Shown piece by piece: positions 1-9,322 of a stretch of 9,322 nt of DNA. Position numbers and translations under genes: made by a program. The stretch is from a virus (taxonomy: Duplodnaviria > Heunggongvirae > Uroviricota > Caudoviricetes), in the IMG/VR virus record IMGVR_UViG_2574180220_000002; one strand, written 5' to 3'. Positions within the stretch are counted from its first letter, which is position 1, and each line of letters begins with the position of its first letter. Under the pieces are notes generated by a model. That model was not told the origin of the DNA, ran no database searches, and saw only the letters and a program-made list of their open reading frames with translations.

Positions 1-861
1 ATGAGATTCAGCACCCCATTACGGTATCCTGGTGGTAAAGGTAAATTAACTAACTATCTATCAAAGATCATTATGATCAATGGTTTAGATGGTTGCGAAT
101 ATGTTGAGCCGTATGCTGGTGGTGCTGGAGTAGCCATTAATTTACTTTTGTCTGGGAAAGCATCACGTATACATTTAAACGATCTTAATAACGCCATTTT
201 TTGTTTTTGGCGGTCAATTCTAGAAGAAACTGATCAGTTTTGCCAATTAATTGAAAAAACCCCTGTGAATATGGATGAATGGTATAAGAATAAAAATATC
301 ATTAGTAATCAATGTGATTATTCCTCATTGGAAGTTGGATTCGCTACGTTTTTCCTTAATCGAACAAATCGGTCAGGAATTTTGTTAGGTGGTGTAATTG
401 GTGGTAAGGAACAAAATGGAAAATGGAAAATAGATGCTCGATTTAATAAGGTTGATTTAGTAAACCGTATTAAGGTAATAGCAGACCGTAAATCTGATAT
501 TTGTATCTATAACCAAGATGCTAAATCATTCTTGCAAAATACTGTAACTGGATTCCCATTAAAAACATTGCTTTATCTTGACCCTCCATATTATGTTAAA
601 GGAAAGGGCTTGTATCAAAACCATTATAGTCATGATGATCATGTCGAAATTGCTAATATTATAAAATCTAATTCAAAGCATCCATGGATTGTATCTTACG
701 ATAATACTGTTGAAATAAACAACATGTACACTGGTCTTAGAAAAATTGAGTACGGTATCAGCTATAGTGCTCAATCTAGGTACCAAGGGCCAGAAGTAAT
801 CTTTTTTTGTGATAGCATTTCTATTCCTGATGATATGGATCCTACAAGAGTCAAATTATAG
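1..861 (+). CDS. DNA adenine (N6) methyltransferase, Dam/D12 family
   Basis: 286-aa ORF with ATG at position 1. Contains N-terminal RYPGGK, EPYAGGAGV (AdoMet-binding motif I-like), FFLNRTNRSG and the catalytic DPPY tetrapeptide (LYLDPPYYV), in the order typical of Dam/DpnM/T4 Dam. Visibly much more AT-rich than the rest of the window (by eye, not computed). The 3' end overlaps the convergent integrase gene by 11 bp. Confidence 0.85.
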   Translation: MRFSTPLRYPGGKGKLTNYLSKIIMINGLDGCEYVEPYAGGAGVAINLLLSGKASRIHLNDLNNAIFCFWRSILEETDQFCQLIEKTPVNMDEWYKNKNIISNQCDYSSLEVGFATFFLNRTNRSGILLGGVIGGKEQNGKWKIDARFNKVDLVNRIKVIADRKSDICIYNQDAKSFLQNTVTGFPLKTLLYLDPPYYVKGKGLYQNHYSHDDHVEIANIIKSNSKHPWIVSYDNTVEINNMYTGLRKIEYGISYSAQSRYQGPEVIFFCDSISIPDDMDPTRVKL

Positions 862-1981
862 CTATTTTACTCCAATCTTTCCCTCGGTCATCATGGTAGC
901 GATCTGTTTGCTGCTGGGTTTTATGGCCCAGTAGCTTTCTAGTATCGATCCCCTGTTCTTTGTACAGACGTTCAGATAAAGACCGTTGTTCATGGAATGT
1001 GGCAGGTGAACCTTTCCCCCAATCAATTCCTGCTAAATCTCTTGCTTTACTGAAATTCATAGTCAAGGTATTGGCTTTAACCTGTGCGCCGCGTTCAGCC
1101 TGTGAAGTAGTACGAAAAAAATGTACAAGGTATGGGCTGACAGCATAGTCACGGCAACGGGCTACTACATCGCGCAAACTCCAGTTAATCGCATTGAGGC
1201 GCAGAGAAAGCGGGATGGCGATTTTGCTCCCGGTTTTTTCCTGGATGACGTGAAGATGATCATCCCAAATATCGCTAAATTTCATACGTGAGATATCACC
1301 TAACCGTTGGCCGGTAACCAGTGCTAACAGCATGGCATTCCCCATATAACGATGACTGGCATCTGCAATATCAAAGATTTTTTGCCACTCTTCAAGATTT
1401 AACCGTTGTCGGGTAATTTTTCTTCTGGGTTGTTTGGTTGCCAGTGCAGGATTATAGCCCGGAGGGACTTCCCCATAGTGTTGTGCCTCCTTGAATACAT
1501 CAATTAGAACGGAGCGGACTACTTGCGCCATCCTCGGTTGCCCGGCAGTGATATACTCGTCAAGCAATTGTGCTATATCCCTTACATCAACTGATGAAAT
1601 TAATTTCATTCCTGCTCGTTCCCTGAGCAAGGATACTGGTTTGGCTTTCTGTTTATAGGTGTTGAGCTTTATATCGCCACTTTCCAGTCTGTCATCCTGG
1701 ATTGCTTGATAGCGATCTAACCAGGTTGACGTTGTGATTGCTTTTCCTTTGCTGGTTGCGATCCTGTCACTGATAGCCAGAATCTGCCGGGTTCTTTGCT
1801 CAGCCAGGCGTGAATTTGCCTCAGTGGCAATAGCAATGGCTTCAGCTTCGTTTGTGCCTAAAGAATGAAACTTCCCGGTCACTGGATGTTTATATCGCCA
1901 ATAGACTTTATTTACTTTTCTGCTATAAAGCGGATACAAGTTCGGGACTGAAACATTATTTTTACGTGGTCTGGCTGCCAT
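851..1981 (-). CDS. int: Tyrosine site-specific integrase, lambda Int family
   Basis: 376-aa ORF starting at ATG (1981..1979). Collinear with lambda Int from the N-terminal arm-binding region to the catalytic C-terminus: TGQRLGDI (Arg), HEQRSLSERLY (His-x-x-Arg), LLGHK...DRYHDD (His and the Tyr nucleophile). Appears intact. Confidence 0.95.
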   Translation of the reverse strand: MAARPRKNNVSVPNLYPLYSRKVNKVYWRYKHPVTGKFHSLGTNEAEAIAIATEANSRLAEQRTRQILAISDRIATSKGKAITTSTWLDRYQAIQDDRLESGDIKLNTYKQKAKPVSLLRERAGMKLISSVDVRDIAQLLDEYITAGQPRMAQVVRSVLIDVFKEAQHYGEVPPGYNPALATKQPRRKITRQRLNLEEWQKIFDIADASHRYMGNAMLLALVTGQRLGDISRMKFSDIWDDHLHVIQEKTGSKIAIPLSLRLNAINWSLRDVVARCRDYAVSPYLVHFFRTTSQAERGAQVKANTLTMNFSKARDLAGIDWGKGSPATFHEQRSLSERLYKEQGIDTRKLLGHKTQQQTDRYHDDRGKDWSKIAII

Positions 1982-2222
1982 TACCTAAAATCCTTTGTAG
2001 AATAATAGAATCACTTTTCTTTATTACTGGAGTAACTAACTCCCCAACTAACTCTGCATCCTCACGCACTCGCCATAGTCGACCTTGTTTCATTGCCGGT
2101 GGACAAAATAAATTCTGCTTAGCATAACGACGTAATGTGGACACACTTGGAGGATTACTCCTAAATTTTTCCGCAGCCCATTCCTCAAGTGTCAGCATTT
2201 GAAGCATTTTTGATAACCTCAT
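1962..2222 (-). CDS. xis: Excisionase (Xis, winged-helix DNA-binding family)
   Basis: Small ORF immediately upstream of int, overlapping its start by 20 nt, the usual int-xis arrangement. Product contains LTLEEWAAEKF...PSVSTLRRYAKQ...GRLWRVREDAE, typical of phage excisionases. Start is ambiguous: ATG at 2222 has no SD, while the in-frame ATG at 2207 (MLQMLTLEEW) has AGG about 9 nt upstream. Confidence 0.7.
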   Translation of the reverse strand: MRLSKMLQMLTLEEWAAEKFRSNPPSVSTLRRYAKQNLFCPPAMKQGRLWRVREDAELVGELVTPVIKKSDSIILQRILGNGSQTT

Positions 2223-2250
2223 TTCTTTTGCTACAAAACTATTTCACTAG

Positions 2251-2799
2251 TTAATTTCGCTGTCTGGATTGTTTATGTATCTTATGCAGCTCTTTAAAGC
2301 GTTCCATAAACATCCCGTAGGCATGGCCCGGTGCCAGTGGAATCACGTTGAACATCTCTGTTGCCGGGATACCTTCCAGCACAGGCCAGAAAGAGCCATC
2401 ATCAAGCCCGAGATCGCGGCGTTCGGTTGCCAGCATGATGAGATCGGCATATTTCACGGGCGTACTCATAACTGGGGGTAACCCGTATTTCTCACGGATT
2501 ACGGCGTCTATTTTTTCTTCCATTTGTTTATAGTCAGGAAGAAGGCGTTTCAGTGGTGCGGGAATGTCCTGGCAATACGCTTCTGTTGCATCATGCATTA
2601 ACGCTTCAAAAGCAAATTCCTGCGGCACCAACTGGCTGCAAAGAACCGCATGTTGGGCGACGCTGTAGAAGTGCGAAAGATGACCGGCAAAGCGACAGAT
2701 ATTTGAAAGGGAAACCGCGATATCGTTAATATCGATGTCGTCTTTATTTATCCTGTCATAATAAAAATGCTTCCCGGAAAAAGTTTTAATAAATGACAT
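2251..2799 (-). CDS. yfdR: HD-domain phosphohydrolase (YfdR/YfbR-like 5'-deoxynucleotidase family)
   Basis: Conserved H...HD metal-binding signature (HLSHFYSVAQHA ... LMHDATEAY). The track ORF begins at GTG 2826; I prefer ATG at 2799 (MSFIKTF), which has GGAG 6 nt upstream, giving about 182 aa. Size and position, downstream of a DUF2303 gene and upstream of xis/int, match YfdR of CPS-53-type prophages (from memory). Confidence 0.8.
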   Translation of the reverse strand: MSFIKTFSGKHFYYDRINKDDIDINDIAVSLSNICRFAGHLSHFYSVAQHAVLCSQLVPQEFAFEALMHDATEAYCQDIPAPLKRLLPDYKQMEEKIDAVIREKYGLPPVMSTPVKYADLIMLATERRDLGLDDGSFWPVLEGIPATEMFNVIPLAPGHAYGMFMERFKELHKIHKQSRQRN

Positions 2800-2890
2800 T
2801 TTGTTCTCCACGTATATGCGCTGCACCGCGCTGAATTTTGGTTAAAGAAAACCCTCGCCATCAGGCGATTATTGAGTTAATTACGTTTCC

Positions 2891-2916
2891 ATAAATGCCC
2901 CCGCAGGGGCATTTGC
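2891..2916 (-). terminator. Stable GC-rich hairpin between the DUF2303 gene and the HD gene; candidate intra-operon intrinsic terminator
   Basis: Perfect 9-bp stem AAATGCCCC (2893-2901) / GGGGCATTT (2906-2914) with 4-nt loop. On the minus strand the hairpin runs into UUUAU. It starts 12 nt after the stop of the upstream gene (2927). Confidence 0.4.
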
Positions 2917-2926
2917 AGTAATGAAA

Positions 2927-3751
2927 TCAGGCGGTGAAAGTACCAATAAGGGTTTCTACTTTGCTGTCTTTGAATTTTTCAACAAGCAGATCACGAAATT
3001 CGTTAGCCATTTCTTCCTGTACTGCTTCCAGCTGAATAATGCGCAGAACCAGTACAGGGCGATCACCAGTGATAATGCTGAGGCGTAATTTAAACGGACG
3101 TTCTTTCAGGCCTTCAAACGGAACGCATTTAAACTCAAATGCTACTGGCATAATGTCTTTGGTTTTCGCTTCGACAGACTCCATCAGAGAGCGTTTGCCG
3201 CTGAAGTCATTGTCTTCAAAATCAGCGGTATGGTTTGCTTCAATCGTGATTTTACGGACCGCCGCAGCCGCTTTTGTTGCCTGAATGGCGTCACCATTAG
3301 CATCAAAGCCCACAAGGTAGTCGGCCCAGTCTTCAATCCATTCTGCCAGTGACTTCTGGGAGTTACGCTCGCCGTTAACAGACAACAGAGCAGAGAACGG
3401 TGCTGTCTTTTTCAGTTTGAGAGTGGCGGTGTTATCTGCGTGACCTGGTTCATCAATAGTACCCAGGTTAAGCACACTGACGGCACGCATATTATCGGCA
3501 TCGATAAAGCAGCGGGTGCCTTCATCTGCAAGATCTTTAGAATAACGGGTAAAGTCATCGATGCTGGCAGTGGAAAGTGCACCACGGAAACGGAAGCGAT
3601 TTAAATTAAATTTTTCCAGATCATGAATGCGGAAATTCTCAGGCAATGCCACAGCATCGGCACCAATCTTACTGATAATTTCATTAACACCCTGAGCAGA
3701 AATAAGGGCATGGATTTGATTAATTGCGGTTGCGTCTAAGTTCTGAGACAT
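2927..3751 (-). CDS. yfdQ: DUF2303-family phage protein (YfdQ-like), function unknown
   Basis: 274-aa ORF with ATG at 3751 and GAGGA 6 nt upstream. Coding-like composition. Length and position (between the 120-aa gene and the HD gene) match YfdQ of CPS-53-type prophages, recalled from memory and not verified. Confidence 0.75.
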
Positions 3752-3816
3752 AATAAGTCCTCACTATATAAAGATATTCAGTGATGAGATAAATAATCAG
3801 TTAATTAAGAACGATA

Positions 3817-4179
3817 TTAATGACCTGCTGCGCGTAGTTTTCCGTCAGGTTCACCGGCAAGAGTCAGTAATTGTCCCTGGTCTTCCTGCAGAATAGTCAG
3901 GCGACCACCGCGATTGACATACATCGGTGTTTCGGTGGTGTCTTCTTCGGAAATTTTCCCGCGGTTAGTCGGGCGAACATATGAGAGTTTGTGTTTGATT
4001 TTCACACGGTTCTCATCAAATGGTTCGATTTCCAGGTTGAGCGAGACCTTACCTTTGGTTTTCGTGTTCATCACACCGGAAGCGACTTCACTGAGAACTG
4101 CGCCGATTTTGGTTTCAAATACGCCGCCGTCCAGCTCCCCGATAAATGCCTGCACATCAGTACTGCGTTCGCTAGCCAT
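3817..4179 (-). CDS. Hypothetical early-left phage protein, about 120 aa (YfdP-like by position and size)
   Basis: The track ORF (3817..4365) begins at TTG, and its first 62 codons are low-complexity (R/C/S/G-rich) and cross a structured non-coding element. ATG at 4179 is preceded by GGGGAG 7 nt upstream and gives MASERSTDVQAF..., 120 aa; ATG at 4197 is an alternative. No recognisable catalytic motif. Confidence 0.6.
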   Translation of the reverse strand: MASERSTDVQAFIGELDGGVFETKIGAVLSEVASGVMNTKTKGKVSLNLEIEPFDENRVKIKHKLSYVRPTNRGKISEEDTTETPMYVNRGGRLTILQEDQGQLLTLAGEPDGKLRAAGH

Positions 4180-4227
4180 TTTGCTGCTCCCCATCATATC
4201 GACCCTGCAAGGTCGGTTGGTTTCTCC

Positions 4228-4327
4228 ACAAAACAGAGAAGAACACCTGCGGTGGCAGCCGCCCGGATGGATTGGGTTATGAGCCCGTCGTCCGGTGATG
4301 CTCTTCTCTGTTTTGTAAAAAGAGCGG
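4228..4327 (-). promoter_or_regulatory. boxA-like motif followed by a long structured hairpin in the leader of the early-left operon (candidate nut/put-type antitermination element or structured 5' UTR)
   Basis: Minus strand reads CGCTCTTTTTACA (4326->4314), resembling boxA (lambda nut CGCTCTTA; rrn TGCTCTTTAACA). It is followed by a perfect 15-bp inverted repeat, ACAAAACAGAGAAGA (4228-4242) / TCTTCTCTGTTTTGT (4302-4316), enclosing 59 nt with nested stems (CCGGA 4263-4267 / TCCGG 4291-4295; GCGG 4249-4252 / CCGC 4259-4262). Lies about 50 nt upstream of the 120-aa gene start. Confidence 0.35.
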
Positions 4328-4860
4328 TACCTGCCGGAAGCAAGTGTACAAACTGGTACCGCCAAAGCAGTGGCTGTTGTGGTGACCGGTGCTGATCTCC
4401 GGCTTGCGGTTATTTCAGACTCTCACGGGCGTTTAATTGCCCCGCCGAACAGCTCTTTTCCGCAATAGCTGCAATGTCTTTCGCGCATCAGTCTGCGCAT
4501 TCACCACAACGCTGAGAGCACTTAGCCAGTTACGGCACCACACTTTGTCGCGGTTCCATAAATGCCCTCATCGTTGCACCCTGGTCTCTTCCCAGGCGTC
4601 AAACCGAATCGCCACGCTGGTTAGGCGTCTTATCAGCATCATCATTGACTTGCACATTCCGGCTACCTAGTTTGTTTGCTCGAGCAAGGAGTGGATTGTC
4701 CCCTTTAACGTCACCAGACCGCTAACGACGCATGTGCCATACGCCGTGTTACAACCAAATTTTGTTAGTACCTTGTTTGTTTGTCTGGAAAGAAAGATAA
4801 AATGAAGTTGCGTATTATGCAAGTGTTTTTGTTGCGAGATATGCAATTTAAAGGGTGATG

Positions 4861-4881
4861 AAAAGCCACCTTTGGGTGGCT
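4861..4881 (-). terminator. Candidate intrinsic terminator downstream of the cI-like gene
   Basis: Stem AGCCACC (4864-4870) / GGTGGCT (4875-4881) with loop TTTG. On the minus strand it is followed by only UUUC, a short U-tract. Lies about 20 bp after the repressor stop (4902-4904). Confidence 0.4.
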
Positions 4882-4901
4882 AATTGATGAGGAGGTAAGG
4901 G

Positions 4902-5594
4902 TTAATTGTGTCGCTTAAGGGTTTGTGACTGGCTGATTAAGACCTTTCCAAAGACCATAAACCGGTGTTCATTTTCGCTGGTAATTCCCCATTCACGGTA
5001 AATCTGGTTATCAGAAATCACCAGTAGTTTGTCAGGTATCATTTGCAGTCGTTTGACATAAATTTTATCATCAAAACCAAATACATAGATACCATCTCCA
5101 TCAAACTGATTGATACTGACATCAACGAAGATGAGATCTCCTGGCTCAATGGTTGGACACATACTGTCCCCACGAACGTTGATAACTTTAATGTGATTGG
5201 CTGGCCGTCCGCCAAACATCGATACAGCATTATCAGTTCTGTATTCAATGGCATGAATCACATCAATGACATCACCGCCCTGGATAAGGCCATTTCCCGC
5301 ACTGGCACTGACATCCAGCATTTCAATACGGAATACATCCTTCACCTGCGCAACATCCTCACTAATACTGTTTTTACATACAGTATTACTTTTGACGTCT
5401 GAGGTAAAGAGATCAGCAATATCAACACCTAAGCTCCTGGCAATATTACTCAGGGCTTGTTCAGTGAATTGTTTCTGCTTACCTGTTTCCAGGCGTGAGA
5501 TATTCGCCGCATCCACTCCTATTGCTTCAGCGAGATCGGCGATTTTCATGTTCTTCGCCTGGCGAAGTTGTCTGACTCGGTTTCCTATGTTCAT
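4902..5594 (-). CDS. cI: CI-type phage repressor (N-terminal XRE HTH, C-terminal S24 LexA-like autopeptidase)
   Basis: 230 aa. HTH: RVRQLRQAKNMKIADLAEAIGVDAANISRLETGK. Candidate Ala-Gly cleavage site in SASAGNG. S24 catalytic Ser in GDSMCP and Lys in YVKRL. Divergent from a cro-like gene across an operator-rich 97-bp region. Confidence 0.9.
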   Translation of the reverse strand: MNIGNRVRQLRQAKNMKIADLAEAIGVDAANISRLETGKQKQFTEQALSNIARSLGVDIADLFTSDVKSNTVCKNSISEDVAQVKDVFRIEMLDVSASAGNGLIQGGDVIDVIHAIEYRTDNAVSMFGGRPANHIKVINVRGDSMCPTIEPGDLIFVDVSINQFDGDGIYVFGFDDKIYVKRLQMIPDKLLVISDNQIYREWGITSENEHRFMVFGKVLISQSQTLKRHN

Positions 5595-5691
5595 GCGTTT
5601 ATTACATTTCTTTATTGCGCGTTAAGCAAATCAACTTGCGCAAAATATTTGCGTGAAATAATATGCTTATCACGCAATATGTGGAGGTAAT
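5595..5691. promoter_or_regulatory. Divergent cI/cro control region with repeated operator half-sites and candidate back-to-back promoters
   Basis: TTGCG/CGCAA half-sites recur as inverted repeats: TTGC-N7-GCAA (5615-5629), CGCAAA-ATA-TTTGCG (5639-5653), TTGCGTGA-N13-TCACGCAA (5649-5677). Candidate rightward promoter: -35 TTGCGC (5636-5641), 17 bp, -10 TAATAT (5659-5664), then GGAGG (5683-5687) and cro ATG at 5692. Candidate leftward promoter on the minus strand: -35 TTGCTT (5629-5624), 17 bp, -10 TGTAAT (5606-5601), 6 nt, then the A of the cI ATG, suggesting a leaderless cI mRNA. Confidence 0.55.
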
Positions 5692-5916
5692 ATGCAATCA
5701 CCATTACGGAATGTGCGTAAGGCGCACGGATTTACTTTGCAGCATGTTGCTGCTGGCGTTCAGGTCAATCCAGCGACGCTGAGTCGTATTGAAAGACTGG
5801 AACAAATTCCATCTATCGATCTTGCAGAACGTCTGGCCAATTTTTTTAAGGATGAAATCAGCGAAATGCAGATTCTTTATCGTATTTCAGGGATGCTCGT
5901 GCCGAACTGGGTATAA
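5692..5916 (+). CDS. cro: Cro-like XRE-family HTH regulator
   Basis: 74-aa ORF with GGAGG SD. HTH: LRNVRKAHGFTLQHVAAGVQVNPATLSRIE. Divergent from the cI-like gene. The C-terminal tail (from about residue 58) overlaps an out-of-frame HTH-coding segment, so the true C-terminus is uncertain. Confidence 0.7.
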   Translation: MQSPLRNVRKAHGFTLQHVAAGVQVNPATLSRIERLEQIPSIDLAERLANFFKDEISEMQILYRISGMLVPNWV

Positions 5917-5954
5917 CGGCAAAACAAATTGCCGAAGCCACAGGTAAGAAAAAT

Positions 5955-8686
<2,732 letters not shown>

Positions 8687-8687
<1 letters not shown>

Positions 8688-9322
8688 TGGAATTCAGAAT
8701 GAGTGAACAACCACGGACCATAAAAATTTATAATCTGCTGGCCGGAACTAATGAATTTATTGGTGAAGGTGACGCATATATTCCGCCTCATACAGGTCTG
8801 CCAGCAAACAGTACCTATATTGCACCGCCAGATATTCCGGCTGGCTTCGTGGCTGTTTTCAACAGTGATGAGTCATCGTGGCATCTCGTTGAAGATCATC
8901 GGGGTAAAACGGTTTATGACGTGGCTTCCGGCGACGCGTTATTTATTTCTGAACTCGGCTCATTACCGGAAAATGTTACCTGGTTATCGCCGGAAGGGGA
9001 GTTTCAGAAGTGGAACGGCACAGCCTGGGTGAAAGATGCAGAAGCAGAAAAACTGTTCCGGATCCGGGAGGCGGAAGAAACAAAAAACAGCCTGATGCAG
9101 GTAGCCAGTGAGCATATTGCGCCACTTCAGGATGCTGTAGATCTGGAAATCGCAACGGAGGAAGAAACCTCATTGCTGGAAGCCTGGAAAAAGTATCGGG
9201 TGTTGCTGAACCGTGTTGATACATCAACTGCACCTGATATTGAGTGGCCTGCAACCCCTGTTATGGATAATCGTTCCTGTTGTAGCCACAGTCACGTCAT
9301 ATACAAGAACTTGCTGGCCTAA
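8687..9322 (+). CDS. tfa: Tail fibre assembly protein (Tfa family chaperone)
   Basis: 211 aa, starting [54 protein letters not shown]..., the conserved Tfa N-terminus of lambdoid/Rac/e14-type prophages. Translationally coupled to stf through the ATAATGG overlap. The last ~17 residues ([18 protein letters not shown]) look like a non-canonical extension. Confidence 0.88.

What the first reader, a model, noticed from the sequence alone, without database searches (positions are those of the whole stretch)
1..861. AT-rich Dam-family methyltransferase whose 3' end overlaps the integrase gene: integration target, phage cargo, or edge of a neighbouring defence island
The MTase gene is far more AT-rich than the prophage genes (by eye), which suggests separate horizontal origin. 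It converges on int and the two coding regions overlap by 11 bp, so the prophage att core, normally just 3' of int, would fall at or inside the MTase 3' end. Either the phage integrated into the 3' end of this gene and rebuilt its terminus, or the MTase is a moron carried between int and attL. No cognate restriction gene is in the window; the window starts at the MTase ATG, so a partner would lie off-window to the left. It could be an orphan anti-restriction or epigenetic MTase, or half of an R-M system.
Basis: partly seen in the sequence, partly recalled or inferred. Interest (0 to 1): 0.55.

Follow-up and report, generated by a model that had tools for sequence, protein, structure and literature searches.

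The report
Prophage methylase paired with OLD-like nuclease
The AT-rich methylase gene beside the integrase is cargo of an e14-type prophage, not its integration site. It is the second gene of a widespread two-gene cassette whose first gene, just off the window, encodes an ATPase with a probable nuclease domain, so the pair is most likely an undescribed restriction-modification-like phage defence.

Summary
Window 1-861 (+) is an intact 286-aa D12-class N6-adenine DNA methyltransferase at 33.7% GC. The integrase is 45% GC and the rest of the window 47.6%. The methylase overlaps the convergent intE gene by 11 bp.

The window is the left end of an e14-type prophage integrated in icd. In complete E. 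coli genomes the att duplication lies inside icd, about 2.1 kb left of window position 1. The methylase is therefore prophage cargo between attL and int, and the integration-target reading is refuted.

Sixty-nine bp upstream, off-window, lies a 569-aa ABC ATPase with a probable Toprim nuclease domain. Its best whole-protein fold matches are OLD-family nucleases. The pair is near-obligate: 77 of 78 informative species-level loci with the ATPase also carry this methylase family, and 70 have it directly downstream.

The methylase matches PADLOC PD-Lambda-5_B (E 1.9e-121). The validated PD-λ-5 system pairs that family with an unrelated ParB/HEPN protein, so this is an effector-swapped variant. The ATPase has no full-length family model in PADLOC 2.0, no NCBIfam model above its cut-off, and falls in a PHROG of unknown function.

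I infer a restriction-modification-like defence, not shown here. The target motif and any phage protection are untested.

The parts
1..861 (+). D12-class N6-adenine DNA methyltransferase, 286 aa. It is the second (downstream) gene of the two-gene cassette and belongs to the PADLOC PD-Lambda-5_B family.
   Evidence: ORF. Pfam PF02086 E 8.7e-18. PADLOC PD-Lambda-5_B E 1.9e-121 and MTase_II E 6e-103. The motifs PLRYPGGK, EPYAGGAG and DPPY are invariant in the family. GC is 33.7%. It is 100% identical to WP_021547448-type genes in E. coli genomes.
851..861 (.). 11-bp overlap of the convergent 3' ends of the methylase and intE.
   Evidence: The same 11-bp overlap occurs in Enterobacter hormaechei, which has the same icd-ATPase-MTase-int arrangement (L010: MTase 6790-7650, int 7640-8770).
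851..872 (.). Right boundary of the exchangeable cargo slot. The last ~6 codons of intE (…DWSKIAII*) travel with the cargo; homology to other e14-type int genes begins at about 865-872.
   Evidence: Megablast hits of about 500 genomes begin at window 865-868. The alignment of five int 3' ends is. The int C-termini are SKIAII, MYIHQF, AKIKV, NKLELK, LKITII and SKVAL after the conserved DDRGK[DEG]W.
851..1981 (-). intE, the lambda-type tyrosine integrase of an e14-like prophage that integrates in icd.
   Evidence: Pfam Arm-DNA-bind_1 E 7e-37 and Phage_integrase E 4e-17. It is annotated intE in RefSeq genomes, with icd to the left.
1962..2222 (-). xisE excisionase. With int it defines the prophage end that the cassette sits outside of.
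   Evidence: Pfam Exc E 2.7e-12 and RefSeq annotation.

Best explanation
Window 1-861 is the methyltransferase gene of a mobile two-gene cassette carried as cargo (a moron) by an e14-type lambdoid prophage. The cassette sits in the variable slot between attL, which lies inside icd, and the 3' end of intE.

The cassette's first gene lies 69 bp upstream of window position 1. It encodes a 569-aa OLD-like protein with an ABC ATPase head and a C-terminal domain that has Toprim topology and invariant acidic residues.

Proposed mechanism (inferred, not shown): the methylase marks adenines in the lysogen's own DNA, and the ATPase-nuclease attacks incoming unmarked DNA. That would be a restriction-modification-like barrier against superinfection. 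It would work like the validated PD-λ-5 system, which uses the same methylase family with an unrelated ParB/HEPN effector.

Shown here: gene identity, cargo status, att position, obligate pairing, effector swapping and conservation of catalytic residues. Inferred: in vivo methylation, nuclease activity, self/non-self discrimination by methylation, and phage protection.
For: **Cargo, not target**
- In EC190486 and STEC388 the order is icd(+) - ATPase(+) - MTase(+) - intE(-).
- The last 164 bp of icd plus its terminator are duplicated at the far prophage end as an annotated icd pseudogene fragment. A 28-bp block of uninterrupted identity lies at L001:11889-11916. K-12 e14 begins at the same point in icd.
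- Three TTATCAAAA repeats follow icd in both K-12 and this lineage. They are probable Int arm sites and lie left of the cargo.
- The slot holds different cargo in other genomes: ymfD/ymfE/lit in K-12, a DUF262/NsnA-like pair, and an AriA/GajA-like ATPase pair.
- A functional temperate phage, phiNP, carries xis-int-ATPase-MTase (PMC6456863).

**A two-gene unit**
- All 7 E. coli genomes with the methylase also have the ATPase.
- Of 80 species-level loci with an ATPase homologue, 77 carry this methylase family, and 2 of the 3 without it end at a contig edge. In 70 the methylase is directly downstream on the same strand, with a gap of 29-163 bp.
- The pair sits in unrelated prophage positions in Enterobacter, Yersinia, Acinetobacter, Pseudomonas, Klebsiella and E. 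coli 042-type prophages.
- The cassette GC is below that of its flanks in all 7 contexts tested.

**Partner is OLD-like**
- Walker A (K41/S42), signature (S223-G225-E226), Walker B (D257-E258) and H291 are invariant. So are E358/D359 and D412-x-D414.
- The AF2 model has pLDDT 87. The top Foldseek PDB matches are T. scotoductus OLD, GajA and the retron Eco8 OLD nuclease (E 5e-12 to 1e-10).
- The C-terminal model (pLDDT 91) has the order β1-[ED]-α-β2-α-β3-[DxD]-β4.

**Defence logic**
- The methylase matches PD-Lambda-5_B at E 1.9e-121.
- Relatives 58-60% identical sit next to true PD-Lambda-5_A proteins (E 5e-65 to 1e-120).
- In viral contigs the methylase family has the ATPase in 20 loci, PD-Lambda-5_A in 32, both in 2 and neither in 10, of 64.
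- PD-λ-5 was shown to protect broadly against phages and had to be cloned in an mrr-deleted host. This suggests that its methylase (a family relative, not this gene) is active in vivo (PMC9519451).
- The effector is almost never found alone, while the methylase sometimes is. That asymmetry is expected if methylation protects the cell from the effector.
Against: - There are no functional data for this cassette. The methylase's target motif is unknown. In the ST131 methylome study the prophage-borne D12 methylase M.EcoMIV (I did not establish its relation to this family) had no assignable motif and appeared silent in culture (PMC4659465).
- Characterised OLD-family systems (P2 Old, Gabija, PARIS, retron Eco8) are not methylation-guided.
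- One cassette carrier (GF31) also has a K-12-type mrr, so incompatibility with Mrr is not general.
- One solitary ATPase homologue exists, in Aggregatibacter.
- The window itself holds only the methylase. The presence of the ATPase in the window's own source is inferred from 7 of 7 related genomes.
Confidence: 0.65

Rival explanations
1. The cassette is a methylase-guarded abortive-infection or addiction module rather than a true restriction system. In this reading the ATPase-nuclease is a toxic effector held in check by ongoing methylation or by the methylase protein. It fires when a phage blocks methylation, delivers a trigger, or when the prophage is lost, and it kills the cell or degrades nucleic acids indiscriminately.
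For: [quoted passage not shown]
- Characterised relatives of the ATPase act as trigger-sensing abortive effectors: PARIS AriA/AriB and the retron Eco8 OLD nuclease, as described in the papers. P2 Old is also a relative.
- The near-obligate linkage (77 of 78) fits a toxin-antitoxin dependency as well as it fits restriction-modification.
- Three-gene versions carrying both effector types (L120, L126) suggest layered functions.
Against: - No sensor or trigger is identifiable.
- Two unrelated effectors each pairing with one highly conserved methylase is the classic pattern of restriction-modification systems.
- Nothing here distinguishes direct immunity from abortive infection.
Confidence: 0.25
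2. The methylase is an orphan, self-serving phage enzyme that protects phage DNA from host restriction or acts in epigenetic regulation. The upstream ATPase is functionally unrelated cargo.
For: - Prophage D12 methylases are often orphans and silent in lysogens (PMC4659465).
- About 10 of 64 viral-contig copies of the family have no recognisable partner.
Against: - The ATPase co-occurs with this methylase family in 77 of 78 informative loci across several phyla, with fixed order and short gaps.
- All 7 E. coli carriers have both genes.
- The pair moves together between unrelated prophage positions.
Confidence: 0.06
3. The methylase is a host gene, or the edge of a chromosomal defence island, into whose 3' end the phage integrated and rebuilt the terminus.
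For: Only the 11-bp overlap with int and the composition contrast with the phage genes.
Against: - The att duplication is inside icd, 2.1 kb to the left.
- The 820-890 region has no repeat elsewhere in the prophage.
- The gene is absent from E. coli genomes without this prophage variant.
- The same pair is packaged in phage phiNP.
- The left neighbour of the cassette is icd.
Confidence: 0.02

Closest known systems
PD-λ-5 (Vassallo et al. 2022, Nat Microbiol; PADLOC PD-Lambda-5_A/B)
   Same: The methylase family is the same (PD-Lambda-5_B, E 1.9e-121). Both are two-gene operons with the effector first and the methylase second, both are prophage-borne, and relatives 58-60% identical sit in true PD-λ-5 loci.
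   Different: The effector is not PD-Lambda-5_A (ParB/HEPN). hhalign gives under 1.1% probability of homology. Here the effector is an ABC ATPase with a probable Toprim domain. No phage-protection data exist for this version.
OLD-family nucleases (P2 Old and T. scotoductus OLD, Class 1; GajA, Class 2; retron Eco8, Class 3; PARIS, Class 4)
   Same: The partner has the same size and architecture as P2 Old (569 against 586 aa): an OLD-type ABC ATPase followed by a C-terminal domain with Toprim topology and E…DxD. The best whole-protein fold matches are OLD, GajA and Eco8. Full-length hhalign against the Old family gives 93% probability, E 3e-7. Like P2 old, it is a prophage moron.
   Different: It lacks a Pfam OLD-like_TOPRIM (PF20469) hit, which Old homologues have. 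The C-terminal domain is not significantly similar by sequence. Its genetic context is an obligate D12 methylase, which is none of the contexts that define Classes 1-4 (PMC10568477).
Type II restriction-modification systems with D12/α-class adenine methylases (Dam/DpnII type)
   Same: An α-class D12 methylase with intact motifs lies next to a putative nuclease. One methylase family pairs with unrelated nucleases, as with isoschizomer systems. PADLOC MTase_II model PDLC03358 matches at E 6e-103.
   Different: The putative nuclease is ATP-dependent and OLD-like, not a PD-(D/E)XK, HNH or GIY-YIG type II enzyme. The methylase falls below the Dam subfamily cut-off. The recognition sequence is unknown.
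e14 attL-int cargo slot of E. coli K-12 (ymfD, ymfE, lit)
   Same: Same prophage type, same icd integration site and same slot between attL and intE. K-12 carries the T4-exclusion protease Lit there.
   Different: The cargo is different and unrelated. Here the right edge of the slot cuts into the last codons of int and creates the 11-bp overlap.
PrrC within the EcoprrI type I restriction-modification locus (the 'RM+Abi' paradigm; from my own knowledge)
   Same: An ABC-type ATPase fused to a C-terminal nuclease is genetically coupled to a DNA-modification system.
   Different: PrrC has a HEPN anticodon nuclease and is embedded in a three-subunit type I system. Here there is a single D12 methylase and a Toprim-like domain.

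Membership tests
D12-class (Dam-family, α-group) N6-adenine DNA methyltransferase | Match to Pfam MethyltransfD12 (PF02086) above the gathering score | tested here: met
   65.4 bits against a cut-off of 22, E 8.7e-18, residues 9-245.
D12-class (Dam-family, α-group) N6-adenine DNA methyltransferase | SAM-binding motif I and catalytic motif IV (D/N-P-P-Y/F) present, in α-group order | tested here: met
   EPYAGGAG at residues 36-43 and DPPY at 194-197. Both are invariant in 23 family members.
Dam proper (GATC orphan methylase, NCBIfam TIGR00571) | Score above the curated subfamily cut-off; GATC specificity | tested here: not met
   61.3 bits against a cut-off of 114.85. Specificity cannot be tested with these tools.
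PD-λ-5 defence system | B component: PD-Lambda-5_B methyltransferase | tested here: met
   E 1.9e-121, 402.8 bits, profile positions 3-280 of 291.
PD-λ-5 defence system | A component: an adjacent PD-Lambda-5_A (ParB/HEPN) protein | tested here: not met
   The upstream gene is an AAA_15/AAA_21 ABC ATPase. No PD-Lambda-5_A model is among its best 25 PADLOC hits, and its C-terminal half has none. hhalign against a PD-Lambda-5_A alignment gives 0.2-1% probability. True A proteins score E 5e-65 to 1e-120.
PD-λ-5 defence system | Experimentally shown anti-phage protection | not testable with these tools
   Shown only for the ECOR7 system (PMC9519451).
OLD-family nuclease (the off-window partner) | N-terminal OLD-type ABC ATPase with Walker A, signature, Walker B and H-loop | tested here: met
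OLD-family nuclease (the off-window partner) | C-terminal Toprim domain with a conserved Glu and DxD | tested here: inconclusive
OLD-family nuclease (the off-window partner) | Genetic context of a defined class: alone, with a UvrD-like helicase, with a retron RT, or with AriB | tested here: not met
   The neighbour is a D12 methylase in 77 of 78 informative loci. The class definitions come from PMC10568477.
Type II restriction-modification system | A methylase plus a cognate endonuclease that cuts the unmethylated target | not testable with these tools
   The methylase is present and the putative nuclease is adjacent. Cleavage and its sensitivity to methylation need experiments.
e14-type prophage integrated in icd | Lambda-type int and xis, with the icd 3' end duplicated at both prophage ends | tested here: met
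   Int and Exc domains. The icd duplication appears in EC190486, whose sequence is 100% identical to window 1-2300. The window itself does not reach attL.

The most novel reading that the evidence does not exclude
The cassette may define a methylation-coupled class of OLD-like ATPase-nucleases. This would be an ATP-dependent, restriction-modification-like defence in which an m6A mark laid down by a highly conserved D12 methylase tells an OLD-type nuclease what is self. The same methylase would then serve as a common module for at least two unrelated, interchangeable effectors, PD-Lambda-5_A or the OLD-like protein, and sometimes both in one locus. No member with the ATPase partner has, as far as I could find, been named or tested.
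Probability: 0.4. Interest if true: 0.65.

Novelty: new variant of a known kind. Interest (0 to 1): 0.5.

Why it matters
How OLD-family nucleases tell foreign from self nucleic acid is still poorly understood outside Gabija, PARIS and the retron systems. A lineage that is almost never found without a dedicated adenine methylase offers a direct, testable answer: methylation. It also offers a simple two-gene model in E. coli prophages.

The result also shows that the PD-λ-5 methylase is a shared module with swappable effectors. Current detectors that require PD-Lambda-5_A would therefore miss about a third of the loci in viral contigs (22 of 64).

For genome annotation, it explains a recurrent 'orphan Dam-like methylase next to int' in e14-type prophages as part of a cargo slot whose edge cuts into the int 3' end.

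Tried and rejected
- **att repeat at the MTase/int junction.** Window 820-890 has no match of 12 nt or more elsewhere in the 68 kb of EC190486 prophage and flanks, and there is no att-like repeat within window 1-2300. Rejected.
- **Mrr incompatibility as a proxy for in vivo methylase activity.** I searched with a chimeric cassette+mrr query. K-12-type mrr is in only about 952 of 5426 genomes. Six of 7 carriers lack it, but GF31 has both. Uninformative.
- **Homology between the two alternative effectors.** The ATPase family and the PD-Lambda-5_A family show none.
- **Solved-structure relatives of the methylase.** There was one distant hit, 7m6b (E 2e-19), whose specificity I do not know.
- **Literature.**
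  - No paper in the held library mentions the accessions of the E. coli proteins.
  - None that I found describes an OLD-like ATPase with a D12 methylase pair.
  - Krishnan et al. 2020 (NAR 48:10045), which may cover ABC-ATPase 'RM-like' systems, is not held.
- **Promoter scan of the cassette.** Fewer sites than in shuffles, so uninformative.
- **The window's exact source.** It is not among 5426 complete E. coli genomes; the best place covers 62%.

Full report
**1. The observation**

The window carries an ORF at 1..861 (+, 286 aa) and a convergent ORF at 851..1981 (-, 376 aa). They share 11 bp.

The first ORF is a D12-class N6-adenine DNA methyltransferase. It matches Pfam PF02086 at E 8.7e-18, above the gathering score. 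Its SAM motif and DPPY motif are intact and invariant across the family. The second ORF is a lambda-type integrase, followed by an excisionase.

GC content is 33.7% for the methylase, 45.0% for int and 47.6% for the rest of the window. GC3 is 25% for the methylase, 40% for int and 52% for icd.

'Dam-family' holds only in the broad D12 sense. The protein scores below the NCBIfam Dam subfamily cut-off, 61.3 against 114.85 bits.

**2. Where the window comes from**

Megablast against 5426 complete E. coli genomes finds the int-xis backbone in about 500 genomes. The methylase is in only 7, and homology breaks at window 865-868. In EC190486, which is 100% identical over window 1-2300, and in STEC388, the gene order is:

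- icd (+)
- a 569-aa 'AAA family ATPase' (+)
- the methylase (+)
- intE (-), then xisE

This is an e14-type prophage integrated in icd.

The last 164 bp of icd and its terminator are duplicated. One copy completes icd at attL. The other is an annotated icd pseudogene fragment about 60 kb away at attR. The two copies share a 28-bp uninterrupted identity at L001:11889-11916. K-12's e14 feature starts at the same point in icd.

Directly after the icd terminator lie three TTATCAAAA repeats, 11 and 13 bp apart. They are conserved in K-12, where chance expectation is 0.23 matches. I read them as probable Int arm-type sites; this is inference.

The att site therefore lies about 2.1 kb to the left of window position 1. 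Both the ATPase and the methylase are inside the prophage.

Window 820-890 has no repeat of 12 nt or more anywhere else in the 68 kb of prophage and flanks. The integration-target reading is refuted, and so is the 'neighbouring island' reading, because the left neighbour is icd.

**3. The cargo slot and the 11-bp overlap**

About 500 e14-type prophages share the 97 bp after icd (L001:12060-12156) and share int from about window 865-872 onward. What lies between varies:

- K-12 carries ymfD, ymfE and the Lit protease.
- RM7190 carries a DUF262/NsnA-like pair.
- STEC17-183 carries an AriA/GajA-like ATPase plus a small protein.
- W12-1 carries hypothetical genes.

The int proteins agree up to DDRGK[DEG]W, and then each cargo type has its own last ~6 residues. 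The right edge of the exchangeable slot therefore lies inside the int 3' end. This is why the methylase stop and the int stop overlap.

The same 11-bp overlap is kept in Enterobacter hormaechei, which has the same icd-ATPase-MTase-int arrangement. There the ATPase is 75% identical to the E. coli protein and the methylase 76%.

**4. The partner**

The upstream protein has invariant Walker A, ABC signature, Walker B and H-loop residues. Its C-terminal third has invariant E358/D359 and D412-x-D414.

An AlphaFold model (pLDDT 87) finds T. scotoductus OLD, Gabija GajA and the retron Eco8 OLD nuclease as the best PDB matches, at Foldseek E 5e-12 to 1e-10.

Sequence methods do not confirm Toprim:

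- The C-terminal half has no Pfam or PADLOC hit.
- Profile-profile comparison with the P2 Old family is non-significant for the C-terminal domain alone. Full-length comparison gives 93% probability, driven by the ATPase.

I therefore call the partner 'OLD-like with a probable, divergent Toprim nuclease domain', at about 70% confidence.

The family is PHROG 3940, 'unknown function'. It has no NCBIfam model above its cut-off. Its best PADLOC hit is only 77 bits.

**5. The pair is a unit**

- All 7 E. coli carriers of the methylase have the ATPase.
- A second, diverged pair (ATPase 47% identical, methylase 57%) sits after a different integrase in 128 E. coli genomes and in the functional temperate phage phiNP (PMC6456863).
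- Homologues in Yersinia, Acinetobacter, Pseudomonas and Klebsiella prophages show the same ATPase-then-methylase order at unrelated prophage positions.
- In a species-level scan, 77 of 80 loci with an ATPase homologue carry this methylase family. Two of the three exceptions end at a contig edge.
- In 70 of those loci the methylase is directly downstream on the same strand, 29-163 bp away.
- One solitary ATPase exists, in Aggregatibacter.
- The cassette's GC is lower than its flanks in all seven contexts tested.

**6. Relation to PD-λ-5**

The methylase matches PADLOC PD-Lambda-5_B at E 1.9e-121. PD-λ-5, from E. coli ECOR7, was found by functional selection. It is described as 'ParB/HEPN, methyltransferase', protects against most phages tested, and had to be cloned in an mrr-deleted host (PMC9519451). 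The mrr requirement suggests that the PD-λ-5 methylase modifies DNA in vivo.

Methylases 58-60% identical to ours in Desulfovibrio, Gallionella and Pectobacterium contigs lie directly after true PD-Lambda-5_A proteins, which score E 5e-65 to 1e-120. The two effector families show no homology to each other.

The methylases attached to either effector are as similar to one another (56-62%) as those within one group. This includes the region between motifs I and IV.

Among 64 viral contigs with this methylase family:

| Neighbouring effector | Contigs |
|---|---|
| ATPase only | 20 |
| PD-Lambda-5_A only | 32 |
| Both | 2 |
| Neither, or at a contig edge | 10 |

The locus is therefore an effector-swapped variant of PD-λ-5, not a member of it.

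**7. Mechanism**

The best-supported reading is a restriction-modification-like barrier carried by the prophage. The methylase marks the lysogen's DNA, and the ATPase-nuclease attacks unmarked incoming DNA. Three lines support it:

- the dependency asymmetry (the effector is almost never alone, the methylase sometimes is);
- the classic restriction-modification pattern of one methylase family with unrelated nucleases;
- the precedent of PD-λ-5.

The main rival, at about 25%, is an abortive or addiction module in which methylation keeps a toxic effector quiet. This fits the behaviour of known OLD relatives and the 'RM+Abi' comment of Vassallo et al. None of the tools here can separate the two.

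The genomic test I tried, absence of mrr in carriers, was uninformative. Only about 18% of E. coli genomes have K-12-type mrr, and one carrier has both. The target motif is unknown. Published ST131 methylomes assigned no motif to the prophage D12 methylase M.EcoMIV; its relation to this family was not established here.

**8. Novelty and score**

The methylase itself is a member of a known family, and cargo at the attL-int slot of e14 is a known theme. What I could not find described is the obligate pairing of an OLD-like ATPase-nuclease with this methylase.

- The published OLD classes are defined by other contexts (PMC10568477).
- PADLOC 2.0 and NCBIfam 20.0 have no matching model for the ATPase, and PHROGs places it in a family of unknown function.
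- One possibly relevant paper, Krishnan et al. 2020, could not be read.

I rate the finding a new variant of a known kind, with interest 0.5. Two limits apply. Only the methylase half lies in the window, and all functional statements are inference.

Noticed in passing
window 5955-7065: The 162-aa ORF at 5955-6443 matches only the C-terminal part of an N6_N4 (PF01555) DNA methylase. It is followed directly by an internal Ig-domain fragment of tail-tip protein J (6448-7065), then stf and tfa. This looks like a deletion scar joining the cro region to the late genes, so the window's prophage is a remnant. No complete E. coli genome shows this arrangement; the best place covers 62%.
   Followed up: partly
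window 9030-9228 (+): Full-length Rfam match to IS009 RNA (229.5 bits against a gathering score of 117), lying inside the tail-fibre-assembly gene.
   Followed up: no
window ~4180-4900: About 700 bp between the yfdP-like gene and the cI-like repressor carry no annotated gene in the related RefSeq genome. GC here is 53-55%, the highest in the left half of the window.
   Followed up: no
L001:12122-12154 (off-window, about 1.85 kb left of position 1); also K-12 L025:1944-1976: Three direct TTATCAAAA repeats, 11 and 13 bp apart, lie just after the icd terminator. They are conserved between this lineage and K-12 e14 (0 of 200 shuffles reach 3 matches). They are probable Int arm-type sites of attL and mark the left edge of the cargo slot.
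   Followed up: partly
L003:11440-23510 (EC190486 prophage): A satellite-like element is inserted inside the prophage's major capsid gene, leaving two pseudogene halves. It carries an integrase, a TIR-domain protein, an Icd-like protein, a primase, SSB, its own capsid and decoration proteins, a small terminase and an Abi protein.
   Followed up: no
L006:7239-11095 (EC190486, attR-proximal end): A type II restriction endonuclease, a cytosine methylase and a GIY-YIG protein sit between tail-fibre remnants and the displaced icd fragment. This is a second cargo hotspot at the other prophage end.
   Followed up: no
L120:795-4882 and L126:3211-6423 (viral contigs): Three-gene versions in which the methylase has both alternative effectors next to it: ATPase, PD-Lambda-5_A, MTase in L120, and PD-Lambda-5_A, MTase, ATPase in L126.
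   Followed up: no
L103:4818-6671 (Aggregatibacter kilianii): This is the only informative locus of 78 where the ATPase homologue has no methylase nearby. It keeps the E and DxD motifs and sits between housekeeping-type genes.
   Followed up: partly
L001:14073 against L002:14001 (= window 73 against 1): RefSeq annotates the same methylase gene with two different starts, 262 aa in EC190486 and 286 aa in STEC388. The longer form includes the family-invariant PLRYPGGK motif, so the shorter annotation is probably wrong.
   Followed up: yes

Follow-up and report, generated by a model that had tools for sequence, protein, structure and literature searches.

The 9,322-bp stretch of DNA analyzed here in its full length (hereafter 'the window') most probably represents, with a probability that we put at about 0.8, the middle part (9.3 kb) of a defective prophage of lambda type and of the e14 kind, which measures about 16.7 kb and resides in an E. 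coli-type chromosome, at the 3' end of icd. This prophage has undergone three internal deletions, and it retains a complete excision set, an intact CI-type repressor and likely anti-phage genes at both ends. The e14 type to which it belongs is well known, and among defective prophages of E. coli it is an ordinary one. Judging from its genes and sites, the element is probably still able to excise after DNA damage, without forming particles. The initial annotation had proposed a cryptic prophage that may still be SOS-responsive and excisable, is unable to make particles and is endowed with host-useful cargo, and the list of parts speaks for this proposal.

An e14-type element at the 3' end of icd

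The whole window occurs unchanged within L003 (GCA_000703685.1), where icd has a duplicated 3' end: 215 bp are present at both ends of the element, 16.65 kb apart (L003 2198-2412 and 18848-19062, 89% identical), and the boundary of the duplication is the same as that of e14 in strain K-12. As in other e14-type elements, we found an insertion at the icd 3' end, a replacement end borne by the phage and a displaced icdC copy. The extent initially given to the element, 851-5916, is too small, as both att sites (attL and attR) and the greater part of the cargo are situated beyond the window. As a reference for losses, we used a collinear, intact lambda-type prophage at icd that has the same left arm (hereafter 'the intact relative'); a satellite-like island, whose layout is unlike that of the present element, sits inside the capsid gene of this relative.

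The int gene (851-1981, minus strand) encodes a 376-amino-acid lambda-type tyrosine integrase (PF09003 and PF00589), orthologous to IntE of e14 and 95% identical to the K-12 protein over 375 amino acids. Its arm-DNA-binding domain is complete (PF09003 over residues 1-73, profile positions 1-74 of 74, E = 7.1e-37). All catalytic residues had been reported as kept, and this is borne out by the R-K-H-R-H-Y hexad: R226, K249, H330, R333, H353 and Y362 align with R212, K235, H308, R311, H333 and Y342 of lambda Int. The presence of xis (1962-2207, minus strand, in an open frame that runs on to 2222) is likewise confirmed; the gene encodes an 81-amino-acid excisionase that matches Pfam Exc (PF07825) and is orthologous to XisE of e14 (93% identity with the K-12 protein). 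An arm-type-like motif, GGTTATCAAAA, stands at conserved places beside attL and attR, both in the element and in K-12 e14, and is enriched (5 sites against 0.92 expected, a number reached in none of 100 shuffles).

The resemblance to e14 (icd::e14 of E. coli K-12, with intE, xisE, ymfK/cohE, lit, mcrA and pin) therefore extends from the insertion site and duplication boundary to the Int and Xis proteins and to the matching places of the arm-type-like motifs. Both elements also have a homologous hairpin block upstream of the early-left genes, a similar size (about 16.7 kb here, 15.2 kb for e14), defence cargo at two places (the right end and the interval from attL to int), and morphogenesis genes of which fragments remain, along with tail-fibre and tfa genes. 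They differ in immunity, which is of the mEp460 cI/cro type here and ymfK/ymfT in e14, in early-left genes (yfdP, yfdQ and yfdR versus ymfJ, ymfI and ymfH), in tail remnants (lambda J/Stf versus the P2/Mu-type jayE and ymfQ) and in cargo (a PD-lambda-5-type methyltransferase with an ATPase, a helicase and AbiTii, versus lit, mcrA and pin); moreover, cro is truncated in the present element.

Repressor, putative operators and a chimeric Cro

The repressor gene (4902-5594, minus strand) encodes a CI-type protein of 230 amino acids with an N-terminal HTH and a Peptidase_S24 domain according to Pfam (PF00717, E = 6.4e-19, for the latter). This protein is 99-100% identical to cI of mEp460, of PhiR63_1 and of an intact prophage, and identical to the repressor of the intact relative. 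Residues S144 and K181 align with S60 and K97 of UmuD, the lysine column being marked by the K97A mutant chain 8gmt_B, and K181 is also aligned with K156 of LexA. Among 120 homologues (68-99% identity), A99-G100 is invariant in 119, and S144 and K181 in 119 to 120. Family conservation is thus consistent with the earlier statement that the repressor keeps its autocleavage site and its Ser/Lys dyad. The A-G site stands 44 residues before the catalytic serine, as compared to 34-37 in LexA, CI and UmuD. In a four-sequence alignment, the A-G of LexA fell opposite G106-G107 of the repressor; this candidate was rejected on family conservation only, the pair being G-S in 103 of 120 homologues. The sequence upstream of the repressor gene contains no Shine-Dalgarno sequence, and the mRNA may be leaderless, as is that of lambda cI. 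Directly 3' of the gene, a terminator scan revealed an intrinsic terminator (4854-4881, minus strand; -11.8 kcal/mol, z = -4.22).

Operator-like sites flank the repressor gene. The putative PL/OL region (4794-4846, minus strand) has two exact TTGC-N7-GCAA sites, at 4808-4822 and 4832-4846, and the hexamers of a putative PL can be read there (-35 TTGCAT, -10 TATCTT, 17-nt spacing). The putative OR region (5615-5677) has one exact site (5615-5629), one with a single mismatch (5663-5677) and a 15-bp palindrome (5639-5653), the spacing of 24 bp being the same as in OL; these sites are tentatively assigned to promoters. Exact TTGC-N7-GCAA sites flanking the gene number four, against 0.37 expected, and only 1 of 200 shuffles gave four. 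The operator regions differ from those of intact relatives by one or two bases only. A private substitution is present at 4813, in one OL site, and another at 5668, in one OR site.

To the right, the cro gene (cro', 5692-5916, plus strand) is truncated. The good Shine-Dalgarno sequence reported for it stands, with GGAGG five nucleotides upstream of the ATG at 5692, but the gene is not intact: codons 1-63 are native, and codons 64-74 are derived from out-of-frame methyltransferase DNA. Alignment of three Cro proteins gives a native length of 86 amino acids, so that this Cro combines 63 of 86 native residues with 11 foreign ones; it carries a private G54D change, and keeps its HTH (Pfam HTH_3, residues 5-52).

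The early-left region and its leader

Leftwards from the putative PL, the leader contains a conserved structured RNA of about 240 nt (4507-4746, minus strand), which is supported by covariation counts on two alignments, followed by a homologue of sRNA-17 (4318-4510, minus strand), an RNA published from E. coli K1 RS218 (PMC7719688), the primers and alignment of whose supplement match the stretch. At its 3' end, the sRNA-17 homologue has a hairpin, GGCGGUACC...GGUACCGC, and then UCUUUUU; this terminator-like structure separates PL from the early-left genes. A long hairpin with 25-nt arms, found as an inverted repeat just upstream of yfdP (4228-4316, minus strand; -51.2 kcal/mol, z = -6.46), is homologous to the 'ymfH' region of K-12 e14 upstream of xisE (83% identity to L011 7071-7243).

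Three early-left genes precede xis, all on the minus strand: yfdP (3817-4179), which encodes 120 amino acids, is called yfdP in relatives and matches PF27127 through the identical gene call of L003; yfdQ (2927-3751; DUF2303, PF10065, E = 8.5e-92); and a yfdR-like gene (2251-2799), for an HD-domain 5'-deoxynucleotidase, which has weak YfbR-like and HD_3 Pfam matches and is named yfdR in relatives. An ORF and Pfam survey of the window revealed no N- or Q-type antiterminator. Given this, the terminator-like end of sRNA-17 and the 25-bp hairpin, read-through from PL to xis-int is not assured, and has to be taken as an inferred step.

In mEp460, PhiR63_1 and SfV-type relatives, the yfdR-yfdQ-yfdP, leader, cI, OR and cro block is 95-99% identical at the DNA level and has the same operator-like sites. 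These phages are complete, with an 86-amino-acid Cro, ymfL, rha, and replication, Q, lysis, head and tail genes, and they have other integrases and att sites, whereas the present element is deleted or fragmentary to the right of cro codon 63. With lambda, the paradigm for induction by CI autocleavage, for xis-int expression driven from PL and for the action of Int, Xis and IHF at attL x attR, the element shares the order int-xis-early left-PL/OL-cI-OR-cro, an arm-binding integrase, an S24 repressor and flanking operator sets. Unlike lambda, it has no N gene, its PL leader holds the structured RNA and the sRNA, its operator sequence is not that of lambda, and its arm-type-like sites are separated from the crossover point by over 200 bp, a consequence of the replacement icd 3' end that the phage brings along.

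Three deletion joints and the tail remnants

At joint J1 (5880/5881), cro is joined between codons 63 and 64 into a phage DNA methyltransferase gene, with a 2-nt microhomology (TC); by comparison with the intact relative, some 8 kb have been lost. What follows is the 3' part of this late-region N6/N4 methyltransferase gene (5882-6443, plus strand; PF01555 profile positions 132-220 of 221), which keeps the C-terminal FxGxG region, has lost the N-terminal half and is 100% identical to intact genes of other E. coli. An essD-type holin stub (6511-6541, plus strand) of ten codons, with its Shine-Dalgarno sequence kept, is then fused in frame at joint J2 (about 6539-6541) to an internal fragment of J (6539-7008, plus strand), which amounts to about 157 of about 1160 codons, matches Pfam Ig_J and Ig_J_second, and shares 91% identity with its counterpart in the intact relative. 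At joint J3 (about 7008), J is in turn joined to the middle of stf. The remaining C-terminal half of the side tail fibre gene (stf', 7009-8687, plus strand) forms a 553-amino-acid ORF starting with GTG at 7026, whose only Pfam matches are Phage_fiber_2 and Collar. It lacks the N-terminal domain; a full-length relative has 1075 amino acids and begins with phage_tail_N. The last gene, tfa (8687-9322, plus strand), for tail fibre assembly, is complete: residues 1-194 are 94% identical to a full-length Tfa and cover Caudo_TAP positions 1-130 of 131, and the loss of its stop codon adds 17 amino acids. The idea that every structural gene is fragmentary therefore applies to J and to stf, but not to tfa.

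Altogether, the three joints removed the genes for replication, antitermination, late control and lysis as well as those for packaging, heads and tails, and without these, particles cannot be made. The ORF and Pfam survey and the comparison with the intact relative concur: regulatory and recombination genes are present, and terminase, portal, capsid, tail and lysis genes are absent or fragmentary.

Cargo

The left end of the window is occupied by a D12-class N6-adenine DNA methyltransferase gene of PD-Lambda-5_B type (1-861, plus strand; Pfam PF02086), which matches the corresponding PADLOC model over nearly its full length (E = 1.9e-121), has a low G+C content (0.31-0.36) and is convergent with int, the 3' ends of the two genes overlapping by 11 bp. 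PD-lambda-5, which consists of PD-Lambda-5_A and PD-Lambda-5_B, is a defence system validated by experiment (PMC9519451). Upstream of the methyltransferase gene, a 569-amino-acid ATPase matched 109 PADLOC models, the best 25 of which include HEC-04, AriA, PtuA and NsnB, and do not include PD-Lambda-5_A. Over the whole element, the cargo comprises the PD-Lambda-5_B methyltransferase, an AAA ATPase, a UvrD-like helicase and AbiTii; likely anti-phage genes are present at both ends.

Excisable prophage or inert remnant?

The most serious alternative, which we nevertheless find unlikely, is that the element is an inert remnant, in which modules look intact because the deletions are recent, with neither induced excision nor selection on immunity and excision; transcripts from PL would not get beyond the terminator of sRNA-17 or the long hairpin, or changes in operators and Cro would upset the switch. 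Among 5,426 complete E. coli genomes, not one shows the arrangement, and the parts of the element are 98-100% identical to intact relatives, so that intactness may indeed reflect recent deletion rather than selection. The terminator-like and very stable hairpins between PL and xis-int, the missing antiterminator gene and the private substitutions of Cro and of one site each in OL and OR point the same way. However, a homologous hairpin block lies directly upstream of xisE in K-12 e14, which is still excised upon SOS induction according to PMC13626634, where Greener & Hill 1980, Brody & Hill 1988 and Hill et al. 1989 are cited, and also to PMC6379469. Furthermore, the repressor is identical to that of the intact relative, and intact copies of it persist, beside damaged cro genes, in further remnants that are independent and occupy different att sites.

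Mobilization in trans, the element being a satellite or the like that is packaged by a helper phage after excision, was also suggested initially; we consider it highly improbable. Integrase, excisionase and repressor genes kept without morphogenesis, together with tfa and the tail-fibre tip, fit the general picture only, and PICI, cf-PICI and P4-like satellites similarly combine an integrase and a repressor without a full set of virion genes. Such satellites, however, have replication modules, packaging signals and capsid or redirection genes, whereas no primase, replication gene or ori, small terminase, capsid or redirection gene was found in the window or in L003. A lambda-type cos sequence was not found across the 16.7-kb element either, the cos/Nu1 region of the intact relative has no homologous counterpart in it, and the layout is that of a normal lambda-type prophage with three deletion joints. 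With no cos site, replication module or packaging or capsid-redirection gene, helper mobilization is unsupported. Finally, that the joints are assembly artefacts is barely conceivable: the source is a draft genome, and lambdoid repeats often break or mis-join assemblies, but gene calls on 12 contigs of independent origin (an NCBI genome, Logan assemblies and an ENA metagenome) give exactly this chimeric Cro; eight of these contigs are 50-200 kb long, and one Logan contig was seen in eight samples.

Proposed behavior and the PL-leader RNA

We therefore return to a defective prophage that can probably still excise. The element has every part that excision requires: Int and Xis, attL and attR, a repressor of the S24 type and flanking operator-like sites. 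From these we infer repressor cleavage, operator binding and excision. In the resting state, repressor bound to OR and OL would silence PR and PL, and confer immunity to phages of the mEp460 immunity type. Upon DNA damage, activated RecA (RecA*) would trigger self-cleavage of the repressor at A99-G100, through the S144/K181 dyad. Transcription from PL would then proceed leftwards, crossing the structured leader RNA, sRNA-17 and the long hairpin before it enters yfdP-yfdQ-yfdR-xis-int, and Int and Xis would recombine attL with attR, icd being restored from the icdC copy. Without an origin and a cos site, the excised circle would be lost, and the outcome would be curing, not transfer. The immunity and excision modules may have been kept for an immunity or defence benefit, or for the silencing of the early-left operon, or simply because the deletions are young.

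More novel than the prophage itself is the structured RNA, about 240 nt long, that the PL leader contains. An Rfam search matched it to no family, and it occurs in lambdoid, P1-like and phiV10-like phages as well as in many Enterobacterales genomes; in these other phages, it directly adjoins tRNA genes. It is conceivable, although we regard this as quite doubtful, that it represents an undescribed RNA family and that it affects the early-left transcript in cis, either as a processive antiterminator of the put-like kind or as a processing module. If this were true, transcription from PL would pass the sRNA-17 terminator and reach xis-int, and SOS-induced excision would rely on an RNA rather than on an N protein.

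Gene content and integration site

A survey of all sizeable ORFs of the window against Pfam identified a D12 adenine methyltransferase gene of low G+C (1-861, plus strand), a lambda-type integrase gene, int (851-1981, minus strand), and an excisionase gene, xis (1962-2207, minus strand), followed by yfdR-, yfdQ- and yfdP-like early genes (2251-4179, minus strand) and by an ORF-poor stretch of about 700 bp (4180-4900) containing no credible ORF. Further to the right lie a gene encoding a 230 amino acid repressor with HTH and Peptidase_S24 domains (4902-5594, minus strand), one encoding a 74 amino acid HTH protein, Cro (5692-5916, plus strand), and then, all on the plus strand, an ORF encoding the C-terminal portion of an N6/N4 DNA methyltransferase (5955-6443), one whose product has J Ig-like domains (6448-7065), a tail-fibre ORF of 553 amino acids (7026-8687) and a tail-fibre assembly gene, tfa (8687-9322).

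The initial annotation had proposed that int retains all its catalytic residues and that xis is present, and both proposals are borne out: in alignments to the known structures of lambda Int, the residues R226, K249, H330, R333, H353 and Y362 stand opposite lambda R212, K235, H308, R311, H333 and Y342, the arm-binding domain is complete by Pfam, and xis has a Pfam Exc match. The two proteins are 95% and 93% identical to IntE and XisE, respectively, of e14, the cryptic prophage of K-12.

A tRNA-linked att site within the window was ruled out, as a tRNA scan returned no tRNA. The window is an exact substring (4310-13631) of its source locus L003 (GCA_000703685.1), in which the last 164 nt of icd and 51 nt past its stop codon are duplicated, in copies 16.65 kb apart with 89% identity; the left boundary of this duplication is the same as in e14. 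The motif GGTTATCAAAA is enriched (5 sites versus 0.92 expected), with two copies just past the phage-borne icd end at attL and one copy 129 bp to the left of the attR core, and e14 carries it at matching places, although the arm DNA around it has diverged. The copies near the att sites are candidate arm-type Int sites. Taken together, the icd duplication, the Int and Xis identities and the placement of GGTTATCAAAA lead us to conclude that the element is an e14-site prophage whose two att sites are both present. A further perfect copy of the motif, remote from attL and attR, is found directly upstream of the xis start (2208-2218, minus strand); it could be an Int-binding site regulating xis, or a chance match.

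Repressor, operators and cro

The repressor had been thought to keep its autocleavage site and its Ser/Lys dyad, and this was confirmed. In alignments, S144 and K181 correspond to UmuD S60 and K97, the UmuD lysine column being identified through the K97A mutant chain 8gmt_B; K181 also stands opposite LexA K156. The dipeptide A99-G100 is invariant in 119 of 120 homologues (68-99% identity), whereas 103 of the 120 have Ser at position 107, which makes A99-G100 the conserved candidate for the scissile bond. G106-G107, which falls opposite the Ala-Gly of YmfK, lambda CI and LexA in a four-sequence alignment, was rejected on the same count. The spacing between A99-G100 and the catalytic serine, 44 residues, exceeds that of LexA, CI and UmuD. 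Its sequence is 100% identical to that of the repressor of the intact icd prophage, differs by one substitution from the mEp460 cI product and is 99% identical to that of PhiR63_1; a search of the literature for induction data on either phage found none. The repressor gene has no Shine-Dalgarno sequence and a TGTAAT hexamer lies 6 nt before its ATG, so that its message may be leaderless, like that of lambda cI.

Exact TTGC-N7-GCAA palindromes number four in the window versus 0.37 expected, a count equalled in 1 of 200 shuffles; when one mismatch is allowed, there is no enrichment over the whole window (7 versus 6.45 expected). Two exact sites 24 bp apart (4808-4822 and 4832-4846) lie just downstream of the repressor's terminator and overlap a plausible leftward promoter (TTGCAT, 17 nt, TATCTT). 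Another exact site (5615-5629) is located 20 bp upstream of the repressor start, a site with one mismatch (5663-5677) adjoins cro, and a 15-bp palindrome (5639-5653) sits exactly midway between these two. This layout mirrors that of lambda OL and OR, and suggests an assignment of the sites to putative promoters PL and PR. The operator regions differ by 1-2 bases from those of five relatives. Substitutions private to the window relative to these five were seen at 4813 (in an OL site), 5668 (in the cro-proximal OR site) and 5852 (Cro G54D), their overall density being that of background divergence. Direct control by LexA was also considered, and rejected: the sole exact CTGT-N8-ACAG site (5368-5383, CTGTTTTTACATACAG) lies inside the repressor ORF, one site per 9.3 kb is unconvincing, and the enrichment of one-mismatch matches is no more than mild.

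As for cro, its good Shine-Dalgarno sequence is indeed there (GGAGG, five nt before the ATG), but the gene is not intact as had been supposed: it is truncated, and residues 64-74 of its product are foreign. By comparison with three Cro proteins of 86 amino acids, the native part consists of residues 1-63, with the private G54D; the HTH (residues 5-52) survives, and the C-terminal tail, PARFQSSQNQNGFKPQEQEVSRG, is lost.

Proposed induction and excision

From this set of parts, we infer the repressor, cleavage, PL and recombination steps of a probable excision pathway. The repressor would silence PL and PR and confer immunity of the mEp460 type; RecA* would trigger its cleavage at A99-G100; transcription from PL would then proceed through yfdP-yfdQ-yfdR-xis-int, and Int and Xis would recombine attL with attR, thereby restoring icd. 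The excised circle would be lost, since it has no origin and no cos site. A precedent is e14 of K-12, which is excised upon SOS induction, slowly and inefficiently (PMC13626634, PMC6379469).

The weak point of the proposed mechanism is the route from PL to xis-int, which crosses the 3' hairpin and U-run of an sRNA-17 homologue and then a 25-bp hairpin, and no antiterminator gene is left in the element. The second hairpin (4228-4316; 25-nt arms, -51.2 kcal/mol, z -6.46), just upstream of yfdP, might serve as a site for RNase III or for protein binding, or as a terminator. In e14, a homologous block 83% identical to window 4192-4365 is found directly upstream of xisE, in the 'ymfH' region. YfdR of K-12 is a DnaA-binding protein, and replication initiation is inhibited when the cluster yfdQ-yfdR-yfdS-yfdT is overexpressed (PMC4776307), so that an unrepressed early-left operon may be harmful; avoiding this harm is a possible reason, besides immunity, for the retention of the repressor.

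These terminator-like structures on the way to xis-int, together with the rarity of the arrangement and its near-identity to intact relatives, would suit an inert, recently decayed remnant, a reading that we consider improbable. Mobilization in trans by a helper, which the initial annotation had raised, is not supported: a lambda-type cos is absent from the whole 16.7 kb, there is no homology to the cos/Nu1 region of the intact relative, and the element has neither replication nor packaging genes.

Deletion joints and structural remnants

Joints were mapped by BLAST against NZ_CP143092.1, an E. coli genome with a full lambda-type prophage at icd, whose left arm is 98.8% identical to window 1-5881. 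The first joint (5880/5881) connects cro codon 63/64 to the interior of a late-region methyltransferase gene, with 2-nt microhomology and a loss of about 8 kb that included ymfL, replication genes, RusA, Q and others. At the second (~6539-6541), a 10-codon stub of an essD-type holin gene is fused in frame to mid-J, with loss of the genes for lysis, terminase, portal, head and tail; the third (~7008) joins J to mid-stf. The stretch between the first two joints is 100% identical to intact methyltransferase-essD regions of many E. coli. A chimeric ORF of 184 amino acids (6511-7065), composed of the first 10 holin codons with their Shine-Dalgarno sequence and then of J interior, is annotated in the source assembly.

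An assembly artefact is excluded as the origin of the joints by the presence of the exact chimeric Cro on independent contigs, 12 in all (NCBI, Logan and ENA). Among 5,426 complete E. coli genomes, not one has the three joints together. The arrangement is therefore real but rare; an exact search for the first joint in one genome per species likewise found none. Two other prophage remnants, H5 (at tRNA-Pro; L009, ~9570) and H11 (at tRNA-Thr, with Avs2 cargo), keep the identical repressor and have a damaged cro. In H5, a remnant independent of the present one, cro is broken within 3 bp of the first joint, at codon 63/64 (window 5879-5881); these remnants are compatible with selection, with a recombination hot spot or with a module boundary.

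Every structural gene had been described as fragmentary. This holds for J, of which about 157 codons remain, and for stf, whose product has lost its N-terminal ~520 residues, including the phage_tail_N domain, relative to a 1,075 amino acid homologue. It is wrong for tfa, since Tfa is complete: residues 1-194 are 94% identical to full-length Tfa, the stop codon is lost, and 17 extra residues follow. The window ORF survey revealed no structural gene other than these three. The altered end of tfa (9269-9322), which also carries E194D, stands just before a pin-like remnant, and the lost stop may be the trace of a former invertible tail-fibre segment. An Rfam IS009 match (9030-9228; 229.5 bits, E 4.5e-57) falls wholly within the tfa coding sequence.

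Cargo genes

The left cargo, between attL and int, consists of genes for an AAA ATPase and for the methyltransferase of window 1-861, the latter with a match to PADLOC PD-Lambda-5_B (E 1.9e-121). For the ATPase (569 amino acids, AAA_15/AAA_21; L003 2531-4240), the best 25 of 109 PADLOC matches are to HEC-04, AriA, PtuA and similar proteins, and PD-Lambda-5_A is absent among these 25. The pair may constitute a variant two-gene defence system. PD-lambda-5 itself has been validated by experiment as a broad defence system, and has been described as restriction-modification plus abortive infection in a compact version carried by prophages (PMC9519451). The right-end cargo (L003 13640-18700) comprises the pin-like remnant, which comes right after tfa and shares 73% identity with a portion of K-12 pinE, a UvrD-like helicase (662 amino acids), a 212 amino acid protein of no known family whose gene overlaps that of the helicase, AbiTii (306 amino acids) and a 113 amino acid ORF.

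In the intact relative (strain EC190486; L008, ~15729-26765), an insertion of about 11 kb, apparently an island, splits the major capsid gene and encodes an integrase, a TIR-domain protein, an Icd-like protein, a primase, SSB, its own major capsid and decoration proteins, a small terminase and an Abi protein. This island looks like a capsid-forming satellite inside the capsid gene of its helper.

A structured leader RNA upstream of sRNA-17

The minus strand of 4180-4800 folds unusually well (z -5.05). Protein coding was rejected for 4180-4850, where there is no credible minus-strand ORF and homologues have indels that are not multiples of three. Positions 4318-4510 (minus strand) are a homologue of the 193-nt sRNA-17 of E. 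coli K1 RS218, with matches to the primers and alignment in the supplement of PMC7719688, and end 3' in a terminator-like hairpin and U-run. The equivalent of window ~4503-4760 was taken in that study as the sRNA-17 promoter. Within it, a conserved segment of the PL leader, about 240 nt long (4507-4746, minus strand) and here called the leader RNA, is 78-82% identical to non-coding DNA of unrelated phages, and is also found at L012 1501-1745, at L013 1501-1685 and at about 140 further loci. Mapping of sRNA-17 placed its 5' end at the 3' edge of the leader RNA, which is also where the tRNA begins in phiV10-like phages, a position that suggests processing out of a longer PL transcript; sRNA-17 may thus be a processing product of that transcript.

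Contexts were compared over 122 distinct viral contigs that have an invariant 20-mer in common. The context is lambdoid in 69, phiV10-like in 26, with a tRNA-Arg(UCU) directly after the leader RNA, and P1-like in 27, with a tRNA of anticodon CAT directly before it, upstream of ban. In representative genomes, the leader RNA occurs in Kosakonia, Citrobacter, Klebsiella, Kluyvera, Enterobacter, Buttiauxella, Phytobacter and others. STnc100 matches, clear or partial, are present in related phage loci bearing the leader RNA (L063, 686-887; L013, 2868-2988); in the window, a weak one (22.7 bits, E 0.12, below the gathering score) lies across the yfdR-yfdQ intergenic region (2756-2935, minus strand).

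A structure was derived from 20 sequences, with 500 shuffles and slid partners as controls. In all, 95.4% of cells were paired, versus 87.4 +/- 0.6 in shuffles and 35-47% with slid partners, and 21 pairs were changed on both sides, versus 10.1 +/- 1.8; no shuffle reached either value (0/500). When the structure was projected onto a further alignment, whose 31 sequences included 20 from a separate genome scan, it gave 87.7% paired, versus 78.8 +/- 0.6 in shuffles (0/500) and 30-46% in slid versions, and 26 changes on both sides versus 17.3 +/- 1.9 (0/500). Several helices are supported by compensatory changes, and single pairs switch cleanly (UA:17/CG:14, CG:18/GC:12, GC:20/AU:9). The leader RNA matched no family of Rfam 15, either in the window or in five other members, and the conserved strings had no occurrence in the literature searched. 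A tentative hypothesis is that the leader RNA acts in put-like antitermination or in processing.

Conclusions

The initial annotation thus gave a correct but incomplete account of an ordinary e14-type defective prophage. Such a remnant is in itself routine: it is another case in which E. coli has retained from a lambdoid phage what serves immunity, excision and defence, and has lost what is lethal or structural. The e14 site hosts mosaic elements in which immunity modules and defence cargo are interchangeable. The benefit for annotation is that the joints, the att sites and the truncation of cro have been defined, and the element offers a clean natural test case of whether an S24 repressor, Int and Xis are sufficient for SOS-induced curing. 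The item that deserves a separate look is the leader RNA, an unannotated structured RNA family located in phage early leaders beside tRNAs, which would matter more if confirmed.

Follow-up and report, generated by a model that had tools for sequence, protein, structure and literature searches.

What does a cassette of three small genes do between the repressor and the integrase of a decayed prophage, and does it serve the phage or the host? We examined this question for a prophage remnant in a stretch of DNA of 9,322 nucleotides (hereafter, the window). A preliminary description, made from the sequence alone, proposed that positions 2251-4179 hold a yfdP-Q-R-like module for host takeover or exclusion, kept because of selection on the host.

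The window encodes a known cassette

Three co-oriented genes had been proposed, and we find open reading frames exactly there, all on the minus strand:

2251-2799, minus strand: yfdR, predicted HD-domain 5'-deoxynucleotidase, 182 amino acids
2927-3751, minus strand: yfdQ, DUF2303 protein, 274 amino acids
3817-4179, minus strand: yfdP, 120 amino acids, family PF27127 / PHROG 204

Each gene has an intact reading frame with a good Shine-Dalgarno sequence. The proteins are nearly identical (BLASTP) to those of E. coli K-12 MG1655: 119/120 residues (99%) for YfdP, 270/274 (99%) for YfdQ, and 167/176 (95%) for YfdR. The gene order is that of the K-12 prophage remnant CPS-53, and near-identical genes carry the names yfdP, yfdQ, and yfdR in RefSeq (PGAP). 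The proposed likeness to yfdP-Q-R was therefore correct in both identity and order, and the alternative that these proteins are unrelated to the YfdP, YfdQ, and YfdR families can be dismissed. In short, this is an intact copy of a known cassette and is not new.

Two of the start codons differ from those of the mechanical reading frames. For yfdR, the mechanical frame reaches a GTG at 2826, and the gene has an ATG start with the Shine-Dalgarno sequence GGAGAA. For yfdP, the mechanical frame extends to 4365, but all 27 of the aligned homologs begin at the methionine at 4179 or within a few residues of it, so we placed the start there. The spacers are 65 nt (yfdP-yfdQ) and 127 nt (yfdQ-yfdR).

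The cassette is flanked by a cI-like repressor on one side and by xis and int on the other; the prophage is lambdoid, has suffered deletions, and sits at the icd (e14) site:

851-1981, minus strand: intE
1962-2222, minus strand: xis
4807-4846, no strand assigned: two operator-like 16-mers, GTTGCGTATTATGCAA and GTTGCGAGATATGCAA, 24 nt apart (direct-repeat family D1)
4902-5594: cI-like S24/HTH repressor
5692-5916: cro-like gene

All three cassette genes, xis, and int are on the minus strand. The proposed early-left location is thus borne out: the repressor and its operator-like repeats are followed by the trio, xis, and int. The slot had been described more narrowly as N-to-int, and here the position between repressor and int is right but the window contains no homolog of N. 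The stretch of 720 nt that separates yfdP from the repressor is conserved at the nucleotide level and not at the protein level. We considered a hidden N-like gene at 4345-4900, but the tblastx matches were short, in inconsistent frames, and on both strands.

Beyond cro are a truncated N6_N4 methylase, a C-terminal fragment of the tail protein J, a tail fibre gene, and a tfa gene. There are no head, lysis, or replication genes in the 9,322 bases. The claim that all morphogenesis genes were lost fits the head genes, but these tail remnants are still present. An ATPase upstream of the methylase was considered as component A of PD-Lambda-5, but it matched only generic ABC-ATPase defence models.

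The pair of operator-like repeats is immediately downstream of the repressor gene, and a third copy (5614-5629) is in the cI-cro spacer. The cassette has the layout of a lambdoid pL operon, with co-oriented genes between the repressor and operators on one side and xis-int on the other. Positions 4807-4846 are probably the oL/pL region that drives it. A scan for the sigma-70 consensus called no promoter at 4807-4846, so the assignment of pL comes from the lambdoid architecture.

The yfdQ-yfdR spacer contains a pair of hairpins:

2855-2911, minus strand: two terminator-like hairpins, AAAUGCCCCUGCGGGGGCAUUUAU and UCGCCUGAUGGCGA then GGGUUUUCUUU

The terminator scan reported one site in this spacer, and the 127 nt fold at -39.8 kcal/mol (z = -3.3); the hairpins may act as terminators. 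A candidate match of the spacer to STnc100 was rejected as below threshold (22.7 bits, as compared to a gathering score of 47; E = 0.12).

Besides gene order, the window shares its spacers with CPS-53 (also known as KpLE1), and the two are 96.6% identical at the nucleotide level over 2291-4198. CPS-53, however, is at argW instead of icd, and its cassette continues with yfdS and yfdT; the window lacks these genes and the torI-type xis, and xis and int directly follow yfdR. Conversely, the window has a repressor, operator-like repeats, and a structured leader RNA (described below) upstream of yfdP, all of which K-12 has lost; for the leader RNA, we conclude this because our covariance model finds no match there. 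Phage ST64B has a repressor and a long untranslated leader, then yfdP, yfdQ, and yfdR, and after these more accessory genes and xis-int. Related cassettes are found in the phages phiNP, LLS, SfV, SfIV, mEp460, and Stx2a/Stx2c, whose YfdQ proteins are 52-99% identical to the window's. All of these are complete phages and carry extra early-left genes (Ea22-like, DUF262, exonuclease), while the prophage in the window is a remnant in which nothing but the trio separates the leader RNA from xis.

yfdP and yfdQ are an invariant pair

The cassette is common: we found the block in 3,022 of 5,426 complete genomes of E. coli (56%), and the literature already describes the cluster as common in the early-left slot of lambdoid phages. 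The same alleles occur in viable phages, namely SfV, SfIV, mEp460, and Stx2 phages.

In every locus where adjacency could be tested, yfdP was directly upstream of yfdQ. This includes 69/69 genomic loci from about 45 genera and 85/85 viral loci of the Vibrio and Pseudomonas types. Six reference or distant loci (ST64B, VvAW1, pAN, Tabio, Mystique, and Hahella) have the same arrangement; these span phages of Salmonella, Vibrio, Pseudomonas, Xanthomonas, and Acinetobacter, as well as Hahella itself. yfdR was present in just 58 of 71 genomic loci and 35 of 87 viral loci. The correlations between distance matrices agree with this pattern (r = 0.80 for YfdP-YfdQ, 0.54 for YfdQ-YfdR, and 0.44 for YfdP-YfdR). 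yfdP and yfdQ are an invariant, co-evolving adjacent pair in phages of Gammaproteobacteria, and yfdR is a facultative third gene that recombines more freely. The co-occurrence anticipated for the trio therefore holds for the first two genes and not for yfdR, and the trio is not a functional or evolutionary unit.

Apparent fusions of yfdP and yfdQ in 20 loci of the Pseudomonas type proved to be artefacts of long stop-free frames in high-GC DNA. In those loci, yfdP is a separate reading frame and no segment carries both domains. A scan of viral contigs with the Acinetobacter-type YfdQ gave no match.

Several neighbors of the cassette are involved in DNA metabolism. A gene for single-stranded DNA-binding protein (SSB) comes next downstream in Proteus and Hahella; in VvAW1, it comes after one small reading frame. 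Other neighbors are a DEDD exonuclease (Sodalis), a recombinase with an exonuclease and SSB (MET23-P3), and RecT/YqaJ (JC1). In phages such as the CP2-like Xanthomonas phages, the pair lies among early DNA-metabolism genes, with no integrase or repressor annotated in the regions that we saw. This argues that the pair has a role in lytic growth.

These observations bear on whether the cassette is a superinfection-exclusion or anti-phage defence module that is expressed by the prophage and benefits the lysogen. The cassette does occupy an accessory slot of lambdoid phages. Also, CPS-53 at argW and the window at icd are independent remnants whose flanks differ (only 2291-4198 is common to both), and each has kept it; a preprint reports that production of YfdQ or YfdM controls plaque appearance of phage SW1. 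But none of the 5,027 models in PADLOC-DB 2.0 corresponds to YfdP, YfdQ, or YfdR (E up to 0.1), and neither the CP2-like neighborhoods nor the alleles shared with viable phages fit an exclusion function. Furthermore, the cassette is downstream of repressor-type operators and is probably silent in lysogens. We consider exclusion very unlikely.

Retention in a remnant had also been taken as a sign of selection on the host. The cassette is under purifying selection (dN/dS of 0.04-0.08, about 0.05). Given the alleles in viable phages and the presence of the block in over half of E. coli genomes, selection at the level of the phage, with recent decay of this prophage, is sufficient to account for its state. 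Both the exclusion reading and the host-selection reading are unsupported.

Searches give no relatives of known function for YfdQ and YfdP

YfdQ matches DUF2303 (PF10065) over nearly its full length (E = 8.5e-92; residues 7-272 align to positions 2-269 of the 269 in the profile) and also PHROG 210, whose function is unassigned (E = 2.9e-119). The family is broad, with 1,803 clusters at 50% identity. Among the best 150 matches, nearly all of the full-length members have about 250-300 amino acids and none are fusions. Across 124 diverse members, 19 residues are nearly invariant.

A structure for the family has already been solved: YfdQ matches chain C of PDB 9O7M ("YfdQ Protein", E = 1.3e-44). 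The entry contains 36 chains of YfdQ from a CP2-like phage, which points to a large homo-oligomer. The entry is apparently unpublished, and a literature search for its code found no citing paper. A cryo-EM study of the CP2-like phage PhiXacm4-11 was considered as the source, but it reports other PDB codes and does not mention this protein.

YfdP matches PHROG 204 (E = 1.2e-49), its homologs carry PF27127, and its gene lies directly upstream of the DUF2303 gene; sequence and position together place it in the family. Its predicted structure comprises a core, made up of a helix and a three-strand sheet, and a C-terminal tail; the tail is conserved and is modeled with low confidence.

Structure prediction had been suggested as a way forward. 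AlphaFold2 models were obtained for both proteins (pLDDT of 78 for YfdQ and 72 for YfdP, with residues 91-105 of YfdP below 50), but neither gave an informative fold match. Similarly, a profile of the 124 diverse DUF2303 members, searched against PDB sequences and Pfam, hit only 9O7M and DUF2303 itself. As the preliminary description said, no mechanism has been assigned to either protein, and we found no demonstration of function for YfdP or YfdQ in the literature that we searched.

The neighboring genes raise the possibility that YfdP and YfdQ form an unrecognized recombination or repair module, of the annealase or end-protection type, which replaces Red or Erf in phages that lack Rec genes. 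In LLS- and ST64B-type phages without known Rec genes, the cassette sits in the slot of the Rec module. SSB and exonuclease genes are nearby, the oligomeric state is like that of annealases, and a yfdQ deletion mutant is weakly sensitive to MMS (cited in PMC4776307). On the other hand, the cassette coexists with complete Rec modules in ArgO145, JC1 (RecT and YqaJ), and MET23-P3 (recombinase, exonuclease, and SSB). We also found no similarity in Pfam or in fold to RecT/Red-beta, Erf, Rad52/Sak, Sak4, or Gam, and no likeness of the cassette to the annealases, exonucleases, or RecBCD inhibitors of known phage recombination modules, Abc2 among them. A module of this kind seems improbable. Finally, the DUF2303 protein gp10 of phage JC1 has been detected in virions by mass spectrometry, which would fit a role other than that of a replication or repair factor.

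YfdR and the initiation of replication

The H..HD..D signature of HD-domain phosphohydrolases is present in YfdR (H50, H69-D70, and D119), and YfdR matches PHROG 318, "deoxyribonucleoside 5' monophosphate phosphatase" (E = 1.6e-108). It is related to PDB 2gz4 (Atu1052; E = 7e-14), with the HD motif inside the alignment. Together with 95% identity to K-12 YfdR, this upholds the proposed assignment as an HD 5'-deoxynucleotidase. YfdR scores just below the cut-offs for YfbR-like (25.0 bits versus 25.9) and HD_3 in Pfam, and far below the cut-off for the NCBIfam equivalog of YfbR (20.5 bits versus 122), which suggests that it belongs to a divergent branch. The signature is shared with E. coli YfbR and with Dmp of phage T5. 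Dmp acts in host takeover by T5 as a pre-early enzyme, removing the phosphate from dNMPs released from host DNA. Binding to DnaA is known for K-12 YfdR but not for Dmp or YfbR.

K-12 YfdR is a weak HD-type 5'-dNMP phosphatase, with affinities for nucleotides much below those of YfbR, and it binds domain I of DnaA at Phe46, in competition with DiaA and DnaB (PMC4776307). The preliminary statement that YfdR interacts with DnaA and inhibits initiation is thus confirmed. The phosphatase and DnaA-binding activities are known for the K-12 protein only; the copy in the window, with 9 substitutions across 176 aligned residues, may share them.

The inhibition of replication has a further requirement. 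[quoted passage not shown] The window lacks this minimal set: searches with K-12 YfdS and YfdT (tblastn) found nothing better than chance (E above 2). Without these two genes, the trio in the window is not expected to reproduce the published block of initiation. Noguchi and Katayama (2016) noted that the overexpression phenotype is possibly an artefact, that loss of yfdQRST from K-12 causes no phenotype in replication, and that none of YfdQ, YfdS, and YfdT showed strong affinity for YfdR or DnaA (PMC4776307). Stress phenotypes are reported for deletions of yfdQ and yfdS in K-12, including weak sensitivity of the yfdQ mutant to H2O2 as well as to MMS (cited in PMC4776307).

Do these early proteins instead neutralize host immunity? 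YfdR might act on nucleotide signals or on intermediates of depleted pools, and YfdP and YfdQ might sequester an effector or DNA ends. Early, promoter-proximal expression, the variable and mosaic presence of yfdR, and the wide spread of the family in temperate and other phages would be consistent with counter-defence, and a large homo-oligomer could serve as a sponge. But neither experiments nor homology connect the cassette to a known anti-defence family; the strict conservation of YfdQ in length and sequence would be unusual for fast-evolving anti-defence proteins; and the sole biochemical datum points to DnaA. We think that counter-defence is quite unlikely.

Another possibility is that the cassette is inert in its present host, never expressed and intact only because the decay is recent. 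The prophage is heavily deleted, an intact repressor adjoins the operator-like sites, and deleting the K-12 genes did not affect replication. Against this, the three reading frames are intact, with good Shine-Dalgarno sequences and low dN/dS; the SOS response would cause cleavage of the S24 repressor and hence expression of the cassette; and K-12 deletions have the stress phenotypes just mentioned. Inert cargo strikes us as unlikely.

A conserved structured RNA precedes yfdP

Just outside of the region first described is another conserved element:

4203-4345, minus strand: leader RNA, conserved and structured, about 140 nt long, with its end some 25 nt before the ATG of yfdP

In this RNA, two hairpins sit inside a closing helix, which has about 22 pairs in the consensus and 25 bp in the window's own fold. 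The minimum free energy is -56.6 kcal/mol (z = -6.5). The leader is 80-93% identical at the nucleotide level across genera whose YfdP and YfdQ are only 55-68% identical. In the alignment, 97.6% of cells are paired and 12 pairs show compensatory changes; none of 500 shuffles reached this level of pairing, and slid controls were 40-61% paired. With a covariance model, we found the leader at the matching position in most loci from Enterobacterales, and in 62 phage records. It has no match in Rfam. A covariation-supported RNA thus precedes yfdP-yfdQ in Enterobacterales.

The leader is in a place like that of put in HK022 or the RNase III hairpin of the lambda N leader, between pL and the first gene. 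Phages with this leader have no recognizable N, and terminator-like hairpins are found downstream in the operon. But put consists of two stems and lacks a closing helix (PMC9378689), unlike the leader with its long closing helix around two hairpins, and searches of the HK022 immunity region with the covariance model and with an 18-nt motif were empty. We rejected identity with put. As a conjecture, the leader might act in antitermination or be processed by RNase III.

Proposed role of the cassette

Our best explanation overall, which we would put at about an even chance, is that this known cassette comprises the promoter-proximal, pL-type genes of a deleted lambdoid prophage and serves lytic growth of the phage, rather than exclusion or the benefit of the lysogen. 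The adjacent cI-like repressor, when active, would keep the cassette silent; upon induction or infection, the cassette would be transcribed through the leader RNA. YfdP and YfdQ would form a large oligomeric accessory factor that helps to replicate or repair phage DNA: YfdQ would make up the oligomer, and YfdP would partner with it via its conserved flexible tail. A physical interaction between them is suggested by gene linkage. Where present, YfdR may divert the host by damping DnaA-dependent initiation and by dephosphorylating dNMPs. Takeover of the host, aimed at replication, is a reasonable but unproven part of this explanation.

A stronger version, which we hold tentatively and with some doubt, is that YfdP-YfdQ is an obligate two-protein early machine without a relative of known function, in which YfdP docks by its tail onto a very large homo-oligomer of YfdQ, in phages ranging from lambdoid phages to those of Vibrio, Pseudomonas, Xanthomonas, and Acinetobacter. 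In Enterobacterales, the pair would be controlled by the undescribed leader RNA, possibly as an antiterminator or processing site where N is lacking. If so, the pair would represent a new class of phage factor for DNA metabolism or host takeover, and the leader would represent a new family of regulatory RNA.

The window itself shows nothing unusual: the module is common, and this is a further decayed copy. Future work should take the yfdP-yfdQ pair as its unit, rather than the trio or the yfdQRST set. Over half of the complete genomes of E. coli carry the cassette, as do Shiga-toxin and serotype-converting phages, although only one of the three proteins has an assigned function. If YfdP and YfdQ modulate replication together with the DnaA-binding YfdR, then prophage induction could alter the control of host replication and the yield of toxin-encoding phages.

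The yfdPQR cassette and its prophage

The window is the remnant of a lambdoid prophage. In a genome that is nearly identical, this prophage adjoins icd at the e14 attachment site, and RefSeq uses the gene names intE and xisE.

Features of the prophage remnant
5594-4902, minus: cI-like repressor (HTH and S24 peptidase domains)
Between repressor and yfdP: about 720 nt without protein-coding conservation
4179-3817, minus: yfdP
3751-2927, minus: yfdQ
Between yfdQ and yfdR, minus: spacer of 127 nt
2799-2251, minus: yfdR
2222-1962, minus: xis
1981-851, minus: int
Right of the repressor: cro-like gene, N-terminally truncated N6_N4 methylase, C-terminal fragment of tail protein J, tail fibre gene, and tfa

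Since the right flank of the repressor holds only this gene set, the replication, lysis, and head genes have been deleted. A probable deletion scar lies at 5955-7065 (plus strand), where the N6_N4 methylase, which lacks its N-terminal part (only profile positions 132-220 are present), abuts the J fragment (Ig_J domains). This scar would explain why the genes for replication, lysis, and the head, and most of those for the tail, are missing. In CPS-53, the K-12 prophage that carries the reference yfd genes, yfdM lies beside yfdL in a similar but non-homologous arrangement. Within the tail-fibre-assembly gene, Rfam RF02111 (IS009) has a full-length match at 9030-9228 (plus strand; 229.5 bits, with a gathering score of 117).

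At the other end, a D12-class adenine methylase (1-861, plus strand) matches the PADLOC defence model PD-Lambda-5_B (E = 1.9e-121) and overlaps the stop of int at 851-861. Upstream of it, the near-identical genome encodes a 569-amino-acid ABC/OLD-type AAA ATPase, whose only matches were to generic models of defence ATPases (HEC-04, AriA, PtuA, and GajA). Together, the methylase and the ATPase may represent defence-type cargo, placed as a pair between icd and the int end of the prophage.

The boundaries of yfdP, yfdQ, and yfdR in the preliminary description agree with the RefSeq genes of a 99.9%-identical genome, and its assignment to the YfdP, YfdQ, and YfdR families holds: 119/120, 270/274, and 167/176 residues, respectively, are the same as in K-12 MG1655. 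DUF2303 from Pfam covers YfdQ end to end (E = 8.5e-92). YfdR has the H..HD..D signature (H50, H69-D70, and D119) and can be aligned to Atu1052, an HD protein (2gz4; E = 7e-14). The RefSeq annotation of the cassette is correct. We rejected longer mechanical open reading frames (191 and 182 amino acids) as real genes; in all 27 aligned homologs of YfdP, the start coincides with the Met at 4179 or lies only a few residues away.

The cassette itself is known biology, and this is one more copy. The 2.15-kb block is found in 3,022 of 5,426 complete E. coli genomes (median one copy, up to seven), and a gene for YfdQ is carried by 184 deposited phage genomes, among them SfV, SfIV, mEp460, cdtI, ST64B, phiNP, and many Stx2a and Stx2c phages. 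Because homology to CPS-53 is limited to 2291-4198 (96.6%), the cassette is a sharply bounded mosaic block that is carried by different prophages at different attachment sites.

Noguchi and Katayama isolated yfdQRST as a multicopy suppressor of over-initiation in hda-185 (PMC4776307). [quoted passage not shown] As yfdS and yfdT are absent from the window, this trio is not expected to produce the one phenotype that has been published. Purified YfdR binds DnaA in a Phe46-dependent manner and competes moderately with DiaA and DnaB (PMC4776307), so what the preliminary description says of YfdR and DnaA is accurate. Replication was unaffected when the genes were deleted, and the authors concede that the observed effect might be an overexpression artefact (PMC4776307). 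[quoted passage not shown] Elsewhere, a preprint reports that YfdQ and YfdM play a role in whether plaques of phage SW1 appear, and the DUF2303 protein gp10 was detected by mass spectrometry in virions of Burkholderia phage JC1.

The yfdP-yfdQ pair is the conserved unit

We fetched 71 genomic loci with relatives of YfdQ (41-99% identity, about 45 genera), another 87 viral loci that belong to the lineages of Vibrio VvAW1 and Pseudomonas pAN, and annotated stretches from six phages. A homolog of YfdP is encoded directly upstream of yfdQ in 69 of the 71 genomic loci (of the other two, one runs into a contig end and one has a truncated yfdQ) and in all 85 viral loci that have upstream sequence. 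The two genes are also adjacent in Salmonella ST64B, Vibrio VvAW1, Pseudomonas pAN, Xanthomonas Tabio, Hahella, and Acinetobacter Mystique, whose YfdQ is only 26% identical. In contrast, yfdR is present in 58/71 genomic and 35/87 viral loci, and other genes sometimes intervene between yfdQ and yfdR. Pairwise distance matrices are correlated more strongly for YfdP and YfdQ (r = 0.80) than for YfdQ and YfdR (0.54) or YfdP and YfdR (0.44).

Where yfdR is missing, other genes follow yfdQ: a gene for single-stranded DNA-binding protein (SSB) with a DDDIPF-type tail, either directly (Proteus and Hahella) or after one small open reading frame (Vibrio phage VvAW1), or a DEDD (DnaQ-like) exonuclease (Sodalis). 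These SSB and exonuclease genes are at 6887-7384, 6866-7276, 6214-6738, and 6945-7562 of the fetched loci L062, L071, L157, and L024. Thus, of the proposed three-gene association, the linkage of yfdP to yfdQ stands and yfdR as a fixed third gene does not. The pair is the conserved unit, and yfdR is a frequent but exchangeable companion. The strictness of the pairing and the optional status of yfdR are new here.

Structural clues for YfdP and YfdQ

DUF2303 proteins fall into 1,803 clusters at 50% identity. Among the best 150 matches, almost every full-length member has about 250-300 amino acids, and none is a domain fusion. Nineteen positions of YfdQ are nearly invariant, including P102, H104, E140, D141, and R166. 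PDB 9O7M ("YfdQ Protein") is a solved structure with 36 chains of one sequence, which is about 40% identical to YfdQ from the window (E = 1.3e-44) and 94-99% identical to YfdQ of CP2-like Xanthomonas/Xylella phages. We found no publication describing it in the literature that we searched, so all that we conclude is that the family assembles into a large homo-oligomer or was modelled in that way. The pointer to this structure is new.

AlphaFold models from homolog alignments had pLDDT of 78 (YfdQ) and 72 (YfdP). YfdP is modelled as one long helix and a three-stranded sheet; its C-terminal 30 residues are strongly conserved and predicted with low confidence, a pattern typical of partner-binding tails, which this segment may be. 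None of the three proteins matched a PADLOC model, and the PHROGs entry for YfdP and YfdQ is "unknown function."

A structured leader RNA and the probable regulation of the cassette

Upstream of yfdP we identified a conserved RNA of about 140 nt (4203-4345, minus strand) that ends about 25 nt before the start codon. Its nucleotide identity is 80-93% in Mixta, Citrobacter, Pseudocitrobacter, Klebsiella, Kosakonia, and Salmonella ST64B, where the flanking proteins are 55-68% identical. Two hairpins sit inside a closing helix, which has about 22 pairs in the consensus and 25 bp when the window's sequence is folded by itself (minimum free energy -56.6 kcal/mol, z = -6.5). In an alignment of 29 sequences, 97.6% of cells were paired and 12 pairs had compensatory changes; none of 500 shuffles reached these values, and sliding the register gave 40-61% paired and 2-6 compensatory pairs. 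With a covariance model, most loci from Enterobacterales, some of them outside the training set, gave a match in the same place; K-12, HK022, and the distant phages gave none. It has no match in Rfam, and its architecture differs from that of put, the antiterminator RNA of HK022. Of the deposited phage genomes, 62 contain this leader, none with an RNA annotation for it; its recognition is new.

At its 5' base, CGCTCTTTTTACAA bears a possible resemblance to a boxA element. We found no homolog of N, and the yfdQ-yfdR spacer contains two terminator-like hairpins (2855-2911, minus strand), which suggest that expression of yfdR depends on readthrough. Given the hairpins and the lack of an N homolog, a reasonable conjecture is that the leader acts in cis in antitermination or RNase III processing.

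A 16-mer with a TTGC-N7-GCAA dyad has three copies flanking the repressor gene. The copies at 4807-4822 and 4831-4846, downstream of the gene, are probably oL, and the copy at 5614-5629, in the cI-cro spacer, is probably oR. These operator-like sites suggest that the cassette probably stays silent for as long as the S24 repressor is functional.

Selection and proposed role

It had been proposed that retention of the cassette in a remnant is a sign of selection on the host. This was not supported. All three genes have dN/dS of 0.04-0.08 relative to other E. coli copies, and since the compared alleles circulate in viable phages, purifying selection at the level of the phage followed by recent decay explains the intact reading frames. 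That the block is kept in two unrelated remnants is suggestive of host selection, but not decisive.

The yfdP-yfdQ pair is found within early DNA-metabolism clusters, beside SSB, exonuclease, and recombinase genes, both in temperate phages and in phages whose inspected regions have neither an integrase nor a repressor annotated. Complete recombination modules co-occur with the pair in ArgO145, JC1, and MET23-P3. Because of this context and co-occurrence, we favor an accessory part for the pair in replicating or repairing phage DNA while the phage grows lytically, rather than in recombination proper or in protection of the lysogen. Where present, YfdR would add functions directed at the host: the binding of DnaA and the dephosphorylation of dNMPs. 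Of the suggested "host takeover or exclusion," exclusion is not supported, while the early DNA-metabolism context and the binding of YfdR to DnaA argue, with modest confidence, for host takeover.

What the first reader, a model, noticed from the sequence alone, without database searches (positions are those of the whole stretch)
2891..2916. Strong hairpin between the DUF2303 and HD genes inside the leftward operon
A perfect 9-bp GC-rich stem lies 12 nt after the DUF2303 stop and is followed by a U-rich stretch on the coding (minus) strand. If it terminates, HD, xis and int expression would depend on antitermination or on a separate promoter, as int and xis expression is regulated in lambda. 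It could instead be an RNase III or mRNA-stability element like lambda sib. As DNA the palindrome could also be a protein binding site.
Basis: seen in the sequence. Interest (0 to 1): 0.35.

Follow-up and report, generated by a model that had tools for sequence, protein, structure and literature searches.

The report
Leaky terminator-like hairpin after yfdQ
The hairpin is real and is a conserved RNA stem-loop at the end of the prophage gene yfdQ, most likely a weak transcription terminator or RNA-end protector, which is an ordinary kind of element and not a strict gate on excision genes.

Summary
The claimed U-rich run is weak: the sense RNA reads GGGGC-AUUUAUGG, and three of those U's are already paired in the stem.

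The same hairpin sits in E. coli K-12 CPS-53 between yfdQ and yfdR, and in SfV, Stx2c-converting and mEp460-type phages. Salmonella, Klebsiella and Citrobacter relatives keep it with compensatory base changes and loops of different length. G.U wobbles and UNCG/GNRA tetraloops place it on the gene-strand RNA, not on the DNA or the antisense strand.

By sequence it is only a marginal intrinsic terminator (d-score +7.8 against about +35 for a classic one). In published K-12 work, PBAD driving the native yfdQRST cluster through the identical hairpin yields all four proteins, so read-through is substantial.

Best reading: a leaky intercistronic terminator and/or 3'-end protective stem-loop. The sib/RNase III, operator and strict-antitermination readings are not supported.

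It is an ordinary element: a new member of a known kind, and one GenBank phage record already annotates it as a terminator. The conserved hairpins in the adjacent yfdR leader are a more interesting side lead.

The parts
2906..2914 (-). HP1 5' arm (sense RNA AAAUGCCCC)
   Evidence: Sequence read directly. Pairs perfectly with 2893-2901.
2902..2905 (-). HP1 loop, UGCG on the sense RNA (a UNCG-type tetraloop closed by C-G)
   Evidence: Variants are UACG (SfII type) and UGCU. The antisense loop CGCA belongs to no stable tetraloop class.
2893..2901 (-). HP1 3' arm (sense RNA GGGGCAUUU)
2885..2892 (-). Tail after HP1 (AUGGAAAC). If the hairpin terminates, 3' ends are expected at about 2894-2888.
   Evidence: AUUUAU is invariant in the E. 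coli, Salmonella and Klebsiella types. The tail score is weak.
2927..3751 (-). DUF2303 / YfdQ-family gene, whose 3' end HP1 follows
   Evidence: Pfam PF10065, E 8.5e-92; phrog_210.
2855..2868 (-). HP2 in the yfdR leader (UCGCC-UGAU-GGCGA, followed by GGG and a pyrimidine-rich run)
   Evidence: The middle pair is G-C in 10, G.U in 14 and A-U in 10 of 35 sequences. It is kept in Serratia-type loci that have a different upstream gene.
2818..2831 (-). HP3 in the yfdR leader (GCGC-GGUGCA-GCGC; GGUGCAG is conserved)
   Evidence: C-G changes to U-A or A-U. It stays with the HD gene when HP1 and HP2 are absent (L309, L322, L342).
2251..2799 (-). YfdR-type HD 5'-deoxynucleotidase gene downstream of HP1 (SD GGAG at 2809-2806)
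   Evidence: phrog_318, E 1.6e-108; Pfam YfbR-like.
1962..2222 (-). Excisionase gene (downstream context)
   Evidence: Pfam PF07825 and phrog_629.
851..1981 (-). Lambda-type integrase gene (downstream context)
   Evidence: Pfam PF09003 and PF00589.

Best explanation
HP1 is a conserved stem-loop in the leftward (gene-strand) transcript, placed just beyond the reach of a ribosome stopping at the yfdQ stop codon. It most likely acts as a weak, leaky factor-independent terminator. A fraction of polymerases would stop in the AUUUAU tail, and the hairpin would then protect the 3' end of the resulting yfdP-yfdQ RNA from 3'-5' exonucleases. The upstream genes would thus be expressed more than yfdR-xis-int, while most polymerases read through.

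Shown: the structure, its position, its conservation with covariation, its RNA strand, and its marginal terminator score.
Taken from the literature: substantial read-through of the identical hairpin in K-12.
Inferred: actual termination and the protection of the 3' end.
For: Anatomy: a G-C-rich 9-bp stem with a C(UGCG)G tetraloop, 12 nt after the stop codon.

Conservation: the hairpin is identical in K-12 CPS-53 between yfdQ and yfdR. About 3000 of 5426 complete E. coli genomes hold the region, as do 57 phage records.

Covariation: at least 9 stem sequence types fit AAAU-N-CCC...GGG-N'-AUUU. G-C changes to C-G or A-U, and A-U changes to U-A. 94.4% of cells pair (0/500 shuffles reach this), and slid controls pair at 65% or less.

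Strand: there are 14 G.U cells on the sense strand against 5 A.C cells, and 3 of those 5 lie in the SfII/L239 deletion junction. Sense folds are more stable than antisense folds in nearly all variants. The loops stay within UNCG (UGCG, UACG) or GNRA (GCAA, GCGA, GUAA) on the sense strand only.

Terminator features: AUUUAU is invariant in the E. coli, Salmonella and Klebsiella types, and the best d-score is +7.8. Non-homologous hairpins occupy the same place after DUF2303 genes in distant phages. The one in VvAW1 is a canonical terminator (GCCGGGC + UUUUGUU, d +26). Serratia-type loci upstream of the HD gene have a covarying hairpin followed by AUUUUUAAAA or UUCUUAAAAC.

Annotation: phage Ayreon (MF807953.1) annotates this hairpin as 'terminator'.

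Leakiness: PBAD-driven native yfdQRST yields all four proteins (PMC4776307).

A weak hint of polarity: in RS218 delta-sRNA-17, yfdP has 47 reads and yfdR 8.5 (PMC7719688).
Against: The U-tract is poor (4 U in 8, interrupted by A), and all its U's can pair with the upstream AAAU.

Citrobacter-type relatives keep the stem through an A-U to U-A compensatory change but have the tail AAUUAGUG (T 0.71, d -39). P. stutzeri phage pAN has a hairpin with no U run. This suggests that the selected feature may be stem stability rather than the U-tract.

The authors of the SfV genome annotated two other terminators in this operon but not this one.

The K-12 Term-seq supplement that was searched lists no 3' end here. 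This is uninformative, because Rho stops transcription upstream, inside yfdP.

No direct 3'-end or termination measurement was available.
Confidence: 0.45

Rival explanations
1. HP1 is purely a decay barrier. RNAP does not stop at it. The polycistronic RNA is cut in the A/U-rich single-stranded spacer downstream (AUGGAAACGUAAUUAACUCAAUAAU), or it ends further on, and 3'-5' exonucleases trim back to the hairpin. This stabilises the yfdP-yfdQ segment relative to yfdR-xis-int.
For: In the Citrobacter type the stem is kept by compensatory changes, even in its A/U part, while the U run is lost. The pAN hairpin has no U-tract. The terminator score is weak. All four YfdQRST proteins are made from a single upstream promoter. 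Published E. coli work shows that stable stem-loops without U runs define and protect 3' ends, and that RNA structures shape decay within operons (PMC6061677; PMC5927463; PMC13613805).
Against: AUUUAU is strictly conserved in three clades. There is no C-rich, G-poor rut-like stretch right after HP1 (C/G is 0.8-0.9 across the intergenic region). This removes the Rho-linked version of the model. Nothing distinguishes this rival experimentally from leaky termination.
Confidence: 0.25
2. HP1 is the 5' module of a structured cis-regulatory leader (HP1, HP2, a mini-hairpin and HP3) that controls the translation or stability of yfdR and the downstream xis and int.
For: The whole 127-nt spacer is conserved at about the level of the coding sequence. 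The sense fold has z -2.4 and the antisense fold -1.6. HP2 and HP3 covary. In some clades the HP1-type hairpin stays with the HD gene when the upstream gene differs (L207, L209, L214, L224). In SfII-type deletions the hairpin core is kept (16 of 120 contigs).
Against: HP1 also stays with yfdQ when the downstream gene is replaced (L160). HP3 alone stays with the HD gene in L309, L322 and L342, so the modules separate. A putative alternative pairing of the tail is not supported: the lower-stem extension is no better than with shuffled flanks. RNAalifold on the broader leader set found almost nothing, although the alignment was poor. No Rfam family matches.
Confidence: 0.1
3. HP1 is a full terminator paired with a restart promoter. 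It ends the yfdP-yfdQ unit, and a weak or activator-dependent promoter just after it (TTTATG-16-AATAAT) starts the yfdR-xis-int unit, with HP2 at the 5' end of that RNA.
For: The best sigma-70-like match is positionally conserved: E. coli has TTTATG-16-AATAAT and Salmonella has TTTATT-16-AATTAT.
Against: The match is only 7-8 of 12, below the scan threshold, and the scan found no minus-strand promoter here. There is no CII-type TTGC-N6-TTGC. The PBAD result needs no internal promoter.
Confidence: 0.06
4. HP1 is an RNase III processing site, like lambda sib or the T7 R sites.
For: It is an intercistronic hairpin. RNAfold can extend it to 14-18 bp using the flanks.
Against: The core stem is only 9-12 bp. 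The flank extension is not better than with shuffled flanks in 9 types (fractions 0.05-0.81, and 0.81 for the E. coli type). Its position, upstream of int, is the opposite of sib.
Confidence: 0.04
5. HP1 acts on the other strand or as DNA: either as a terminator for antisense or read-in transcription, or as a palindromic protein-binding site.
For: A perfect palindrome looks the same on both strands. A-tract and T-tract flanks are typical of bidirectional terminators.
Against: The antisense d-score is -29. There are 14 sense G.U wobbles, which would be A.C mismatches on the antisense strand. The tetraloop classes hold only on the sense strand. The arms covary and the spacer varies from 3 to 7 nt, which is unlike an operator.
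Confidence: 0.05

Closest known systems
Intrinsic terminators inside lambdoid early-left (pL) operons, e.g. lambda tL2/tL3 (recalled from knowledge, not tested here)
   Same: It is a G-C-rich stem-loop on the sense transcript between early-left genes upstream of xis and int. It could reduce expression of the distal genes.
   Different: The U-tract is much weaker. There is evidence of substantial read-through by unmodified RNAP in K-12. No N-type antiterminator or nut site was recognised in this element.
Protective 3' stem-loops at the ends of Rho-dependent or processed transcripts in E. coli (Dar & Sorek 2018, PMC6061677)
   Same: It is a stable hairpin without a proper U run, immediately after a stop codon, in a prophage region (CPS-53) that is known to be heavily controlled by Rho.
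   Different: No rut-like C-rich stretch follows it. The short AUUUAU tail is conserved.
The predicted 'terminator' feature in Escherichia phage Ayreon, MF807953.1, 31002-31041
   Same: It is the same hairpin at the same locus, in a 301-nt stretch that is 98% identical.
   Different: That feature is a software or curator prediction with no experimental support. The SfV and SfII records do not annotate it.
Lambda sib retroregulator
   Same: It is a phage hairpin that could influence int expression after transcription.
   Different: sib is a long RNase III substrate downstream of int and across att. HP1 is a 9-bp hairpin three genes upstream of int.

Membership tests
Intrinsic (Rho-independent) terminator | G-C-rich stem of about 5-14 bp with a short loop on the transcribed strand | tested here: met
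   The stem is 9 bp with 5 G-C pairs and loop UGCG; dG is -15.0 kcal/mol.
Intrinsic (Rho-independent) terminator | Run of U residues immediately 3' of the stem | tested here: inconclusive
   The tail is AUUUAUGG. The best tail score is 2.84 and the best d-score is +7.8. A trp-attenuator control, recalled from memory, gave a tail score of 4.7-5.1 and a d-score of about +35. The run is lost in Citrobacter-type relatives.
Intrinsic (Rho-independent) terminator | Transcripts end at the site and downstream transcription drops | not testable with these tools
   Only indirect evidence exists. All four YfdQRST proteins are made from PBAD through the identical hairpin, which means read-through. yfdP has 47 reads and yfdR 8.5 in one RNA-seq table.
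Lambda sib / RNase III processing hairpin | Long, about 20 bp, often interrupted double-stranded stem | tested here: not met
   The core is 9-12 bp, and the flank extension is no better than with shuffled flanks.
Lambda sib / RNase III processing hairpin | Located downstream of int, so that integration separates it from int | tested here: not met
   It lies between yfdQ and yfdR, upstream of xis and int.
N-utilisation (nut) site | boxA (CGCUCUUA-like) followed by a boxB hairpin with a GAAAA-type pentaloop, plus an N gene | tested here: not met
   The loop is UGCG. A boxA-like UUUUCUUUAACC lies after HP2, but only in the window's variant and not in K-12 or Salmonella. No N-like ORF was found.
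STnc100 sRNA (Rfam RF02076) | Score at or above the Rfam gathering threshold (47 bits) | tested here: not met
   The score is 22.7 bits at 2756-2935(-). The model's 3' hairpin falls inside the yfdR coding sequence.
Dispersed palindromic repeat (REP-like) | Many copies in different intergenic contexts | tested here: not met
   There is one copy in the window. All 120 IMG/VR stretches with the core lie in the same locus: of 120, 101 have DUF2303 upstream and the HD gene downstream, 16 are the SfII-type deletion, and 3 are truncated.
Protein-binding DNA palindrome (operator) | Conserved half-site sequence and fixed spacing | tested here: not met
   The half-sites covary, the spacer is 3-7 nt, and wobble variants are compatible only with RNA pairing.

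The most novel reading that the evidence does not exclude
HP1 and the three conserved downstream hairpins (HP2, a GG..CC mini-hairpin, and HP3 with the invariant GGUGCAG loop) form an undescribed cis-regulatory leader RNA. It would set the expression of the DnaA-binding 5'-deoxynucleotidase YfdR, and with it xis and int, in a large family of enterobacterial prophages that includes K-12 CPS-53. HP1 would be its transcription-attenuating module.
Probability: 0.1. Interest if true: 0.5.

Novelty: new member of a known kind. Interest (0 to 1): 0.17.

Why it matters
If HP1 attenuates transcription or stabilises the upstream RNA, it sets the ratio between yfdP/yfdQ and yfdR-xis-int. These are widespread prophage genes, present in about 55% of complete E. 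coli genomes. This is a modest refinement of how early-left operons are tuned in lambdoid prophages that lack N. The evidence indicates that HP1 is not the main barrier to excision-gene expression. In K-12 that barrier appears to be Rho-dependent termination upstream, inside yfdP. The element is ordinary, and its practical value is mainly for annotating transcription units in these prophages.

Tried and rejected
(1) Rfam. The only hit over the hairpin is a sub-threshold STnc100 match (22.7 bits against a threshold of 47). Its 3' half lies inside the yfdR coding sequence, so I rejected it. A better sub-threshold STnc100 hit (39.5 bits) lies elsewhere in SfII. The Pas/STnc100 preprint places those sRNAs near the Q and lysis genes, not here.

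(2) Lower-stem extension (UUCAU pairing with AUGGA), and a possible switch against the P2 helix. The extension is no better than with shuffled flanks.

(3) A Rho-linked protective hairpin. There is no rut-like C>G stretch downstream.

(4) An internal promoter. Nothing reaches 9 of 12 matches, and there is no CII box near xis.

(5) K-12 3'-end data. The Adams 2021 supplement lists only a Rho-dependent site inside yfdP. The Dar & Sorek supplements are not held or hold no entry. Menouni 2013 is not held.

(6) RNAalifold on a broader leader alignment failed because MAFFT put the arms out of register.

(7) An alignment-based search for distant DUF2303 loci returned the same 99%-identical set. Diversity came instead from tblastn against phages and from HD-gene queries.

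Full report
OBSERVATION

The window's + strand reads AAATGCCCC (2893-2901), CGCA (2902-2905), GGGGCATTT (2906-2914). This is a perfect 9-bp inverted repeat with a 4-nt loop. All neighbouring genes are on the minus strand:
- a YfdP-like gene (about 4178-3817)
- DUF2303/YfdQ (3751-2927; PF10065, E 8.5e-92)
- a YfdR-type HD 5'-deoxynucleotidase (2799-2251; phrog_318, E 1.6e-108)
- excisionase (2222-1962)
- integrase (1981-851)

On that strand the RNA is AAAUGCCCC-UGCG-GGGGCAUUU (dG -15.0 kcal/mol).

The 'U-rich stretch' is overstated. The bases after the full stem are AUGGAAACGU. Only by trimming the stem to its G-C core does one obtain AUUUAUGG.

A perfect stem of at least 9 bp is not rare by chance: dinucleotide shuffles give 0.29 per window. 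The case for the hairpin therefore rests on position and conservation.

WHERE ELSE IT OCCURS

The 301 bases around the hairpin match 57 phage records. These include SfV, SfIV, Stx2c- and Stx2a-converting phages, mEp460 and Ayreon. The 141-nt spacer region is present in about 3000 of 5426 complete E. coli genomes.

E. coli K-12 MG1655 carries the identical hairpin between yfdQ and yfdR of cryptic prophage CPS-53/KplE1, at NC_000913.3 2474869-2474890.

A pattern scan of IMG/VR with the hairpin core plus tail returned 120 stretches:
- 101 have DUF2303 upstream and the HD gene downstream.
- 16 are the SfII-type arrangement.
- 3 are truncated.
None is in any other context. HP1 is therefore a locus-specific element and not a dispersed repeat.

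In the SfII type, yfdP and yfdQ are deleted. The junction lies inside the 5' arm of HP1, and the G-C core and tail remain. Conversely, in L160 the homology ends right after HP1 and the HD gene is replaced. The hairpin thus marks a module boundary and survives on either side of it.

STRUCTURE IS CONSERVED, AND ON THE SENSE RNA

Relatives whose DUF2303 proteins are only about 57% identical keep a hairpin at the same place with different stems:
- Salmonella ST64B and 118970_sal3, Klebsiella Kp4866-6 and phage Eeyore: AAAUCCCCG-GCGCCG-CGGGGAUUU
- Citrobacter phiNP: UAAUUGCCCUG...CGGGGCAAUUA

With further IMG/VR loci found through HD-gene homologues, at least nine stem types fit AAAU-N-CCC...GGG-N'-AUUU.

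On a 26-variant alignment (A4), 94.4% of stem cells pair against 83.5% in shuffles (0/500). The covariation score is 0.331 against 0.131 (0/500). Four of nine pairs show changes on both sides. Sliding the 3' partners by 1-3 columns drops pairing to 65% or less.

The non-Watson-Crick cells are 14 G.U on the gene strand against 5 A.C, and three of those five lie in the SfII/L239 junction. Sense folds are more stable than antisense folds in almost every variant.

Loop variants stay within stable tetraloop classes only on the sense strand. The E. coli type has UGCG or UACG (UNCG class). The L202 clade has GCAA, GCGA or GUAA (GNRA class).

Covarying arms, loops of 3-7 nt and strand-specific wobbles argue against both a protein-binding DNA palindrome and an antisense-strand function.

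IS IT A TERMINATOR?

By the d'Aubenton-Carafa score the best parse (UGCCCC...GGGGCA plus UUUAUGG) gives d = +7.8 with a tail score of 2.84. Other parses and the antisense strand are negative. A trp-attenuator sequence recalled from memory scores about +35, and the canonical hairpin after the DUF2303 gene of Vibrio phage VvAW1 scores +26.

The window-wide scan did not list HP1 as terminator-like. It listed the weaker HP2 (UCGCC-UGAU-GGCGA followed by GGGUUUUCUU).

Evidence for some terminator function:
- AUUUAU is invariant across the E. coli, Salmonella and Klebsiella types.
- Serratia-type loci have a different, covarying hairpin followed by AUUUUUAAAA or UUCUUAAAAC.
- Phage Ayreon's GenBank record annotates this hairpin as a terminator.

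Evidence against strong termination:
- Citrobacter-type relatives preserve pairing even in the A/U part through an A-U to U-A change, but lose the U run.
- P. stutzeri phage pAN has a hairpin with no U-tract.
- The SfV record marks two other putative terminators in this operon but not this one.

The most direct evidence comes from Noguchi and Katayama (PMC4776307). They cloned the native K-12 yfdQ-yfdT cluster, starting at the yfdQ Shine-Dalgarno sequence, under PBAD. [quoted passage not shown] Unmodified RNAP therefore reads through the identical hairpin to a large extent.

One RNA-seq table gives yfdP 47 reads against yfdR 8.5 when the prophage is derepressed (PMC7719688). This is a faint hint of polarity.

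The Adams et al. supplement places a Rho-dependent site inside yfdP (2473888) and lists nothing at the hairpin. That gap is uninformative, because little transcription reaches yfdQ in untreated K-12.

ALTERNATIVES

A pure decay barrier is the main rival. Stable stem-loops without U runs define and protect RNA 3' ends in E. coli (PMC6061677; PMC13613805), and RNA structures shape decay within operons (PMC5927463). No C-rich rut-like stretch follows HP1, so a Rho-coupled version is not favoured.

RNase III (a sib-like role) is unlikely. The core is 9-12 bp, and the apparent lower-stem extension is no better than with shuffled flanks. The location is also the opposite of sib.

A restart promoter after HP1 reaches only 7-8 of 12 matches. 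No CII-type box lies near xis.

No N-like antiterminator was found in the window or in SfV.

CONTEXT: THE yfdR LEADER

The whole 127-nt spacer is conserved. Its sense fold has z -2.4 and its antisense fold z -1.6.

RNAalifold on 35 sequences recovers four elements:
- HP1.
- HP2, whose middle pair is G-C in 10, G.U in 14 and A-U in 10 sequences.
- A helix pairing GGAA.C, just after HP1, with G.UUYC, just after HP2.
- HP3, a short stem that covaries (C-G to U-A or A-U) around a conserved GGUGCAG.

HP2 and the following GGG-pyrimidine-ACC-AAAA motif persist upstream of HD genes in Serratia-type loci that have a different upstream gene. HP3 alone persists in other loci. The spacer is therefore modular: HP1 belongs to the gene boundary, and HP2 and HP3 belong to the yfdR leader. 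Whether the leader is regulatory is untested. This is the most novel reading left open.

VERDICT

HP1 is a real, conserved, sense-strand RNA hairpin at the 3' boundary of yfdQ. It is best explained as a leaky intrinsic terminator and/or a 3'-end protective stem-loop. It is an ordinary kind of element, already predicted as a terminator in one phage record, and it does not act as a strict gate on HD, xis and int expression.

Noticed in passing
window 5363-5388 (core 5366-5385): TACTGTTTTTACATACAGTA has perfect LexA/SOS-box half-sites (TACTGT-N8-ACAGTA) within a 9-bp perfect palindrome. It lies inside the cI-like repressor ORF (4902-5594, minus; HTH plus S24 peptidase). The expected count by chance is 0.03. 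The same sequence is present in the repressor genes of mEp460, phiSTEC1575-Stx2k and the PhiR40/47/55/63 phages.
   Followed up: partly
window 2800-2880 (minus strand): The yfdR (HD 5'-deoxynucleotidase) leader holds conserved, covarying hairpins: HP2, a GG..CC mini-hairpin, and HP3 with the invariant loop GGUGCAG. They travel with the HD gene even where the upstream gene differs (Serratia-type and other IMG/VR loci). This is a candidate undescribed cis-regulatory leader.
   Followed up: partly
window 9030-9228 (+): A full-length Rfam IS009 (RF02111) match of 229.5 bits (gathering threshold 117) lies inside the tail-fibre-assembly ORF 8687-9322.
   Followed up: no
window 1-861 and 5955-9322: The element looks like a degraded or mosaic prophage. 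cro (5692-5916) is followed directly by a C-terminal DNA-methylase fragment (5955-6443), a J-like tail-tip fragment (6448-7065), a tail fibre gene (7026-8687) and a tail-fibre assembly gene. Another methylase ORF segment (1-861, +) abuts int. No complete E. coli RefSeq genome covers more than 62% of the window in one place.
   Followed up: partly
L002 (Shigella phage SfII) 1596-1775; window 4198-4276 and 2893-2914: SfII-type phages lack yfdP and yfdQ. The deletion joins the region just upstream of a small hairpin in the yfdP leader (CGACC-UUGCAG-GGUCG, window about 4217-4198) to the 5' arm of HP1, and keeps HP1's G-C core. This arrangement is found in 16 of 120 IMG/VR contigs that carry the hairpin core.
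   Followed up: partly
L002 1811-2026 (-): A sub-threshold STnc100 (RF02076) match of 39.5 bits (E 8.5e-6) lies in the SfII early-left region, about 100-300 nt upstream of the HP1 position. The window has different sequence at the corresponding place.
   Followed up: no
L158 (IMGVR_UViG_3300045988_127337), about 115 nt after the yfdQ stop: An IS1 end (GGTAATGACTCCAACTTATTGATAGTG...) is inserted right after HP3. It separates the leader from yfdR in one contig.
   Followed up: no

Follow-up and report, generated by a model that had tools for sequence, protein, structure and literature searches.

What occupies some 720 bp of a phage early region (positions 4180-4901) in which no gene can be recognised? 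We addressed this question in a window of 9,322 nucleotides of phage DNA. The repressor ORF (XRE/S24, 230 aa) ends at 4902, and the homologue of yfdP starts at ATG 4179 according to the RefSeq annotation of a 98.6%-identical locus, with an in-frame ATG at 4197 as an alternative start. A sequence-only reading of the window had found no gene between the two, and this is borne out by RefSeq, which annotates nothing there in the listed relatives. The minus-strand ORF at 3817-4365 is merely an in-frame extension of yfdP upstream, from a TTG. Another one, of 59 aa (4667-4846), overlaps the gap, and the remaining minus-strand ORFs are smaller. About 660 complete E. coli genomes share the whole gap, kept at full length and 95-99% identical, and so do intact phages, including mEp460, PhiR63_1, Stx2a phages and Stx2c phages. 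The gap is neither decayed nor empty. It contains four separate structures with compensatory changes and strand-specific G·U pairs (Table 1). We propose that a lambdoid prophage of the SfV/mEp460 type probably has, in this gap, the untranslated leader of its leftward early (pL) operon. With similar confidence, this leader would consist of portable modules of RNA, folded in the minus-strand transcript, their function being deduced from their form and context. Non-coding RNA was among the contents that the sequence-only reading had offered for the gap; this option is now strongly supported, and the RNAs are much more extensive than could be seen from a single sequence.

Table 1. Features of the gap between the repressor gene and yfdP, in the order of leftward transcription (arrows run 5' to 3' on the minus strand).
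Feature	Position	Strand	Basis or remark
Repressor-operon intrinsic terminator (GCCACC-CAAA-GGUGGC-UUUU)	4861..4880	-	sequence
Two 15-bp operators (OL): TTGCGAGATATGCAA (4832-4846) and TTGCGTATTATGCAA (4808-4822)	4808..4846	.	direct repeat D4
Putative pL: -35 TTGCAT (4822->4817), 17-bp spacer, -10 TATCTT (4799->4794)	4794..4822	-	inferred
Module U, structured leader RNA of about 170 nt	4579..4747	-	alignment A3
Module U, helix H1	4747->4725	-	loop GGCACAU
Module U, invariant 19-mer GGUAGCCGGAAUGUGCAAG	4667->4649	-	
Module U, hairpin H5	4629->4612	-	loop UAACCAG
Module U, pseudoknot partner of the H5 loop: GGUU	within 4606->4598	-	
Module U, hairpin H6	4597->4579	-	
Module H, long hairpin with variable apex, tail and small hairpin	4483..4577	-	alignment A1, model R1
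Module H, arms	5' 4577->4563, 3' 4520->4505	-	
Module H, near-invariant tail GUGAAU and small hairpin GCGCA-GACUGA-UGCGC	4504->4483	-	
Body with STnc100-like architecture	4376..4510	-	inverted repeat I5; minimum-energy fold
Body, closing helix: GUUGUGGUGA pairs with UCACCACAAC	4510->4501 with 4385->4376	-	
Body, hairpin CCGG-AGAUCAGCA-CCGG just before the closing strand	4402->4386	-	
Intrinsic terminator GGCGGUACC...GGUACCGCU, then CUUUUU	4317..4363	-	sequence
Module H', second long hairpin	4201..4322	-	fold, homologues, RNAalifold; abuts the yfdP ribosome-binding site
Module H', arms	5' 4316->4292 (U-tract extends to 4322), 3' 4252->4228	-	
Module H', apex: T-loop-like GGGCUCAUAACCC		-	
Module H', tail GUGGAGAAACCAAC and small hairpin GACC-UUGCAG-GGUC	4227->4201	-	
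yfdP Shine-Dalgarno (GGGGAG) and ATG 4179	4177..4192	-	sequence; RefSeq annotation of relatives

Transcription of the leader is expected to start near 4787, from a promoter that we place between the repressor terminator and module U. A terminator is annotated in SfII at the place homologous to the repressor terminator. The two operators have the form TTGC-N7-GCAA, which is also found in the cI-cro region of the window (TTGCGCGTTAAGCAA, 5615-5629) and upstream of module U in three relatives (L136, L159 and L222). The proposed pL is a weak consensus match (7/12), and a consensus scan for promoters and terminators missed both this promoter and the large-loop terminator at 4317. The layout of a TTGCNN -35 box, a 17-bp spacer and TATCTT is conserved among relatives of the same immunity type. 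The two operators and this conserved layout argue for the pL promoter-operator that the sequence-only reading had suspected in the gap. The same reading had pointed to a plus-strand promoter, TTGACT-17-TAGTTT, directed toward the repressor terminator. The motif exists, one position away from where it had been placed (TTGACT at 4645-4650, TAGTTT at 4668-4673). As a promoter it is not supported: its -10 box hangs on one base that is specific to this window, with CUAGG where relatives have CCAGG or CCGGG, and the motif is antisense to a stretch of RNA that does not vary.

The first element downstream of this promoter, module U, has a multi-helix fold with at least five helices and pseudoknots. 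In an alignment of 21 sequences (A3), 98.7% of the cells are paired, against 25-46% when the partners are slid. There are 48 cells with double changes, against 13.5 in shuffles, and ten pairs with compensatory changes; none of 500 shuffles reaches either value. Two pseudoknots are proposed, and one of them (pseudoknot 2, AACC/GGUU) has covariation support. In modules U and H alike, G·U pairs are frequent or invariant when the minus strand is read, and they would be A·C mismatches on the opposite strand. We therefore assigned the structures to the minus strand. Module U has no match in Rfam 15, literature searches with the invariant sequences found nothing, and none of the inspected records annotates the module as RNA. 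Module U is a widespread and previously undescribed pseudoknotted RNA.

Module U occurs in 78 sequenced phages from three unrelated groups (lambdoid, P1-like and epsilon15/phiV10-like), and 34% of complete E. coli genomes contain it. The 78 places fall in 78 phage records, with one place per record in the 45 of the 78 that are listed. Two of the loci (L001 and L005) extend into the beginning of the pR operon as well, and have a single copy. The module lies almost always just downstream of an operator-flanked early promoter, 5-70 nt away and sometimes starting about 10 nt past the -10 box; these promoters belong to many immunity types and are, like ours, predicted from sequence. In at least 20 loci, the first ORF that follows U is preceded, at only 6-45 nt, by an intrinsic terminator. 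The genes that follow are mutually unrelated. Neither ten first-gene families downstream of U nor the left operon of Stx2a_WGPS2, 6 kb long and annotated, yielded an N-type antiterminator.

Operons that carry tRNA genes have these modules too, again in the same orientation. In P1, the C1-controlled ban/tRNA operon has on one strand the order P1ban, dicF-like, tRNA-Asn, tRNA-Thr, H copies, trnI, U and ban. There, the ban leader comes immediately after module U and no terminator separates the two, so that the function of U cannot be limited to one linked with a terminator. In phiV10/SPN1S-like phages, a promoter-tRNA-Arg cassette has the order U, H and then tRNA-Arg, which abuts the 3' arm of H. 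The tRNAs that adjoin the homologous modules of P1-like and phiV10-like loci are genuine. The window itself has no tRNA (ARAGORN and the Rfam tRNA model), and Rfam scans at gathering and permissive thresholds gave no match inside the gap. A reading as Y RNA (YrlA) was discarded, since the sole YrlA match overlapped the genuine tRNAs of a P1-like locus. A preprint on the P1 transcriptome holds no information on these RNAs. T4 species 1 and 2 RNAs are structured, stable, non-tRNA RNAs of a phage tRNA operon, presumably released by processing. Modules H and U resemble them, and the dicF-like region of P1, in flanking tRNA genes. They differ in that the window lacks a tRNA, and no sequence relation is expected.

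Module H is a hairpin with a stem of about 20 bp, interrupted by one bulge and one mismatch. Its 59 distinct copies (alignment A1) have 85.9% of cells paired, against 34-54% when slid, and 72 cells with double changes against 24.7 (0/500 shuffles); many of the pairs are G·U. Model R1 scores the copy in the window at 43.4 bits (E = 7e-8), and the minus strand of 4480-4600 folds more stably than shuffles (z = -4.6). The small hairpin that the sequence-only reading had singled out (GCGCA-TCAGTC-TGCGC, 4483-4498) is indeed there, as the end of this module. A T-loop-like hairpin occurs in 14% of H apices, against 0.5% of random 50-mers. There are three copies of H in P1 and four in P1-like plasmids. 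One might expect copies to lie between a terminator and a gene start, but their context is heterogeneous: a strict terminator lies within 90 nt upstream in only 5 of 94 copies, and a gene start within 90 nt downstream in only 4 of 94. The second long hairpin, H', has a stem of about 28 bp and a very stable fold (-59.7 kcal/mol, z = -6.9 against shuffles, 4196-4322). We found 31 distinct homologues of it, and RNAalifold on 13 of these gave 39 pairs, ten of them with compensatory double changes. Model R1 gives H' merely 6.3 bits, for which reason we treat it as a separate subfamily; since this model copes poorly with the long apical insert, H' was analysed separately.

After H come the body and the terminator. 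In a P1-like copy, the closing helix of the body is kept by a compensatory change (GUUGUGAUGA / UCAUCACAAC). The branched loop of the terminator hairpin measures 23 nt, and the fold, at -17.6 kcal/mol, is marginal relative to shuffles (z = -1.4). The terminator is placed between the modules U, H and body on one side and the first gene, yfdP, on the other. The homologous hairpin of CFT073 and SfII aligns with the terminator positions of the STnc100 model (RF02076). The architecture of the body is also that of STnc100: a UGGUG(A)...(U)CACCA closing helix, AAU followed by a hairpin (the UGGUGAAU motif and then the hairpin in both), a CCGG hairpin just before the closing strand, and a terminal terminator. 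Like STnc100, PasD and EcOnc27, it is encoded by a prophage.

This resemblance raises the question of whether the gap mainly produces a small RNA of the STnc100/PasD kind, acting in trans and binding Hfq. The stretch 4520->4317 would then be an sRNA gene ended by a terminator of its own, and the remainder would be no more than its promoter and leader. The canonical STnc100, downstream of stx2B, overlaps the Hfq-bound sRNA EcOnc27 (PMC12711010) and is related to PasD (bioRxiv 10.64898/2026.05.13.724894); the evidence for expression and Hfq association concerns that copy (PMC12711010, PMC12370729). At the place equivalent to ours, CFT073, SfII and L150 have STnc100 matches of 37.5-39.5 bits, as do P1-like plasmids, all below the curated gathering threshold of 47 bits. 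Yet the interior of the body in the window is unrelated to STnc100: the model gives no match at E <= 10 in 3700-5100 and no score even in the 271-nt stretch 4290-4560. Our body also lies in the pL leader, whereas the described STnc100 and PasD copies are in the late region, downstream of stx2B/Q. The body has no known seed region or target, and a consensus scan found no dedicated promoter between it and module U. Finally, an sRNA gene would leave unexplained module U, H' and the modules adjoining tRNAs in P1 and phiV10-like phages. We consider it a possible but rather unlikely account of the gap as a whole.

A leader that acts in cis, is processed and also yields terminated small RNAs would accommodate these observations in one scheme. 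Upon inactivation of the repressor, RNA polymerase would start near 4787 and transcribe module U, followed by H and by the STnc100-like body. A share of the transcription would end at the terminator, with a 3' end near 4317, giving a non-coding RNA of about 470 nt that is probably trimmed to smaller stable RNAs. Polymerases reading through would express yfdP, yfdQ, yfdR, xis and int. The long near-perfect stems of H and H' have the length of RNase III substrates (about 20 bp or more), such as the stems at which rRNA is processed. Cleavage at them is predicted to release the variable apical 'cargo' and to part the leader from the yfdP-to-int message. The dense folding may also keep Rho from loading on 600 nt of RNA that is not translated. 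Module U, which always comes at the 5' end of the RNA, would be the likeliest part to influence the transcription complex or the stability of the RNA. Start site, 3' end, processing and read-through are all deduced here from the sequence and its relatives. Simple processing and shielding from Rho do not explain the near-invariant single-stranded tails of the modules, nor the invariant junctions of U.

Long-hairpin untranslated leaders ahead of the ribosome-binding site of a first gene have precedents in the N-leader/nutL of lambda and in the early RNase III sites of T7, and the stems of 20-28 bp in the window would suit the same enzyme. The lambda leader differs by the presence of an N gene, which we did not find among the ten first-gene families or in the left operon of Stx2a_WGPS2. 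The commonest 3' arm of module H contains a run resembling boxA (UGCUCUUU), followed by a 5-bp hairpin, which calls to mind a boxA/boxB nut site. This run is paired and freely replaced by compensatory changes, and is thus not conserved as a sequence; together with the lack of an N gene there, this made us reject the nut reading.

The most interesting candidate role of module U is antitermination of the kind mediated by put, an RNA that counters termination through contact with the zinc-binding domain of the beta-prime subunit of RNA polymerase and needs no protein factors. In HK022, a lambdoid phage lacking N, put is a nascent structured RNA just downstream of an early promoter, with terminators further downstream (PMC9378689). 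Module U would likewise be a protein-independent, cis-acting, processive antiterminator: nascent U would fold, bind RNA polymerase and carry it past the terminator at 4317 and those further on, allowing yfdP to int to be expressed without N. This is compatible with the processed leader, of which it would be the key step. As for putL (PMC9378689), the position of U is promoter-proximal in nearly all lineages and upstream of terminators, even if the promoters are predicted ones. The terminators between U and the first ORF leave no room for another promoter, and no N-like gene was found. The complex fold with invariant junctions is typical of RNAs that bind a macromolecule, and the unrelated genes downstream imply a general rather than gene-specific role. 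On the other hand, put is about 70 nt with two stems, where module U, at about 170 nt, has five or more helices plus pseudoknots, and the two share no similarity in sequence or structure. There is one U per genome, in contrast with the two sites of HK022 (putL and putR), one per early operon. HK022 has no copy of U: a blastn search of 31 module U representatives against its PL/PR region gave only a 14-nt match inside nun, and model R1 found nothing significant in this phage. These searches show no homology with put, and P1 lacks a terminator between U and ban. We regard antitermination by U as a minority possibility.

One might speculate further that H and H' are cassettes bracketed by RNase III sites, which deliver small, variable and sometimes tRNA-like cargo, and that U represents a new class of leader RNA. 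Such a class would act directly on the host machinery of transcription or RNA decay, as a portable 'early-operon head' common to the lambdoid, P1-like and epsilon15-like temperate phages of Enterobacteriaceae. It could be, for example, a second put-like RNA structurally unrelated to put, which renders RNA polymerase resistant to terminators, or a self-processing RNA. We put this forward tentatively, as on balance improbable. Phage early leaders such as nut and put have been the source of much of the knowledge on the control of transcription elongation. P1, Stx2-converting phages and phiV10/SPN1S-like phages all have module U at the head of operons under repressor control. Should it act by modifying RNA polymerase or the stability of RNA, this would account for the expression, through terminators, of a 6-kb left operon with int and xis in phages lacking N, and U would be a compact new regulatory part.

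The modules might instead have no role as RNA, being repeats of a selfish or neutral sort (MITE-like elements, recombination linkers) or hairpins acting as DNA (attC-like, or a single-strand origin). Several copies of H per genome, with conserved stem bases AAC...GUU around a variable centre, superficially recall attC, and the modules are shuffled among unrelated phages. But many conserved pairs are G·U on one strand only, every copy is oriented as the surrounding operon, U is single-copy and linked to a promoter, and one pseudoknot covaries. Neither a transposase nor an integron integrase accompanies them. We rejected the attC-like and MITE readings on these grounds, and the whole class of explanations is highly improbable.

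Least probable of all, to the point of being nearly negligible, is that the gap holds a real or recently decayed protein gene, either of the N/rex/sieB type on the minus strand, as the sequence-only reading had suggested, or one of mEp460_036/_037 on the plus strand. 'Hypothetical proteins' are annotated here in mEp460, PhiR63_1 and a few other GenBank records, and CFT073 has a 'frameshifted hypothetical protein' adjoining yfdP. However, the same DNA is found in intact plaque-forming phages, and no ORF is conserved across relatives. The plus-strand ORF of mEp460 has 77, 86, 101, 122, 148 or 177 aa in close relatives (87-98% identical) and is absent at 77% identity, where no ORF exceeds 71 aa. 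The RNA helices are maintained by compensatory changes while this ORF varies, and conservation takes the form of long invariant runs without a third-position pattern. RefSeq/PGAP makes no call in the gap, and the CFT073 'pseudogene' sits over module H' and the terminator. Sequence comparison has thus largely refuted a coding function already. Of the three contents first envisaged for the gap, the pL promoter and the non-coding RNAs therefore stand and the decayed gene falls.

The two short ORFs noted earlier, of 25 aa on the minus strand (4500->4423) and 18 aa on the plus strand (4802-4858), do exist. The AUG of the former lies in the conserved tail of module H, yet many relatives stop after six codons (MRRLMR*), so we do not take it for a gene. 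A leader peptide starting at this AUG (MRRLMR...) was also rejected, the frame being variable and the spacing to the SD-like GGUGA being zero. On the practical side, several annotated 'hypothetical proteins' look like spurious ORFs overlying these RNAs: mEp460_036/_037, plp and upl of P1, and the CFT073 pseudogene. The Rfam STnc100 model, which begins in the middle of module H, in turn appears to truncate a larger structural unit.

Our results give good support to the view that the gap between yfdP and the repressor gene (4180-4901) is neither a gene nor a decayed gene, and forms a structured, modular leader of the leftward early promoter pL, read on the minus strand. The window is a lambdoid prophage, heavily deleted (see table). 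The sequence-only reading had reported no minus-strand ORF of 60 aa or more in the gap, and this holds, the single one being an upstream in-frame extension of yfdP. Its coordinates are also correct, apart from a one-base shift of the plus-strand TTGACT (actually at 4645-4650). The yfdP-repressor interval carries no annotation in RefSeq loci 98.6% identical. The suggestion of a decayed gene fails: about 660 complete E. coli genomes have the same 720-780 bp, 95-99% identical, as do intact phages, and parts of the gap occur in 3,080 of 5,426 E. coli genomes. In the proposed comparison with intact relatives, the gap is carried by mEp460, PhiR63_1, phiSTEC1575-Stx2k, Stx2a_1447 and Stx2a_WGPS2, with more distant matches in PhiR47_1, cdtI, Ayreon and Stx2c phages. 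The left operon of Stx2a_WGPS2 reads CI, gap, YfdP, YfdQ ... xis, int, with no N-like gene in the annotated operon.

Features of the window (arrows run 5' to 3' on the minus strand)
Feature	Position	Strand	Sequence or remark
Integrase	851-1981	minus	
AlpA-like excisionase, yfdR, yfdQ		minus	
yfdP	3817-4179	minus	
Module H'	4322->4201	minus	
Intrinsic terminator	up to 4317	minus	ends body; GGCGGUACC...GGUACCGCU-CUUUUU
STnc100-like body	~135 nt, after H tail (with terminator, 4510->4317)	minus	closing pairs GUUGUGGUGA / UCACCACAAC
Module H	4577->4483	minus	
Module U	4747->4579	minus	
U helices			H1; H2 UCYGG/CCRGG; H5 ACGNC-[YUCACCA]-GNCGU; H6 CCUCG-GAAGAGA-CGAGG
U pseudoknot 1 (proposed)			GCACAU/AUGUGC, both sides invariant
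U pseudoknot 2 (proposed)			CACC/GGUG; AACC/GGUU in window lineage
Putative pL	TTGCAT 4822->4817; TATCTT 4799->4794	minus	17 bp spacing
Operators	4832-4846, 4808-4822		
Repressor, CI-like XRE/S24	4902-5594	minus	beyond gap from yfdP
Cro-like gene	5692-5916	plus	

Plus-strand ORFs of the mEp460 type were considered as genes and rejected, as they are not conserved among relatives. They span 77 aa in the window and 86, 101, 122, 148 or 177 aa at 87-98% identity, and none exceeds 71 aa at 77% identity. A 'frameshifted hypothetical protein' of CFT073 (3045-3354 of the compared locus) and mEp460_036/_037 (2603-3156 of theirs) are unconserved ORFs lying over H', the terminator and the STnc100-like / U region. 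In P1 (4104-4723 of the compared locus) the plus-strand CDS upl and plp overlie minus-strand copies of module H (4104-4193, 4351-4433 and 4605-4695), and plp also overlaps tRNA-Thr; both are probably spurious ORFs laid over structured RNA.

By blastn the gap breaks up into blocks of differing distribution: it is composed of modules that move between phages. Positions 4375-4523 are 95% identical to unannotated DNA adjoining tRNA-Thr and tRNA-Asn in P1-like phage-plasmids, 4583-4760 are 78% identical to the trnI-ban spacer of P1, P7 and D6, 4504-4747 are 82% identical to sequence immediately 5' of tRNA-Arg in phiV10-like phages, and 4216-4322 match ST64B and Klebsiella phages. The P1 blocks lie within the C1-controlled ban operon, oriented as the window's minus strand.

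The component likeliest to have a specific molecular partner is module U, the block 5' of module H. Among 21 diverse sequences, 98.7% of cells are paired in the proposed structure, against 25-46% in slid controls, with 48 double-change cells against 13.5 and ten covarying pairs, either value attained by none of 500 shuffles. Its invariant 19-mer, GGUAGCCGGAAUGUGCAAG, was found by itself in at least 120 IMG/VR contigs and in genomes of at least 12 Enterobacteriaceae genera. Of 5,426 complete E. coli genomes, 1,833 contain U, and none of the 39 sampled rows that span it annotates it; each of 78 phage records, from three morphotypes, has a single copy. Rfam searches of the window and of six divergent loci matched it to no family, and full-text literature searches with its sequence found no mention. 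Within a CRISPR array annotated in E. coli 2012C-4502 (NZ_CP027440.1, 1868888-1868919), 32 nt are 100% identical to part of U (~4700-4731); since this length fits type I-E spacers, U DNA was apparently taken up as a spacer. In several lineages, represented by four of the loci compared, another conserved RNA-like block lies directly 3' of U, AUAUCAGCCAUUCAC...GCUUAGCGGGACUGGAAGAGUUACCACUUGGAGACGGUCC...

Module H has the consensus 5'-CACAACAGGUAAGAGCAUUG-[11-118 nt variable apex]-CAGUGCUCUUUCCGUUGUG-GUGAAU-GCGCAGGCUGAUGCGC, and a motif scan returned at least 120 IMG/VR contigs. Among 59 distinct copies, 85.9% of cells are paired under the proposed pairing (34-54% with slid partners), and double-change cells number 72 (24.7 in shuffles), a count that none of 500 shuffles reached. 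G·U pairs are frequent exclusively in the minus-strand reading. Copies matching the covariance model built for H (R1) number one in the window (a strong match), one in CFT073, one in SfII, three in P1 and four in a P1-like plasmid, while HK022 has none; all lie on the strand of the operon around them. A T-loop-like hairpin occurs in 13 of 94 apices, against 0.5% of random 50-mers, and the 3' arm of H runs directly up to base 1 of tRNA-Arg in phages like phiV10 and SPN1S.

The body that follows H resembles Rfam STnc100 in architecture and flanks, which is not membership. The window's own body gives no STnc100 score whatever; at the equivalent place CFT073, SfII, P1-like plasmids and another locus (L150) score 37.5-39.5 bits, below the gathering score of 47, in alignments that take in the same terminator. 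The Rfam model begins within the 3' half of module H, and the closing helix changes in compensation in the P1-like copy (GUUGUGAUGA / UCAUCACAAC). Canonical STnc100 lies downstream of stx2B and overlaps the Hfq-bound EcOnc27 (PMC12711010; PMC12370729); it has lately been tied to PasD (bioRxiv 10.64898/2026.05.13.724894). The reading of this body as a trans-acting sRNA may hold alongside that of the leader. Module H' repeats the plan of H, i.e. a long stem (~28 bp, -59.7 kcal/mol, z = -6.9) whose apex includes GGGCUCAUAACCC, a tail GUGGAGAAACYAAC and a small hairpin. It has 31 distinct homologues, and RNAalifold on 13 of them shows compensatory double changes in 10 of 39 pairs. Module H' is invariably preceded by a U-tract, which pairs with GGAGAA of the tail, and ends ~10 nt upstream of the yfdP Shine-Dalgarno.

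Lineage after lineage, a sigma-70 promoter is predicted 5-70 nt upstream of U (e.g. TTGACA-17-CATAAT, TTGACC-17-GATACT, or TTGCNN-17-TATCTT in the window's immunity type); it is flanked by palindromic operators of the lineage concerned, and U often lies immediately past the repressor-operon terminator. P1 is the exception: U comes after trnI and therefore would again be the 5' end of a processed RNA. The first genes 3' of U are mutually unrelated (YfdP, Ban helicase, several families of unknown function), with no antiterminator among them, and in at least 20 loci an intrinsic terminator precedes the first ORF by 6-45 nt. The leading candidate for the role of U is a modification of RNA polymerase, as by put, the antiterminator RNA of HK022. 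The position of U, the terminators downstream and the absence of N fit this role, yet U has no homology to put, is single-copy and in P1 is followed by no terminator.

In the leader that we propose, transcription would stop in part at 4317 and the RNA would then be processed. H and H' may be RNase III stems bracketing variable cargo; cutting these stems would detach the leader from the message for yfdP to int, and the dense folds might keep Rho off the 600 nt of untranslated RNA. This model does not account for the association with tRNA genes, for the small hairpins or for the invariance of the tails GUGGUGAAU and GUGGAGAAAC. The finding is real and more interesting than the sequence-only reading could judge: the region holds one or more structured RNA families that are widespread and so far undescribed, and a hairpin family that Rfam STnc100 captures only in part.

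Several observations concern the rest of the window. Besides the ATG at 4179, chosen by RefSeq and preceded by the stronger Shine-Dalgarno (GGGGAG), yfdP has in-frame ATGs at 4197/4194 (MMGSSKMASE...). Right of the Cro-like gene there are fragments throughout (truncated methylase, J C-terminus, stf, tfa). The methyltransferase ORF (5955-6443) has a foreign N-terminus, and directly after it come the C-terminal part of a J-like host-specificity protein (6448-7065) and then stf and tfa; this patchwork in the right arm (5955-7065) indicates a large internal deletion. In intact relatives (L001 7710-7898, mEp460 locus 5205-5393), isrK and C4 antisense RNA, both scoring above the Rfam threshold, lie in or beside the pR-operon gene for Rha/antirepressor, a stretch deleted from the window. 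Finally, Rfam IS009 (RF02111) matches at full length (229.5 bits) at 9030-9228 on the plus strand, within a tail-fibre-assembly-like ORF (8687-9322).

Follow-up and report, generated by a model that had tools for sequence, protein, structure and literature searches.

We found that the untranslated early-left leader of the window (the whole 9,322-nucleotide stretch of phage DNA analysed in this study) contains an element that almost certainly represents a conserved structured RNA family. A sequence-only reading of the same DNA had offered a structured 5' UTR or small RNA as one of three options. This option was borne out by our analysis and could be sharpened to a covarying three-helix family with a tRNA-like arm. 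Our full proposal, that the element is a terminator-gated, tRNA-derived RNA module which is probably excised and acts by tRNA mimicry, includes steps that reach beyond the alignments, and as a whole we give it an even chance of being right.

Early-left leader, fold and RNA family

The leader, from its promoter to the first gene, contained the following features.

4794–4846, minus strand: putative early-left promoter region, from operator repeats and a -35/-10 layout
4808–4822 and 4832–4846: operators TTGC-N7-GCAA, within the promoter region
4822–4817 and 4799–4794, minus strand: -35 TTGCAT and -10 TATCTT, respectively, with a 17-nt spacer
4507–4576, minus strand: module 1, a long stem, CAACGAUGAGGGCAUU...AAGUGCUCUCAGCGUUG, 70 nt, -30.6 kcal/mol, at least 11 loci
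4375–4523, minus strand: connector, GUUGUGGUGAAUGCG hairpin ... CCGG-AGAUCAGCA-CCGG hairpin - CACCACAAC
4317–4363, minus strand: terminator-like hairpin and U tract, GGCGGUACCAGU (4363–4352), 17-nt loop, GCAGGUACCGCU (4334–4323), CUUUUU (4322–4317)
4223–4321, minus strand: the element, about 99 nt, three helices P1, P2 and P3, from fold and covariation
4321–4297 with 4247–4223, minus strand: P1 (about 25 bp), UUUUUACAAAACAGAGAAGAGCAUC paired with GGUGUUCUUCUCUGUUUUGUGGAGA, from the minus-strand fold
4263–4295, minus strand: P2, the conserved arm, CCGGA-C-GA-C-GGG-[CUCAUAA]-CCC-AA-UC-CA-UCCGG, loop 4283–4277
4249–4262, minus strand: P3, the variable hairpin, GCGG-CUGCCA-CCGC
4200–4227, minus strand: 3' extension, conserved GGAGAAAC (4227–4220) and a small hairpin CGACC-UUGCAG-GGUCG (4215–4200)
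3817–4192, minus strand: yfdP and its SD (GGGGAG, 4192–4187), ATG at 4179, 120 aa, PHROG 204, function unknown

A motif scan of the window found further TTGC-N7-GCAA copies at 5615–5629 and 5663–5677, between cI and cro, and the leaders of ST64B, phiNP and Flotzy showed an identical -35/17/-10 arrangement. Read from the sequence, the element lies inside a repressor-controlled leftward leader whose transcript would start at about 4787, approximately 470 nt ahead of the element. The leader is about 600 nt long, and terminator-like hairpins precede its first gene. This gene is yfdP, the first of the early-left operon according to the RefSeq annotation of a locus with 98.7% identity.

The perfect 15-bp stem, the 59-nt loop and the nested stems described by the sequence-only reading were all present as claimed. 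Positions 4316–4302 pair with 4242–4228 around an interior of 59 nt (4301–4243), which contains two nested hairpins. The minus-strand fold that the same reading had suggested as a check gave a stable hairpin; the energy of the 146-nt fold was -65.3 kcal/mol compared with -41.3 +/- 4.1 for the shuffles (z = -5.9), none of the 200 shuffles was as good, and the hairpin was kept in a 631-nt fold of the entire leader. The junction contained A residues at 4296 and 4248. P1 was about 25 bp (19–26 bp) in all of the 50 distinct early-leader variants, where compensatory changes were found at positions 6, 9, 12 and 17. The GGAGA of GGAGAAAC pairs with the U tract, and this pairing was present in 92–96% of the early-leader variants. 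The early-leader P1 is long enough for RNase III, whose sites need at least about 20 bp, or two helical turns. The late-leader copies had a short P1 of 5–11 bp. In relatives, P3 ranged from 4–11 bp up to a branched insert of about 40 nt, and it was absent from the Acidobacteriaceae copy. The 3' extension with its small hairpin was found only in the early-leader class; the stems of this hairpin vary among relatives (e.g., GGCGG-UGGCAG-CCGCC and GCGCC-UGUGCAGA-GGCGC) and its loop stays U(U/G)GCAG.

The family was found to share one architecture, in which the outer helix (P1) varies, the arm (P2) is conserved and the hairpin (P3) is both variable and optional. The core GA-C-GGG-CUCAUAA-CCC-AA-UC-C was invariant in nearly all copies, with single core changes in some, and pattern scans found the exact core in more than 120 viral, 26 genome and 28 metagenome stretches. 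In an alignment of 29 hand-picked representatives, 96.9% of the cells were paired and 11 of the 21 pairs were changed on both sides; the slid controls for this alignment reached 32–47% paired cells. The search for covariation in relatives, which had also been suggested, showed that the stems are kept by compensatory changes. In the alignment of 86 hits (69 distinct) fitted to the model, 97.4% of the cells were paired and 16 of the 21 pairs had a compensatory change, although these counts overstate the independent events because most of the sequences are related prophages. The five basal pairs of P2 covaried in this alignment (GC, AU, UA, CG and UG types), and the core never varied there. Both-sided changes were found at all four pairs of P3, and the inner 7 bp of P1 covaried in both family alignments. 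The outer helix differed by class: GGCCUG/CAGGCC in the Klebsiella phages, GGCCC/GGGCC in class C, GCGCGGGCUG/CAGCCCGCGC in the Acidobacteriaceae and the 25-bp helix in the window.

The family was present in 2492 of 5426 complete E. coli genomes (46%), where it was nearly always unannotated. Its range covered about 15 genera of Enterobacterales, an Acidobacteriaceae prophage (MAG) and gut phages, the metagenome copies came from gut and peat, and a diverged copy was found in the P1-like phage RCS47. Rfam 15 contained nothing matching the element or its relatives at the gathering threshold or at E <= 10, and the core sequence was not found in the searchable literature. The alignment supplied here is ready for a covariance model of a new RNA family.

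The copies were found in early-left and late leaders, with one copy per locus. The early-left leader copies lie upstream of YfdP/sb37-like, RdgC-like or YfdR genes, and the late-leader copies are placed after a Q-like gene and a terminator, ahead of holins. In GZ7, the order was Q, terminator, tRNA-Asn, tRNA-Arg, element, terminator and holin, the intrinsic terminator following 65 nt 3' of the element. The element was not beside int or att in any context examined. The E. coli K-12 prophage CPS-53 was considered as a source of existing transcript data and rejected; yfdP is present there, but iteron-like repeats take the place of the sequence upstream of it, and the element is absent.

These contexts bear on a leader that acts only in cis, in which the long helix would be an RNase III site or a 5' stabiliser that sets how stable the first cistron is or how well it is translated, and the conserved arm would be a docking site for a protein or the ribosome. 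Many copies lie 45–60 nt before the first start codon (early-leader and class C), the 25-bp P1 is conserved, GGAGAAAC and the small hairpin stand between the element and the SD, and the unrelated downstream genes (YfdP, RdgC-like, YfdR and holins) fit a generic leader device, for which the lambda N-leader hairpin is a precedent. However, the overall spacing to the start codon varies from about 18 nt (Acidobacteriaceae) to about 230–250 nt, class B has an intrinsic terminator between the element and the holin gene, and the late-leader P1 of 5–7 bp is too short for RNase III. The placement in tRNA arrays and the NCCA end are also left unexplained by such a device, and we regard it as rather unlikely.

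A coding origin, either as an N-terminal extension of YfdP (ORF 3817–4365, TTG start) or as another small ORF across the hairpin, can for practical purposes be set aside. The yfdP frame is open through the hairpin in the window and small ORFs are annotated here in some phage records (mEp460_036 and Flotzy CDS0053), but the trimmed element is 63, 64, 65, 66, 67, 68, 69, 82, 84, 86 or 88 nt long and the length differences in the family are not multiples of three. The helix substitutions are compensatory, almost none of 2500 RefSeq records has an annotation in this region, and yfdP has its own SD and ATG. The opposite-strand ORFs of mEp460 (036 and 037) were rejected as well; neither is annotated by RefSeq, and mEp460_037 showed no similarity to Plp of phage P1.

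Likeness to initiator tRNA and the modules upstream

P2 was found to carry the initiator anticodon stem-loop, with three G-C pairs and the CUCAUAA loop. The 14 nucleotides CGGGCUCAUAACCC (4287–4274) were identical to the anticodon stem-loop of E. coli metY, and 5 of 20000 shuffles reached a 12-nt identity with metY. The CAU was kept in nine of ten further copies at connector-motif loci, L290 containing UAU, and the nine include diverged copies with the loops UUCAUAU, CCCAUAA and ACUCAUAA. In the Klebsiella phages (class B), the module is separated by 6 nt from the tRNA gene before it and has NCCA at its end. In its mitochondrial mode, which is lax, ARAGORN called the Acidobacteriaceae, GZ7 and L167 copies as 'mtRNA-Met(cat)'.

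A canonical tRNA was rejected, as the element lacks both a D arm and a T loop and standard finders reject it. ARAGORN found no genes in the window and none among eight representatives in standard mode, and in the relatives the Rfam tRNA model matched the neighbouring tRNAs and never the element. P2 also contains non-tRNA features, namely conserved GA/UC pairs, a C/AA internal loop and a bulged C. Given these features and the missing P3 of the Acidobacteriaceae copy, the element need not mimic an L-shaped tRNA, and the likeness may go no further than the stem-loop. We consider it likely that the element is tRNA-derived.

A tRNA origin would also fit a decaying tRNA pseudogene or a functionless fragment left by recombination (e.g., an att relic), whose stem would be formed by accidental flanking inverted repeats. 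The sequence is tRNA-like, tRNA genes adjoin some copies, and the single core changes in some copies suggest decay. Against decay, the core is invariant while the three helices are rewritten with compensation, across phyla and in three genomic contexts; P1 is held at about 25 bp in 50 variants, and int or att was not beside the element in the examined contexts. A functionless relic is highly improbable.

Three other candidates were tried and rejected. The hammerhead-like CUGAUGA of the Klebsiella copies is lacking in other classes, is accompanied by no GAAA and no Rfam ribozyme match, and was taken as a coincidence. Pairing of the CUCAUAA loop with the start-codon region that follows, such as AUGAG in sb37-like genes, could extend over 4–6 nt in some genes and over only 3 nt in the window and was inconsistent. 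The M3 RNA of phi80 is a substrate of RNase P; it is annotated as an oop homologue (36229–36288), and the family model had no match in phi80.

Two further structures, module 1 and the connector, lie upstream of the element in the same leader. Module 1 has the CAAC...GUUG stem ends of the element with a different interior. The equivalent modules in phiNP, L223, L132 and RCS47 contained T-arm-like interiors, e.g., GGUUCGAUUCC and GGGUUCGAAUCCC, and sister modules lie in the tRNA arrays of P1-like and Klebsiella phages. The connector is closed by the pairing of UGGUG (4506–4502) with CACCA (4384–4380). It was 95% identical over 149 nt to RCS47, where it lies directly 3' of tRNA-Asn and tRNA-Thr, and its motifs were found in tandem in the Klebsiella phage KlebP_265, beside tRNA-Ser/Arg/Met. 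The connectors of ST64B and RCS47 gave sub-threshold matches to STnc100 in Rfam, the consensus of which closes with UGGUG/CACCA; no STnc100 match was found in the window itself. A 'hairpin-NCCA minihelix' for CCGG...CCGG-UCACCA (4405–4380) was rejected, since the STnc100 consensus pairs CACCA with the upstream UGGUG.

The boxA-like string and antitermination

The sequence-only reading had described a close match to boxA just before the hairpin. The string is present (CGCTCTTTTTACA, 4326–4314, minus strand), but the match does not rise above chance. In the window, CGCTCTTT was at chance level (YGCTCTTT, 1 match compared with 0.65 expected, and at least one match in 94 of 200 shuffles). The functional gamma-proteobacterial boxA consensus is GYTCTTTAANA (PMC5725501), to which the window string CGCTCTTTTTA has 3 mismatches in 11 positions. 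At the corresponding position of the family, YGCTCTT was kept in 1 of 25 distinct 13-mers, and the consensus was matched by none of the 151 family copies. The boxA of lambda is CGCUCUUA, with which CGCUCUUU agrees at seven of eight bases.

The string runs from the last four stem bases of the terminator-like hairpin through the U tract and three bases into P1. The hairpin (4363–4317) folds at -16.4 kcal/mol and is a putative terminator. A GC stem with a T run was found at the corresponding position in 98 of 135 unique upstream contexts compared with 18 of 675 shuffles, and the stems, 9–12 bp long, covary; in the window, the stem ends with the CGCU bases. The loop was 17–23 nt in the hairpins of the window type and 5 nt in the Flotzy type, compared with 3–8 nt in typical intrinsic terminators; a simple terminator scan did not call the window site, the loop of which is unusually large. 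The CGCU of the boxA-like string would be base-paired, because these bases belong to the covarying stem. By its composition and covariation, the 'boxA' is the 3' arm and U tract of the preceding terminator-like hairpin and not a NusB/NusE site. An easy misannotation is thus corrected, the boxA look-alike being really the shoulder of a terminator.

The string had been taken as a possible sign of an enlarged lambda-type nut site, in which boxA would recruit NusB/NusE, the big hairpin would replace boxB, and N would be encoded elsewhere or lost. The agreement of CGCUCUUU with lambda boxA, its position just 5' of the hairpin and the early-left leader speak for this reading. Opposed to it, besides the chance-level and unconserved string, are the place of these bases inside a covarying stem and, at the base of P1, the pairing of the U tract with GGAGA. 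Unlike boxB, a 15-nt stem-pentaloop, the element is about 100 nt long, with three helices and a 7-nt CUCAUAA loop, and copies of it also lie in late leaders and behind tRNAs. A nutR after cro would have no room in the intact relative mEp460, where cro overlaps the gene that follows it.

The earlier statement that no N-like ORF lies between the element and the first gene stood. No N-like ORF was found in the window; the leader ORFs of 25–36 aa had no PHROGs match, and their frame was not kept, differing among ST64B, Flotzy and the window. A tiny N-like ORF was considered in the 36-aa ORF 4543–4433 (minus strand), where VNAQTDARKTLQLLRKRAVRRGN resembles the start of lambda N, MDAQTRRRERRAEKQ. 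It was rejected, as the frame differs in ST64B and Flotzy; the ORF had no PHROG match, and the VNAQTDARKTLQLLRKRAVRRGN block is conserved as a nucleotide-level hairpin after GUUGUGGUGAAUGCG. With an unconserved string inside a terminator-like stem, no boxB and no N-like protein, we are highly confident that the element is not a nut site, and the enlarged nut site is hardly tenable.

Antitermination had been expected from a strong hairpin further down the operon. This hairpin (2893–2914, AAAUGCCCC-UGCG-GGGGCAUUU) exists, but it has no U tract and is not a canonical intrinsic terminator. The terminator scan found a single weak terminator-like site in the operon 3' of the element (2868–2855, with a 5-bp stem), and because only this one follows the element, the expectation is weak.

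The other antitermination option was a protein-independent processive antiterminator like put of HK022, in which terminators and pauses are overridden by a folded nascent RNA that remains bound to RNA polymerase. In HK022, put acts in cis, through the zinc-binding domain of the beta' subunit. Every copy of the element that was found lies in the early-left or late leader of a long phage operon, its invariant core would suit a conserved surface of RNA polymerase, and the GZ7 terminator 65 nt downstream and the lack of an N-like protein point in the same direction. However, the covariance model had no match in positions 22000–40751 of the HK022 record, and blastn found none either; we assume that this range includes PL, PR and the two put sites, which are not annotated in that record. 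Each put RNA is about 70 nt with two stem-loops, putL lying at the start of the PL transcript and the second copy after PR, each ahead of the terminators that it suppresses (PMC9378689). The element is single at each locus, about 470 nt from PL and directly after the terminator-like hairpin of the leader, and no copy was found on the rightward side. Only the one weak terminator-like site lies downstream in the window. In late leaders an RNA antiterminator would be redundant, because the copies sit behind the Q antiterminator gene, and the identity with a tRNA stem-loop would be left unexplained. With no model match in the HK022 range searched and a different architecture and position, the element is not a member of the put family, and a put-like function is improbable.

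Proposed role and comparison with known systems

We propose that temperate phages carry the module in the untranslated leaders of their long operons, between a terminator-like hairpin or tRNA genes on its 5' side and the first protein-coding gene on its 3' side. In PL transcripts that read through the terminator-like hairpin, the U tract would fold into the base of P1, and the 25-bp P1 would form a double-strand processing stem, for which RNase III is the obvious candidate, as in rRNA and the T7 and lambda leaders. In the tRNA arrays, tRNA-processing enzymes would act in place of RNase III. Processing would give a stable RNA of about 65–100 nt and would part the leader from the yfdP message, and the arm, freed or still embedded, would be seen by a host factor conserved across phyla as a CAU anticodon arm of the initiator type. 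That the RNA is processed and acts through mimicry rather than purely in cis has, in our judgement, somewhat less than an even chance.

A more specific and quite speculative reading is that in temperate phages of several phyla the module, cut from the leader on early-left or late readthrough, is a dedicated decoy of the initiator-tRNA anticodon arm and absorbs host nucleases that cleave tRNAfMet. The VapC-type PIN toxins of Shigella, Salmonella and many bacteria cleave tRNAfMet in the anticodon stem-loop (PMC7180214). Translation initiation would be protected by such a decoy; alternatively, the arm might fill the P site of the 30S subunit or engage a different initiator-specific factor. If the decoy reading is true, the T-arm-like sister modules would be decoys for other tRNA-directed activities and the leaders would be RNA-based anti-defence arrays.

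If the proposal holds, nearly half of the sequenced E. coli strains have an RNA that is not yet catalogued and in which only the copy of the initiator anticodon stem-loop is invariant. The same RNA would be present in many further enterobacteria and in some distant phages at least, at sites that phages otherwise give to tRNA genes. The family would give a handle on the role of the long untranslated early-left leaders in phages of the SfV, ST64B and mEp460 type, which are without N, on the conserved non-tRNA structures in phage tRNA regions, and on whether phages counter host systems directed at tRNAs with RNAs that mimic pieces of a tRNA.

Among known systems, the nutL/N leader of lambda is alike in its early-left position, its repressor control and the boxA-like string 5' of a hairpin. 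In lambda, an RNase III-sensitive hairpin reportedly lies between nutL and the start of N, and both leaders contain a helix of RNase III size shortly ahead of the first cistron. The element differs in having neither boxB nor N, in its leader of about 600 nt and in its occurrence in late leaders and tRNA arrays. Like put of HK022, it is a structured leader RNA of phage operons with no apparent protein partner of its own, whereas its three helices, its single copy away from the promoter and after a terminator, and its presence in Q-dependent late leaders set it apart.

STnc100 (RF02076) and PasD resemble the element in their setting, being sRNAs of prophage leader regions, and prophage sRNAs of this type have been described near Q and holin genes (bioRxiv 10.64898/2026.05.13.724894). 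The STnc100 matches cover the connector and not the element. The Pas sRNAs were rejected as equivalents; they are terminator-ended Hfq sRNAs with a similar Q/holin/tRNA neighbourhood, and there was no sign that any of them equals the element (bioRxiv 10.64898/2026.05.13.724894).

With the processing stems, the element shares long flanking helices that enclose a functional RNA and lie just 3' of a boxA-like string. Such stems are processed by RNase III in rRNA and T7 early mRNA. The cargo of the element is about 60 nt and tRNA-like, in contrast, and its cleavage is predicted from the helix. The display of a tRNA piece on a non-tRNA scaffold is shared with the thrS operator, an anticodon-arm mimic that binds ThrRS, and with YrlA and the Y RNA-like RNAs, in which a tRNA-like domain is carried on a long stem. 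In YrlA, as in the element, this stem is formed from the 5' and 3' ends. The element differs from both in mimicking the initiator anticodon stem-loop and in having no rsr or aaRS gene nearby, and no Rfam match to YrlA was found at the element.

Compared with phage tRNA genes, the element is without a D arm and a T loop, and its early-leader 'acceptor' helix is 25 bp long with no CCA. It shares the genomic niche of the tRNA genes in lambdoid late leaders (Q - PR' - tR' - tRNA, an arrangement found here in GZ7) and in phage arrays. In the tRNA arrays of the Klebsiella phages, it is the unit that follows tRNA-Asn and tRNA-Arg at a distance of 6 nt; its 3' end is NCCA and its loop is of the CAU anticodon type.

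The hairpin and its setting in the early-left leader

The window was found to derive from an E. coli lambdoid prophage of the SfV/mEp460 type, of which a remnant is left; replication, late-regulation, lysis, and head genes were absent. The features of the window are as follows.

Features of the window
851-1981, minus: int
1962-2222, minus: xis
2251-2826, minus: HD-domain YfdR-like gene
2927-3751, minus: DUF2303 YfdQ-like gene
3817-4179, minus: yfdP
4326-4314, minus: boxA-like string CGCTCTTTTTACA
4523-4375, minus: connector, following module 1
4576-4507, minus: module 1, a second long-stem module with CAAC...GUUG ends as in the element and a different interior
4822-4794: inferred promoter, -35 TTGCAT, 17-nt spacer, -10 TATCTT
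4808-4822 and 4832-4846: operators TTGC-N7-GCAA, a motif also present between cI and cro
4902-5594, minus: S24 repressor
5692-5916, plus: cro
5955-6443, plus: N6/N4 DNA methylase fragment (C-terminal), directly after cro
6448-7065, plus: fragment of the tail-tip protein J
7026-8687, plus: tail-fibre gene

At 9030-9228 (+), within or beside the tail-fibre region, the Rfam sRNA family IS009 (RF02111) was matched over its full length, with 229.5 bits and a gathering score of 117. The promoter-like boxes had the same arrangement in the leaders of ST64B, phiNP, and Flotzy. Together with the operators they place the element in a leftward, putatively repressor-controlled leader of about 600 nt and support the early-left location proposed in the sequence-only reading. 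The leader was devoid of any annotated gene in RefSeq. The same DNA carried hypothetical ORFs on either strand in GenBank phage records, over the leader and over the element (mEp460_037 at 4093-4461 and mEp460_036 at 4503-4646 in the mEp460 record L002; 2460-2654 in the comparison record L006). No similarity of mEp460_037 to P1 Plp was found, and these ORFs are probably over-calls.

The perfect 15-bp stem described earlier was present (4316-4302 with 4242-4228, around 59 nt), immediately 3' of the boxA-like string on the minus strand, and the full helix was found to be 25 bp, UUUUUACAAAACAGAGAAGAGCAUC (4321-4297) with GGUGUUCUUCUCUGUUUUGUGGAGA (4247-4223). The nested stems noted in the loop were recovered as two hairpins inside the 59-nt interior. 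The 146-nt fold had an energy of -65.3 kcal/mol, against -41.3 +/- 4.1 in shuffles (z = -5.9), and the hairpin was the same in the fold of the entire 631-nt leader; it is therefore real and far above chance.

A conserved three-helix RNA family and its genomic contexts

In a distant search, the query 4180-4420 found close relatives and, in phages of Salmonella, Citrobacter, Pantoea, and Klebsiella, short matches to the hairpin interior. In the Klebsiella phage GZ7 the match lay 6 nt 3' of a tRNA-Arg gene, and the outer helix was GGCCUG/CAGGCC, compared with 25 bp in the window. Pattern scans for the shared core found more than 120 viral contigs, 26 additional viral contigs, 28 metagenome stretches, and 28 stretches in one-genome-per-species contigs, 26 of the last being genuine by the covariance model. 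The outer helix P1 ranged between 5 and 26 bp and was followed by a one-base junction to P2. From base to tip, P2 contained a 5-8 bp helix, a bulged C or C/CA loop, GA/UC, a C/AA internal loop, GGG/CCC, and the loop CUCAUAA. P3 was either a 4-11 bp hairpin or a branched insertion about 40 nt long, and was missing from one lineage.

In 29 representatives 96.9% of the cells were paired, with both-side changes at 11 of 21 pairs, whereas pairing fell to 32-47% when the partners were slid by 1-3 columns. In 86 model-aligned hits (69 distinct) 97.4% of the cells were paired and 16 of 21 pairs were changed on both sides, these counts being upper bounds, since the alignment had been fitted to the model and many of its members are related to one another. 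P1 and basal P2 were rewritten between lineages, as plain inspection shows (CCGGA/UCCGG, CCGGG/CCCGG, CCAGG/CCUGG, CCUGAU/AUCAGG, CUGUCU/GGGCAG, CUACCU/GGGUAG, and CUCCAAUC/GAUUGGAG), and across 50 variants of the early-leader copies the full P1 kept a length of about 25 bp, its pairs swapping between G-C and C-G and between A-U and G-C. The stems are kept by compensatory change, and the earlier suggestion of a structured 5' UTR or small RNA is borne out as a covarying RNA family. A coding region was also considered and was excluded because the lengths differed by non-multiples of three and the changes were compensatory. No family matching the element was found in Rfam 15, nor was the core sequence found in the searchable literature.

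Of 5426 complete E. coli genomes, 2492 carried the element, in as many as five copies each and nearly always unannotated. It was further found in Shigella, Salmonella phage ST64B, Citrobacter, Enterobacter, Klebsiella, Raoultella, Kosakonia, Leclercia, Phytobacter, Mixta, Pantoea, Erwinia, Buttiauxella, Pseudescherichia, and Pseudocitrobacter. Copies were also found in human-gut phage contigs, in an Acidobacteriaceae MAG with matching peat-bog contigs (a prophage-like region with an endolysin), and, in a diverged form with the loop UUCAUAU, in the P1-like phage RCS47. Large collections were scanned by exact pattern only, and the family is for that reason probably more widespread and more diverse than counted here. 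An enterobacterial-type copy in a contig labelled Chryseobacterium (L138 3346-3433, 74.8 bits), upstream of an sb37-like gene, is probably assembly contamination or mis-binning. Three classes of context were distinguished.

Classes of context
Class A: early-left leader, right before the first gene (YfdP/sb37-like, RdgC-like or YfdR)
Class B: late leader, in Klebsiella and Pantoea phages; arranged in GZ7 as Q, terminator, tRNA-Asn, tRNA-Arg, element, terminator, holin
Class C: late leader; both a Q-like gene (PHROG 753) and a terminator precede the element, with a holin gene about 50 nt after it

Each locus held a single copy, and no copy was found on the rightward early side. In all examined cases a terminator or tRNA gene preceded the element, and the coding genes of a long operon began after it. 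A role in cis alone, acting on the stability or translation of the first cistron, is judged rather unlikely; the family also occurs in tRNA arrays.

The boxA-like string, antitermination and modular leaders

The string had been read as a boxA of the NusB/NusE-binding type. YGCTCTTT occurred once in the window, against a mean of 0.65 in shuffles, and is not above chance; the string mismatched the functional consensus GYTCTTTAANA (PMC5725501) at three positions. Its CGCU formed the end of a stem, GGCGGUACCAGU (4363-4352) with GCAGGUACCGCU (4334-4323), followed by CUUUUU (-16.4 kcal/mol). A GC stem of 8-12 bp running into a T run was found at this position in 98 of 135 distinct upstream contexts and in 18 of 675 shuffles. 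The complementarity of these stems was kept and their sequences differed, as in ST64B (TGTCGGCGTC/GACGCCGACC), Flotzy (TTGCCCATC/GGTGGGCAC), and further contexts (GCGGCATCTGT/GAGGATGCCGC and GGCGGTTATCCA/TGGATAACCGCC). The 13-mer position showed 25 distinct variants, YGCTCTT being limited to the window's own type, and none of 151 copies matched the boxA consensus there. The conserved part was the T run, for which a conserved GGAGA at the P1 base is a further pairing partner in early-leader copies. The boxA reading is hence abandoned, and the string is the shoulder of a predicted terminator-like hairpin. A conserved block AUUGCUGUGUGUAGUCUU was found upstream of this hairpin in ST64B, phiNP, and Flotzy (L004, the ST64B record, 2425-2512; L006 2400-2520); it could pair with the U tract and first P1 bases (UGUGUAG with UUACACA) as an alternative to the P1 base, and this pairing was absent in the window's version.

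An enlarged nut site was rejected, as none of boxA, single-strandedness, boxB, N, and nutR was found; the remark that an N-like protein is lacking held. No homology to the element was found in the HK022 segment searched, which presumably holds both put sites, judging from the genome layout (put is unannotated in the record). Copy number, position, and architecture all differed from HK022 put as described in PMC9378689, and membership of the element in that family was dismissed. Antitermination had been expected from a strong hairpin at 2893-2914 (-). The hairpin was present, AAAUGCCCC-UGCG-GGGGCAUUU with a UNCG tetraloop; the need for antitermination downstream appears weak, because this hairpin has no U tract and the operon beyond the element contained a single terminator-like site, of 5 bp. 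A put-like antitermination is placed among the very improbable roles. In L008-type prophages, which are without yfdP and yfdQ, the same hairpin as at 2893-2914 lay directly 3' of the element, followed by yfdR; from this yfdP and yfdQ seem to form a cassette that has been gained or lost between the two RNA structures.

The early-left leader is assembled from predicted long-stem modules. The connector was 95% identical over 149 nt to RCS47 (record L214 1398-1546), where it is directly 3' of tRNA-Asn and tRNA-Thr. In the Klebsiella phage KlebP_265 (L213) its two motifs were repeated in tandem about every 195 nt (1412-1451, 1501-1534, 1603-1647, and 1701-1729), beside tRNA-Ser, tRNA-Arg, and tRNA-Met. 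A connector-motif scan found 67 distinct long-stem modules, whose interiors included more CAU-loop arms and T-arm-like hairpins (GGGUUCGAAUCCC, GUCCG-UUCAAUU-CGGAC, and GCGGUUCGAUUCCGC). Relatives of module 1 (loci L005, L223, L132, L218, L287, and L214) contained CAAC...GUUG ends and variable interiors, several of these with T-arm-like hairpins, e.g., GGUUCGAUUCC. ST64B, phiNP, and Flotzy had the same two-module layout, with a GC stem and T run before each module. Sub-threshold matches to the Rfam sRNA STnc100 (ST64B, L004 2298-2416; RCS47, L214 2103-2223; 35-38 bits, gathering score 47) spanned the connector closed by UGGUG/CACCA, and the STnc100 and PasD sRNAs may be relatives of the leader connectors. 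The plp and upl ORFs of RCS47 are annotated on the strand opposite an apparent structured-RNA array.

The initiator-type arm and possible roles

The sequence CGGGCUCAUAACCC (4287-4274) matched, base for base, the anticodon stem-loop encoded by metY, an initiator tRNA gene of E. coli; at least 12 nt were shared with metY in just 5 of 20000 shuffles of the element. Three G-C pairs beside a CUCAUAA loop set the initiator apart from the elongator Met and Ile2 tRNAs. The tRNA-Met of KlebP_265 had only the loop in common with the element. CAU was retained in all but one of ten further copies from the connector-motif loci, the exception (L290, near-identical E. coli type) having UAU, and the bases flanking CAU were variable in diverged copies. 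Near-identical E. coli-type copies with single changes in a core that is otherwise invariant, namely a CUUAUAA loop or CUC or ACC for CCC (L290 9504-9566, L285 5882-5944, and L242 4181-4243), may be decaying copies in defective prophages. Class B copies contained an (A/G)CCA end and lay 6 nt after a tRNA. Three copies were called armless tRNA-Met(cat) by ARAGORN in mitochondrial mode, whereas no copy was accepted by standard tRNA finders or by the tRNA model of Rfam. Unlike in a tRNA, P3 can be absent, and the conserved GA/UC pairs, C/AA loop, and bulged C have no tRNA counterpart; the part apparently mimicked is thus the stem-loop and not the whole L shape.

Comparison of the copies showed a conserved, predicted three-helix RNA with an initiator-type anticodon stem-loop behind a terminator-like hairpin, in early-left and late operon leaders and in tRNA arrays. 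All functional statements on it rest on sequence. Transcripts passing the hairpin would fold the U tract and the next 20 nt into P1. The 25-bp helix of early-leader copies would be a natural substrate for a double-strand-specific nuclease, and the tRNA-array copies, with short P1 and NCCA, for tRNA-processing enzymes; either route would free a small stable RNA and sever the leader from the mRNA. The invariant arm would then bind a host component with the same specificity in Proteobacteria and Acidobacteria. Candidate partners are VapC-type anticodon nucleases specific for initiator tRNA (PMC7180214), the 30S P site, or an enzyme reading the CAU anticodon. That the element is processed and acts by mimicry is held tentatively, at somewhat short of an even chance; the probability left over by this, the cis, and the put-like roles goes to another function or none. 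Phage leaders with stable RNAs, and RNA scaffolds that present a piece of tRNA, are already known in kind; the family described here, its arm of the initiator type, and the modular build of the leaders seem not to have been catalogued.

Follow-up and report, generated by a model that had tools for sequence, protein, structure and literature searches.

In the stretch of viral DNA analysed here (9,322 nucleotides, referred to below as the window), 97 bp at positions 5595-5691 separate a cI repressor gene on the minus strand (4902-5594) from a cro gene whose ATG lies at 5692 on the plus strand. The question that this locus raises is which sequences in and around this region the repressor reads, and how the two divergent genes are transcribed. 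A preliminary description made from the sequence had proposed a lambda-like divergent operator-promoter region built from TTGCG/CGCAA half-sites, a leaderless cI transcript and an intact lysogeny switch. The gene context, together with operators that overlap both promoters, supports the first of these proposals, and we consider it probable that 5595-5691 is the OR-type control region of an immunity module common to mEp460, SfII, ST64B and several Stx2a phages. It is a switch of a well-known kind and an ordinary example of it, in an arrangement that is biologically expected and holds no surprise.

The immunity module and its prophage

Over positions 4800-5881 the DNA is 97-98% identical to mEp460 and PhiR63_1, 91% to SfII and 75% to ST64B (BLAST), and the same region is found in 1646 of 5426 complete E. 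coli genomes (~30%). Alignment of the 97 bp with mEp460 shows two differing positions, neither within an operator arm, and the arms themselves are the same. The immunity regions of mEp460, SfII, ST64B (sb38/sb39), Stx2a_1447/WGPS2 and PhiR63_1 all hold this module, with operator positions common to all of them, and homoimmunity with the mEp460 group is expected from the same repressor and operator region. Literature searches found no published operator descriptions for mEp460, SfII, ST64B or the Stx CI clades, and no published binding, footprint or 5'-end results for any locus of the mEp460/SfII/ST64B type; the operators of this module appear never to have been defined before. A search of Rfam gave zero RNA family matches in or near 5595-5691. 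For comparison we used 23 related loci from 12 genera (Escherichia, Shigella, Salmonella, Klebsiella, Citrobacter, Pantoea, Mixta, Dryocola, Rosenbergiella, Proteus, Serratia and Phaseolibacter), with cI proteins 39-100% identical. The genes and gene-associated signals are as follows.

4902-5594, minus strand: cI repressor gene (230 aa; Pfam HTH_3 at residues 7-62, Peptidase_S24 at residues 104-218)
4859-4883, minus strand: intrinsic terminator of the cI transcript as read from the sequence, AGCCACC-CAAA-GGTGGCT followed by TTTT
5683-5687, plus strand: cro Shine-Dalgarno (SD) sequence GGAGG, 4 nt before the ATG at 5692 (anti-SD duplex -10.6 kcal/mol)
5692-5881, plus strand: cro remnant, codons 1-63 including HTH_3 (Pfam), in a reading frame that continues to 5916

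Read from Met1, the cI protein is 100% identical to that of mEp460 and 97% identical to that of SfII. The mEp460 annotation starts cI at Met16, a start that we reject, as this residue is Ile or Leu in some relatives and its use would remove helix 1 of the helix-turn-helix (HTH) domain. The protein is a repressor of the 434/lambda class, combining HTH_3 with an S24 autopeptidase, and presumably binds as a dimer. A candidate self-cleavage apparatus (Ala99-Gly100, Ser144 in GDSM and Lys181 in VKRL) is invariant in a five-sequence alignment; the residues for RecA-stimulated self-cleavage are thus present and cleavage is predicted. The recognition-helix region, NISRLETGKQK, is almost invariant in the 23 loci and shows few, conservative changes only (SISRLETGKQK in L015/L016, NVSRLETGKQK in L019/L020). 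A PDB sequence search returned no close solved relative able to supply a known operator; the best matches have E values of about 2e-4, and the 434-derived domain 1sq8 is among the closest (E 2e-4). Downstream of cI, the equivalent terminator in SfII is annotated as rho-independent, and most relatives keep a hairpin with an A/T run after it. For the ST64B cI homologue, Owen et al. (2020, PMC7067206) tested 17 conditions, and expression was seen in every one of them (65-520 TPM).

The state of the genes to the right of the control region can be seen directly, and here the proposal of an intact lysogeny switch is not borne out. Cro is identical to mEp460 Cro up to residue 63 except for G54D (protein alignment), where a deletion of about 9 kb has joined it to an internal part of a DNA methylase gene; the BLAST map to mEp460 puts the junction at 5878-5881. 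Coordinates 32486-41499 of mEp460 are absent, and with them the cII-like, Rha, replication and Q genes. The module is therefore a remnant, in which the repressor and operators are intact and the lytic arm is lost. Unlike the phages of the mEp460 group, the prophage that carries it also lacks the lysis, head and most tail genes; it is of E. coli type, has suffered heavy deletion and belongs to the mEp460/SfII/ST64B immunity type.

Half-sites and a probable 15-bp operator

All the half-sites of the preliminary description, and at least three inverted-repeat arrangements of them, are present in the 97-bp region. TTGCG occurs on the plus strand at 5615, 5636 and 5649, and CGCAA at 5639-5643 and 5673-5677, giving five half-sites. 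These form an inverted repeat of TTGCGTGA and TCACGCAA at 5649-5656 and 5670-5677 (8-nt arms, 13-nt gap), a second of TTGCGC and GCGCAA at 5615-5620 and 5638-5643, and an 8-bp palindrome, TTGCGCAA, at 5636-5643. At the 5636 position TTGCGC(AA) is near-invariant across loci, the exceptions being TTGCGGAA (L014) and TTGCGCAT (L015/L016).

The unit that is conserved across the family is larger, a 15-mer of the form TTGC-N7-GCAA, whose arms lie at fixed offsets from the cI ATG (+21, +42 and +69) while the spacers vary. This fixed-offset conservation supports the earlier reading of TTGC(G) as an operator half-site. The half-sites of the 15-mer are ~11 bp apart and therefore lie on one face of the helix. 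Exact TTGC-N7-GCAA occurs four times in the window against 0.37 expected, and three of the copies flank cI. A position weight matrix (PWM) trained only on relatives with cI at most 84% identical (training scores 13.7-27.7) places its top four matches among 9302 window positions at 4808, 5663, 4832 and 5615, with scores of 15.7-19.4, within the training range. The motif, its positions and its conservation are direct observations on the sequences; that the repressor binds there we infer from them. On these grounds the operator is very probably the 15-bp element TTGC(G)-N5-(Y)GCAA. To simplify the discussion we refer to the sites between cI and cro as A, B and C, and to those beyond cI as OL-a and OL-b.

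5615-5629, plus strand: operator A (OR3-like), TTGCGCGTTAAGCAA, exact TTGC-N7-GCAA; PWM 15.7, rank 4 of 9302
5636-5650, plus strand: operator B register (equivalent to OR2 in the family), TTGCGCAAAATATTT; PWM -5.7 here
5663-5677, plus strand: operator C (OR1-like), ATGCTTATCACGCAA, ATGC-N7-GCAA; PWM 18.2, rank 2 of 9302
5713-5727, plus strand: operator-like palindrome within cro codons 8-12, GTGCGTAAGGCGCAC; PWM 7.3, rank 6 of 9302
4808-4822, plus strand: operator OL-a, TTGCGTATTATGCAA, exact motif; PWM 19.4, the highest in the window
4832-4846, plus strand: operator OL-b, TTGCGAGATATGCAA, exact motif; PWM 17.3, rank 3

The offsets of A and C are kept in nearly all loci, with variable spacers; in L017 the left arm of C is GTGT. 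The centres of OL-a and OL-b are 24 bp apart, and the pairing is kept in the family at 22-24 bp. The tripartite OR that had been suggested by analogy with lambda is clear at the level of the family, where some 10 distant loci have a +42 middle site with no more than one mismatch in its arms and PWM scores of 7-13, but in the clade to which the window belongs this site is degenerate, in the window itself in the right arm of B. Two other registers for a middle operator, 5629-5643 and 5649-5663, score as poorly here as 5636-5650, and the PWM offers no choice among them. A fifth operator across the cI start (5593-5607, PWM 9.3) was rejected as a family feature, being missing from half of the relatives.

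The site within cro has two arm mismatches here and is exact or has at most one mismatch in most relatives; its position in the family is +119/+120, and its PWM scores there are 10-18. Codon 8 of cro, if Leu, is always TTG, and codon 11, if Ser, is always TCG, and the motif survives amino-acid changes. The same segment, 5713-5727, was separately picked up as a hairpin.

Candidate promoters and their overlap with the operators

5636-5664, plus strand: candidate PR (cro promoter), -35 TTGCGC at 5636-5641, 17-nt spacer, -10 TAATAT at 5659-5664
5601-5629, minus strand: candidate PRM-like promoter, -35 TTGCTT at 5629-5624, 17-nt spacer, -10-like TGTAAT at 5606-5601
4822-4817 and 4799-4794, minus strand: candidate PL, -35 TTGCAT and -10 TATCTT, 17-nt spacer

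We assign PR with good confidence, since 22 of the 23 loci keep its offset and have a canonical -10 (A2/T6); its start would fall near 5671-5672. A purine tract resembling an SD sequence precedes cro in every locus in which a cro start was found, and is degenerate in L011, L015/L016 and L020. The PL hexamers are conserved in relatives together with the OL pair. In a strict sigma-70 consensus scan neither PR nor PRM passes, and the hexamer pairs of both are weak consensus matches.

The claim that the operators overlap -35 and -10 elements of both promoters has held up. Operator A spans the -35 and part of the spacer of PRM, the left arm of B is the -35 of PR, C overlaps the -10 and expected start of PR, and OL-a overlaps the -35 and spacer of PL. 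Repressor bound at C would shut off rightward lytic transcription from PR. At high repressor levels, occupancy of A, over the -35 of the cI promoter, should lead to autorepression, as at lambda OR3, where the operator is likewise placed. The central TTGCGCAA would serve both as the PR -35 and as the strong half of the weak middle operator, which probably needs cooperative help. OL-a and OL-b would control the leftward promoter PL just past the cI terminator. Cro likely binds the same 15-bp sites as cI. Two features are left unexplained by this operator model, namely the invariance of the full 8-bp central palindrome and the clade-specific extra TTGCG at 5649.

Alternative readings of the repeats

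The best palindrome of the preliminary description combines the right half of the central 8-bp palindrome with this extra half-site.

5639-5653, plus strand: CGCAAA-ATA-TTTGCG, 6-bp arms with a 3-bp spacer; PWM -48.6

The palindrome is there, but as an operator geometry it does not stand, for its half-sites, set against the operator consensus, are everted, its PWM score is very low, and its right arm (5649-5653) is confined, apart from the window itself, to mEp460, SfII and the loci of Shigella and Citrobacter, among which the spacer varies. One could still suppose that the repressor binds short TTGCG/CGCAA inverted repeats of this kind (5639-5653, the central palindrome, and TTGCGTGA-N13-TCACGCAA), all of them perfect in the window. 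CGCAA-N5-TTGCG is kept in the E. coli/Shigella/Citrobacter clade, with AATAT, AATAA or TTTAC as the spacer, and the palindrome centred at 5646 stands exactly 24 bp, centre to centre, from both A (5622) and C (5670), a distance equal to the spacing of the OL pair. Yet the TTGC-GCAA spacings in these repeats are 0, 5 and 21 nt, two of them opposite in orientation, and one dimer cannot read them all. Moreover, the right arm is missing in ST64B, Klebsiella, Pantoea, Proteus, Serratia and other distant relatives despite the same recognition helix, and at OL there are no such palindromes but two perfect TTGC-N7-GCAA sites. We regard binding to the short repeats as improbable.

Nor do we give practically any credence to the idea that the half-site cluster arose by chance in AT-rich intergenic DNA. 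It is true that TTGCG is not enriched across the whole window (24 found, 26 expected), but five half-sites in 97 bp are matched in only 2 of 1000 Markov-1 simulated 9.3-kb windows, the arms hold their positions even where cI identity falls to 39%, and the top four matches of the independent PWM fall on the two flanks of cI. In our judgement the comparative data already refute a chance origin. A different concern is that the 15-mers might be read mainly by Cro alone or by a host factor, in which case the region would not be the cI operator set. The recognition helix of Cro is similar (PATLSRIERL against AANISRLETG), and Cro could be the principal reader of some sites, for example the one inside cro. 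The sites, however, flank cI on both sides at PR and PL, the promoters that the repressor must silence, and to our knowledge operators flank cI at PR and PL in every characterised lambdoid phage. Presence of the motif also varies together with that of this cI family across the 12 genera, and reading the sequence by eye we saw no LexA box (CTGT-N8-ACAG) and no CRP-like spacing. A reader other than cI is accordingly very hard to credit, and the 15-bp cI operator is the reading used below.

The candidate cI promoter and a proposed leaderless transcript

The sequence bears out the earlier observation that a -10-like TGTAAT ends 6 nt before the cI ATG (TGTAAT, then AAACGC, then the ATG, whose A is 5594 on the minus strand) and that no SD sequence is present, the best anti-SD duplex being -0.9 kcal/mol. 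Such a geometry, which is that of lambda PRM and compatible with a leaderless mRNA, recurs in 22 of the 23 loci: the distance from hexamer to ATG is exactly 6 nt in each, while the six nucleotides themselves vary. Upstream of cI the anti-SD duplex lies between +0.7 and -5.4 kcal/mol across the family; most cro genes have values of -10 to -13. On the cI strand no promoter-like element other than this PRM-like one keeps its position among the relatives, which it does, again, in 22 of 23 loci. Efficient leaderless initiation requires an AUG start codon, and cI starts with ATG in the window and in every locus that has no leader. In two Rosenbergiella loci a 43-nt insertion follows the same promoter-like element, and we read the cI start there as a GTG that follows a GAGAG tract and lies upstream of the aligned N-terminus by two codons.

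From this pattern we infer, with a moderate preference, that TTGCTT-17-TGTAAT drives cI and that the transcript begins with the A of the cI ATG, which would yield a leaderless mRNA. The lambda cI mRNA from PRM is leaderless (PMC10491246). The supplements of Canals 2019 list no transcription start site near D23580 2098186 (the ST64B cI homologue, STMMW_20241), and a literature text search gave nothing for SL1344_1967 or for leaderless transcripts with ST64B.

The promoter so defined has weak points. Its -35 matches the consensus at only 3 of 6 positions, and the -10-like hexamer, whose variants in the family are TGTAAT, TTAAAT and TTTAAT, has G or T at position 2 in all loci and never A, which is the most conserved base of sigma-70 -10 elements. 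Without activation PRM would be a very weak promoter, and the centre of the middle site (5636-5650) lies at -49 from the proposed start, as against -42 in the activation geometry of lambda OR2. A less likely but serious alternative is that cI is not leaderless and is transcribed from an upstream promoter such as TCCACA-16-TATTAT (5685-5658, minus strand; start near 5651), with translation from an internal AUG without an SD sequence and some other purpose for the conserved TGTAAT. This pair is the only minus-strand match of the strict scan (9 of 12 positions, with A2 and T6), TGTAAT and its variants in the family all lack the position-2 A that sigma-70 needs, and E. coli can translate leadered mRNAs without an SD sequence. 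Against it, neither hexamer is conserved among relatives, and for this reason we rejected the scan match as a family promoter: TATTAT becomes TGTTAT in SfII, ST64B and Klebsiella, and TCCACA overlies variable bases beside the cro SD sequence. No other promoter-like site on the cI strand is common to more than 10 of the 23 loci. The fixed 6-nt distance filled with varying bases fits a constraint between a -10 element and a start site and not an untranslated region, and it is the one leadered lineage that has, on our reading, a GTG behind a purine tract. These observations favour the leaderless transcript from PRM.

Comparison with known switches

The resemblance to the lambda OR/PRM-PR region is extensive. 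Both have divergent cI (HTH plus S24 autopeptidase) and cro genes, dyad operators over both promoters, and a second cluster, OL, that controls PL beyond cI. In lambda PRM (TAGATT-TAACGT-ATG), too, six nucleotides separate the -10-like hexamer from the cI ATG, and an SD sequence is lacking. The differences lie in the operators, which are 15 bp here and 17 bp and of unrelated sequence in lambda; in OL, with two sites here and three in lambda; in the middle OR site, weak or degenerate here; in the cI -10 without A at position 2; in the extra operator-like site within cro; and in a repressor that has no close solved relative.

Phage 434 offers a second comparison, with its 14-bp ACAA-N6-TTGT operators. 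It likewise has a short XRE-type HTH domain, conserved 4-bp outer arms around a variable, uncontacted centre, and half-sites about one helical turn apart, whereas the arm sequence and spacer (N7 here, N6 in 434) differ and the sequence similarity is marginal. Membership of the 434 immunity group was excluded. The operator region of the lambdoid Stx phage 933W (Tyler, Mills and Friedman 2004, cited in PMC8951638) reportedly has three OR sites and only two OL sites, and in this respect resembles the present module, while its repressor and operator sequences are unrelated.

It is tempting to ask whether the mEp460/SfII/ST64B family is wired unlike lambda, with two strong OR sites, an intragenic cro operator and a noncanonical cI -10, but we consider this rather doubtful. 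In such a scheme the degenerate centre of OR, on the invariant 8-bp palindrome, might serve two overlapping weak registers, of which 5629-5643 would be centred at -42 from the cI start like lambda OR2 and 5636-5650 at -49, and the extra operator within the first 12 cro codons would be maintained by codon choice. If this were true, the leaderless maintenance promoter would be unable to work without an activator or DNA looping, and the intragenic site would act as a roadblock or in looping, instead of the classic OR1-OR2-OR3 logic.

Occurrence and use of the module

Whichever logic applies, the module is common: roughly 30% of the complete E. coli genomes carry it, and so do the serotype-converting Shigella phage SfII, Salmonella ST64B and some Stx2a phages. 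The 15-bp consensus TTGCG-N5-YGCAA, with the OR, OL and intragenic positions, provides targets for studies of immunity and induction, including Stx2a production, and should help in predicting homoimmunity between prophage remnants and incoming phages. The family may also be used in testing how general leaderless repressor mRNAs are. As for the remnant itself, its repressor is intact and the same as that of a live phage, mEp460, which forms plaques, and the remnant probably still provides superinfection immunity and silences the remaining early-left genes.

Probable operators of the cI-cro region

The immunity module is of the lambdoid cI/Cro switch class and falls in the mEp460/SfII/ST64B immunity group. 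Sequence identity over 4800-5881 is 97-98% with phages mEp460 and PhiR63_1, ~96.5% with the Stx2a phages 1447 and WGPS2, 91% with SfII of Shigella, 75% with ST64B of Salmonella (sb38/sb39) and ~70% with Klebsiella phages. Of 5426 complete E. coli genomes, 1646 carry this region; the repressor read from Met1 is 100% identical to mEp460 cI. The searchable literature places this CI among Stx-phage clades, leaving its operators undefined, and we found there no other description of operators for this CI group. It is an ordinary lambdoid control region, but one that is useful to have defined.

To the intergenic alignment of five phages we added 19 further loci, which the cI alignment picked out of species-representative genomes (Shigella, Citrobacter, Pseudescherichia, Pantoea, Mixta, Dryocola, Rosenbergiella, Proteus, Serratia and Phaseolibacter); their cI shares 39-97% identity with that of the window. 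The recognition-helix region NISRLETGKQK is near-invariant in these loci, with conservative changes in a few, and we would therefore expect one DNA specificity for the whole family. Conservation falls on the two arms of a 15-mer, TTGC-N7-GCAA, whose spacers vary and whose offsets from the cI ATG are fixed. The TTGCG/CGCAA half-sites proposed in the preliminary description hold up as operator half-sites. The sites are:

5615-5629, offset +21: site A, TTGCGCGTTAAGCAA; exact in nearly all loci
5636-5650, offset +42: register of site B, TTGCGCAAAATATTT; weak
5663-5677, offset +69: site C, ATGCTTATCACGCAA; ATGC-N7-GCAA in nearly all loci

Exact TTGC-N7-GCAA occurs four times in the window against 0.37 expected. 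Two of these copies (4808-4822 and 4832-4846, centres 24 bp apart) lie beyond the other end of cI, just past its terminator (4859-4883), and an OL-side operator pair, 22-24 bp apart, is kept in most relatives. A symmetrised PWM built from 55 sites, only from relatives with cI at most 84% identical to the window's, places 4808 (19.4), 5663 (18.2), 4832 (17.3) and 5615 (15.7) highest among 9302 window positions, all inside the training range of 13.7-27.7; ranks 5 and 6, at 5593 and 5713, are in the immunity region too. The half-sites of the 15-mer are ~11 bp apart, about one helical turn, a spacing that would suit a dimeric helix-turn-helix (HTH) repressor of the 434/lambda class. A PDB sequence search with the repressor gave marginal matches only, to ClgR and a 434-derived domain, and to UmuD' for the C-terminal domain.

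The promoter and translation elements are:

5636-5641 and 5659-5664, plus strand: candidate PR, TTGCGC, 17-nt spacer, TAATAT; 22 of 23 loci have it at this offset, the -10 being canonical
5683-5687, plus strand: cro SD, GGAGG; strong
4822-4817 and 4799-4794, minus strand: candidate PL, TTGCAT, 17-nt spacer, TATCTT; the operator at 4808-4822 (OL-a) lies over the -35
ending 6 nt before the cI ATG, minus strand: PRM-like candidate, TTGCnn-17-TGTAAT; 22 of 23 loci

Site C overlaps the -10 of PR and the inferred start, and so should behave like OR1. On the cI strand the PRM-like element is the sole promoter-like element at a conserved position, and site A lies over its -35 (compare OR3). The analogy with lambda OR that had been drawn is a sound one, and the region is predicted to work like lambda OR/OL. 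It differs from lambda in the length and sequence of its operators, in having two OL sites rather than three, in a middle OR site that is weak and at another distance from the cI start, in the non-canonical -10 of the cI promoter, and in an operator-like site within cro.

The middle of the region

The sequence features listed in the preliminary description are all present. TTGCG starts at 5615, 5636 and 5649, and CGCAA occupies 5639-5643 and 5673-5677; the palindrome CGCAAA-ATA-TTTGCG spans 5639-5653; there is an 8-bp palindrome, TTGCGCAA, at 5636-5643, an inverted repeat, TTGCGTGA/TCACGCAA, with 8-nt arms at 5649-5656 and 5670-5677, and on the minus strand the order TGTAAT (5606-5601), AAACGC, ATG. 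TTGCG is not enriched in the window as a whole (24 found, 26 expected). In the 97-bp gap between cI and cro, however, TTGCG/CGCAA occurs five times, an unusual local density that only 2 of 1000 simulated 9.3-kb windows (Markov-1) attain.

The operator geometry put forward earlier, a palindrome with 6-bp arms and a 3-bp spacer (the one at 5639-5653), does not match the conserved unit. This palindrome consists of the right half of TTGCGCAA, all eight bases of which are near-invariant, and an additional TTGCG at 5649-5653 belonging to the window's clade. Compared with the operator, its half-sites are everted (PWM -48.6), and its right arm is absent in ST64B, Klebsiella and all more distant relatives; inside the clade the arm is retained and the spacer changes. 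From its centre, 5646, it is exactly 24 bp to the centre of A and 24 bp to that of C.

In ~10 loci of several lineages the +42 register mismatches the arms at no more than one position and scores 7-13 with the PWM, and we therefore propose a third, weaker operator at the level of the family. In the window its right arm is ATTT (ATTT, AATT or ACTT in close relatives) and its score is -5.7; the tripartite OR suggested for this DNA is clear only at that family level. An alternative register, 5629-5643, centred like lambda OR2 at -42 from the cI start, does no better: it scores -3.1 and is positive in six relatives only.

The start of cI

We lean towards a leaderless cI mRNA, which the spacing of promoter and start codon makes plausible. 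The PRM-like -10 hexamer, 6 nt and the ATG reproduce the geometry of lambda PRM, taking the lambda PRM hexamers for comparison; this 6-nt spacing is invariant in the family, although the six bases vary. The lambda cI mRNA is leaderless (PMC10491246). The start codon is ATG in all leader-free loci, and the lack of an SD before cI is borne out by an anti-SD duplex of -0.9 kcal/mol in the window (+0.7 to -5.4 in the family; -10.6 for cro). Against a leaderless cI are the -10-like hexamer (TGTAAT, TTAAAT or TTTAAT), whose second base is never A, and the PRM-like -35, with only 3 of 6 matches. A strict promoter scan favours instead the minus-strand element 5685-5658, which is non-conserved.

The two Rosenbergiella loci (L015 and L016) have 43 nt inserted between the promoter-like element TTGCAT-17-TTTAAT and the cI N-terminus (cI match at 1501) and retain all three OR operators. 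On our reading cI would start there at a GTG behind a GAGAG tract, and these loci look like a natural leadered variant of the same switch.

In GenBank the mEp460 repressor (mEp460_038; L001, the mEp460 locus, 1604-2251) is annotated from Met16, giving 215 aa; for SfII and ST64B the annotated start is Met1. Some relatives have Ile or Leu in place of Met16, and a start at this residue would lose HTH helix 1. Given the poor conservation of Met16 in the family, the mEp460 record probably misplaces the start, and a start codon without an SD would explain the annotators' choice. The Rosenbergiella loci, these points on Met16 and the expression of the ST64B cI homologue in all 17 conditions tested also count in favour of a leaderless cI.

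A decayed prophage

The window is a decayed lambdoid prophage, with these genes:

851-1981, minus strand: integrase, by ORF order
after the integrase in ORF order: excisionase-like ORF
early-left, between the excisionase-like ORF and the repressor gene: YfdR- and YfdQ-like genes
4902-5594, minus strand: repressor gene cI, 230 aa; Pfam HTH_3 (residues 7-62) and Peptidase_S24 (104-218)
from 5692, divergent from the repressor gene: cro-like gene; Pfam HTH_3
3' of the cro-like gene: methylase fragment, tail-fibre genes next, by ORF order

A map on the complete mEp460 genome shows window 2290-5881 to be colinear with 28892-32485, followed by two deletion joints. At 5878-5881, cro codon 63 runs into the interior of a DNA methylase gene (mEp460 32485 to 41500); at ~6539-6541, the holin start runs into the interior of the host-specificity gene (42163 to 16934). 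Adjoining BLAST segments share 3-4 bp at both joints. The prophage has thus lost the cro 3' end, the cII-like, Rha, replication and Q genes, the lysis and head genes and most of the tail genes. Cro equals mEp460 Cro up to residue 63 except for G54D and is unrelated beyond, which, together with the loss of the cII-like, replication and Q genes, contradicts the intact lysogeny switch previously proposed. The joint at 5878-5881 is in none of the collection's complete E. coli genomes.

Rfam gives a full-length IS009 match inside the tail-fibre assembly gene (9030-9228, plus strand; 229.5 bits, E 4.5e-57). A sub-threshold match to the sRNA STnc100 (2756-2935, minus strand; 22.7 bits against a gathering score of 47, E 0.12), which takes in the beginning of the YfdR-like gene and the space between it and the YfdQ-like gene, is probably due to chance.

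Additional operator-like sites and unusual loci

An operator-like palindrome, GTGCGTAAGGCGCAC, occupies cro codons 8-12 (5713-5727), ~48 nt past the inferred PR start. In relatives it is TTGC-N7-GCAA, exact or with one mismatch; Leu codon 8 is always TTG and Ser codon 11 always TCG, and the motif outlasts amino-acid changes (H to Q, RKS to RIK or RLE). This codon choice and persistence point to a constraint at the DNA level, and the site may be a fourth operator that would serve as a roadblock or for looping. A terminator scan also reported a hairpin at this position.

At 5593-5607 there is a weak operator-like 15-mer, ATGCGTTTATTACAT (PWM 9.3, the window's fifth best), lying over both the cI start codon and the -10-like TGTAAT. 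Its score is positive in no more than about half of the relatives and passes 8 only within the window's clade.

The two Dryocola loci (L014 and L017) have more full operators (e.g. TTGCTCTTAACGCAA) at ~+90 and ~+140 from the cI ATG, downstream of site C, with no cro ORF found at the usual position and a single OL-side operator near the cI stop; the switch module appears to be rearranged there. A 1407-bp contig labelled Actinomadura rugatobispora (L022) carries an enterobacterial-type cI/cro region with a layout nearly identical to that of the Klebsiella phage locus and, as a 1.4-kb contig of an actinomycete assembly, looks like contamination.
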